Shown: one piece after another, positions 1 through 64,000 of the stretch
Layout: every line of letters starts with the position of its first letter
Position numbering within the stretch: position 1 is the first letter of the stretch
NCBI RefSeq assembly: GCF_964204645.1
Contig: NC_134029.1
Span: 23,430,950-23,494,949 of the forward strand
Length of the DNA stretch: 64,000 bases
DNA from: Tubulanus polymorphus
Lineage: Eukaryota; Animalia; Nemertea
Reading direction: 5' to 3'
Notes under the pieces: model-generated
What the model was told of the DNA's origin: nothing
The model's database searches: none
What the model saw: the letters and a program-made list of their open reading frames with translations, nothing else
Position numbers and translations under genes: made by a program

Positions 1-220
1 GTCACCATCAGTATTCGAGACACTCGACCGCTGCACCCCTCTAGAGAAGACCCGCATTAAATAATCTCTGAATTTTAATTTTCCGATTAAAAATAATCAT
101 ACGCTTTGTCGAATGAAATGGACGCCGAATGTAAAGCCGTTCAGCGGTAAGTGTCTTTTCTATTGTCACGGTTTGGTCTGGTTTTGATATCCTCAAGAAA
201 AGAAATATCTCAAACATCAG

Positions 221-222
<2 letters not shown>

Positions 223-263
<41 letters not shown>
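223..263. repeat. (TA)n microsatellite
   Basis: Directly visible. Confidence 0.95.
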
Positions 264-264
<1 letters not shown>

Positions 265-1096
265 GAGTTATTAACGATTGAATCGAAAAGAAAATGAAAC
301 TCGGCGAGGAAAAACTCCGCGTCTTACATTTACGAGGTATGAATGTGGGTGGAAGTTTTAAATCGAACAATGACTCGGAATTTAGACCTTCAGACATCAA
401 AGTGAAGTATCTTGTAGAAAAACTTCCACTCGAGAAAGTAATCGCGCGCGCACGAAAATACTTTCTTGAATGGCATTAAACGAATTGGAATGAATTCAGC
501 GATTTTTCTTATCTTGAAATCATGGCTTACTCGAGTAGATGATAATTGCGCGTTGAAAGATACAATACTCAATTGAGTTAAGATGAAAAATATTCTCGGT
601 CATTTCTTTATTTCTTTTTTTTAAATTCAGGAGCCGTTAGTTCACGGTGTGAATAGACATTTCAGATATTGATTTGGATGCTGAGATAAGTTGAACGTTA
701 GGAGGAGTTTATAGATTGACGTTCGGTTTAGGGCTCGGATCAGATTAATAGCGAGGTGAATATCCTAGAATCGCGGAAACTAAATATCAAAGTTCACATT
801 CTAGATTTTTACCTGTCAGAACATTCTTCTATTTAGGTTATAAATAATGTGTGATATAGGATTGGCAATATAGGAATTTGGGCTCGCTGCAAACGCGAAA
901 GGCCGAACGCGCGAGAACTTTGCGGTTAATCTCGGCCGGGTTCTAATCGAGCGCTTTGTTCGATTTCGTTGACTTTTTTACATAAGACAAACAGTTGTTT
1001 TATATTCTATAAAACGTCGTTTGTTTGATACATGTTGTTGGAAGGTTTGTAATCGTCTGTGCACTTGTAGACATGTATAGGTTCTAGGTATTACAC

Positions 1097-1097
<1 letters not shown>

Positions 1098-1181
<84 letters not shown>
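1098..1181. repeat. (TA)n microsatellite
   Basis: Directly visible. Confidence 0.95.
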
Positions 1182-1184
<3 letters not shown>

Positions 1185-1599
1185 AACGTTTACAAAAAAA
1201 ATCACATTTTTCAAGCGCCGGTCTATTGAAATAAGTCTCGCAGCGCTGTGTAGACACGAATTCCATTCATAAAATTCATTCATAAATCGAGTCAAGCCTT
1301 CAGAGGTTTTCATTCACGTGAACGGCGTGCCTGCCTATACTGAGCTTGTGTATTCGCGGTGAATGGATTGATATGAATGATCTACAGTTTGAAAGAAAGT
1401 AGAAATGATGAGAAAAATGTCGCGAAGTCGTCTACAGCTTTACTGAACTAACAGAGCTCCTATCTCTCAGTATGCAATACAACTGAATGCAATATCGAAT
1501 AAAAAATCTTTTCGACGCCTGAGTAATGAATAATTCAATGCAAATGTTATTGAAATAAAGTGAAATACATTGAAGTATATGTCAAGAAGTATCACGAGC

Positions 1600-1850
1600 T
1601 GATTTGCGCAACCGATTGGTCTTAGGTCATTTAACTTAAAATTGTCTTAAATTTTGAGACTGGTCCTAAGTTGTTAGATTGGTTATAGAACTAAGATGGT
1701 CTTAAATCGGTCTTAAGTCTAAGCCATGACTATGCAACTGGGCCCAGGTCTTAGACTTGAGATCAGTCTTAGGACTATTCTACGTCTATAGCTGATCTAG
1801 ATTATGAAAAGACCACTTTTCGTCTCAAGTCTCGACTGGAACCAGCCCTG
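1600..1850. mobile_element. Interspersed repeat family E (gtcttaa/ttaagac-rich), plus an adjacent related fragment
   Basis: gtcttaaattttgagactggtcctaagttgttagattgg...gtcttaagtctaagccatgactatgcaactgggccc is similar to 51860-51996. Confidence 0.55.
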
Positions 1851-4800
1851 GAACTCCAAGGAAATCTGTAAATTATTCTGTTAGCCCTCATTGTCTGACC
1901 TGACTACAACTTCGATTTTAGCGAGTATTTTTCACCTTACCTAAGAGCCCTGTAAACTACTCCCAAAAGTATCAAAATAATCTTGGTAACGGCCTAATTT
2001 CTAATTCATGTTCAAATAAACTATCACGGCTCTATTTCTGATGTCGAATTACTGGCATTTTTTTGTGAAAACTACTACATTCTAGAGATAACAGGTATTA
2101 GTCTGTTCGCTTGCCAGTGCAAACTGAGACCGCAGACTGTTCCCAGTCTCGGAACGGTGACTGTTATTATTACGTGCCTGGCAGATTATGAACTTTATTC
2201 ATTTAGAGTTTATTGCGGAGATCAAGACTTGTTTGTTCCCCGTCGTTTTAATAGATTTCGTTTATCTATATCCATTGTAGTCGATACACTGCGTTCAACG
2301 AGACGGAAGATTTTACTTGATTATACGTTATTCACCGCCGAGGTTTTTGAGGTTTTTTCTCAATTGAAACCGGGCGCAGCGAATTTCCGGTTGAAACTTG
2401 ACGCCTATTGACCACTTGTCATAACCTTTTAGTATAAAACTCATCGCCTCATCGCCGCACGCATTTCAAAACAAAACGTTCTCAATGATGTGACTGACAG
2501 CTATTTTGTTGTAATAAGGTCACTTAGTTTGTTTTAGGGGAAGGTTCATACTTGGCCATTTATTCTATATGTAAAGTTTACAGCGTTGGCATTTTGCCTT
2601 GGCACCTTGTTTTCACCGCGTTGATGTTATTTGAATAAACTGATTGCAATTTGGCTCGGAAAAATCATATCTCTCCCTCATTCTACGAGTAGTGTTTAAA
2701 CGAAACAAATTTCACCTATGATTCCTTGATTCCGTTAAAACTCCTTATAAACTGGAAATGCTTATCGAACGTGCTCGAAACTCTTTTTAATTCGAACAAA
2801 GTGCCCGAAATTCCTTTCAGACTCCTAGAATCCTTCAATCAATCGGCAATTAGAAACTTTTGTACAGTAGACTACACCTAAATCGATACAGTTGGGACCT
2901 GGTTTTTTTTTTACCCTAAATTTGCCGAATTATGAAGTAGTGAAAAGGATAAGAATTTGCTTACAAAACCACCGAATTAATAGTTTACCAAGATGAACAG
3001 TACAGGAGGAGTCTACAGTTATCGGGATGTCAAAGTGATGTTACCTCAAAATTAGAAATTGTCTCTTCATAACCCCTTGTAAACCCCTTTTATCCAGTAA
3101 TGACTGATCTTGATTTACCTGTCGTTCAGTTGTGTATTGCGCAATCGAGCGTGTAATCAATATGAGATCTGTTGATGTTGTTTTCGTATTAATATCCACC
3201 GATCCTCGGCTTAATCATCTGTTTAATCCCGAATCGAATCTATGTCAAGTGAAAGTTTCTGACCACAAAGTTCGTCTAACGTTGTTTTCATTTGTGGTTA
3301 CAAGGAACCGAATGAACTGATGCAATGCCGACTGCCCGTGTGTCACCTGAGATTAAAAACTTGTCAGGGCACGTCCCGCGTTGATTCATAACTCTATATT
3401 TGTCACACGCGTTTGTCATCTGGTCTCGTAGCATCGGTGGATAATGATAACAACGCCCTTTACTAACTTCATCTATTACTAATTATTGCTGAATCTCAAC
3501 GACGTGTTCTAACATGAATTTATCACCGATTTCTTTGTCATCAATTACATAATAGAATGAAGCTATTCATTCGCTGCTATCTTCTCTATTGTGAACGAGG
3601 ATATTATTATTTGCGTCTAAAGAGTTCAATGATATCGTTGTTTTTTTGTCGTGTGTTCTCTACTGAACTCGACGGATGCAGTTTTATGTTTCGTCGTTGA
3701 TGATCGGAGAATCAATGTTTATTTGAATCGATACCGATGCGTATGATTTATTCTCATCAGCTGTTTCTTTTCCGTTCGGTATTGAGTTCATTGTTCTATC
3801 GATTTCTAGCTTCGGAATGTAGTTCAGTGTCTCCTCTCTCCTTCACTCTCTCTCTCTTTCTCTGCGTTGATTATTTGAAGCATTCTTTAGTACACCACAC
3901 TGCTCCTGGTAATAAAATACTTTCTCTCTCTGTATTTGAAAGGCGTCACTTTATATAGCCGGCACGCGTATTTCATTAAGATCCCGTGAAGGTTATTGTC
4001 CCCAATTTTCAATAGTTTGTATAGAGTTGTTTTGTGCGTGAAGTGCTGAGCCACGCGTGTTCAGCAGTAGAATGCTGGAATGCTGAGAGAGTCTTCAGTC
4101 CTCTGTGGCATTATCAACAATAAATTAGCAATTGCGAAATCATTCTCATGTTGAGCCTTGTGCTCGTGTGCGCGGGCCCCCGATGAGTTTCTGATTTGAC
4201 ATTTCGCAAGAAATAATCCAGGGCCCTGTATGGTTGAACTTAATTACTTCAAATTTCAGCTGAGCTTCCGTGAAAACAAATTCGTTGATTATTTTTTTGA
4301 TAACGTAAATATTTGATGGCAGACGACACGTGGTCAGTTTGATTTCGGTAATTCCTCTGAACTCTGCTCTATACATGAAAGTAGAGGAGTGTCCTTGAAA
4401 GAATCGGGTTCCTTTATTTCTATCGATATCTGGTGAAATATCGCGGTGTCTTTTATAATATCGTGTTTTAATGTCAGTCTTCGATGTAAAGAGTGGCGTA
4501 TATAATGAAGGTTTAGGTGCCACTGGCCCAGATATTACCAGTAATAACAACGACGCGTCTATGAAATAACTTTATCATGTCTGGGTATAGCTTTCAACCG
4601 GTGTAAAGTGTGTTCATAATTGCTTGTGTTTAGACGCTCTTGACATCACTTATTTCAGAGAAATTTGCTGAAATTCACAAACGCGCGGTCCCTCGCGGAC
4701 CATTCGGCATTTAACCTAGACAGGAATTTTTTCCCGACATTGAAGAGGCTCTAGAATCAAGGCCACCGTTTTTTCAACCTTAGAAAATTTTCCCGGTTTT

Positions 4801-4926
4801 TAAAGATTTTTCGCTCGAAGTCGTCTGTACTTCTTACTCTGATTACATAAACTTGAAAAACCGTATTTGACATATATTTCGCAGGAAATTGATATGATAC
4901 GCAACAATGGGGAAATTTATGAGATA

Positions 4927-5150
4927 AAAGCGGCGATTGCACGGAGACGATTAAGCCGAAGCCAAATTGGCCCGGATCAGGCCCTAGTTAAATTTGGCCC
5001 GGGCCTAATTAGAGAGCGCCCTCACAATGCTTTAACAAAGCGAAGTTGCAATTCACGGGGGGGGGGGGGGCAATGAATTGCCTCGCTCTTAAATTTGGCT
5101 CGCGCTTGGTCTGACATTGTTGTTGTTCGGGCCGAATGTGAACACTCTTA
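4927..5150. mobile_element. Diverged, internally deleted copy of MITE family B
   Basis: Shares aaatttggcccg.gcctaattagagagcg, acaatgct..aacaaagcgaagt and aaatttggctcg with 13694-13980. Confidence 0.65.
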
Positions 5151-5253
5151 GTATCTCGTAGATTTACATCTAACTCATACCATATTCACTTGACGGTGAA
5201 TGTTCTAGGATCCCCTCTCACCACAGTTTCAACATTTCTGTCTATATTTTCAG

Positions 5254-5383
5254 GATGTGAAAGAAGAGAAATTGAATCGCAGGGAACAAAGATTCCAGGC
5301 GTTCGCCTCCACTGAGTATGACGGTAATATTTACATGACTCCGCAAGATTTCTTGGAAAGCGTAACAGAAGGAAAACCTAGAC
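5254..5383 (+). CDS. MICU3: MICU3-like mitochondrial calcium uptake protein, first coding exon visible in the window (DVKEEKLNRREQRFQAFASTEYDGNIYMTPQDFLESVTEGKPR)
   Basis: Acceptor tttttcag and donor gtaagc, phase 0 to 1. The translation carries the MICU family motif RF..FAS.E..G..YMTP.DFL. Confidence 0.93.
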
Positions 5384-6136
5384 GTAAGCAGTTGTTTTTT
5401 TTTGTTGTTGTTTTAGAATAAAACGTCACCTCCTTTCACTGTGCGATTTAGGGTACGATCAAATTCAGAGAATGTCAACTATGCCCCTGAGAGTAGCTAC
5501 TATTATTAATAACCATTTTACTACGGTTTCATATGAATCCAGGTTCCGTATTCGCCGTCATATTTCATAAACCACCGGGAACACGACGAAATGACATTTC
5601 TGATTCTGGCTGTAAGCGGAGCATTACTCTGACGGGTTCTTCAACGTGTAACGATTGATTTTATTTTTGTTTTGCCCCGGGAGCCGCTGCCGCTGCAGTC
5701 ATGAGTAACGGAAATTATCCAGGCCAGTTTAATAATAATGATAATAGTGATAAAACAATGCGGCTGATGACGTATCGTACGCGACCCTCGATTTATCGCT
5801 TAAAGACATCGTTTCATCATCCGCGCAAAATAAAAAGACCAACACGAGCTTAGCATTAAGACTACTCTACTGCCTGTAGTGACATCACTACCCAGCAAGA
5901 GAGAGAGAGAGACAGACATGTAAACATAAGCCTTCAATGACCTTCACCTTTCACGATGATGATGATAAGTGAGAGAGCTTTGTACGGGACGTCTCACCTG
6001 AATTCATGGACCATGACAACTAGAAAACAACCAGCAGCACTCTCTCTACGACACAGCACTCATGTGTAATCCTCAGTATCTGTGATTACATTTAATCCAA
6101 AGATTGCCTTCTGCTGAATATCGGCGGGTTCTTCAA

Positions 6137-6249
6137 ACAGCAGCACCAGCAACAGCAGCAGGAGCAGCAACAGCAGCAACAGCAGCAGCAGCAGCAGCAG
6201 CACCAGCACCAGCACCAGCAACAGCAGCAGGAGCAGCAACAGCAGCAGC
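6137..6249. repeat. Intronic compound (CAG/CAA/CAC)n trinucleotide repeat
   Basis: Directly visible; gives rise to the spurious Ala-rich ORF 6104..6301. Confidence 0.9.
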
Positions 6250-6610
6250 TGTGCTCAGAGCTGTGTTAGAGGCTAGGCAAGGGCTACTACAAGGGCTGTA
6301 GTGGCTCAAAAAATGGTTTAAGATATCAGATGATGAGGCGGATCAATACTTTCAATAACAATGAGATTCGATCGTTACTATCGATGTCAACTATCCACTG
6401 GTTAACTATTTAACCAACTTTTGACCAACTGACCCGGTGATCGTTTTCGAAATGGACACTGGTGCGTTTTAAAGATGGTTTAGTTTTAGGATACAGGTGA
6501 TAGATTGTGCGTGCGTGCGTGCGCTCTCCGTGACGTCGATGTCGTCGTCGTCGTCGAGTCTCCGCTCATTCCAGGGTCGTCATCCAACATAAATCCCTGG
6601 CCAAACACGC

Positions 6611-6624
6611 GTTACTATGGCAAC
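6611..6624. promoter_or_regulatory. Candidate RFX X-box motif
   Basis: GTTACTATGGCAAC fits the near-palindromic X-box consensus GTTNCYATGGNAAC and sits in a CpG-richer intronic stretch. Confidence 0.4.
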
Positions 6625-7348
6625 CACATAACGATATATTTACGTGAGTGATTGTCGGTGAACGTTTCTCGGACATTAAATTTGATGGTAAATCAGGTAA
6701 CGGGTCCGAACGACGACGGGGAATCATACGAGCAGCCGGTGACTGTTTTATACGAGTCAGCGCGCACAACCCACTTCTATTTGACTGCATGCGTTGCGGG
6801 TTTGGTCGAACCGTGTTTCTTGTTTCACCGCGTGTAATTAAACATTGAAACGCATACTAAACAAAAGGTTTATTTCTCATTTTAATGTTTTTCAGTCAAA
6901 TGTCAAACTGTCTAAGTCATCGAAAATGAGACGATCATCGTTGATGACTTATCCAAATGATGACTTCACACTTAGTTACACTTTACACTTACAATCGCTT
7001 GTTGCGTTCGTCAAAAGCGTTATCATAGATTTATGTATGATTTCTGAGAACTGGTCAATGAATCTCGATCAGCTCTCCGGAGACTCGTGTCATGTTTACA
7101 GTGTCATTACCGATTAATGTCGCGAAATTATGAACCGCTCATGAGCGGCTGGTGGCTGGTCGTGTTGAGTAGCCTTGTAAGAAATTGCTTTTCCATCTAA
7201 ACGTTAGTCACAGTTGAGGGGAGGGGGGCAATTTGATCTCGAAGTTAACCGCATCCAAAAGTGTTGATAATTCCGACAACAACTCTCATCTCGATGATAC
7301 TTTCATCGATACCTCAGATTTACATCTAGATGTCACCGCAAGTAATGG

Positions 7349-7962
7349 TACTGTCCGATACATCTGATACTGTCCGATACTAGTGATACTGTCTGATACA
7401 AGTGATAACTGTCCGATACAAGTGTTACTGTCCGATACAAGTGTTACTGTCCGATACAGGTGATACTGTCCGATACAAGTGTTACTGTCCGATACAAGTG
7501 TTACTGTCCGATACAGGTGATACTGTCTGATACAAGTGTTACTGTCCGATACAAGTGATAACTGTCTGATACTAGTGATACTGTCCGATACAAGTGTTAC
7601 TGTCCGATACAAGTGTTACTGTCCGATACTAGTGATACTGTCCGATACATCTGATACTGTCCGATATAGGTGATACTGTCCGATATAGGTGATACTGTTC
7701 GATACAAGTGTTACTGTCCGATACAAGTGTTACTGTCCGATACAAGTGATAACTGTCTGATACTAGTGATACTGTCCGATACATCTGATACTGTCCGATA
7801 TAGGTGATACTGTCCGATACAAGTGTTACTGTCCGATACAGGTGATACTGTCTGATACAAGTGTTACTGTCCGATACAAGTGATAACTGTCTGATACTAG
7901 TGATACTGTCCGATACAAGTGTTACTGTCCGATAAAACTGTCTGATACAGATACTGTCTGAT
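7349..7962. repeat. Minisatellite with a 20-21 bp unit, (A)GTG(A/T)TACTGTC(C/T)GATAC
   Basis: About 30 tandem variant units. It explains the repetitive ORFs 7286..7612 and 7629..8027. Confidence 0.95.
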
Positions 7963-8030
7963 GCAATGCTGAAGATAAGTTCAGAATTCGGTTGAAAAAG
8001 GGGCCAATTAATGACTGAAACTAACAAAAG

Positions 8031-8153
8031 TATTTCAGTACCCCTGAAAATGACTATTAGGACTATTAAATGCGAAACGTTGAATTAAATATTAGCTAAT
8101 AAAAACGTTGTAAACTCTTTTTCCTTTCCTATTGTGTCATTTTTATTATCATT
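8031..8153 (+). mobile_element. Degenerate second copy of the hammerhead-bearing repeat
   Basis: Shares CCTGAA.ATGACTATTAGGA...CGAAACGTTGAA and downstream TTTTTATTATCATT with 15697-15781. The core G8 is changed to A and stem II is disrupted. Confidence 0.55.
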
Positions 8154-8860
8154 TCAACACAGACATAGTGTTTGATGAAATGCTGAAATGTTCATCCACT
8201 ATTGAGAATTGTAAAAGTGTTGAGAGCTGTACTTCTTTTTAATCCGATGTTTACTAGCATGTAATCATCGCATTAGTGTTCAGTTTTCAATAACATAAAA
8301 AAAAACCTCGAGCTCTTCGTATTTTCAAAAGGGAAACCTCTACAATATACACACACGAGTAACTGATACACGCGCGGCCACCCACCACACTTCTTTGATC
8401 CTTAACCACAAAATGCTACTTAACCGTCAACTGGCTGTTTGCCATCAGGCATTAGGGTTCAAGGAGCCGTAATTTCTATCGTTTATGTCAGATTTTTTCT
8501 CGGATTTGTTGTTTATCGACGTTCGTTAAGTAGAAAATAACAACACTGTTAATATTTACCATTTCTACGGTTATTGTGATTTACACATGCACGTTAATGT
8601 ATAATCTGTTTTAAGACCCTCTCTCCTCTCCTCTCTCTCTCTTTCTCTCTCTCTCTCTTTCTCTCTCTCTTACTCTCTGTCTCCTCTGGAATATATCGTA
8701 TCTTTTATGAACTATTCTTGAACTTCGACGGTATAGAAAATGGGAAATTTATGTGATAGAAAGGGTTCCTAGTTTATTATCTGTCTGTTCTGAGATTTCT
8801 ATTAAATCCCATCATCAAAAACAGAAACAGAAAAAAATAAACATATCCGAAATATTTGGT

Positions 8861-8963
8861 CCAGTTCCACAGTTCTGAGTTAAGATCCGACATTAGAGTT
8901 AACTCATTGAAAATGAACTAACTTTAACTCAGAGTTAAGTCTAACTCACAACTGTGGAACTGG
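8861..8963. mobile_element. Short palindromic MITE-like repeat, family A
   Basis: Terminal inverted repeats CCAGTTCCACAGTT...AACTGTGGAACTGG. Near-identical copies at 11371-11484 and from 25285. Confidence 0.8.
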
Positions 8964-9167
8964 GCGATGTTGTTTCTCCACAATGTTTTAATATTGATTT
9001 GTTTCCTAAGGTTTTTGGTCTCCTTGCGAGAGCTTCTTCAGTGAATGGGCTAATATAGTTAATGAAATCAGTTAAATACAAAAAAATTATGACTGTTAAA
9101 CTGATATAAACCTCAGTATTCTGAGTTCATATCATTATCATATAGTTTACCATTAAAGAAGGCGATA

Positions 9168-9214
9168 CCGGTCTATGTACAGCCGGTCTATGTACAGCCG
9201 GTCTATGTACAGCC
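9168..9214. repeat. 15-bp tandem repeat CCGGTCTATGTACAG, three copies
   Basis: Three direct copies visible in the sequence. Confidence 0.9.
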
Positions 9215-9406
9215 TCTTAGTTTAGATATTAAAGTGTGCTTTGTGATTTAGTACTAAAAGTTAATTAACGAAGTTGGAGTTTAGATAAACTCTGAAACTG
9301 CCTCATTGAAATTAATCATTAAGTCATTGTGTGGTTTTGCTAACCATCAAAAAATTATTTTTCAACATGAAAACCTTATTTTTCTCTTATTTTTGCTGAT
9401 TTGCAG

Positions 9407-9517
9407 CGCGAAGACGACGTAATGTTATTAGCCACGGTGAGAAAGAGTCTCTACTCAAACATACACCAGCTCGTCACAAAGGATCGAATAACTTGTTTCG
9501 ATCTCTTCATGAGAAAG
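9407..9517 (+). CDS. MICU3: MICU3-like exon (PRRRRNVISHGEKESLLKHTPARHKGSNNLFRSLHEKG)
   Basis: Acceptor ttgcag and donor gtaaga, phase 1 to 1, in frame with both neighbours. Contains the TP...KGS..LFR.L.EKG motif of MICU2/3. Confidence 0.92.
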
Positions 9518-11370
9518 GTAAGATTCACGCAATAATAGATAAAGAACCCATTTTCGATCGGTTTTTCTGCTTTTAAACGACAGTGTGGCCACTGACCTGG
9601 AGAACTCAGGGAGTCAGAAAAAACTCGGAATTCGGATAATGCTATTGACCACAATTCAATGAAAAATGAATGAATTGTAACATTTTGAACATAGAAATTT
9701 GTCTGAAGACTGATTCACTCAGAGAATTGTGTGTAATCACATCCCCCTTTGTTTCTAAATAAGTCCCTATTCCTATTTCCTATTCTAACCTATGATGCTA
9801 TTTGGGCTGGTATAAGGAAAAAAAAGTTGAAATGCATTCGACAGAAAATAGCGGAAAATATCAATATAGAGTCAAAGTCAGTTAAGACGTCATCAGATAT
9901 ACCATGTATAGTAACAATACCTAATTTGGGTGGACACTATTTTCATTCCAATTCGATGTACTAAGTGCAAATCATCATTTGAATCGGTCATCAATGAAAA
10001 GATCTGTCCCGACTATGATGGGTTTGACTATAATTGGTTCCATTTTTGTGGTTCAGCGTAAGGTCTAAAAATAATGACTTACTTACCTATTGGTATAGAT
10101 TAGAAAACATCTAAGGTGTTTCAGGTGTTTGTAGATGAGATGTTTTTGTGGTTTTTTTATTGTCCGTCGTCTCTAACGGATGAAGCGTTACAATGTGTGG
10201 TTTTTCGATGTTAATCCGACTACTGAACTCTAGGTTCTAAATTCTACTCATTGCTGGTCGTTTAATTAAATAAAGACTTGTTAAGCGTGTAATGCTAGAC
10301 GCCTACACGCTCAGTTAGGGGTACCCGAGAATGTTACATCATTTCCGAATGTCAAACGCCTTCGGAGCGTTTGATGTCGCTCGCGCGCGTGGGGACTTTA
10401 TTTGTCTTTTTCGTCGAGGCCTGCAAATAGTGCTACCTCTCGGATGGTGACGTCGTGGCTTTTCATGCGAGGTGTTAAATCGTTTTGTCTCGAATGAAAT
10501 CGAAGCTGTTGTTTGTATCGAGCTTCAAAGCCGCGAGCCGCCCTCCCAGTCAAAGATTTATCGGTAATTATCATTAGCAGGCGTTTTGTGCGAAAACAAA
10601 TTTCATGAATGAACAGTTTATATAACAGATTTAACTCTCGTATTGTCGATTGACAATACACGCCACTCGAGACAGTTTAAACACTCGGGTCTTGTCGCCA
10701 TCTCGAGGTTTAGTTAATAGCGAACAGTTTAAACTCACTGGTCAGTTCTCTTTGATGTTGACCGAGGAAACAAACGAATGATTAGAGCCATCTGTTTGTA
10801 GCCGTTTCGATTAGCTGTTTACTTCATTTGTGAAATTTTCAGCCTTTGTTCGTCGTCGGTGAATTTGCGTATGAATAAAGCTTATTAAACAACGCGAACT
10901 CGTGTTCATTGGAGGCGGTTTTATAACTGATTTCGATATAAAATCGATTTGAAGTTTAACGACAACTAATTGACTGAGAATAAATCGAAGAAGTATCGTA
11001 ACATTTATCACTGATGCGGTTAGTCTTATCGCGGTTATTGATAATTGGTTTGAAATGAAGAGACCCGCGCATTTAATCGATTATTGCTAAAAATGTGTGA
11101 AACCGTTCCAATTTCAATTACATCGCTTCTTCTTCCGTTCTTCTCAAATATAAGCTTCGTACAAAAAAATCTTTATTCGCGCACGGATTTCATCAGTAAG
11201 AATCCTGTTTTGTGGGGGCATTACACCGGATGGTGTTCGTCTTTTCAACCGCTTGTTTTTCTAGTTCATTTCCTACCAAAACGTGAAAGGAAATTGTGAT
11301 CAATGTCAATGTGTGTGTATAATGTGATTAGTTTTACTGACATCATCTTATTTCTATGAAATAAAGACTT

Positions 11371-11484
11371 CTGGGTCCAGTTCCACAGTTCTGAGTTAAG
11401 ATTTGATCCTGGGTTAACTCATTCAAAATGAACTAATTTTAACTCAGAGTTAACTCTAACTCACAACTGTGGAACTGGGTCCTG
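11371..11484. mobile_element. MITE-like repeat, family A
   Basis: Terminal inverted repeats CCAGTTCCACAGTT/AACTGTGGAACTGG and the same internal sequence as 8861-8963. Confidence 0.8.
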
Positions 11485-11958
11485 AGCTTTATTCCAACAT
11501 TAAACATTGTTGAAGAAATTTTCAAGTTTCCAATGAAAATAATGTGAGTTGGGGGAGTTCATAAAGTTTATGATTTAAGATGATTGTCAACCTGCTGCCT
11601 TCAGTTTTCTTCCGGAAGCCGCCGCTGGCTACGAATTTATATGAGCAATTCCTTTCCTTCTCTTTTGGACTTTAAATCTTTTCAAGATCTACTAATGTCT
11701 TGGTCTAGAATGTTGGTAAAAATGCCCCGGGAAATAATGTCCCGGAAAATGTGTCCCAAAATGTGTCAAAAAAGAGCTTAAATTAGAGCTTATTAACAGT
11801 TTATTTTCATTCACTGAGGCGACAGTGAAGAAATCGGAATTTCGAAAAACTTTTTGACTAATTTTTGCTTCGAAAAAATTATCCATTGATTACGGCATTA
11901 TTCGCGGGAATTATGACATCATCATCGACGAGGAGGCTGGAGTCTGGAATCTGTTAAT

Positions 11959-12241
<283 letters not shown>

Positions 12242-13509
12242 ATATTCAGTTACTTGAGTGTTATTAGTCATTTTATCTGTAAGGTTATTAATATTAACTC
12301 GTGTTGGCAGAAGATGAGCAACAATGAATCCAGCATTGAATCTATTCATCATCACTCACTCACTCATCTTTAATACGAGATATATTTATCGAATTGGGGA
12401 TTCATATAGATATACACGACGGCCCACGCAACGTGTGGCTGCATCGTCGGATAACGTCATCGCTATATCAAAAAACTGAGCCATTATTTTCGACGAAATC
12501 ATTTTGAATTAAGAAATGAAATCGTCGATTATTGATGAAATTGAATGAGGTATGAAGACAGTTTATGAGCAGTAACAGTTCAGCGTGGAGTGTTTGAAAA
12601 CATTGGACGTACTTCATACTGCTGATGATGTGTGGTCTTTCTATGATAAATGATTGGTGTTCGGGGAGTTTTAATTTGCTGGTAAAAACATGCTGATTAC
12701 CACTCAACTATTCCCAATAAGCATTGTTTTCTGCGAATTTCGTCCGTCAGTCTAATCAGACGTTTTGGCAAACAATTTTTCCATGTGTCTGTTGAGTGTT
12801 TGACATCGGGGACCTGCGGCTTTTCAACTCATCTTCGCTAAGAGTCTATAGTTTTTTTAAGCAATCCTTCGGGTGCCATGTTGTGTTAAATACATTTTAT
12901 TAAGATGTTTTTCGGATGCACGGCGTTCATTAGCTCAATGTGAAGAACTAACCTTCTCCATGTGTCGGAATTTTAAAAGTTCATTGTTGAGCGTATGACA
13001 TCGTGGCTGCTGAAGTAGCGAGGCTTTCCATCCCCCAAAAAATAATGAAAATTAAGCTAAATTTTAGTATACTCTTCTATTTTTCACATTAGCGCGATAT
13101 AATGTCTTAGCAATTATCAGCGTTGATAAAATATTGACATCAACTCTGACAACCATTGATGAAACATGTGAAAGATGTGTTAGTTTGTGACACCCTAAGA
13201 ATGAAATGTTTGTAAAGTCTGAAATGTTTCCTTGAGCTCGTAGTTCAATATTACGACCATATCCTTATATCAAAAATGATGAAAAATTATATGAAGTATT
13301 CAATATGTACAGTCCAGAACAAATAGACTAATCATACAGTAATCAGTGAAACAAACTAGGGCTGATATACAACATAAAAACAGTTACCAGCTAAACGTTT
13401 CAAACTTAACTTTTCATTAGAAGGATTATATGTTTTTTGGGTTAAACTTAGCTTTTTAAAAATTCTCACACACATGGAAATGTGAATCGAAATTGTTTTT
13501 TTTTTTTAG

Positions 13510-13557
13510 GTCTGATATCCTACACCGAATACCTGTTCCTCCTCTGTGTTTTAACCA
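13510..13557 (+). CDS. MICU3: MICU3-like exon (GLISYTEYLFLLCVLT)
   Basis: Poly-T then ag acceptor and gtaagt donor, 48 nt, phase 1 to 1. Highly conserved GxISYTEYLFLL motif. Confidence 0.95.
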
Positions 13558-13693
13558 GTAAGTATCTTTTATAAAACATTAATTGTTCTCATTTTTAAGT
13601 ATTTAATTTTTCTTATCATAAAAGCGTGTATCATTAGAAACTGTCGGTGTGAGGAGTTCATATTGAACCATGGACGTATATAATCTAGTTTAC

Positions 13694-13980
13694 AGCCGCG
13701 ATCACATGGAGATGATTTGGCGCGGGTCAAATCGGCACGGATGAGGTTCGCGCCAAATTTGGCCCGTGTCTAATTAGAGAGCGTGTTCGCACGCAAACCA
13801 TTCATTCGATACTAAACAATGCTCAAACAAAGCGAAGTGGATCATTTCCGGTGCCAGTTGCAATTCAAACGCAATCATTTGTCTTGTGCTAAAATTTGGC
13901 TCGGGCCTAACAGGCTCGGGCCGATTTGGCACCCGTGTGAACAGTTGTTCCGGGCCAAAAATGCTCGCGTGATCGCGGCT
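13694..13980. mobile_element. MITE family B, possibly a PIF/Harbinger-type non-autonomous DNA transposon
   Basis: Terminal inverted repeats AGCCGCGATCAC...GTGATCGCGGCT with internal (A)TTTGGCCCG repeats. Related copies at about 4927-5150, 30362-30400 and 56437-56636. Confidence 0.75.
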
Positions 13981-15691
13981 TACGTCGATGATTGAACCCA
14001 GTTAGTGTGTGGTATAAGCTGCCTACGCTATACTAGTATAGTACGGTGATTCTAATGATGTTCAATGAAGGTAATCAAGTTTTTCAGGTGGATGTGGTTT
14101 CAGTATTTATCTGTCTGGTTTTAGAACAGCACGCCGTATTTTACTTTCATCTTGTTTCTACTCATTGAACTGTTTTCCTCACGTTCGATTTGCTCTACTT
14201 CTACCGGGACCCGAGCGAGGCCACTCTAGTTAGTAACGTTTTCTGAGAGATTGCACTTGTTACACCGATTTCCTCATTCTTCTCATTCTTCTCCGTGTTT
14301 TCTGAAGGCCGACGGTATTTTTATCGAATGAAATTTTCGATCCACTAAAGATTTGATGACTAGTAGTATAGTAGAAAGGACAATAGACACTCTCAAACTT
14401 TGTGAATAGATGTTGTAATTGAAAGCTGCTATGATACACATTAATAGATTAAAAAAGAAATTTATCAAGAGATCGATTGATTTTGAAAAAAAGATTCTAG
14501 ATTTAGGTGTCTCACCACCTGACAATGATCTTTAGTGAGAGTCTATGATGGTTTCTATAAACAAGTGACTGTCTGATATCAATAAAATCAAAACCTACAA
14601 TAAAATGAAAAAAAGTTAGTAAAGAATCAGACTCAATCCTTTGAGCCATTTTCAAAAGCCACAGCATGTATATAGAAATAGCTAGAATGCAGTAATGTCA
14701 CTCATGTACAAAAATGCTAATTCTTTGGGTTTTTCAATAAACTTTGAAAATTGTTCACCGCCTTTGGACATTCTACTCAAATTCCTGGTCATTTATTGCT
14801 GCATTTGAAGGCTGTAGGTGCCGTGGTTTTACTCACGGTCAATTATAGTGTGATAGTGGGTTTTATCTCTAGAGTCCGAGATGTTGTGTCTTTTTTTATT
14901 TCATTTATTGATCGCTTATAAAGTTTTTGATTTTTTAATTTCATACATTATGGGTTTTGAGTATATTCAATAAACTGAATGTGGGGTCTCTTTCAATCGG
15001 AATGTCAGTAGAAAATAAATACCGCGGGGGAAAACGTTCTCAATGGACTAGGAAATGAATCTACGAGACGCTTGAAAAAATGGCATAGCGCGTCTGAGTT
15101 GTGCGGCAAAAATAATTCGACATGTTCACAATATGGCGGTGTGGGTGAACTCAGACAGATAGTGCCCACAAGGTGTATGGGAAATGTGTTAATCATGGTA
15201 ATTATTGATATTGTCTGGGTTTAATTTGAACTCAGGGTGGTACAGACCAGTCAGTGCAGTCTCTACAACAGGAAATTACTGACTGTATTACATAGTTTCA
15301 ACTTTAATCTCCTATCGACATGATTTAATGTTTTCACACGTTTTTCTTCCAACCAGCAACTTCTATTACCGGTTGCGCTTTAAATGATTATTCTTACGAT
15401 ATCAATTTATATTTGAATGTTCAGGGTATTATACTACCGGTTTGTTGAACTGGTCTCTGTCGCCACTGCTACGCCTAATAAGTGCCTTTATCAGGTGGTT
15501 GTTGGGCACCAGCGATGAAATGGGACCTCTCTCTGTCAGTAATTCTGCTCTCTGGGACAGACAGGAGAGGCTATATCTCTTTCTTTGCGTCCACAGTGAC
15601 AGTAGGGTTCTTCGCAGGATTATTTTTGGCAAGGCTACGCTACATAGCTTGATTAATTCTTCAAAAGATCAATAGATTAATTTTGTATTCA

Positions 15692-15738
15692 TTATTCCTG
15701 AAGATGACTATTAGGATATAGTCGAAACGTTGAAATAA
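15692..15738 (+). ncRNA. Minimal type I hammerhead ribozyme motif of the Penelope-like retroelement type
   Basis: Core CTGAAGA at 15698-15704, one extra T, perfect stem II GACTAT/ATAGTC with a TAGGAT loop, GAAAC-GTT with palindromic AACGTT in place of stem III, and stem I TTATTC/GAAATAA with one bulge. Confidence 0.65.
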
Positions 15739-17406
15739 ACTACTATCTCGAAGTTTCATTTTCGGACTTTTTATTATCATTGTTGGATTCTCTCCTCACA
15801 GATTAATTTTGTGATTGCTATTTTGTATTGCCATAATATTTCGCGTTATACAAGTACGTTATATTTGTACGCTGTACTTAGTACAGAGTTACAATAGAAT
15901 GAAATGAATATAATTGGTTGAAATCGCAAAATAATATTTTGATTGCCGTGTGTCCATATTAATCCGAAGGTAATATTTCGATATTTGTGAATTTCACCTA
16001 ATTATGATAACCCTGCAGGTAAGCTGTATTGTAGTGCTTATATATACACAATTGAAAGCACTTGAATTAGTTCAATTGGTCATTAAACTTAATTCAATAG
16101 TAATGAATAGACACTGTCCACATGTCTGAACTCTCAAACTGTCTGCTATGGACCACTTATTGTCCAGGCCAGCGCGCCGCGCTGTCAGTGTGTGGGTGTG
16201 CATTATATAACTTACTTGTCACGAATGGAATAGTTTTATGGCTTTGAGCGATCTTTCAGTCACCGGACAAAGAACCCGCTGCCTGATCTAACGCCTATAA
16301 TTTATGATGGCCAGACAGCATGATGTATTTATTATATGCATTGATTTGCACCGTAATCATGGGCGCATTAAGTTTAGTAGATTAGTAAAACTAGCCCGGT
16401 GGTCCGTGGAGTGAGTCGTCGAGTTGGTGCCTCCTCCCCATTGATGAAGCTCTAAGGGTTTTTTCAGATATCTTGGATGACGGATCCGCTGATATGTTAT
16501 GTGAATTTTTTTAAAATTTTTCCCTTCTCCCCGGAAAATATGGCTGTTAAAGATCCAATGTGCCAGACATGCATTGACACAGGGAATGAGTTCAATCACA
16601 GCTAACTTTATACATAATACACATTCTGTTCGATAAATTATAACATTTCCATCTAATGATTTCTTTTCTAATTTTTTCTCGTCTCCCCTCAGATATTTAG
16701 TTTGATGGTATTGGTACAAAATATGATTTTTCTTTTAATATTTTGCCCTTCCTGGAAATGACCCTGATAAGATCAGCCATCCAAGTTATCCATACGAAAG
16801 ACCTTCCCGGTGCTCGATGAAGAATCGATGATCGACGATCATTTTTATCATTTTTTTTCTCGATATTTTCTGTTCCCTTATTATTTTCATTATCTTCATT
16901 ATTTTACGCGTTATTTATCAGATTCCGCTGACGTCGAACGGCCGTGGGAAAAACAGCTTAGATATATGAAACGCCGGCCAGTTGACCGTAAGAGAAGAGT
17001 GTCTATCAAAAGTAGTTTGCACTTCGCATCATTTCTGAAAACATAGAAAGATCCGTTGTCGCTTTCACTCATTTCTAACAAAGGCTTATTTTATGTCGTT
17101 TCGAGCGTTAACCGCTGCATGGTGTCGTCGTTTTAAAAAATATTCAATTTTCTAACCCACAACTCACAGTTTTCTTCGTCTCATTAACAGTCAATAATAA
17201 ACGCCAGAACTGTTATTGAGAAAAAGTCATTCGTTAAATGCGTTATCCGCGAAAAATTCCTCAACCGGTATTTATGTTGTCGTTTTCAAAATCTGATTCC
17301 ATTCTGAATGTTTTGTAGTCATTTTATTGTATTTGATGAAATTCAATAAAAGCAGGGACCGTTCATTGTTTTCACTGCTAGGATTGTGGCAGCACTATCT
17401 AGTACA

Positions 17407-17458
<52 letters not shown>

Positions 17459-17463
17459 ATGAT
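17407..17463. repeat. (CTG)n(ATG)n microsatellite
   Basis: Directly visible, about 250 nt upstream of the EF1 exon. Confidence 0.9.
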
Positions 17464-17711
17464 CGTGCATTTATTGTTGCTTATTTGTCTTTTCTCCACA
17501 TCTTTTTACTCATTATTGTTCCCTGCATTTCTTCTGTTCTGAATTCTGTTCGTTTTGATTCCTCGTTTTCTAACCATTTTATATGATTTTTCTACTAATA
17601 ATTCTTGATTTTTATAAAGTATCCTCATAATTTTAATCGTAAGTTGTTTTTCCTTGTAACAACATCGTTTTTGAGTTGAAGCTGATATTTCATGATCTGC
17701 TGATTTTTCAG

Positions 17712-17794
17712 AACCGCAGTCAGGATTTCGTATCGCGTTCAACATGTTCGACACCGATGGTAATCAGAAAGTTGACAAGAAAGAATTCCTCGTG
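17712..17794 (+). CDS. MICU3: MICU3-like exon encoding EF-hand 1 (KPQSGFRIAFNMFDTDGNQKVDKKEFLV)
   Basis: Acceptor tttttcag and donor gtacgt, phase 1 to 0. Canonical EF-hand loop DTDGNQKVDKKE. Confidence 0.96.
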
Positions 17795-17973
17795 GTACGT
17801 GTTGTTACAGTAATCAATTATTAACTTATATTTTAACGAAAATAATCTGTAAACTAACATACAATTAATTAACCTTTAAATTCAAAGCTTCGACTTATAG
17901 AAACTACGAATAATATCGCTTACTTAATATAGAATATTTAGATACTCAATAACTTACAAAATGATATCATCTT

Positions 17974-17977
<4 letters not shown>

Positions 17978-18023
<46 letters not shown>
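17978..18023. repeat. (TA)n microsatellite
   Basis: Directly visible. Confidence 0.95.
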
Positions 18024-18025
<2 letters not shown>

Positions 18026-18758
18026 CAAATAGAATATACTTCTGTCAATTTGCGGCATGATAAATTCTGTATTTTCACAAACGAATGCTAGTTTTGCTTA
18101 TAGATCTAGCTACATGGAGCCACAAAGTCCCCCTGGAAATCTAGAATATAGTCTTCAGTTAAACCTGGGACTTATTTGTCCTAACACAATTTTCCTTTTA
18201 TGGAACCAATATACGCGAGATAAGTTTCTCTCCCCCCCCCCCCCCGAAGATGATAAATTGACTTCTTGGTAACTTTTTGACTATTTGACTCAGGTCTAAA
18301 AATAAGACGTTTCATTATGAAGTAACTGGATCTCGTACCGAGCGGTCAGTGTTTGTGTCCTCGGTAATATAACATCAAACTCTTCCCTTCGTATCAGTGA
18401 ATATTGATCTAAAATTGTAATGAGCTTATCCTTATCCTGAGTGTCCTAAATTTGATACATGCTTTAATTATCGAATGTGCATTAGTTTGACTGCCGTGGT
18501 GAGGAATGTCCCCTATGAATTGTTTGTCCTGATAATCTATTTCACCATCCATAGATCCACTTACACCGCGACAGTTCACTCGCATCAATTCACTTCTGGT
18601 TGAACTAAGTTAAATACATCCGTTTAGGCGTGTCTGCTTTAGGTTATTAAATTCATGTTTGACCATCGATGAATGAAACCTTTTCTTGCTATTGCTCGGG
18701 TAGTTGCTTTAAACTGCTTTTTCAACGCAATCTAGTCCTTAATCATAATCAGTCAGTA

Positions 18759-18960
18759 ATGATCATCAGAGATCATGATCACCAGAGATCCGGGTCATTC
18801 AAGAGATCATGATCATCGGAGGAGATTGTGATCACCAGTGATCCCAATCATCGGAGATCATGATCATCAGTGATCTGGGTCATTCAAGAGATCATTATCA
18901 TCAGAGGAGATTGTGATTACCAGAGATCCTGATCATCAGAGATCATGATCGTCAGAGATC
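18759..18960. repeat. Degenerate GATC-rich tandem repeat (GATCATCAGAGATCAT variants)
   Basis: Repeated gatcatgatcatcagaga-like units with a larger duplicated block (gggtcattcaagagatcat...ggagattgtgat). Confidence 0.85.
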
Positions 18961-19415
18961 GCGGTATAATTGATCATGTTACTGGTGAACAGCGATCCTC
19001 ATACAATCGTACTACTTATTTCAAAGTACTGTATCCGATCATTTACGATTGTCTGAATGTAAATATATGTAGTTGATCACTGCTGATCACGTTTTCTTTC
19101 CCAACGTGGATCGTTGATTGCGAATGAATGTCACACCGTTTTAACTTGTTACTCCCGACTGCCTCGAAGGTTCGTGTCCAATGGGTGAAAGTTGAACCTG
19201 TAAGAAACTGATCTCGCGACGATCGGTAGTTTATTAGTTTCTCTGTTTTCCGTTGCGACTGACTCTAATATTGCCTGATTTATGTCATTTGCAAACAGTT
19301 GGAGGGAGTAATCCGGGCAACTCGAGCTGAACGTAATCGCCAAGCACTCTCACAATCGGATTCTCCTGTGAGTCTCACACAAATCACCACCGCCACTTTC
19401 TCTCTCTATTGTCCA

Positions 19416-19729
19416 GTTCACAACGTTCGAAGTTTAGTCCGTTCCAATTTAGAATGGACCGAATATTCACATTAACAAAAAATCTGTTCTTTTTGACAAT
19501 GGAAGTTTATACCGCCGACCATACCATCCGCATCCAATTTTTAGAACGGACCAAATGGAAATTTTGCTTTAATTGTCCGTCAATCACAGTGTTGTGTCAA
19601 GCTGGACCAGTGATATTGGCTGATTTAAAAATGCACAGCATTGATTTGGTCCATTCTGAATTGGTCCACTTCAGGTGCGGGCCAAATTTGAACGGACTAA
19701 CTAACTTGCGATAGTGTGAACGAGGCTTA
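19416..19729. mobile_element. MITE family C with imperfect long terminal inverted repeats
   Basis: Left end gttcacaacgttcgaagtttagtccgttccaattt is the imperfect reverse complement of right end aaatttgaacggactaactaacttgcgatagtgtgaac. Confidence 0.6.
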
Positions 19730-20280
19730 TCACTTCTTTTTCACAGTCAAGTCTCGACTTGCAACAATAACGGTGAAATCAACAGTCTTCCGACCAACTG
19801 GACATTTGAAAATTATTGAATAATTGAAAATGAAAATTCCAAAAGTCGAGCCAAATTTTGCCTTCGTCAAACGGGCACGGATCGATCGGGCGACGATGTA
19901 AACGACTGGCCCCGGTTAAAATCGATCGTATGATCGCGAAGCTGATGTGTAAACAACTGATCCGACGCGGATTAAAATTCTACGCCCTGCGGTAAGTTTC
20001 GACAAAACGGTCGTGATTTTTAATTCGGGTCGGTTCATTTGTATTCACCGTTTAATGCAAGAAATTTCTAGTTTAAATGTGGCTACACTCTTTTTAGTTT
20101 TAGAATTACACGATCAGATCAGCTGCTTTCCATTGCAGATATTCCACATTTATTCGTGCGTGTTGTTTGTCTTTTTTCGACGATTACAATTCGAGGTTTT
20201 ATCCCTCGTTTAGAATTTCAAAACACGATTTAAAATAGCTACTTTTTTTCGTTTATTTTTTAATTTTAATTACCGTTCAG

Positions 20281-20298
20281 TTGGAGTCGATATTCAAG
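20281..20298 (+). CDS. MICU3: MICU3-like 18-nt microexon, alternative A after EF-hand 1 (LESIFK)
   Basis: Long T-rich tract then cag acceptor, gtaaga donor, phase 0 to 0. It continues EFLV into LESIFK, matching the L..IF[RK] exit helix of MICU3 (human EFLVLQEIFRK, from recall). Confidence 0.8.
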
Positions 20299-21730
20299 GT
20301 AAGATTTTGAGAAAATTGTGACGTCACTTTTTTTGGTTTTAGGTTTTGTTTGAAGGTATTTCTTTTGATGTGTTTGAATTTGGATGTCTATTAGTTACGG
20401 TCACGGTGTGTTTCACTGGTCACTATCATGTTTCTATTCGGGTGGTGAAATTAATGACAGTTCGGTCTGTCAGATGATTTGCCAGGTTTGGTCATCAATC
20501 AGGAGACCTTTGACCTTTTTTGAAGTTGATGTACGTTAAAGTTCAACACGTGTTAATTAAATGAATACATGTACCTTGGAATATGTGATATTGTGCCAAA
20601 ATTTTAACGCTACCCATTTACGAAAAAGTGGTTAACGAATGTTAATAAGAACCAACGTCAAAAGCCGAATAAGTACTTTTTATATATGATTTAGTTCATT
20701 ATTTGCTGCTGAGGTATGAACTAGTTTTTGGAAATGTAAAATTTTTACCGCGCTTATAGAGCTCTTAGGTTGAATCTGTGAAAAGCTCTAGGACCATCGT
20801 GTTCGTGAACTATTAGCCTTGTCGTCGTTCGTACTGTTTGCTCTTTTACTACGCGGCGCAAGAAGTGCAGTTATTGGGCTTCGGCTTGATGTGCTTGAAA
20901 TCTGAATAACGAATCAACTTCACTAAAAATGCATTCATAGCGTCCAATGTCGTAGATAGATCAATATTACACGGTAAAGAATGTACGTAAGTTTGTGTAG
21001 TATCCGAGAACCGTGTCAGTAAATCCCATCGGACTAACGTCATACTTTTCTCTAGCGTCAAATTTGATATATCTGATTCCTCGAGTCTGAAACGATGTTG
21101 ATCTGTCTCTCAACGAAGCCCACGCACGCATCGGGTCTCCCAAAAACCCATAAATCCTCACTGGCACGGCCCACGCTTTCTACCTACGCGTCTCTTCTTT
21201 ACGTTTTAATTAAATGTCAGATTGTGATAAAAAGTTTTATTCATGGTTCTTAATCATATTTGCTACCGACTGCGGCAACGGTTTATTGCGTCGGTTATGA
21301 TCGCAAAGGACGATCAACATTTATAACTCTAAGCAGCTGGTCTGATAATTAGTTCCATAGGTTTAGTTGTTATTATTGTTTAATCCAATCTCAGTGATTT
21401 CATTCATTTATTTTAATTGCGTTTGATTTTTTATTTCGCGTTTGATTTTTGTCCGTTGAGCTAATATTTCACTCGCGCTCGAATTTCACGGTTTAGTCAC
21501 AAATCATTTAGAAAAATGTGTAATATATTATGCTTCAATGATTTGACAAATTTGTACTGGTTTTTGCTTGTGTGATCTGCCTATAAATGGACTTCTGGCG
21601 CAATAGCAGTATTTTTCCCCAATATTTGATAGGCGATTCTCCAGTTTGATGCAGATGGAGTTTATGATGACGTCATTTTTCGCAAAAAGTTTCATAATTT
21701 TTCGGTTGTAAAATGCGAAAATGTTTCATT

Positions 21731-21925
21731 CAGTCTTTGATGGCTGAGATTAAGTCGATTGTGCAGGCTGACCAGTCTTTGATGACTAGGATTGAGTTGA
21801 TTGTGCAGCTGATCAGTCTCTGATGACTAGGATTGAATCGATTGTGCAGGCTGATCAGTCTCTGATGACTAGGATTGAATCGATTGTGCAGGCTGATCAG
21901 TCTCTGATGACTGGGATTGAGTCGA
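21731..21925. repeat. Minisatellite with a 42-bp unit CAGTCTCTGATGACTAGGATTGAATCGATTGTGCAGGCTGAT, about 4.5 copies
   Basis: Direct tandem repeats visible in the sequence. Confidence 0.9.
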
Positions 21926-22289
21926 TGCGATTGCTCGTGACTGGATTTTCTGCGACCATCAGCGACGGGCGCATCTCAAAGACCCGTCAACCTTACGCAT
22001 CTTTGTTACTTGCACAGTGACACCGATCGCAATGAGTCTCACACATTCAACTCTAGGAGATGCTACTTCTCTCTAGTCGCACACCATCGCAGACAGTCGT
22101 CGTTCAATCGCGCCGATTAGCGACCAGTTACAACCTCGTTGCCTATCGGTTTGATGATGATTATATTCCCAGTGATACTGATTAAAATACCTTCGATCTG
22201 CGCATTCTTGCTTTCTCCGTTTTTATTTCACTTCTCAATGTTATTCATCTCGCGATATCTATATCTCTTTGTATTTATTTATTTTTTAG

Positions 22290-22358
22290 TTACAGTATTT
22301 GATTGGCGTGAAGTTACGAGGAGTGTTTAACTATCCCAATCTTACCCCGATTCAACAA
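22290..22358 (+). CDS. MICU3: Candidate MICU3 alternative exon B (LQYLIGVKLRGVFNYPNLTPIQQ)
   Basis: Pyrimidine tract then tag acceptor, gtatga donor, 69 nt, phase 0 to 0, no stop codon. Starts with TTACAG like exon C. Confidence 0.5.
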
Positions 22359-24294
22359 GTATGAAAACTATCATCTTTCCAATATTGTTCGTTTGTTGCT
22401 AAATCCGTTTTACCCCCCCCCCCCACGCCCCTCATTATATTCATTAGAATCAACTGTGATTTATTGCTACTTAAAGAACACCATTATGATTATTCTGATT
22501 TTATGAAAATTTTCGCTCCCCTGCTGGCAATATTTACCCATTGAAGTAAATAACTTGGATGAGCGAAAACTATTTTAGCAGCAAACGGTCGGTATTCCCT
22601 GGAATGACCAGCATGTCTGCCCGGTTTGTCATTATTGCATGGTCTGTCTTTAAATAATTGGATGATTATTTATAGCCTGATGAGATGATGAATATTCCTA
22701 GTCCTATTGTTACCCTGTGGACAATGGATTAATGAAGTTTCTTGTGATTTAGTGTTAGATAGATAGATAGTTAGATACCTCATTATAAACAACTGTTATT
22801 CAGATAAAGTTTAATTAAACATGATTTCGAAGCTATATTTATATATTTGTGTAATATATTTGGTTATGGATCCTCCTGAATAGAAATGCATTGAAGACTT
22901 GTATTTACTCCAGATTATTACAGGTATTAATTTGCAGCCATTCGTACATTCACCGGTTTATAGTTTGATGTTTTGGCTATCAGTTTTTGAAAATGTGCCG
23001 ATAAGATGGTTTTTGTGGTTCATTTTCTCTCGGGGGGAAGTTCAGCTGCGTATTAATACCTGCGCATATCACCTGTGTCTCCTGTCAAAAGAAACAAAGG
23101 GTTATAGATATTAATTTACATCCATCTATGGAAGATATAAGTTTATATTGCTCTTTGTCAAATCTTGGAGTAATCATTTGTCAAATGATTACTCCAAGGT
23201 CAAATCATTAGCATGATATATATTTTCTGATTTTCAGGCATGGAGTTTTCACGTCTTGAGTAATACACAATGACAATGTTTCCCTATTTAGGTGTTTGTA
23301 TAAAAATCCCTTTTTATGCAGTTGTTGAATCCGTTGTCTGGAATTTTAACTGTACAGCTCGAAAAATGTCTACTTAAACTCGCTATACAGAAATGCTCAC
23401 ATAAAACCAGTCCATATATGAACTAAATGTTGTTTTTTAAATTTTTTTCTAAACGTGTGGCACTCCTGTATGTAATCACTCGCGTCACGACTATTGAAAC
23501 AAGTGACATTAAGATAGGTATCTGTCCCATTCACACAAGTGTTATTACTGATTGTCGGCGTGGGTGGTTTTGATATAGCGGGGAAAACCCTTCCATAAAC
23601 CTACCGATTACTCTGAAATCTATCAGCTGTTGAAATGAACTTTTTTCTCAGACTATGCCCAGGTTACGAAGTTTCTTCATTTCGTACCTTTTAACGTCAT
23701 ATGCAAAATTTTCAACTCGTAAACATATGAACCGTCATGTGAAAAGTACCAGCGACCTTGACATTTAGCCAGTAAAAATGGTTTTGTCAAGTATTACGCC
23801 CGAAGCGTTTGAAACCCTTTTTGCACCGAGGGAAATTTGACATTTCAATTTCGGTTTTTTAATTTAGCCGAATTTATAAAGATTAAAATGTCAAACGATT
23901 TAGGCAACGCATTTGTTATTGTTAGCTAGGAAGGATTATTACTGATAATTGCCTCCCAGTGAAACAGCAAATCCATCTTCTAATCGCTCACAGACATTTT
24001 CTTTACTCCCTCTAAAGCTTCAGGGCATATATTCTAGACTTCAGCAAAATGAAAATGGCAACTGCGTGCAATGCTAAATCATGGAAGATCACACCCGTTT
24101 GGAAAACAATACAATTCTTTACAAAGTTTAATGTAAAATTTCCATCTATATTCGATTTCACATATTGACATGGGAAGGTGGAGGACCCTCGATCGTTCCG
24201 CTTCACGAGAAACCCCTCAGAACCGTGAATTAGTTGTGCGTGGTCGTGTCTGTCACTGTCTGATGATTGACATGTTGTTGTTTATGAATCTTAG

Positions 24295-24417
24295 TTACAG
24301 TTTCTTGTCAGTAAGTTTCTGCACCAATCATTGAATCCGTACAGAAGACGTAACAGACCCGCTTCAAACGCGCAAACATCGTCACCATCCTCATCATCGT
24401 CATCGTCGTCGAATATT
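24295..24417 (+). CDS. MICU3: Candidate MICU3 alternative exon C (LQFLVSKFLHQSLNPYRRRNRPASNAQTSSPSSSSSSSSNI)
   Basis: Acceptor cttag and donor gtatgt, 123 nt, phase 0 to 0, no stop codon. Caveats: weak pyrimidine tract and an internal out-of-frame GTAAGT at 24311. Confidence 0.45.
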
Positions 24418-25284
24418 GTATGTACACGTGTCAGTGCGCCACCTATTATCCGATTTTCATATTCGTAAAAATAGTCGCTTCAATTTTTCTGATCTTTTTC
24501 ATTCTCCTTTTGATAGCGTGTGACCTGTGTTTAAACTGGGACCCGATCGGGCTTCATTTAAAATTCCGAATTTACGATATAAAATAATAAATTCAATAAT
24601 TTCACTCGTTCGGGCTGAATTGATTATATGAAAATGGATGGCTCCGAATATACCCTAATTTGGGTATTCATAGTCCCACCCATTACATGAACGGATTGGT
24701 CCAAATATCCTGGTTTAAACGATGGCTCACACACTCCTTTACTCAAATACGTATGTAATTCTACTAACATTTTCTATACTCGTGACGGAATATGTATTGA
24801 GCGAGCAACATCAACAGCAGCGGGGCGGTGACTGAGAGAATATTGAAATAATGATCACTAATGTGGTCGCTTTCATCTCATCCATTTTCATTTTGTTTGT
24901 AAAAAACGATCGCAAACAAAATGATATCATTGAATTTACTGAAGGTGTCGCTAATTATGACGCATTATAAATATACTCGTACATAAATGAGATGATTTTA
25001 TGTGTCCTATTTTTATGCTTGATTAATCTGTATTTTTTTTATATCCTGTTTTGGTTTTCAGTGATGTGACTTCCCGATCCAAAATTAATTCCTACCTCCC
25101 TTGTTGACTGCATTTTTCATGCAAATTTGTATCCGTTCAAATTCTGTAGCGAATTCGCAAGATATCGGTATACCATCGCCGTAACTTAAAGCGCTACAAT
25201 TAATTGAAATTTCAAATTCGGAATGAACGGTCGAATCTTAAGTGCTGCTTTTAAAGAGTGATCGTCGAAAGGTTTTATGGGTTG

Positions 25285-25938
25285 CAGGACCCAGTTCCAC
25301 ATTTCCGAGTTAAGATTTGACTCAGAGTTAACTCATTGAAAATGAACTAATGTAAACTCTAACTGACCACTGTGGAACTAGATCTTGAGTTCAGAGTAAA
25401 CTCTAACTGACCACTGTGGGACTGGATCCTGAGTTCAGAGTTAACTCTAAATGACCATTGTGGAACTGGATCCTGAGTTCAGAGTAAACTCTAACTGACC
25501 GCTGTGGAACTGGATCCTGAGTTCAGAGTAAACTCTAACTGACCACTGTGGAACTGGATCCTGAGTTCAGAGTAAACTCTAACTGACCACTGTGGAACTG
25601 GATCCTGAGTTTAGAGTAAACTCTAACTGACCACTGTGGAACTGGATCCTGAGTTCAGAGTAAACTCTAACTGACCACTGTGGAACTGGATCTTGAGTTC
25701 AGAGTAAACTCTAACTGACCACTGTGGAACTGGATCCTGAACTGACCACTGTGGAACTAGATCTTGAGTTCAGAGTAAACTCTAACTGACCACTGTGGAA
25801 CTGGATCCTGAGTTCGGAGTAAACTCTAACTGACCACTGTGGAACTGGATCCTGAGTTCAGAGTAAACTCTAACTGACCACTGTGGAACTGGATCCTGAG
25901 TTCAGAGTAAACTCTAACTGACCACTGTGGAACTGGAT
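25285..25938. repeat. Family A MITE whose right end is amplified into a tandem array of a 44-bp unit (about 13 copies)
   Basis: The unit GAGTTCAGAGTAAACTCTAACTGACCACTGTGGAACTGGATCCT recurs at 25387, 25431, 25475 and onward, with one truncated unit near 25740. Confidence 0.9.
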
Positions 25939-26225
25939 GCCGGTTGATAACTGCACTGGTATAATTTGCTACAGGGTTTGAATCCAGTTGTCGAAGTGGT
26001 TTCTTATTTAGTCGTATTTTAGTCTAGATTTTTCAACCTCTCAAACGCGAAACCACTTCGACAGCTGATGGTCTAAATCGTCTCGGTCGGTGACCAGTTT
26101 GTTTTTCGATTGTTGTTTCCGCGAGTTTTTTTCTCTGCCACACGACGAGGAACATGCGTTAATACATTAAACTGCGCTTTCACTAATTAAATCTGAGTTG
26201 TATTTATTTATTCTTATTACTGCAG

Positions 26226-26342
26226 CTTTCACGGATATTCGGTAGTGTACCCAACGATGACATCACTAACCTGCCCGATTCACCCGATTCACAAAACGTT
26301 GATGATACACCTAGAGAACGGCAAATAGGAACTATATGGGAT
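26226..26342 (+). CDS. MICU3: Candidate MICU3 alternative exon D (LSRIFGSVPNDDITNLPDSPDSQNVDDTPRERQIGTIWD)
   Basis: Branch-like cactaat, T-rich tract, tgcag acceptor and gtaggt donor. 117 nt, phase 0 to 0, no stop codon. LSRIF aligns with LESIF of exon A. Confidence 0.62.
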
Positions 26343-28039
26343 GTAGGTTGATTAATGCACTGTACACCACAGTAAAGATGACGCACACACGTCTTATCCG
26401 TATTCATCGAGTTCTCTAAAAATCACTTTATTATACAAACTGTATATTTATGACTGTGCCTCGTTTTTGGAAGTTTTTCAAATTTATGATCTGTACGGCG
26501 ACAATTTGTCTCTAAAATTTCGAAAACGTGTGTTGAAAGCGCGGAAAACGAAATGACATTTAAGAAAAAGAAATTTACTGTGTGTAGGTTCTTATTTATT
26601 ACGTTATTGGTCTAAAACGCGTTCAGTTTTTTGTTTTTGTTTTTGATGCGGCCACACAAGATCTGCTACTATTCCAATTACGCTCAAAATTTATATATTT
26701 ATATATCGTCTGTTGGCCTTCGATACAGACATATAGTGAGACAGACTTTGTAACCGTGTATCTGATCGCGCTGTCAATTGCCAGGAAGAAAAAAAAACGT
26801 TTAAAAGTTAAAAGCCCTATCTGAAAAACCTTTTGATATCGTGGCGTAAAAAGGGCAAATTCCACGCGAAAGTCTGGACCCATAAATCCGTCTGATTCTT
26901 TGATGATTTTTGATGTTTGTAATCTTTATGACGTGATCAGATATTCGGCTGAAAAATAACAGTCCAATAAATAAGAATCTGGACACAGACGTATAGTGGC
27001 TTTTGGACCGATTAAAAACAACAATGACGAAAGTATTGATGCCTTTTACATGTGCATTGTTTGAACATTGCATCAATCGGAAACCTGTTCGTGCTGAGGT
27101 TAGAACGATGTTTAAAACGGAGAAATCTGGAAAAAGCTCAGAATTTCTCATTTGAACTGAGTTTTGAATAGTTCTTGTTTTGCTGTATAAAAAATTTACA
27201 CGTGTTTGAACACCTTTAACTAACGTTAATGATCTGTTATGCTTAAACTATTCGCTGCTACTAAAGAAATGGCTGAATGAAAAAATCTGCATGAATGGTG
27301 TCGGGTTGGAATCTTTTTCGTATCGAAAGTTGATAATGTTTTCAGCGGCGAAATTGTGTAAATGACGATAGCGCAAATAGAAACGACTGGATCGTTGTTT
27401 ATTTTCATCTGAATTTGCAAAATAATTGATCGTTAAAACGTTTAATTCGTGCCCTGGATGATATTTTGCCTGGATAATCTACTTTTTAAAGAAGTCCTAC
27501 TTTCTGGCTATTTATATGTATTTAGATAACTTTCTTCGCAAAATACACCGTATTTGGATTTACGAATGATCTATCGATTGACAGCGACGATATTCCGTTG
27601 AACTCGAGGAGTTATCTATAGTCATACACGCAATATCGCCGCCTCGTTGAAATAGACTCACGCGATTAGTTTTCGTTTTATCGTTCATAAATATCATTTA
27701 AAATATGAAACTACGCGTTCAATTTGATATTAACTAAAAAGTTTTAAGATGTGGACGAAATTAGGGAAGTCAAGGGCGTGGCCAGTATGTAAAACTGTCG
27801 ACACGATATAAATACACCACAGTTATCCCACAATAATTCAGCCAAAGATGTTTAGTTCTCGATGAAGTAAAAATCCTTTACTAAAGAACTTTACATTTCT
27901 GGCTGAATTATTGTGGGATATTTCTCTCGTAAACAGTATAGGACCCGGCAGGCTACACTGTTATGGCCAAGTCATCATTATCAAAACACCTTGAATTAAT
28001 TCAATCCGTCGCTTGACGAATTTACAGTGTAAACTATTA

Positions 28040-28122
28040 GGGATCGTTCATTTATTACCTACGCGGCCGATTCTGGCCTGAAAAAGTCAAATTTCATGCG
28101 TACTTAAAAAAATGAATGATCC
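28040..28122. mobile_element. Deleted copy of MITE family D
   Basis: gggatcgttcatttattac...aaaagtcaaatttcatgcgtac...aatgaatgatcc matches 31147-31310. Confidence 0.7.
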
Positions 28123-28298
28123 ACGTTAACTCTTTTTTTAATTGTTTTTAAAATGATGCTAAGATAATGTTTGTAATATAGACGTATTTCAAATTATCGT
28201 GCCTACAAATTGTCAAAATTCTGGCTACGTCCGTGGCAGGTGTTTGTAATATAAACTGCTATTTCACCGATCTGATGATTGCTGGCCTTGTTTTTCAG

Positions 28299-28316
28299 GA
28301 CTCAACAAACAAGGAG
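28299..28316 (+). CDS. MICU3: MICU3-like 18-nt microexon (DSTNKE), copy 1
   Basis: Branch-like ctgat, ccttgtttttcag acceptor and GAG/gtaaaa donor, phase 0 to 0. Fits the polar linker between the EF1 exit helix and VDTNID. Confidence 0.6.
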
Positions 28317-28541
28317 GTAAAAATATTGCAGTGGTGGTGAATGATTTCTTTTTTTGCCGTCAAAAATGATGCTCGAAATACGTCGAAATTTATCGATTAT
28401 GAAAGTATCATTTCTGACCCATTTCTCTTATAGTCGAAGCCCGAAAAAATCTAAACGAATACTGGCAAAAAAATTCGATTATTTCGACGAATCGCCGCAT
28501 TACTAGTTCTAGATTTAAATACCGGTGGCGCCTCAGTCCAG

Positions 28542-28679
<138 letters not shown>

Positions 28680-28685
28680 TTTCAG

Positions 28686-28703
28686 GACTCAACAAACAAG
28701 GAG
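28686..28703 (+). CDS. MICU3: Duplicate of the DSTNKE microexon, copy 2 (upstream branch region replaced by a TA tract)
   Basis: Identical sequence and splice dinucleotides 387 bp downstream of copy 1, inside a tandem duplication. Confidence 0.3.
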
Positions 28704-28928
28704 GTAAAAATATTGCAGTGGTGGTGAATGATTTCTTTTTTTGCCGTCAAAAATGATGCTCGAAATACGTCGAAATTTATCGATTATGAAAGTATCATTT
28801 CTGACCCATTTCTCTTATAGTCGAAGCCCGAAAAAATCTAAACGAATACTGGCAAAAAAATTCGATTATTTCGACGAATCGCCGCATTACTAGTTCTAGA
28901 TTTAAATACCGGTGGCGCCTCAGTCCAG

Positions 28929-29093
<165 letters not shown>

Positions 29094-29826
29094 TTTTGCA
29101 TGATTTATGCCCTGAAAATCATCATTCGCTTCTGAAATTATAAATCCTCCGTGGTTCATGGTTTTTATCCAGTCCCGCTAATTGATGCTTCTCCTGATTT
29201 TGACGGTGATGATTAATCCCCTACTATGATAATCCCGCAGCGCCGTCGCCTCTTGTTCCCCATCATTCTGCATCCTGACAAAAAATTTCAAAATCAAAAT
29301 AACATCGAGCATTACCCGTCGTGATTCATGATTCCCTTTAAACTTGTCCATGTTAATTCGTGGTCTAATGAAATATGTACCTTGTATTCACATAATTTTA
29401 ACGGAATATTTTAAGAAGTAAATCATTTCAAAATAGCTTCAATAATGAGTTGATTTCATCCCTGCTTCCAGTAATAAGGTGTATGTCGCATAATATATAT
29501 ATACATAATCTGCCACTCACCCAACCCCCCCCCTCCCGCTACTGAGGTGGACAGATTTTATTTTATATCTGATTTTGAGAGTTTTAGTTTTGTCGTTAAA
29601 TTTTCTTATTCTTTAAATGTTAGTTCAGATATAAGCACTAGTCGTGTACTAGTATGTACCGGTTTTTAATTCACTCGTATTAATTAGATCTGGCTGTTGA
29701 AAAAAATTAGGAATTCTGTATAAAATAATTCAAATTGCTTAATCAGCTTTCTACCGATAAACAATATGACGTGATAACGTTTCGATCCTGTGTTTTGATA
29801 ATGTTTTCCGTGTAATTTTATTGAAG

Positions 29827-29930
29827 GTTGATACAAATATTGATATAACGGAAGTTCCCGACACGACGCTGTTGATTCATTTCTTCGGATCGAAGGGACG
29901 CGATACTCTTAATTACAAAGATTTCAGCAG
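29827..29930 (+). CDS. MICU3: MICU3-like exon (VDTNIDITEVPDTTLLIHFFGSKGRDTLNYKDFSR)
   Basis: Acceptor ttgaag and donor gtgagg, phase 0 to 2. DTTLL.HFFG..G...L...DF.R motif. Confidence 0.92.
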
Positions 29931-30178
29931 GTGAGGGCAACAGCAATTTTCGGCTATAAAGAAAATTATACCCCGTTTCGCCTTAAATCGGCCGGGTCAC
30001 TTTTGTAAGCTACAAAAATATTTGTAATCGGTTCATTTCTATAATTGCCGAATCCGTCATTGCTAGCTTGATCATGATTTTAAAAGAAATGATATACAGG
30101 GAATATATATCATTTTTCCTGAAGTGATGAATAATAAGACACTGCGTTTAGAAGCATATCTGGATTCGTGTTTCACAG

Positions 30179-30356
30179 GTTCATGGATAATCTACAAACG
30201 GAAGTTTTACAGTTGGAATTTAACGAGTTTTCTCGCGGTATGCCCACCATTTCCGAGACAGAGTTTGCAAAGATTCTGTTACGATATACGACACTAGAGG
30301 CCGCTAGTCAACAGGAATACTTGCAGCGTGTTGAAGAACGCATTCCCGATGAGAAG
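30179..30356 (+). CDS. MICU3: MICU3-like exon (FMDNLQTEVLQLEFNEFSRGMPTISETEFAKILLRYT...IPDEK)
   Basis: Acceptor tttcacag and donor gtaata, phase 2 to 0. FMDNLQTEVL.LEF motif; overlaps ORF 30168..30404. Confidence 0.96.
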
Positions 30357-30526
30357 GTAATAGCCGCGATCACACGAGCGTTTTTGGCCCGGGCCAAGTT
30401 TTAACAAAACTCATTATTCATACCGATTTAAACCGCTCAGATTTACACATTTTTGACTGTAATATTAACGTTTTAAACCCGTATTTGTTGCAGTTTTGAA
30501 CCAGTTATTATCGATTCTATTCGCAG

Positions 30527-30635
30527 GGCATTACTTTCGAAGAGTTCAAGAAGTTTTTCCAATTTCTGAACAATTTAGACGATTTTACGGTCGCCATGAG
30601 AATGTACACGTTCGCCAATCAACCAATCTCTCAAG
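30527..30635 (+). CDS. MICU3: MICU3-like exon (GITFEEFKKFFQFLNNLDDFTVAMRMYTFANQPISQ)
   Basis: Acceptor ttcgcag and donor gtcagc, phase 0 to 1. GITF.EF..FFQFLNNL.DF..AM.MY motif. Confidence 0.96.
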
Positions 30636-30959
30636 GTCAGCGACACCAATAAAAACGAAGCTTTTTTTCTCTAAACTTAAAGCGCTATACATCAAATTAC
30701 AAATTTAGGATGTATAATTAATTGACCTAAAATGCTCACAGACACAAGGCAAATATTATGTATCTATCTATTTCGTAAATAGAATTTACAATTGAATCTG
30801 GGTATGGAAAAAGTATTGAAAAGGTATGGAAAATTATATTGGCCAAACCGTGGACACCCTGGTTTGCACAGGGATATTGGACACAAATTATGTATCGTGT
30901 GTCATGTTATGCACTAACGAAACTTTGGCTGACGTTTCTTTTCTTTTTAACCATTTTAG

Positions 30960-31117
30960 ATGAATTTCAAAGAGCGGTGAAAGTGTGCGTAGGTCATACG
31001 TTAGATAAAAACCTCGTGAACACAGTATTCCAGATATTTGACACAGATGGCGACGGTCATTTAAGTCATCAGGAATTCATATCAATCATGAAAGATCGTT
31101 TACATCGAGGTGTTCGA
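30960..31117 (+). CDS. MICU3: MICU3-like exon encoding the C-terminal EF-hand (DEFQRAVKVCVGHTLDKNLVNTVFQIFDTDGDGHLSHQEFISIMKDRLHRGVR)
   Basis: Acceptor ccattttag and donor gtaagt, phase 1 to 0. EF-hand loop DTDGDGHLSHQE followed by MKDRLHRG. Confidence 0.97.
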
Positions 31118-31146
31118 GTAAGTTTTGATTACCGGAGATTGTGAAA

Positions 31147-31310
31147 GGGATCATTCATTTATTACGTACGCATTAGGGGAGAGGGAGGGGTTAGTGCAAT
31201 GGCGTATACTGTAATGCTTTATGTATATGGAAAAAATGGCCGATTTTGGCCGTACAGGTGGGCGGTTGAGAAAGTCAAATTTCATGCATACGTAATAAAT
31301 GAATGATCCC
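31147..31310. mobile_element. MITE family D in the last MICU3 intron
   Basis: 22-bp perfect terminal inverted repeat GGGATCATTCATTTATTACGTA / TACGTAATAAATGAATGATCCC. Confidence 0.8.
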
Positions 31311-31724
31311 ATATGAAAAATGTGAAAGAAAAAATGTTTGACACAAATAATTAATAGAAAATGTGAACAAAATGTGAAGATTTTCTTTTAATTCGGGAAA
31401 TATTTTGTAAATTCATTTAACACTTCACTTAGCATAGTTTTGGGCAATTGCTTGCCCGAGGACATTTTCTTGAAAATCATCTCGATCAACCAGTCACCAG
31501 TAAAATGTTGACTTCCCTGTAGTATGATGGTATGTTCACTTTGTTACGAAGGCCCCATTTCTATTCGGGAAAATTGATTGCTATAGATTACTAATGTTAT
31601 ATAGATGGTAAGAATTTGAGAATTTGAATTCATGTATTCTGCGGGACCAATGAATGTTTTTTGACACAGGCTCTACTCTAGTGCATTAATGGGTTATATG
31701 TGCGCTCTCTAACACTCATTTCAG

Positions 31725-31799
31725 TCACATCTCGACGAGAAAAGTCAGTGGTCGATTTTTAAAACTTGCGTCAAACGCGAAATCAAACAGAATCAATAG
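31725..31799 (+). CDS. MICU3: MICU3-like terminal coding exon (SHLDEKSQWSIFKTCVKREIKQNQ*)
   Basis: Branch point ctctaac, tttcag acceptor, phase 0, TAG stop at 31797-31799. W..FK.CVK.E helix with the conserved Cys that MICU proteins use for intermolecular disulfides. Confidence 0.92.
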   Translation, partial: SHLDEKSQWSIFKTCVKREIKQNQ

Positions 31800-31887
31800 A
31801 GAGTAGGGAGTGATGGCTACAGCTGCTGAGATGAAAGTGGAAGATGCTCGGGACAGTTTGTTAATGTATTAGACAGCTGAGATCAGT

Positions 31888-32477
31888 AATAAACCTGTCA
31901 TATATTGGTTTCAAGGATATTTTCACTAACTCTAGATTGTGAAGAGGGTGAAATTTGTTGCGAATAAGGCGACAATTGTTAAACCCACGATGAAAAAACC
32001 GAACATTTCTTTAAACATCGACAAATTTAGAAATTTGTCACGAAATCCGAATTTTCAGTTTTTGGCCATTTTCGGTTTATTTCATTGTGGTTTTGAAACT
32101 TCTGTATATTGTAAATAAAATATCTAACGTATATCTAAACATTGTTTACGTTGTGAGATCAATCTATCGAATGTTATCGGGCTTTAGAGAATAAAGGATA
32201 TAATATTATTCAACTGCTTTTTGAGAATATATGGTGTAAGGAATCGTTCGAGCTGCTCTGGTTTTACTCTCTGATTCCGATAGATGGCAGAGTCAGTGAA
32301 ACAGCAACCGCTCGAATATGATATATTTATTCTTTTCTTTTCAATTTTTCTATATACAATGTAGATCTGTTAGCGTTAACACGTATACCTGTATGATGAT
32401 CGTACGGCGCTTATTGCACTTTTTATATTGTTTTTCCTTGAAGTGTTAAAAATTACAAATAAATGATAACAAATAAA
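31888..32477 (+). terminator. Candidate polyadenylation signals in the MICU3 3' UTR
   Basis: AATAAA at 31888, 32114, 32190, 32458 and 32472 downstream of the stop codon, the last two followed by T-rich sequence. Which one is used cannot be told from sequence. Confidence 0.45.
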
Positions 32478-35400
32478 ATGCGATGAATCGAGCGTTTGAT
32501 TTTTAATTCTTTAATTTCTCGAGACTGATGATCCGCTGAGCATATGAGAACTGTCGGTGTAATCCAGCCTGGAGCCCACCCTCTTCGTGATAATCGGATG
32601 TGGCCATTCGCAAATTTTCTAATTCTATTTACGAAATTAAAGATATAATGTACTTAGGGAGAAGTAGCCAATTATATCTCGCGTATACAATGTAGATGTC
32701 TACGCACTTTATGCATGGTCCTCGGTGTAAGGGGGTCTGTTCGTGTTGAAAACCTTAACGAGGCGAAGTCTTTAGGATTAGAATTTGAGACTAATCTATG
32801 ATCAAGTGTCGAATATCGGGGTCTGGTTGCGGATACCTACCACGAATGAAGAAAGGAGAGATGTGAATTTAAATTATTCACCGTCATTCGTTTCTTTTTC
32901 CCCCGGAGACGATATCCTGCGAACTGCTGCTATTCGTTATACCGCGGCTGGAGGAGGAGATAGTCTGTCTGTACTACACCTAGTCTAAACGTTATTCATA
33001 ATTTAATCAGATCTTTTCTTGGGATTTCACATCGGGTTCCACGAATTCAATTTTTGATCGAGTCTGGGAATTTGAGACTTGCCGCTGGCACTGGAAGGCT
33101 TATCCGGAATCTGCGATGTTTCAAAATACTTTTCCGCTTTATACGGTACCGGTATATAAGTCGATCCATATTGCAGCGGAAAAAAAGTCCAGCCGGTTGG
33201 AAAATGCTCAACGTTTTCCAGTTGAATCGCGCTTTTCTGCCCGATTGCTGCAACAATGAAAACCACACAGCGTCATTTCGGATATAAAGCTTCTTTTCTG
33301 TCGCTTTAATAAATGCGCATTCGAGTGAATCATAATTTAAAGTAACGATAATTGAATTTTTATTTCGTGAAAATCTAATCTAAATCGCGTTTCGCTGATG
33401 CGTGTTACACAGTTACAATACAATATCCATCGGGATGAATAGAAGACCAACTATGTGCAAACTTTTAAAAGAGAACTTACATTGATTAGAATCTACAAAT
33501 CTTTGCACATTTGGAGTTGTATAATGAATTCATGACCAGATCTGAGACATTGTTCGCGATAAATCAACCGAATGAGCTTTGACTATGTCAATATGACGCC
33601 ACGGCAATAGTCGGCGTCAGCAATATTGGCTGATAGTAAACGCTCCAACACGTGGCGTAGCGGGACACTGTTCGCCGTTCAACCCCGCAAACGCCCAAAA
33701 TATCAAGACACACAGAAACGCATCATCTTTCCAAGCATAATCTCTCCGAGGAAAATATACATAATCCTTTGCTCGTACATCGTTGCACAAAAGATGTTTA
33801 AATATATTAAACTGATCGGACAAAAGGTGCACCTTTTGACGAGATGCCATGAGCTTAGTGCGCTAGCCTTTGATGTTTGTTGTTTTTTAAGTCCCAGTGG
33901 AACTCAATCAAGCAGAGCCATCGTCGGGCCACGATATGACCTTGAGAACTGGATTCAATTCCTATAAATCCACATATTCAGCAGCTCAATTTCCAGTCAA
34001 GTTCTAATATGTACTGATTATTGAATAAGTAAAAAGGACGGATTAGTTTTATAGATTGGGCTCTATTTATATACCGGTATGCAGTTACAGCGAAATAGTC
34101 CGGTTTCATGTGGCGAAGTGTTCTTCATTTTAAATCTAATCTATAAAACTGGCCCCTGGCATGTGGATGTAAAACGATATTTTTAATGATTTCGCAGGTT
34201 CTAATCATGTGAATTTACCGGAAACCCGATTGTTAATTTTCTGGTAGTTCAACTATTCGATTTTCACATCGCCCGGGTGAACTAAGAATTACCCGAGTGA
34301 GACCGGGGGCAGAAAACGCCAGTTAAAAACTACGAAGGATCTTTTCTCGGCTTCTTACGTGTTAATATACAAGTAGTTCACCTGGCAAATTCACACGATT
34401 TCTCGTCACGAAAAAACCACGCCTCCACACGCCGGGTAACAGGCGCGGTTTTTATCATATAAAACATCTCTGACAGTTGCTCGACTCTCTCTTTCTCGAA
34501 CAACAAAAACAGGACGATTCGATCGGGAGAATCGTGGATCCGGTGAATATCTGCAGCCGTCTGCTTCAGTCTGCTGTACGTGGCAGGTGTGTCGATTCAC
34601 AGGCACGCATTCGGTCGCTAGAATTTACGGCACCGTTTATCTGATAGATTTGATACGGCTGAGAGACTGGTCGTGCATTGACCGCTCAATAAAGGCAGCA
34701 TCCATGAAAAACTCTCCCTCGTTTTAACTATGGTGCATTGAGGAGTTTTTCCATACATATACTTATCATGTACATATAATGTATCATCGGACTGTTCTCA
34801 ACACTTCGTGTTCTCAGTGTCATTTCCGATTCCATCTTTTTCGATATCTATTTACGGTCTTTGTGGCAGATATTTGATATCTGTTCTCGGGCGTTAATGT
34901 TTTTCGTGCTTTATGAGTGGGTTAACAAAGGTTGTCAGTATCTCTCTGTATTAACCGCCCCTCTTTATTTGTATGTTTCTACTGAACGGATGTACAATAA
35001 CGCAAATAAAAACAGGTTCAGTTAAATCCGTGTTACCTTTCGCGCAAATTCGAGTAAAAAGTCCACTCCGCGTCAGCGACACAGGGGATCTCTAGTCGTC
35101 CATGTTTTAACCAATCCGATCACGCGCTGCTTAATCTATAGCAATGTGAAAAGCTAAGAGGCATGAGGTATTTTTTCTAAAATCACGAATGGCTGTCGTG
35201 TAACTTGAAATCGAAATGATTATGTTTATGAAGTCGAAGGAATATTTCTATCATTTACATCATGCAACTTGTCTTCAACCGCGGACCAACTTTTCATTTA
35301 CGAAACTAAATCATATATGAAAAATAGTCAAGCTCTTGGGAACCCTTACAATATACCGCGTACTGCTATCGTCTACCGCTGCAAAGTGTGAATTTAATAT

Positions 35401-38400
35401 CTGTTATGAGTCTTCTATTCTGGCATTCTAGAATTGGTAATCTTCGATTTAAAAGTAAGATGACCCGGTGCTGATATTAATCAAGTTCCTTTTTCATGAG
35501 TACCGCGGAACGACGTGGGTATAAAACATGTACGTCTTTTTCTCATTAAAGTATTTGAATATTAAATGGTTTTTGTAAATGATCTTACTGCTGTCTACCC
35601 ACGCAACTTACAGACTGAAAACCGATTTATCTGACTCCATCCCTGCACTGTTACAACCTACATCCTATACTAGCTAGCGACAAGGAGGCTTTATTCTGAT
35701 CATTTTTCAAACTTTTCCCGACTTCATGTTCGTCTATGCGACGCTTCACGCTTCACACTATTTCTCGTGACAAGCCAGTGATAGATTATTACGCGAAAGC
35801 CACGCGGAGCCACGTTCATGGTCGCAGGGTAGGAAAAATTGAAATTTCGATTGGGATAAAAATGACCAGTCTACGGATGAATAATGGCTGTTGCTAGTGT
35901 GATTGAAAGTGGCGTTGCATTACCGAGTATTAATCCTTGGCAATTACAGACGAGCTATACTGAGTAAATTCACTGATATTTGTTCACGCAATCCATCAGA
36001 AATAGTTATATTCCGCCATCTCTTACTCTTCTTCATTTTCTCATCATGGCAACCGCCATATGTCTGACAATCATATATTATTAACCCTATATTAACTGTT
36101 CATATTATATCTTCATTATTCAAATAAATGTACGAAGTAAAATGAATGAACTCCAAATGTATCGATAGATTTCTGAATAAGAAAATAACAGTCCGCCATT
36201 TCCTAATCCATTACGTTTAGTTGTATTTCAATATATAGCGAATTGGATTGAATTCAGTAGAAAGATACCCATATCTTTAAAGGAAGATCAAATTTCAAAT
36301 TGATTGATATAGATTTTCAATACTATCTCGCTATCTTTCTCACATCATTCGCTGGTCTGCGAGAATTCTGCGCAGTGTTGAACCAAAATGCGCTTCGATA
36401 ATATCGAAAGCTATCCACGGAGAATGTTCATGTTTTCGGCTCATTAAAATTCTTTAGGCAACCCGAACGAGTCTAACTATTCATTTTCGATATAACCGAG
36501 TTCCTGTTGCGTGTCACGAGTTAACGACCCGTGAAGACTGTGATCTATTCCACGGCATTTCTGCTTGTTTTTTCTTTATTGTTTTTTTTCCTCATGCTCG
36601 CAGCAGAAATGAATACGAGTATGATGGAAATCCTATAAATCTGTCTGAACCCGAATTGAAAATGTCCACCGTTCCTGTCTATCCATATCGAGTGAGGAAA
36701 ACAGATTTTGATATATGTGTCCCTGGGGTATTTTGTTCACGCATGGTCGGTCGGATATATGTCAGAATTATTGCTCAAATCGATTGTTCTTTGTCATTGT
36801 GATTCTGACATACGCATATTTTTGTATACATGCATTCTGATAGCGGTAATGTACCCCGCATCCGATGCTGGATTACCTGGGCAAACCGATATGAAAGAAG
36901 GAACCAGCGCTATTGACAACAGATTCAAGCACATCGGATTTCTCGGGTAAAAGGCCTATGTATACGCGACCATGTGTACAACGGACATGAACGCGATTCC
37001 TGTAAACCGATATCTATATTTCAAACGAATGTTCAAAGTTTGCTGTAAAGATCATAAGATTTTACAAAGTCTCCTTTGATTCAAAGGTAAAAATCCAGAA
37101 CCAGAGTTTCGAGAACCACCATTCATCACCGAGGCGAGTTTTACACACAAACAAAAAAAATAGTTCTACGCCGCTGTTTTTGAAATTTTCTACGCCGCAA
37201 ATATTGACGTGCGTTTATTCTCGTGCAGCCAAACAAATAAATTAATCAGCTCCGCCGATCTGACACCGGGTTTATAATCAATTTTCGACTGCACAGTCGT
37301 TTGTGTGCTGCTGTAAAGACGACCAAATCCCCAAAACCAATAACCACGTCGTATCCTACCTATTCTTGTGGGAACAACCGACTAATGTTTGCCAACGATT
37401 CGACTGTGTGTTTACGAACAAGTAAAAATCGAATTAAATGAGCTTTTTCGTCCGAGATCAAACACCTGATTCAACGAGCATCAAAAACCGATTTAAGAAG
37501 AAACTTTTTTCAAAGATGACGCGCCGCTGAGTAATTACCGTTCAAAAACCAGGCATTTCATGCGACGCTTGTTTAAATATGGTCCATTTATGAAGATTGA
37601 TCGCTTTGAATATCTTCTCTTCTAACCGATATGAGGATCGTGGTCTGCGGTTTGCGGATGAATCGATAGATACATATACATGTATACTCGAAATCATTTA
37701 AGAAAATTAAGCGCCAGGTGCGAGCGTTCGCAAATGATCGTCTGTGCTGGGTATGATAGGTAAATTAACCATGAATATGCTTGGGACGGTTGTGACATTT
37801 ACAAAGATCATTCCTCAATTTAGATTCTCAGCCGTGCTGTTAATGTCCTGCGCATTCTATAAACCATTAACGCGTATTTGGCTGTTAAATGAAATATGTA
37901 ATTTCTGAGAATTGTCCGTAAGGTTTTGATCTTCATGAAGCAGAAAAGGATTTAAGTAATATTCATGATATTCCGCCCGAGCTCTTGAAAAAACAAAGAA
38001 TGACAGGGAATGGTGCCATTAATGGCAAACTGCTCCTGAAAAACCCGCGGGTCAAAGTGGCATTTCTTCTATACAATTTCCAGTCATTGATTTTTCACCT
38101 GCCATAGGAGAATTGAAAAATAATCGTGGGGAAATAACGACATTAATTTTGTAGTTGACTAGATTTGGTATCAAACAATCTACAACCTGTTGCTACTAGC
38201 AATAGTTCCCACAGAGTCGGTTCGTTTGTATGAAATATTAAAAGCATCGCGAATCGCTTCGGTCGGTGGCGGGATTTATTTGAACATGGACCTATAAACG
38301 AGAAACAGGTCCATGAACTGAAACAGTAGATGATGTTAATTACACGTTGTTCGCTTGTGTTGTATAACGTATTTCCTGTTCATTCGCTAGCTCTATTTGT

Positions 38401-41400
38401 AAACCTTTTCACCGGCGAAACCCCAGTTTGATCGGATTACATCGCGCGTTCGGATATAGTACTGCACTGTTCGGTGCTGTTCTACTCCTGATACATAGAC
38501 GACAATATAAAGATAATGGATTTCGCATTTTAGAATTAATTACAAAGTCTTTACACGTTACCACTACCACATCACTTTGCGAAATAAGACACAAACCTTT
38601 CATCCAGACCACTTTGATACTGATCGGGTTTTGATAATATGCTTTGGTGTTGGTTAGATTCATAAACACCAATTCTAAAACGGCTGTCATTCGTTGGAGA
38701 GAAGCGACCGAGTTGGTTCTTTGAATGAAGCCACTGATTGGATTTCTAGAAAACCTTACAATTTTCGCAAATAGAGATACCTTGTCCGGAAAACCGTCAA
38801 CAAAATGAAGTCAGACCCAGCGAAATAACTCCGTCATCAGACGTTTCCATTTATGTCCTGACTTTCGCACTGTTAAGATACAAAAGATGTCTGACTATCA
38901 TTTCGTCTTTGTTGAAGAAGCCGTCGATTAAAGACGTCGAAGACATAAAGCGAGATAAGAGTGTGTCGAAATCGATAAACTGCAGGACGTTTAACGGAAG
39001 TGTGGACAATCTCCCAAAGTAAAACTAACGGAAAAGTCTAGGCGGTTGAACACTAAAAGGCTGCTTAACTCGTTGGGAAATGTTTAAAAATGTTGCCTAT
39101 GATAATAGTGTACAACAGGAAGATTAGAACAATCTCATCTCTCTGTAGAGGTATAAGGCATACCTGCCGGAAAATTGGTACTTTTCAAGCTAGTAAGAAT
39201 ATCAAGGATTCCACAAGTCTTGTCATCTGAAATTCTTGAAATTCTTCCCGTAAACTTGAGAATTCTTCAGAATCCGAGGTGGTCTTTAATGTCGATGATC
39301 GAAAGCTGAGCTGTTTTCAACCATTTTGGATGGAAGTTAGTTTTTCATATATAACAGTATTACAACAATCGCTCCTTGAATTATACATACAAATCTATGC
39401 GAAATACATGCAAACCCACTTACGTGAAATATCTGATAATATATATCTCACAAACAAATCATAGCCATATCATTAGTGATATATAAAAATGCCAATTCAA
39501 AATGGCGAATGGTAAATAGAGAACAATATTATCGATTTATGAAATATCTAACTATCGTCAAGAATACCTATTCAAAAATACTCTTTCTACGATTGCGCTC
39601 GTTGAAAATTTGTTAATTCTATTGTTCGTTAATATTTTCTCTCCTTTAATCTCTGTATATATCGCTTGTCATATGCTTTAATGCGAGAAATGAATTTGAA
39701 CTCGAACTTGAAACGGAGAGGTCATAAATCAGGTCGATCGACCTGTCGCGAGTAATTTCTATTAGAAATTAAGGGTAATTTCTATTAGAAATTACCCTCT
39801 AATTTCTAATTTCTATTAACTTATTTCTAACTAATTTCTATTAGAAATTACCCTCGTTCAAAAATGAGACGTATTTGAATCACGATTTTGTCTGTTAAAT
39901 CTCACCTGAAGTCTTCTAAGCTTTTCTAACAGGTTTCGCTACATCTGCAGTATACGCGAAAGTCTAAAGAGTTTTTTTATGTGCGTGCGACGGATTACAG
40001 TATGTAAACGAGGCTGCTCCCATCAACAGACGACTCGCATCCATCCGTCTCCTTCCTGTCTCTAAATATACAGACGAACTTTATTTACAAAAACGACATG
40101 TCTTTCATGAATAATTAACACTGAAAACGTGAGGTCATTTTTAACGACTTTGCTCGTAAATCTATCCACGAAAAGTCGCGACTGTAGCGCCCTCGTGAAT
40201 TCAAATTTAATAAAAACGTTTCTATATCCCGAGGGGTATCGTCTTAAAGAATTAATTACGCACAGCTTTGGGAGTCATTCGAAACAGGAATGACAAACCT
40301 CGTAGAAACCGAATTCTTTTTTTACGTGTCATGATAAACCTAGTGGGAAAACGAAACTGCGGAATATTTTTTTGCTACTAAGATGACGACTATATCGGGT
40401 TGCTGTGAGATGTTTTCTATCCGGGTTTAAGAGCGAGTAGCACAACTGCGCATCATCTCATTTATGAGCCGTTAAGGATCATCACATTTCATCAAATTCA
40501 CGAATAAAAATATACCTGAGATAGATTGTTTAATCCTCTTTATTATTCAACATGTTCTGCATTCAGAAAATCACATGAATTTTCTTACGTTAAATGTTCC
40601 GAAAGCCTATGTTATGTTCTCTCTGATTCTATCAATATCCAATATTCACAAAAAAATGGGATGATTCGGTGTCTGGTTCTTACAGCAGCTGTTATAACCT
40701 TGTATACAAATTGTCTTGTGCAAATTGTATCAAAATACAGTTTTGTTGTTGCTGCAAATTGTATATAATTAGATAAACTGGTTGTGCATAGAATAATATC
40801 TATCCCCGTAGACATAGTCTGTGTTCGTTTCTCTGATTGTTCCCGATTTAAAAAAAATGAAACATTCCATGATAATTTCCATCGACTGCCTATTGTTAAT
40901 TGACAGATAATGCGTTCGGGGTCCTTTTAGTAGACGCTTTTTAGGTGAAATTGTTATGTAATGAGATTTTGGTCATAAATCATGTATAAGCCTCAATATA
41001 AGCGGATTGACCACATCACGAATTATCAACTCTTACCGAAATTACGAATGATTTGTATCACCGCACAACGACACACTGGGTGAACAACAAGGGTGCGACT
41101 CAAGGCCGAAAAACCGTCTATGCATTGAACTTAAATATTGGAGTTGAATGACCGGTGCTGAATTATTAGAACTCTTAGCACATATTTTCGCGTCGGTCAC
41201 AACCTGTTTCGTGAAATTCGATGTTAGCTGATTGAGTTCGTACACGTACGTGAATATTAATGTAGAAAGTTTCGATGAATCGCGACCGCAGAACTATCAG
41301 CATCATCGCATTACGATCTAAAATGTTTGCGATGGCAAAATAATAACGGATCTTACTCCGCGAGGTTCGGTCGTGTTTATCGGACTTGTGTTAAATCAAT

Positions 41401-43574
41401 GATTTTCCATTATGAAAATATTAATCGTGAACGCGATGAAGGAATGGACGTTGTTGTTTTTCTATGGATTTTTCTATCGGTAGCCCTTGGGCTCAGTATA
41501 GCAGTCGTCAATCTGTTTACCTGTATCGGTGATACGATGGGGTTTTTGTTATTTCTAACTAGTACAATTCGGCTGTTTTTCCCGGTATATCATCGGAAAT
41601 CGCAAACTGTAATAACAATAATCACGCAGGTTGACGCGCTGGATGATTGAGGTGTATTCAGCGAAGTTTCTGGCGTGAATCGTTTAGTCAAGAAATAACG
41701 GGTATTCTATTATTTATAACCTACTTGTTGATTTTTTATCCTAGGAATGATAACGATATCGAAGTTTCTTCGTTTGTGCTAGGAATAATTGTGATATCGA
41801 ACTATTTTAGCATATAATGCGCAAAGACTCGACAAGCATTACCACAAACAGGTGGCACTCATTCAAACCACGTGGTTATAATCCTACTTAGTCGCGTGTC
41901 TTTCTTAATATGAGTTTTGTGGAGAAAAGATAAAAGTGTCGTCTTTTTTCTTTCGCTGTACGAAATAAATCTCAAACGACCGATTGTAGCCTCGGATCGT
42001 TAGCGTTCTTCAAGAGAAAATCCGCTGAAAACTCTGTGGATGGAATGGATTTGTTTCACCTCCTCGAGCAAAGCTTTAAGCTCCGAAACACCGGTATTAA
42101 ACAGACATCCAGACCTATCTTTAGATGTCAGCCTGCTGAATAATGCCGTATTATGGCACTCTTTTATGTAATTCCGAATACGGAGAATCGAGAATCGTCT
42201 CTCGCGCATCTTTATGGTTTGTTGTTTGATAATTTTCGACAGTACACAAAAAACGGCATGAAATTGTCTAGAATCAAAGTCTGGAGAAAAGTAAAAATAG
42301 AAGAAGATTTCTAACGATGTCTCGGGTTTTTGACGTGTTAATGAATATGATTCAATAGATAGCTGATGATAGTATGCTTGCTAAACGACTTATTTTACCC
42401 ATTTGCTAATGTGAGATCATTCGAATGGTCATTCCTGGTCGACAAGCACTTGCGTCTGGAAACGAATACAGAGTTTTTTTATATAAAGATAGTTCGTTTT
42501 TTTGCTCGACCAATTTCCAATAATTTCATCGGTAGGACGTGAATTCGCGGTGTCTTGTATTCCCTTCGCTCTCTCATCAAAATATCATCGGCTTTTTTCA
42601 TCTCTTCCGAGTCTCATGCGGTCGATTGCGTTACCTCATCTCCGGACGCGCTTACGGCGATTTTCAAAGAATCTCGGACATCTTTATTTGAAATGTGCCC
42701 TTGATATTGATCAACATCTCTCCGATATGATCTACTTCTTTTCGGTTCACTTCCTCATACCGTCTGCCGTCGAAAAGACTCACGAAGAAAAAAACGAATT
42801 CTTGAAATAACTTTTTTCACAACTTGGGACAGACATTGTTATAAATATTTATTATCGAACAACTTGTAATCATGATGATATCTGAAATAAGTGATATATC
42901 ATAAATGAATTAACACCAAACAGATTCTTAGACAGATTCTTAGTTCTCTGATATAACAAGGAAAACAACTTTTCACGATTCACAAAAAAATGCTACGCAC
43001 TTTTATCCGTCGGACAGAAATACCATACTTTTCACGATAGCAAAATACGATTTATATTCGTCGCATGAAGCTGACCCAAAGATCTTTGACATTCTCGTTT
43101 GCAAGTTGCATTAAATGAAAATAAAAAGTTTCATTCGTAGCCGAGTGAGTCGATTTATAAAAGCATATATTCACCAGATAAAACCAACACCTAAAAGTAT
43201 TTTAGCGAGGATGATATTTCAATTCACCACTTCGTGAAATATCCAATCACATTCTACATATCTACACGTATCACACATACAGTCCCATTCTCAATCTACT
43301 CGCACAGCACTTCAACTTCAAACAGGACAATTTCAGAGCTAGCAGAAACACTTATCGAACATACACACGATTCGTAAAAATGTTACTGATATAACATAAC
43401 ACTTCATACGCACATCTCTAATGATTATCAACCGGGATTCTATTCAGTGTGGTATTATTCATCCGTAAAAAACCCAACAAACGAATCGACACCAGCCACA
43501 CTCTGATGTGGAGAACAGATGATTAGTTAAGAACTCGCTATATACAGAATTTCAAAGATTAAAGACGAATTTGA

Positions 43575-43577
<3 letters not shown>

Positions 43578-43663
<86 letters not shown>

Positions 43664-43854
43664 CCTCCCTCCCTCCCTCCCTCCCTCCCTCCCTCCCTCC
43701 CTCCCTCCCTCACTCACTCACTCACTCACTCACTCCCTCACTCCCTCACTCCCTCCCTCCCTCCCTCACTCACTCACTCACTCACTCACTCCCTCCCTCC
43801 CTCCCTCCCTCTCTCCCTCCCTCCCTCACTCACTCACTCACTCCCTCCCTCACT

Positions 43855-43891
<37 letters not shown>
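43578..43891. repeat. Compound (CT)n/(CCCT)n/(CACT)n microsatellite
   Basis: Directly visible polypyrimidine tract. Confidence 0.95.
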
Positions 43892-43893
<2 letters not shown>

Positions 43894-44212
43894 GTTCTCA
43901 TTCATACCAACAAATAACGCACGCAAACACAAATCATTTCTACTGGATTGATTAAAACAAACGCAACCGTTATTATTTCTCCCTCGAGAATAATTAACAG
44001 CCGCCAATCTTACAAGACCACTCAGCTCTAAACATTCGACGTGTTGCCCACTCGATATCACATAGAGAAAAAAAACAAGAAAATAATGTCAATGGAAAAA
44101 CAAAGATCGTCAACCTGTTTCTACGAAATATTCATCAGGAATTCGCTTCGTGATAATTCACTTCATTTTTATATAGTAATATAGTAATTAACATTATTCA
44201 TAAATCTGAATC

Positions 44213-44519
<307 letters not shown>

Positions 44520-44594
44520 CTGAATAATATAATGACGTTTAAGTAGGCACAACAAATTATATAATATCACAGTTATTTTTTATGATTGTTTTGT

Positions 44595-44600
44595 TTTATT
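44595..44600 (-). terminator. Candidate polyadenylation signal for the GPCR
   Basis: tttatt on the + strand is AATAAA on the - strand, about 385 nt after the GPCR stop codon. Confidence 0.3.
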
Positions 44601-44984
44601 CATTTGGTCAGATTTATGCACAAAATGTATCATATTCCGTGCCTCTGACAACCGGTATAGTGATTTGAATATAATATGGTCATATGCCGATTTCGAACGT
44701 CCTTGGAGACAGCGAGAAAAAACATACAAATAACAAGCTCGGAAAAATATCGGTTAGTTGGTTGGCACCCCTTCTCCCTGAATTCATGAATCCCGGATAA
44801 TACTGAATCCTGGATAAGAATTGCTGATTGCTTGCTTATGGAGCACTCCCACATTTAGCGGGGAATGATAACAACATTGCCTTGAACCTATAATTTAGGG
44901 GTACCGACCGAGTGCCATGGTTGGAAAGAAGCTGCAGCGATTGGTCAGATGAGGAGCGCGTCAACGCTCGACCAATCAGAGACT

Positions 44985-45726
44985 CTAAACGACGTCATCC
45001 TGATCGATAGCGCAATTTGTAAGATGCACCTCTTCAGTATTAGCCGTGATTTGACCTTGGTTATTTGCCGATCGGACGCCCAGCCGGGTTCCATTCTGCG
45101 GCGGGTTCGAATCTTTACGAGTCAGTCGGCGGCAGCTAGGGAACGATTTCAGTAGGAATTCTTTCAAATGGTCGTTTATCATGAGACACATGAATGTATT
45201 AAAAACTCCGCTACTTAAAGCGACAGTTTCGATCGGGTAGTAGATCGTCATTTCTTTGAACGGTTCAAATTCTTCGATCCACCTCGAGTCGAGCACGTCT
45301 CTGTTAAATATGTAAATTTGATAAGGCAACCAACAAATAGTGAACACCAAAACGACTGCGAATAACTTCAGAATGATCACCTTCCGGTGTGCGAAATTAG
45401 CGCGCATGCGCTCAGCGGAGGTGGTTCCGACGAGTGGACGTGTCCAGATTTTAAGGCCGATGATCAAATACGAAACTGACATTATGAAGAGCGGTAGAAC
45501 ATACTCTATACCAATTAACACAAATAATGAATACTGTTTTAAACTGATGAATGTTCCGTGAGCCCATTCGGTCATACATAAGCACTTTTCCTTGTGGCAG
45601 AATGTCCTCGAGAATAGTACTCTCGGTACAGCAAATATTACGGACACGACCCAGATTAGCACGATAGCTATCCCTGAAGCGCGTCGGCTCATCGTACCCA
45701 GAAGAGGGAATAACACAGCTCGCAAT
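44985..45726 (-). CDS. Terminal exon (end of TM3 to C-terminus) of a class A rhodopsin-family neuropeptide GPCR, tachykinin/leucokinin/RYamide-receptor-like and divergent
   Basis: On the minus strand a (CT)n tract plus ttcag acceptor enters at phase 2 within the DRY-position Arg codon (R|LRAVLFPL). It then encodes TM4 IWVVSVIFAVP, the ECL2 Cys (CMTEW), TM5 YVLPLFIMSVSY..IGLKIW, TM6 FTICWLPYQIY and TM7 ALSSGVFNTFMC. The first 26 aa of ORF 44985..45806 are intron read-through. Confidence 0.9.
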
Positions 45727-46701
45727 CTGAAACGAGAGAGAGAAAGATATTGTTTGCAATCGTTTTGATAGTCGGGGACAAGTGGAATGCACGCTCCTCG
45801 ATACACAGGGTGTCAGCGATACGACAGCGATACGACAGCAGATTGCGGTGAATTAACTGTTATTACAATTCTATGAAAATAAATCGCTAGTACGATTTAA
45901 TCGTAAATCACTAGAAAATGAAAACGAATGGAGCATTTAAAGCGAATGGTTTTACGGATAGTGGGCAATTACCACTAACGAATGATAAAACGACGTTATT
46001 CACGAGTATAACCTCGTCTAGTAGACATTCGACGAACGCACGCGATCTTTGCACTTTTAAAGAATGAAAAAAATACCAGTCATAAATCGACGTTACGAAA
46101 TTACTACAGCGAACCTCGCCTTTCACAGTCAGACACGGCCTACTCTGACTTTTGACTACTCGGACAACACCGAAAAATTATTTTCTAATTTTGTAACGAC
46201 CTTTAACTCGGAATTTTACTTAACGGATCAATTTGGCCGTTCCCAGTCTGCCTGAGCTAGGTTTACTGCATTAGTTTATCATATCAAAGAAGAACATAAT
46301 ATTGTATGGCCGATACAAAACCTGTAGATATTCAATAGTAGGCCTGCAGTATATATATATATCAAAGTATATATTAAAGTATATCAAAATCTTGTTCGGA
46401 AAACTATGATTTTCAAATAAAAATGTCAGATTTGTTAATTGTATTAGTTCTTTTCTAATTAAGGCGCCTTTCTGATCCCATGGCCGCTACACCATTCTAC
46501 TCCATGCTACGGACGGGGGGTAATCGTACATGTTACTTAAAACCATTCTCACACATAGAAACATTTTTACACGAGAAACAGTTTACCGACGAAGAACAGA
46601 CGGCAAAGGCTTAAGGAAAAACTGACTGATTATACATGTATAAATATTAAGTACCGGAAAGTAAACGAAATTGTAAATGAAAATGTATTTTCTTAATAAG
46701 A

Positions 46702-46820
46702 GCTCTCTCTCCCTCTCTCCCTCTCTCCCTCTCTCCCTCTCTCCCTCTCTCCCTCTCTCCCTCTCTCCCTCTCTCCCTCCCTCCCTCTATCTCCCCCCTC
46801 TCTCTCCCACTCTCTCTCTC
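46702..46820. repeat. (CTCTCTCC)n polypyrimidine repeat
   Basis: Directly visible. Confidence 0.9.
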
Positions 46821-49800
46821 TGTCTGTTCCTAAACTCGAGTAATTCAAACTCGTCAGAAATTCTGTCGCTTCCGTCTGTGCCGATTATTGATAGAAATAT
46901 GGCCGCCATCGATCATCGGTGGTGACAATGCAAAGATGTATGTATCACGGAATTCAACCAGGCATATTCCCCTAAAACAACTTCATCACGCAATTTTAAT
47001 GTCGCGTTATAAAACCATTTCGTATTCGACAGGAAATCTTCCCCGCTATTACTTTGTATGCGGCCGCGGAAACGATGTTAACTGGAAATCCATCTTATTC
47101 AGCATTAAAATTTAATCGCATTCGACGAATTTCCATTGATCAAACGACGTTCGTCATTTATTTCTAAAGGAATATGATGCTGTAATAGTTTTTAATGCGA
47201 GTGTTACGTCTTGCTAATCCTGATGAATAAAACCTAAAAAATTCAGCAAACTTTAACTTCAATCTTATCGACCAACTCACACAATTTCAGACGATCATAA
47301 CCTGTTACGGTAGGCGATATTTACAAAACACATGAGTTCTCAGATATATTTGGATTGATAGATAACAGAATAAGATAAATGTAGATAAGCCAGGTTTTTC
47401 TTTCTTAAAGCTATGTTGTGAAAATGTTATCTTGTTAAAAATAGGGGGTGCTCAGGCCGCTTAGGGCCCCTCGGATCCGTCCCTGTTGCAGGGTAGTCGG
47501 AGCAAGGATGGGTCGTCACGATCAATTGGAGTAAGATGATTTGTCATGCGTTGTCAGATGATAATCTGTGGCAATCGACTCCGGGGTAAACCGAGTCTAT
47601 CGTTATGTAATATAGTGAAATTCACGTACGGATAAGCAAATAGAAGACAACAGGAAAATCGATTCTTATTCCATCAGAATATGGTTTGTATACGAGAGAT
47701 ATCGGTCATATCTACCTTCACCTATATACCTTCGTGATTTCAATTATGATCGATGACCGCGCCTGCTTGGGAATATATATGTATGGATATTTTTATCACA
47801 ACCAATTTGTCCGTATAAATACCCGATAGAATGGACTGGTGGCCACATCGTCAATCTATTTCATAAAAGTGACTGGTGTCCCATGAATAACGTTCATGGG
47901 CGTCTTGTTTTTTCCATAATCGCGACCAGTTACTTGTCGACATTAATCAGATTTTATGTAATAACACCATACATTAATCCGTACGTCTGGTTAGGAGATT
48001 GCTCGCTTTTATCACAGTGAAAAAGAAATTACGATCAATGCTAGCAAAACATTATTAGATTTATTTCCACGTAAATAACACGGTCTGGGGTGGGCGAAAA
48101 CAATCATATCCGTCCCACCGGGGAGAGAATGATAGCGGAAAATGGCACTCTCTCAAGGACGAAACTTCATGTCAAAAAGATCTCCATTCGAAGGTTAACC
48201 GGCACTAACCGGATTCTAAACCGGTTGGAATGTTTCCGGTGGAAATTGACGCACCTCGTATAGTCGCAGATACCAGCGGCTCATTTGAGAGGGACTTTGG
48301 GTAGTTCGTCCAAAATTTTCAAAGGAATAATTTTAAATTCCTAAATGTTGATATTTGAGCAGCGAGGTAAATGATTGGTCTGGACATTGCCGGGGTTGTG
48401 GGACCGGTTCTACTGGTTCTACCATGGGCTGAACACTGGTACGCTTTTATATAGAAACAGTAATATCCGCAGTATTCAGTTCGTTATTAAGTTTTCTGAC
48501 TAATTTGACGTTAACGGGATTTACTGTTGAATACGTATTTATTACGTATTCAATCGATTACGAATAAGAACTCTCAAGAGAATCATTTCTCCGCGATGTT
48601 GTAAAGTTTTTATAGCATTTATCACGATGAATAATTGGGCGCCGGTTAATTCCGATAAAACATGTCACGAAGTGTTCGGTTATTCTAACAAATCCTCGAT
48701 GTTTGCACCGGGTTATACGATTTCCCTGTTCATAAATCGTAATTATGCCATAATCCACGACATCTTTCAGTCGTCACAACATCCAGACTGTATAGATTTA
48801 TTCCTATTTGATACGGTATTCGAGCTCAATTCATAATTGCGCTCTTTGATATTTATATTTGAGCTGGTAACTGATACGGTTTCTATGATTGAATGGCTCG
48901 ATACGATGTCTATTTTACCATAATTCTGACAGCCTGAAATTACCAACTAAATGATTTTAAGTTTTCCTCGTTGAATACCCTGAATAGCTTACTACGAGTT
49001 CTTCTAGAGATTTCAACCGAAAAACCATGTCTATAACTCCGAAGCTTGATTCGTAAGAGTCAGGCCACGCGCTGCACAGATGGCAAGCACGCTATATTTT
49101 CGTTCTTGCTGAATTAATGGTCGAGTTAGTTGCATCGATATATGGTGGATTTGTTTGGGTTTGAGACGGAATCATTATGGGGAAGTGGTTGTACGAATTA
49201 CATTTGTCTACGTCTTGATTCTGATACATTTATTGCGACGGATCGCGTGGTATGTAGTCATCCCCAAGGGTCGGGGTTCCTTCCATATTCTATCATTTGT
49301 TCGGCGCCTGTGGAATCCCGTACAGAAAGCGCAGCCAGTTCCGAGACGACTTTAACGTCTTTCAGCTGTGATAGTTATGACAACACCCTATCAATCTGCA
49401 GTAATGAACGAAACGGCTAATTCTTATGTCGTGTACACCAGTGACTATAGCAAATTATCCGTATCAAATGAACTCATTGTTAACGACAACATGTTGAGAG
49501 AACGGCAGGTCATATTCTGGTCAGGTTACGGCGCGGTTCTCAGAGATATCACAATCTAGAATTATCAGATCTCTCAGTTCAAGCTGAGCTTACCGTCTGT
49601 ATTATCGGGTCGCTCAGACGCGTGGAAAGCTATTGTCAAACAAACAACGCGGAAATTACTACAGGTGACCCCGACACGAGATACGTTGCGCACCTCGGGT
49701 CGTTTTCACAGATACTGGAAATATGTGAAACATTTATAGACAGACGTGTTACTGGCGACTGCTGTTGACACGACTAATGGTTTTTTCATCAACAGAAATG

Positions 49801-50430
49801 ACAGCGTATAATATACAATTCGCCATTGTCATACACCGCTCATGTCCTTTTCTAAAAGGTACAAAGGATAAAATCCTCCAGAAGAAAGTATACCGTGTAT
49901 CTGACAATATCAATTAGTTAAGTTATACTATACTGCTCGCTACATGCCGTGGTCGGAGAGGAGAACTTAATTCGGTTCTCGGTTCATATTACGGAGGTAA
50001 TTTTTCTATTACATCCGCGATGTGAGAGAAAACGGCTGTGTTTGACCGCTAGCGCAACAGCTCTTCATGTTCGGTCGTGTGGTTGTTATGGCTTCGCTGG
50101 GAATTTTGATTAATTGAACTCGAGCTAATGAGAGAAATGTGATCCGATTCTGTATGATCTACATTAAACCGCGCTATTCTGAATGTTTAATTAACTTCGA
50201 AGGGGAAACGTAAGCCCACTCATATACACTACACGAAAAACTTTCGACGCACCAGCTAAACAAACTTTTAATTATTTTCCTATTTTAATGATAAAAACCA
50301 GTAATTAATACACGATCCTCTTATATCACACGATCTTTTTAATAACAGTTAATAACAGTTTAATTACAGGAGAGTCAACAGTCATATTTACACTATCGAA
50401 ATTACATATCATACACGATAATGATTAAAC

Positions 50431-50796
50431 GGCGGATTTAGGGGATCCAAGGGGTCCGGACCCGCCCCTATCAAATTTGAGGGTGTCTAAAATGCCTACC
50501 CCAAAAACTTCCAAAAGTGATCCTACATTTTTCAATTTAGGAGAATATAAAACAAGGAGTAATATTTTCTCGTGTAAAATGATGAATATACAATGGTATT
50601 GTGATTTTGGTATTGTTTATTTTTCAAGAATTATTTCATAGAATTCATTGTTCAATTTCGATGAAATCTCATCGATTCTATCGTTGTTGCCCGTGAGGGC
50701 TGCCGCTATGCAGCTTGCATCGTCCTTACAGCAACATTTCAAACAGCCCCTTTTTACTTCCCTGGACCCCACCCCCGCAGAAATCCTAGATCCACT
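50431..50796. mobile_element. Probable MITE with GGCGGATTTAGG/CCTAGATCCACT ends
   Basis: Imperfect terminal inverted repeat plus a subterminal ggggtccgga / ctggacccc inversion. A related end fragment lies at about 47445-47485. Confidence 0.45.
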
Positions 50797-51859
50797 GATT
50801 GAACGCGAATCAATGATGATAGTGCTGTAAATTGTTGCGCCCTGTATTTCCAGGAATTTGCACGTGTGAGATATTTCTCAGAATAACGGCGTAGTAATAA
50901 TCATTGATAGTAATTATTTATCAGATAGATCAGCTACGTATCCGTCTAATACGGAGTTAGTTTACTGATTCTTCAGCTTCGAAAACAACAACGAATCGAA
51001 ACTCATTTCATTCTCAATTATCTGAAATTATTCCAATTTTCGACGCGCCTTTAATGACAAGCAGTCTCTCAACCCGCTGCCTGTATTGTAGACAGATATC
51101 AGGGGTTGTTTAGCGTGAAATAATCTAATGTTCCTAAAAGGACAACTGCACTGAATTTTTACGCTAACAAGGACTATGAAACGTGAAACATTTTGTCGTT
51201 TTGAAGGAGCATCAAGTGCAACTCTACACCACGATTTAGATGTTTTTGCAGTCGTTCTGTTGATTATTTCAGTGTTCTGTGTACTTGATTAGAAATTAAG
51301 TAAATAAACCGAATGATAGTCGATAAACGGATAAAAATTTTTAATCTTTTACTCAATTGACTAGAATCTCTTCACGTATTAGAACAATTGTGTATCGAGT
51401 AGGGTTTTAATTCGTTCACGTGACGCTTATTAAAAAGCCTCGTGTTTCCATAATGAAATAAAAGCTAACCGTGCGATTCAGCCGAAGATAAAGCTCTTAT
51501 TCGACGTTGCTCTTTCTGCTGGCGGAACAAATTAAGGATACAGTAAAGAATATAATATTTCCTGATCGCGTAGTCATTACTCGTTACTGGAAGTGACTGG
51601 AACGGAAGTCACACGTGTTTTCATGATGTCATTGCGAGTATTCGTGATTCCTAGACAACTCGTTAGGGATTCAGTGCAAATCGATAAGAACATCCCCAGG
51701 CAATGTTCTCGAAATTAACGATGCAATTTTCGAATTAAGAGCAAAATTAAAGAAGATTTGAGTGAATGCGTTCCTTCCATGAATGAAACTTGAAAGGAGG
51801 ATTTGAAGACAGTGTTTACACTCTATCGCCCAGCATTAGGTGTTTAAAGCGCTGTGGCG

Positions 51860-51996
51860 CAGTTCCAGTTAAGACTTAAGTAAAAAATCGTCTTAAATCT
51901 TGGGACCGGTCTTCGGTCGTTAGACTGGCTAATATGATAAAGAGGTTTTAGATCGTGGTCTTAAATCTAAGCCATAACTGTGCATTGCTGGGCCCT
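51860..51996. mobile_element. Diverged copy of repeat family E
   Basis: gtcttaaatcttgggaccggtcttcggtcgttagactgg...gtcttaaatctaagccataactgtgca...ctgggccc aligns with about 1645-1745. Confidence 0.55.
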
Positions 51997-54900
51997 GCGG
52001 TTAACTCTAGTCAATTGACTCATAATTGAAGCTAGACTATACAACGGGTTCCACATTATCAACATCTAACAAAGTTTAGGTTTCTACTAATCATTACCAT
52101 CAAATACAAATTTCCGTGGAACAACAAATCGATGTCGGTTCATGATTCTACATCAGTGATAAATCGATACCAATTTGAAACGAAATGCGTCTTTTGAGCG
52201 CCGGAATAGTTCAAGGTCACCGCATAATCGACTTAAAAATAACCGTTTCATTTCGCAGTGAAATAACACACGGATTATAAGGTTGATAGAGAGGGTTTAG
52301 GGGATGAGTTTTGGCAATTTAGTGCATCTGGACAAAGCCATTTAAGGTTGAGGAAATAGTTAATAGTTGTGTTTAGCCTTCGTACGCGTCGCTGCAAAAA
52401 CGAATCGAGTTCCATCGTCGCCAGAACGCTGCAGGCTACACAGGTACTCTCTCTCCGTCGGTCGTGTGAAGTGTATTCCGTTAGGTTTCTGTGCGCTATT
52501 TGAACTCACCGGATTCGCTAATGTGTCTTCGATAAAAGTCCGAATAAAACACGAGGAAAAACACCCGCGAGAGAAGCGAAGCGATCGTCTGAACGAGACG
52601 AGAAGGAACGTTCGAGAAGTTTTGAGTCGTAGCTGTGTAATCCCACGGGTAATACAGCTCTTATATAGACCTACTGCGCGCTGTTATCAATTTCAAATGC
52701 AATTGTAATGAATAAACAATGAAAATGATACGAATACATAAGTAGACACTGATGTATTTACGAAAATACGAAATTTATAATTTTTTAGATTTGACAATTT
52801 CATTGAAAAAATTTCGCTTTATTGCTTTTTATGAAACTTATATCGACGTTAGCAAAATTGTTGATAAATCGTAGGACGTACGAGAGGGTGATACAAAAAT
52901 AGCGATATTCGCAGTATGATTCAAGCATACAAGAAAACGTGTAAATAGAAAAATTGAGCAATTGGTGAGGATGGTGATAGGGTGTCCATTTCGCTGTATA
53001 AGTGAAAGACGAGTCACAAAACACTCGTGATTGTATCGAGATCGTGCTAGGAAAATTGTGAATTGACGGATGTAATTTCAGTTTAATTTTCGAAAGAAAC
53101 TTGTTTGATGAAAGTGAATGAAGAGAAATTTATGGTTGCTGTTTCCTGTCGAGAACAGTCAGAACATATCCCAACAGCGACCGTTTAGTTTGATACGAAA
53201 CATAAGAAATGTCGATATATACAATTAATCTCATTCCCAGGATCAAGATTTACAAAAATTACGAATTCTTCTAAATCCTATTTTTATTTCTATCAAACTC
53301 TGGGCATAGTTTCATTCAGGATGCAAACAATCATAAGCAATTCGCAGTCAATGACAGAAATAAGAAAAATGTTAAAAGTAATCGTACTTTATTTCTAGCT
53401 AGCGCTTTTGGGTCCCGAATGATTAGATTATGAGGTTCGTCTGGCAATTTGAATGTCGACGAATATTGTCATATTCTCGAGTCTATCAGCGCCAAGTCGG
53501 CGCAGTAAATAAGATTAGGACTTTTTTTGAAAACTAAAATTGAAAACCCGACGCTCCTCGGAGGCTTTAGGAAATTTCAAAATTCAACACGAAACGTATT
53601 CAGACGAGAACTTTCTTCAGTTACCCAGAACTGATCGCGAAAGGACTGAACAAAAGAAAAAACGCAATAAATTCATCGAGATTGAATAATCTGTACAGAC
53701 GCCGTGTCCATCCTCGATACAGAATTATCCATCTGGAAAAAAATGAAGCAGGATTCTAATTAATCTAATGTATTTGACGATAGCCGTGTCTACGGTGGAC
53801 CGAGCTTTAATGAAACTATATTGTTTCGAACAATGTTCGATGAAGATTCCCGAAGAATGGGGAACCCGAAACACCATTTATCCCACCAGATGGCGTGACG
53901 AACACCTAGTCTTCGCTGTCAAAAGTACTTCATTTTCCCATCACAGAAGCTATGAAATATACTTTAAATTCCTTTTTCTGCTCAGATATCGGTATAGATT
54001 TCATAATATGTGATCTATTTAAGAAAGAATTTCATCCAGTTTTAGTTGAAATGTAGAAGAAATCGAACGCGGAAGACAGAGTAACTACTAGCGAACCTGG
54101 CGGATCCTCGCCTGCCATACGTGGAATCCTTGATTGCCGCAGGATGTCGCAGGCTTCCCAATGTATGGTATGAATATAGAGCATAAGTTGATATTCTATG
54201 CCGAAAAGATAGTTATTTCATAACTCCTTCTGACTTTAATTTGACATGTTACGCAATCACGGTCTTCGAGTGGGATTGTAAAATATGTAAATAATGTACA
54301 GCACGCGAATAGTTTTGAGAACACCACAAAATGTAACTACTCATCTTTATTCTAAAAAAATGTGCCACATTTCATAAACATTTTCCAGTGCATCAAACAC
54401 GCGGTTTATGAGAGGCTGACATTTGTCATTGCGGTTATTGTCAGTTTTTTTCAAAAGCTTTTATAGCTGAATTTAGCACGCAGTGTTATAAAGCGGCGAA
54501 GTTCTTTTTTCTTCATGTCGAAATGTAAAAAGCGCAGCTAGAAGTAATTGTAAATCACCCGCAACATCGGAATTACCACTTAAAATCTAATCAATTAAAC
54601 AACTACGTCCCGATACGGATAAACCCGATACGAGAGATAAAAATCCGTTAACGTGACACCAAATGTATTGCATGGAATCACCAATAATTGAACGGTAATA
54701 CATGAAACTTCATCCGAATTTGAATAGTAACGAAACCCATCCACCCACAAGCAGGCGCAACAACGTCGCTGTCGAATTAGTACTTCACAGGCTGTCAATT
54801 GATAACCGACTATTGCAAAGTTTCTGGAATTAATGGTTGCGAAAGAAAAACTTTTTAAAATGCACCCACTGATCCATCGAATCCCGAGGCTCCTTATTAA

Positions 54901-56436
54901 TCTGACACTAGAATTATTTCACCGATTCTTTCCACAAATTCTACACCTCGGCGTTCGTCAATTTTGTGATTCTGCCCCGGGTGTCGCTAATCTAAAAACC
55001 CAGACATCCCGCAGGTTACTAGTCGCTCTAGTTGGAAATTTGACCCACCTTTCGTACCGATGATGACCAGTTAAACGACTTGGAAACAACTGCAATGATT
55101 AGACACGTAAAGTGTCCCACCGGTCACATCTAAGACCGCTGCGTAATATTGTATCCTCAACACCACGAATTACCCCCTCGTGCCCTGTGTCAATTACGCA
55201 GTGTAACATTATTACACACGTCGAACCAAAACCATAACGGTCTAAATAAACTATCCGTCGAAAAAAATTTATGTAGATATATACTTCACGGAATCCCAAG
55301 AGAATAGTAATATACTAATCCGATAATACAAATTGGAAGATAATGATCGGTAGTGGGAAAGGCTAATTTGAAACGAGCGAGCGAGTGGGGCGCGTGACCT
55401 GTTACGCGGATCAGAAACGCTGTTGGCTGAATACGTAAAGCAGAAACCGAATTCTGAAGACATTTATTTTCAACCACCTGCAGCGCGAAGAACTCGTTAT
55501 ACAGAAAAAAATGGCGGTGTTATTAGCGTTTTGTAAAATGTCTGGAATTTACAATAGGCGTAATTTAGCAGTGTCGCCTGTGACAGGCAATATGTTATCG
55601 TGTTACACGGCGCGCCGCACGTTACAAAGATACCTCCATCTTCATCTCGCGTATCGTCATCCACGAAACTATAAAAACCCTTCCCGACAGAACGTGAATT
55701 CGATCTCCAGACTGTGATATCGCAGACGAGAAAGAAGTTGTCCGCGCGTGAAACAAGGATATTGAATGATTTTTCTGTAAGGCAAGACGACATTTAGTGC
55801 TTAGATATTAGATATGCTTTTCGAGGTTTTTTGAAGAGAGAATCTCTGAAACAAGTGTCGACCGAGACGAAAGCTTTTATAACTCACTATCCATATATTA
55901 TGAATGGAAATCCATTAACACATAAAGCAATGATCGGTTTTTAAGTAGAAACACCTCCTGACATATCAACCATGGTTAAGCACGAAACCAGGAAAGTATT
56001 ACAGTGCCATTAGCCTGGTTGGGAGCAGTGACCATTTAGTTTGAAGTAAACCTAATAGTGTCAGGTATGTCAAGGTTCGTCTTGAGAAATAAATTATCGC
56101 GAAATTCTAGCCTGACCTGACCTAAAGCCGGGCTAATGTCGACAAGCGACGCGACACCTGCCGACGCAACCGCCATCGCAGCACAGCTTATGTCGACAGC
56201 GCTCCGATTCCCAGCAAATGAGACCGACTAGCCGGAAAGGAGATCCGCCCTGCAGTTGCTTCCCTGTTCATGTCGGTTACGATCACTGGCAACTGCGCCG
56301 ACTTTATTTCTTTGTGTTTGGGGGCTCGATCTCAGATTTCCGGTGGTAGAGACGATCGACTGTCCCGTTGGCGATTTTTCTGCGCTGAGAGCTGATCATT
56401 TCACCGTGACGTCATACTGACACTCGATGGATTCAG

Positions 56437-56636
56437 TCAATTTGGTCCCAGCCAAATTAGCACGTATTAGGTCCGGGTCAAATTTGGCCCGTGCCTAATT
56501 ACGAACGTGCGTAGGGAGCGCGTTCTCGCGCAAACCACTCACTCGATACTTAACAATGCCTAAACAAAGCGAAGTGAGCCACTTCTGGAACCAGTTGCAG
56601 CCCAAATTTGGCCCAGGCCAAAAACGCTCGCGGCTA
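56437..56636. mobile_element. Diverged copy of MITE family B
   Basis: aaatttggcccgtgcctaatt, caaaccactcactcgatacttaacaatgcctaaacaaagcgaagtg and ggccaaaaacgctcgcggct match family B. Confidence 0.7.
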
Positions 56637-59600
56637 ATGCTTTGTTTATAGGAAGAGTTTTGAACAAGGTCATGTTTTTAGTGTACAGAATTGAATGAAA
56701 ATATCAGATTTTCCTCCTCCATTATCCTGGGATATCAAGCAGATGTCCAATAGCCGGAAGATTAGATTATGAGAATCCAGTGAATGTACTGGTCGTAAGG
56801 TACGTGTGACATTCGCGTATGAAGCTAATATACATTACTAGCTTTCCATAATAACAGAGCATTTAGGCGAAGAAGAGAAATGTGGTCCTTATGTTGGGTT
56901 CGCACCACATTGAGCCATCAATCAAGAAGATAAAGTCCGGGAATTAGTCCAGTTTATTACCGGATCACGAATCAATGTTCTCGATAAAAGACGAATAAAA
57001 CTCATAAAAAACCGGGTCACGTAACAACACAACTCGTCTGCGAACTGATGGATGTATACCGAGGTCAAGGCCGCGGGTATCTCGAGGCGGCGGCCATAGC
57101 GCGACCGAATCAAACATCGGTGAATTGTCCACCGCTTTGACTTGTGGTATTTATCAACAGCGATGAAGATTGACCATGATGACCGAGAATGGTCAATCTG
57201 TCCTTCGTCGTTTGTTAACTATCTGTTTTCTACGAACTCGTGTGGCGTAACCGGAGTCGTCGGCGATCGATGGTCATAAATCAAAAAACCAATTCGTCGG
57301 TCTTATATTTCAGATAATTGAGCCGTACCTATGAATGCATAAATAGAAAAATATCGACTGTAAACGTAGCTGTTTATAGTTCACGCGTTTTTGAGAGTCT
57401 ATCGCCGTCACTACCCAATTGTCCCAGTTCGCATCAAGTTCCAATTCATATGATTGTAACTGGAAATGGCACCGCTGAGATGAGGGTGAAATTGTCGAGA
57501 ATTCGCGAGCTACCAAAGTAGCAAGTGAGGTCCTGCTGCAGGCTGCTACATCAAGTGTTTGTACAGAGTGTCTTAATTAATCGTGGCCGCGTATTGTGAG
57601 ACAGTCTGCTCGAGTCGTCATGTTGACACTGCTGCTCATGTGAAATCATCATAAATTAGAAAAGACGATGCATTAATTAGATTTACCTGGATTGGTACGA
57701 CTGCTTCAGGCGTATCCTTCCACAAATACGGGTTGAACAGGTCAGGTATTTCTAGGCTGTTCGATTATACTCGTATTTTTCGGTTATAAACTCGGAATAG
57801 ATTTTCAACCTACATATTTTTGCCCTATATTTTCTTTCATAATCGTGTTTAAAGTTCGGAGGAGCCATCATTATTGTTTTTTCAAACCTAGCCTATCTCC
57901 GAAATTGATCTATTGAAGTTCCATCTTTCGACTGCTCAGTGGGAATCGAATATAATTTCAACAGCATTTGAAGACCTAAAAGTCTCTCGGCGCAACAGGT
58001 GTATACATCAGAAACCCTTGGTAATAGGGAATTATACACAACATGATAAACATTTAATCAAAATTGCACTCTAAGCCGTAATTACACGGATACCTCCAAG
58101 GATATATAGAATAGAATATAAAAAGCAAAGTAACATGAGGAAATTTGAGGAAGATATTGAATATTCTTTTGAAAGGAAGCTATATTGCGAGGTCGGTGCG
58201 GTATACTGAGGCACGCACAAAAGTGTGGAAACAATGTATGTTGTCGTCTTGCATATGAAAACAAACCTTAAGAAGCGGGTATCGCTACTGCTCGCTAAAT
58301 AACAACCGGATCATGTGAATTAGCACTACATCTTTAACGGCGACGAGTTAGTTAAGCAGTCATACCATTAGTAGTCGCAACTCGTGCATTGTCCCCTATC
58401 TTTCTGCGTACAATAAATAGAAAACGGTTTGGTTTTCTTGCTCGCTGACGGTACGGGTAATTCGATTGAACGAGGCCGCGCTACGTTTCACCGTGATTTG
58501 TTTTTGTCATAAATGAAAATTTGTCCCGAATCCTAATTAACCGATTACAAATTGGCGATGTCTTCATTAAACTCGGGGCAAATGCCGAAACAGCAACTTA
58601 GAACAGAGAGGAATCATGACGCAAACACAACTATCGCTTGTATGTTTAAGCTTGACGAACTAGTGTTTGTTTTCATCTCCATTCGATAAAATTCTTCAGC
58701 TATATAACTGTTATCAATGGGTATCATTATTGTTTCGACATGTTTAAAAAAAAATCCATTCAAGTGGAGTTTGCGAACAAATCAGAATAGAGAGGTTTAA
58801 TATGTTGAAACTGAAGATATAAGACCTATCAAAAATGTGTATTCTATCGATAAAATGAAACCATATTAAGGCAATAACAAAGACGCGGCTGCGTTTATTT
58901 AAATCAGAATTTTCCAGGAACTGACGGAGATAATATTGAATAGTGAAATTAGCTGTAACCCCTGCAGAGGTAAGATAAAATGCTGCGAGCTTCTATCCGT
59001 AATCTTTTGTTTGCGAAAGTTCTCTGAAGTGGAATTCAAAGAAGAATATAAACAGGGGAATCAAAACAATGAATGAAACCAAGGCCACGAATCCACGCGC
59101 CACTTAAAATCGTGGATGTGATAAATCCTTCAGGGACGCGAATCCCGATTCGAATAGTACAAACAACAAATAAATCATCTTTTTAAGATTCGCGACAGAT
59201 TAAGGCGAAGTAAACGGTAGAAAATGCCGAAAACAATCGCTCTAGCTCGGATTCGCTTTTTATAAGTGCATTAGTCTTAGCGCGTAGATCAAGCTGACTG
59301 TTCCTCGGTGTAAATCAACTGAGTTTCTATATGTCCAATAAATCAAGCTGCTCGTGACATGAATCGCTAAGTTACAATATGCTAAGTTGAATGATTATAC
59401 ATAGAATTCAAATCCAACAAGCGACGGATCATTCAAAACAATGACTGATCAGTTATTAATAGTCCGGTGCCCGCATCCGAACAGTTCCTGTTGTGTTGTG
59501 TTCCATAGAGTATCGATCAAGTAATTCAATAACGAACGCTCTAAAAGATCGAGCACAATCGAAAATTTAAAAATGAAATCCTCAAAATATTCGACCGCAA

Positions 59601-62600
59601 AAAACAATTATCGTAAATCCGGAATTGATGATGAAAAATTCCCCGAATTCGTTTCTCGATTCAGCGAATGATTCATTGGAAAATAATGTGTATTTGTAAC
59701 AGAGAATAATAGTACGCGTGTAACACGCGAGAATTTGTTTTCTCAGTCGGTTGGAAACTTGTGCGCCGTAGTTTACATATTTATCTGTCTCAAGGTCGTC
59801 GCGTTGCTTCTTGCGATGGTAATGCGTATATTCGGAGCTGCTCTTGTTATAGATATACGGTTTAACAGGTAAGAGAGACTGGGTTTTAACCGACCGTGTT
59901 TGATGTCCTCTTCATCGTCCATTAAAACTACGATTCTATCATCGGCGCATCGTAAGTGTTCTCCGTCCGCTGGTGAATGCTGAGAACACTCCGCTTCCCA
60001 CAGTGGACGATGAATGCACTCGTAGATAAAAAAAAAAGAAATCATCGGTTCGTCCAGACGATTCTAAACTCTCGATCGTGACGTATATGCGATATCAGAT
60101 ACTGATTATTGTTAGAAAAAACCACAGGCTCTATTCATCTTTAGCCCGAGACTTCGACCAAGATTAAAAACCGTTTGCCTCTGCGTATTGTCCATTTCAA
60201 CTAGAATGAACACGACCACAACGACAAAAATTTTTATTTGCATATCTGAGTGGGCGAACCGTTCATTAGATATTCCGTGTACAGTACTGGATCCCTGGTA
60301 CAACGTACCGAGAAGCCTTTGGCATTCCTTATTACGAAACCGACGGCTGAGTATACCGGACCGGAATCCTAACGAGCATTTAGGAAAAATCTTTCATAAT
60401 TAGACAAAAGGTAGTTGTTATATGGGGGATGAGAAAACGCCACGTGTTCGGGATGTCGGATAGTAGTCTCAAGTGAACGGGGCTCAGACCTCGGATTAAA
60501 TTTCGTGAGAATGATTTTCGACGAGTCGTTTCGTCCGAATCGAACTTCAAATTGCACTCGATGCATGCATCTCATGGCGCTAAATGCCGTAAAAATTCAA
60601 ACACACCTGTGAAATTATACACACTTAGCATATTTTCCAATATTTTGTAGCCTACTCGTAACTTGATTCTATCATTCAAATTTTTCATAAGAATTTTGCA
60701 CGTATTGATTTTCGTAACAGTTTCTGCTAGAATGTGTCCAGTTCGAGATGGCGGCTTTTATTTCATCGCCTTAATAAGAATTCATACGCAAAAAAAGCTC
60801 CCAATAAGTCAAGAGAAAAAGCATATAAGTCTGCAAAGTCACGACTGTATGAATGATGGTGGCTTTTACACAATATCCGAAACGTTACAGAATACATTCG
60901 CTTACAACAGAAAATTGCACACTTTTTTCTCCGCGATTTATTGCAGGATTTTCTACTTATTCATCTCGCACGGAAATTGAGTATTTTATCAAGTTATAAT
61001 ACCGGGCTTTAGATTCATGTTCGGTTGTGATTGTGGCTGTTTTAGGTTTTAAATACCGGTATATACGAGCCGATTATTAATGAAACCTTATGGTTTGACG
61101 TTTTCATTTTGACTTGATATTTCCGCAGTAATTGTACAATGCCCGCGAGGCTCGCGCAATTTTTAGGTGGCAACAAATTTGAATACGATAATGTAATTTT
61201 AGCGTATAATTTCGCCGGAAGAATGCACCAAAACCGAGGTACCGATGATTGCACCCGAAGTGATATTTTGCTTCAGAAAAAAATCGCGTGGCATCATCTC
61301 GCCGAATCGACTGTAGCGTTTCAGGCCATCAAATTCATTATCTTTATTTTACCGGGAGGGTATTTGTTAAAAATGATATTTCAATAATCTAGATATTTTT
61401 GCTCATACCGCAACTAATTTTCGGTGACTGGTAATAAAATTACCGATCCAATTTATAAAATAGATTTTCCAATTCGAACACCATCACAATTTCATTTTGA
61501 TCTTTCATCTCGAATTTAAATCAATTTAGATTCGGCTGCATTCCAGGCAATTATACAAGAATCTAAAACAGTCGTTAGTTTGGAAATCAGTTTCGATTTT
61601 TCTGGGTTAACGTTGGCCATTAGCAAAAAGAGGGAAACTGCCGCATTTACACAGAGCGATCCAGAAAATAGCAACAGTCTTTGTTTCCTGTTAGCTCGAT
61701 TGCAGTATAGCAGGTTACCTTGTGTACTCATGTCATTTTACAACCGACTGAGCTCACATCATAGGTGTAATTAATACTAGGAATCCTTTTCTCGGCTGCC
61801 AGTTAATAAGATTGTGCTTTATTGCATTACGTGTGCGGTGATGGAGTTACTTGTCGTTTTAACCCTTATACAATCCGTTTTATTCTCCACCGCCTATTTT
61901 ACCACCAAACGTCGTTTCGCGATTCGTCACGGATTAACCTAATCCGAAGACTTAATCAGACACTGATTATGGATTAACCCGTAAGACCTCGGGAGACACA
62001 GATCTATGTTGTATGTTGACTACTCGTGGGAGTATATATTATACTGTGACACTGTGAATATGAGAACTATCGGCGACGCGGCGGTCTCGGCGTTTACGCG
62101 TCGATTGATGACCGTGACTGATCTACGGCAGAAAGTGAACATCAGACAAACCGTGTGGATTACGGAAACAAATCTCTCCTGTACCAGTTGCTGTTGCGCT
62201 ATTATACGTCCAGTAATTATCACCTACGCGGCTCATACAACAGCTTCACCACTCAGCTACACCGTTATCTTTCCACCATCGATACGCAGCGATATTCATA
62301 TTTTTGAACCCGTTTTTGTAACTAATCTGAATACGGCCACGATCAATTTCTCATTTATTTAGAATGGCGATAAAATGATTGTCGCAATGAATGAATAACG
62401 CTTTGAGTTTGTCGTATCTGTTTTTCTTTTAAATTCTAAGGAAAAATATAAGGGATTACTCGTCGGAAAAGCCAAACACGTTGCGGAAGCGAAGATAGCA
62501 AAACTTATTGATTAATGGTCCGTTCATTTTGAATGGAGCCGCTAAAGATCATGGCGAGAAGGTCGAGTTGGCCTACTTACAGGAATACGTCAACTCTAGT

Positions 62601-63000
62601 GAATAATGGCTACGTTTCCGGCGATAGGTTCACAAGTATTAATACATCTTTGTCACCGAAAAGAAATTCTTGACAAACGACTGCAAAAACTACCCACGAG
62701 TACACGAAATAACCACGGCAAAAATGAGACCGGAAATAGTACAAAAGCTACCATCAGGTCGAGATGACAGGATGCTTACTGATTACTTAACATACATTTC
62801 TTAGGTCGTTATATGTGAAATACCACCAAAAATACTTAAAGCATTAACAGCAAAAGGAAAACTACAATGTATTTCGATGTTAAATCATCATCAAAGTCAA
62901 TGGGACCAATACAAATGTGACCTTCACAGCGAAATTAACGTTATGAAGTGTTGCATGAGTTACATTCAAAATACAGCGTTATCAAGGCCATCGAGTACAT

Positions 63001-63192
63001 TAAGGCGGGTGAAGGTCGACCTGCGACGAGATTGGCGTGCGACAATAGTCTCTGCCAGTTTCGAGAACAGTCTGTCAGTTGCGACAGTGGGTGCATTGCG
63101 TCGCGTTGCTGACAGTTGTAAGGGCACGTAGGCCGCCATTGTCGCTAGCGATGAGGCGCCGGCTGTCGAAGGCCGATCTACGCCCGGCTTTA
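63001..63192. mobile_element. Possible degenerate MITE (GC-rich, gcgac/gtcgc-rich)
   Basis: Imperfect inverted ends taaggcgggtg..ggtcg / cgatctacgcccggcttta. A similar end (taaagccgggc) occurs at about 56123. Confidence 0.35.
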
Positions 63193-64000
63193 CTCAATTT
63201 ATTGGCTGTATAATTCTTAAGATACGGGAGATGTTTTTACTTTTATCAATCGAAATCACTCAATCATCTTCGGCAAGAAAAAAAGAATCCGAATCATAGG
63301 CAATGAGACAATAGATAAATCCGATCATCTCTCATAACATTCTCTCTTCAAATTCAATATACTCAATGATGATGTACGCAGCCTCTGTTTGGTCTAAATA
63401 ATTCTCAAAATGCGTGTATGATTGATTACCCCGGTGAAATAACGGTGTTAATAATGAATAGATGAATTATCCTTGTCGGGCTAAACTTTTTGCTCCAAAC
63501 TGACAGAGATGACTATACGTGATTGATTGAGACGCTTGAAGTCAATTTATTCCGGTGAATTTACACAGAATGTCAGCAACGGCGCACTCGACCAAAAGTC
63601 GTCAAAATCTGTAACGCGTAAAGACATCATAATCAAAAAGCGCCATTTTTTCCAACTTCTGAGATTTAGAAAGAAATCTTCGAAATGAATGATGAGAAAT
63701 AATTCAGCGTATGAATTGAAAACAAGAAAACAAACTTTAAAGCTTATTGACGCCTTGAAAACTAACATGATGTATTATATATTGCTTGATTTTGCCGACA
63801 ATATTATAACATACGCCAATATTCACACCTAATTAATTTGGAACGCCAATATTGGTGACGTAGTTCGCATCGACTCACATACTAACCCTTAAATAACGTA
63901 TAGAATTTACTATACAGAATCCCAAAAACGTTTTCGTCAGCTAGTCGTTTATTCTTAGAAATGCATATTAGAACATAGTCGGAATGTCGAATAAACTACT

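Follow-up and report, generated by a model that had tools for sequence, protein, structure and literature searches.

Optional in-frame exons of a nemertean MICU3 gene probably supply alternative second halves of the EF-hand 1 exit helix

Introduction

The MICU3 gene of the nemertean Tubulanus polymorphus raises the question of how a protein helix is completed when an intron appears to interrupt it and several downstream exons could each carry it on. The question arises in a 64,000-nucleotide stretch of genomic DNA, analysed here as a whole and called the window, where the exon for EF-hand 1 (EF1) is followed by four short segments, A to D, before the next constitutive exon. An earlier note had proposed that these segments are duplicates of one another and mutually exclusive. 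We find that A to D are optional in-frame exons that can be spliced serially. The first one included probably finishes the EF1 exit helix and the rest lengthen the linker, likely tuning Ca2+ sensing or MICU1 contact.

Results

A MICU3 gene with an exon end inside the EF1 exit helix

The gene occupies the forward strand of the window from at least position 5254 to about 31800. Its predicted protein matches EF-hand Pfam families and contains the EF1 and EF4 loops. The closest solved structure is that of human MICU3 (6agi), which is the top match both in a PDB sequence comparison (E 2.1e-110) and in a Foldseek fold comparison. Over a 59-residue downstream exon, identity to Tubulanus polymorphus proteins annotated as calcium uptake protein 3 is 100%. 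The product belongs to the MICU2/MICU3 family and is closest to MICU3 by sequence and fold, and the earlier identification of the host gene as MICU3 is upheld.

The EF1 exon is entered by a joint from 13557 to 17712 that is present in two sequencing runs, X2 and X3. As the earlier note had described, it ends in phase 0 at position 17794, midway through the exit helix, and the splice sites, lengths and translations of A to D all agree with that description. The exons are as follows.

17712..17794, forward strand: constitutive EF-hand 1 exon, with a phase-0 end in mid exit helix at EFLV
20281..20298, forward strand: cassette A, an 18-nt micro-exon (LESIFK), predicted helix donor; joined with E in RefSeq isoform X12
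22290..22358, forward strand: cassette B, 69 nt, 23 aa, predicted helix donor; joints EF1 to B and B to D in run X2
24295..24417, forward strand: cassette C, 123 nt, 41 aa, basic and Ser-rich, predicted helix donor; in RefSeq isoforms X2 and X4
26226..26342, forward strand: cassette D, 117 nt, 39 aa, with a C-terminal IWD; joints EF1 to D, B to D and D to E
28299..28316, forward strand: cassette E, an 18-nt linker micro-exon without the helix motif; joint D to E in run X2
28686..28703, forward strand: second copy of cassette E, read from the sequence, within a 301-nt identical repeat between AT runs
29827..29930, forward strand: next constitutive exon (TTLLIHFFG), from the gene map

Each of A to D lies between an AG acceptor and a GT donor, is divisible by three in length and is free of stop codons in frame 0. 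All four are phase 0-0 exons with GT-AG introns, and the introns between them measure 1808–1991 nt. Their donors do not fit the U12 consensus. Cassette E is also optional, RefSeq isoforms X2 and X4 differing in its use. The 301-nt repeat (28289-28589 and 28676-28976) doubles this micro-exon together with its splice sites, with AT runs between the copies, and is either a true duplication or an assembly artefact; AT runs are found from 28543 onward. The intron between C and D holds a 44-nt tandem array (25273-26026) of 14 overlapping family copies, which is high-copy in the runs, and similar sequence lies near 8860-8965 and 11375-11485. Downstream of MICU3, a long open frame on the reverse strand (44985-45812) has a rhodopsin-family 7TM match (PF00001, E 9e-18).

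The exons are used or skipped, singly or jointly

Three coded runs contain the gene (X1, X2 and X3), none of them recorded as RNA. Run X1 covers the introns continuously. Because GT..AG introns that X1 covers are missing from runs X2 and X3, with the breaks at gene-model boundaries, we infer that X2 and X3 are spliced RNA. The table of joints for positions 17650-28400 in these two runs is complete at five rows, the fifth being one 80-nt non-splice difference. In run X2 the joints have depths of 169.5 (EF1 to B), 92.6 (EF1 to D), 119.1 (B to D) and 239 (D to E), contig depth being a poor and rough guide to expression level. Run X3 has the EF1-to-D joint at a depth of 13.9, on a contig that leaves D without a joint to E. 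Cassette B is both included and skipped before D in run X2. The B-to-D joint is in frame, has GT..AG boundaries, and comes from one contig of this one run.

No joint for A or C appears in runs X2 and X3, whose assembled contigs drop rare variants, and one X2 contig covers C unspliced. Both exons enter solely through RefSeq models, which are predictions that may combine introns never co-occurring, and which have the same exon boundaries as the contigs. Of the RefSeq isoforms, which number at least 13, five were examined (XP_074651350, 352, 358, 361 and 362), and these comprise C+D+E, C+D, B alone, A+E and E alone; C is joined to D in RefSeq isoforms X2 and X4, and B stands alone in RefSeq isoform X9. 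With contig joints for B and D, and RefSeq models for each of the four, the earlier view that A to D are alternative exons holds. The array is one of combinatorial cassettes: symmetric in-frame exons that are used or skipped, singly or jointly.

The exons have a common start that would continue the helix

The start pattern L-x-x-hydrophobic-hydrophobic that had been noted for these exons is present in all four. Each opens with Leu and has hydrophobic residues at positions 4 and 5, and position 4 is Ile or Leu in every case. Hydrophobic residues at positions 1, 4 and 5 occur in 28 of 331 stop-free, AG-started frames between 17800 and 29800 (8.5%). When candidate exons were filtered for splice sites and lengths divisible by three, the motif was present in 5/7 inside the cluster versus 0/18 in control regions, and with looser thresholds in 6/17 versus 2/40; the thresholds were chosen so that A to D pass, so both contrasts are inflated. 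One further candidate lies upstream of A.

19299-19367, forward strand: candidate cassette Z, 69 nt, 23 aa, LEGVIR start, with a CAG acceptor and a strong GTGAGT donor

Candidate Z opens with the first six bases of A and fits the motif, and one candidate of this kind would be expected at random with a chance of about 23%. It has no joint in runs X2 and X3, one X2 contig crossing it unspliced; it is absent from the five of at least 13 RefSeq isoforms examined and has no counterpart among the cassettes of Lineus, a second nemertean. From its sequence, Z is a possible fifth, unannotated helix-start cassette, and we treat it as a lead.

AlphaFold models bear out the proposal that these exons can continue the EF1 exit helix, for B and C. 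The predicted helix runs on into C in the C-first (C+D) protein (residues 192-205) and into B in the B-first protein (residues 192-201), with local pLDDT near 70 and a bias in the models, since the canonical helix already occupies these columns in the alignments. Residues 204-276 of the C+D model, which include the start of D, have pLDDT below 50. Cassette D is predicted to be a helix donor if it comes first and linker if it is placed after B or C. Donors and non-donors could not be told apart by hydrophobic moment (C 0.22, F 0.27), and this measure was left unused.

In the alignment register, the last residue of the EF1 exon corresponds to human MICU2 Lys199 and cassette position 4 to MICU2 Ile203. 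The available part of PMC7055370 places both residues in interface 2 with EF-hand 3 of MICU1, and the available part of PMC7434445 describes the interface residues as conserved in MICU3. Judged from these human structures, cassette position 4 would be the equivalent of the MICU1-contact residue Ile203. All four exons have Ile or Leu here, so the contact would survive and the changes would fall on its neighbours and the linker.

These observations suggest a simple mechanism. The intron would split the EF1 exit helix, and each cassette would offer its second half; whichever cassette is included first would supply that half, and any that follow would add length to the flexible linker. With the helix cut in this way, an exon upstream of D would be retained only if it is helix-completing. 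Such a first-in rule would produce exclusivity in the protein, with one donor per molecule, that is absent in the RNA. Skip-all models without any helix donor, which are present in several species, count against the helix-donor rule.

Helix starts recur at the same place in other animals

We fetched 242 proteins, of which 226 have a parsable linker from EF1 to TTLL; the other 16, with partial sequences or a variant loop, were dropped. There are 69 distinct hexamers after EFLV in the 226 proteins, and the motif is found in 52 of them, against a background of 203 in 8982 other linker positions (2.3%). Of the 17 hexamers without the motif, ten mark the beginning of a downstream exon in a skip-all form, which leaves seven genuine exceptions. 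Isoform subtraction over 33 hand-chosen species groups identified optional blocks with a motif start in Lineus, decapods, a grasshopper, flies and the majority of molluscs and of chelicerates, occurring singly or in stacks. Outside Tubulanus, the motif is present in 12/16 upstream cassette types versus 0/9 downstream types (Fisher p 5e-4), where upstream means 5' of the last canonical block and each type was sorted by hand and counted once per lineage, kin being not fully independent. The four upstream types that lack the full motif are from Mytilus, Biomphalaria, chiton and scorpion. Stacked forms occur in 7/10 hand-picked Logan-derived proteins, which we take to be transcripts. All 26 deuterostome rows open with a single fixed (L/M)xxIF segment.

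The Lineus set comprises motif blocks of 6, 23, 33 and 27 aa and a 14-aa block without the motif. Cassettes A and B pair with Lineus counterparts by length alone, and the counterpart of D likewise ends in IWD. Cassette C and the 33-aa Lineus cassette have 9/33 identities, with a nominal tail p of 0.011 that is uncorrected for 30 comparisons. We found no third nemertean, a search with the Lineus cassette region matching Lineus alone (7 of 169 candidates). The hydrophobic-W motif at the end of D (IWD, 26334-26342) is found again in linker sequences from Lineus, Lingula, an annelid-like entry, sea urchins and mammals, and may be a conserved contact inside an otherwise variable loop. Lineus MICU3 also has a further optional segment just before the EF1 exon and an 11-aa insert before GITF, both absent from the five of at least 13 Tubulanus models examined.

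These comparisons bear on a competing explanation, in which the motif is a survival filter on exons gained in the helix-splitting intron and the isoforms are alike, or linker length or charge alone matters. It would account for the slight similarity between Tubulanus and Lineus, whose cassettes are poorly conserved past the start except for C and the IWD end of D, for the failure of cassettes from different phyla to match by eye, and for the existence of skip-all models. Fly MICU3-A and MICU3-C, whether or not they differ in this array, are likewise reported to behave much alike, with a mild null, in the available part of PMC6506686. It sits poorly with the 27-aa upstream cassette of molluscs, which has 14 near-invariant positions over 22 variants from bivalves to octopus, and with the recurrence of the array in several protostome lineages. 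The B-first joint of run X2 is as deep as the D-first joint, as far as contig depth is a guide, and the ratios of fly CG4662 transcripts, whichever junctions distinguish them, differ by sex according to PMC1779584; both count against it as well. The available part of PMC11551757 concerns poly(A) site choice in CG4662 and not these exons. On balance, we regard tolerated variation of this kind as rather unlikely.

Mutual exclusivity in the RNA

A more restricted form of exclusivity, with A, B, C and perhaps Z excluding one another and D and E acting as independent cassettes, would agree with the lack of any A-B, A-C or B-C pairing in the five models or in runs X2 and X3. That lack is weak evidence, since A and C are unspliced in both runs and the models are five of at least 13 isoforms. 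Lineus models place the 23-, 33- and 27-aa cassettes in series and join the 23-aa and 33-aa cassettes; upstream cassettes also stack in dipterans, orthopterans and decapods; and there is neither a steric nor a frame barrier among the Tubulanus exons. We therefore consider a sub-cluster of this kind improbable. For A to D, which are all 3n and phase 0-0, we found no frame shift, short intron or U2/U12 mismatch that would enforce exclusivity, and no common docking site for selector RNA was present in the 25 longest of 111 inverted pairs.

The mutual exclusivity of all four exons in the earlier note is contradicted by the B-to-D joint (depth 119.1) and by RefSeq models with C and D together. Since B and D are joined in frame, the exons fail as a mutually exclusive cluster on the first of the Hatje et al. 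criteria, as set out in the available part of PMC5740500. The serial inclusion that was to count against exclusivity is found pairwise, as B to D and C to D; the full form, A+B+C+D in one transcript, was seen neither in runs X2 and X3 nor in the five RefSeq models. The proposed origin by duplication fares no better, with 1–5 identities in pairs anchored at their 5' ends and nothing past the start motif. Exon lengths are 6, 23, 41 and 39 aa, and the anchored identities are 1-3/6, 4-5/23 and 2/39. As recognisable duplicates A to D were rejected, their lengths and sequences being dissimilar past the start motif. The strict four-way exclusive cluster arising from tandem exon duplication is consequently very improbable, for all that A to D have a common start motif and B and C are identical at 11 of their first 18 bases, given the B-to-D joint of run X2, the C+D models, the 6–41 aa range of lengths and a similarity that ends with the start motif.

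Discussion

Serially spliced exons, the first of which would finish the helix, resemble several known systems in part. As in the mutually exclusive exon clusters described in the available part of PMC5740500, one structural element is drawn from alternative exons, and one exon per protein would fill the helix slot. Unlike those clusters, the MICU3 exons are joined in frame, spread up to sevenfold in length, and are without similarity past five residues and without a steric or frame-shift barrier. Mammalian MICU1.1, 1.2 and 1.3 (PMC8909990, available part) are also built from short in-frame cassettes, used alone or stacked, in a MICU gene, and their micro-exons alter both the affinity for Ca2+ and the activation of the uniporter; a tenfold change in Ca2+ affinity is reported there for a micro-exon of 4 aa, which falls within a disordered loop of MICU1. 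According to the same source, the loop that holds these exons is unresolved and distant from the MICU1 EF-hands, whereas the MICU3 cassettes would swap the C-terminal half of the EF1 exit helix. By analogy with MICU1.1, the choice of cassette likely tunes Ca2+ sensing or MICU1 contact.

The EF1-to-TTLL linker of vertebrate and echinoderm MICU3 likewise contains optional exons, also placed after EFL(V/L), and the W-containing motif recurs in them. In deuterostomes these optional blocks follow a fixed segment and are without the start motif, whereas protostomes exchange the very segment that bears the helix. Exons A to E are already present in predicted RefSeq isoforms, alternative splicing of Drosophila MICU3/CG4662 is already known, and splicing of stacked cassettes is itself familiar. 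The papers found on these cases do not describe a common helix start or a first-in rule. Nor did we find a description of a helix-relay or first-in layout in the open-access literature searched, subscription papers lying outside it.

If the isoforms are equivalent, the locus would document a clear folding filter on exon gain, which is of modest interest. A broader reading, which we offer tentatively as a possibility, is that protostome MICU3 is an ancient first-in switch: the 5'-most of a set of non-exclusive exons, each an alternative helix half that includes the MICU1-contact position, would fix the uniporter's Ca2+ threshold in each cell type. The first-in rule itself would give an either-or structural swap without mutually exclusive splicing, in which exon order picks the helix donor. 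Since the exchanged part of the helix would hold the counterpart of a uniporter-gate residue that contacts MICU1, the idea is testable in insects and molluscs with the same layout. Flies are without MICU2, according to the available part of PMC6506686. If the first-in switch holds, splicing in protostomes would fill the role that vertebrates divide between a MICU2 and a MICU3 gene.
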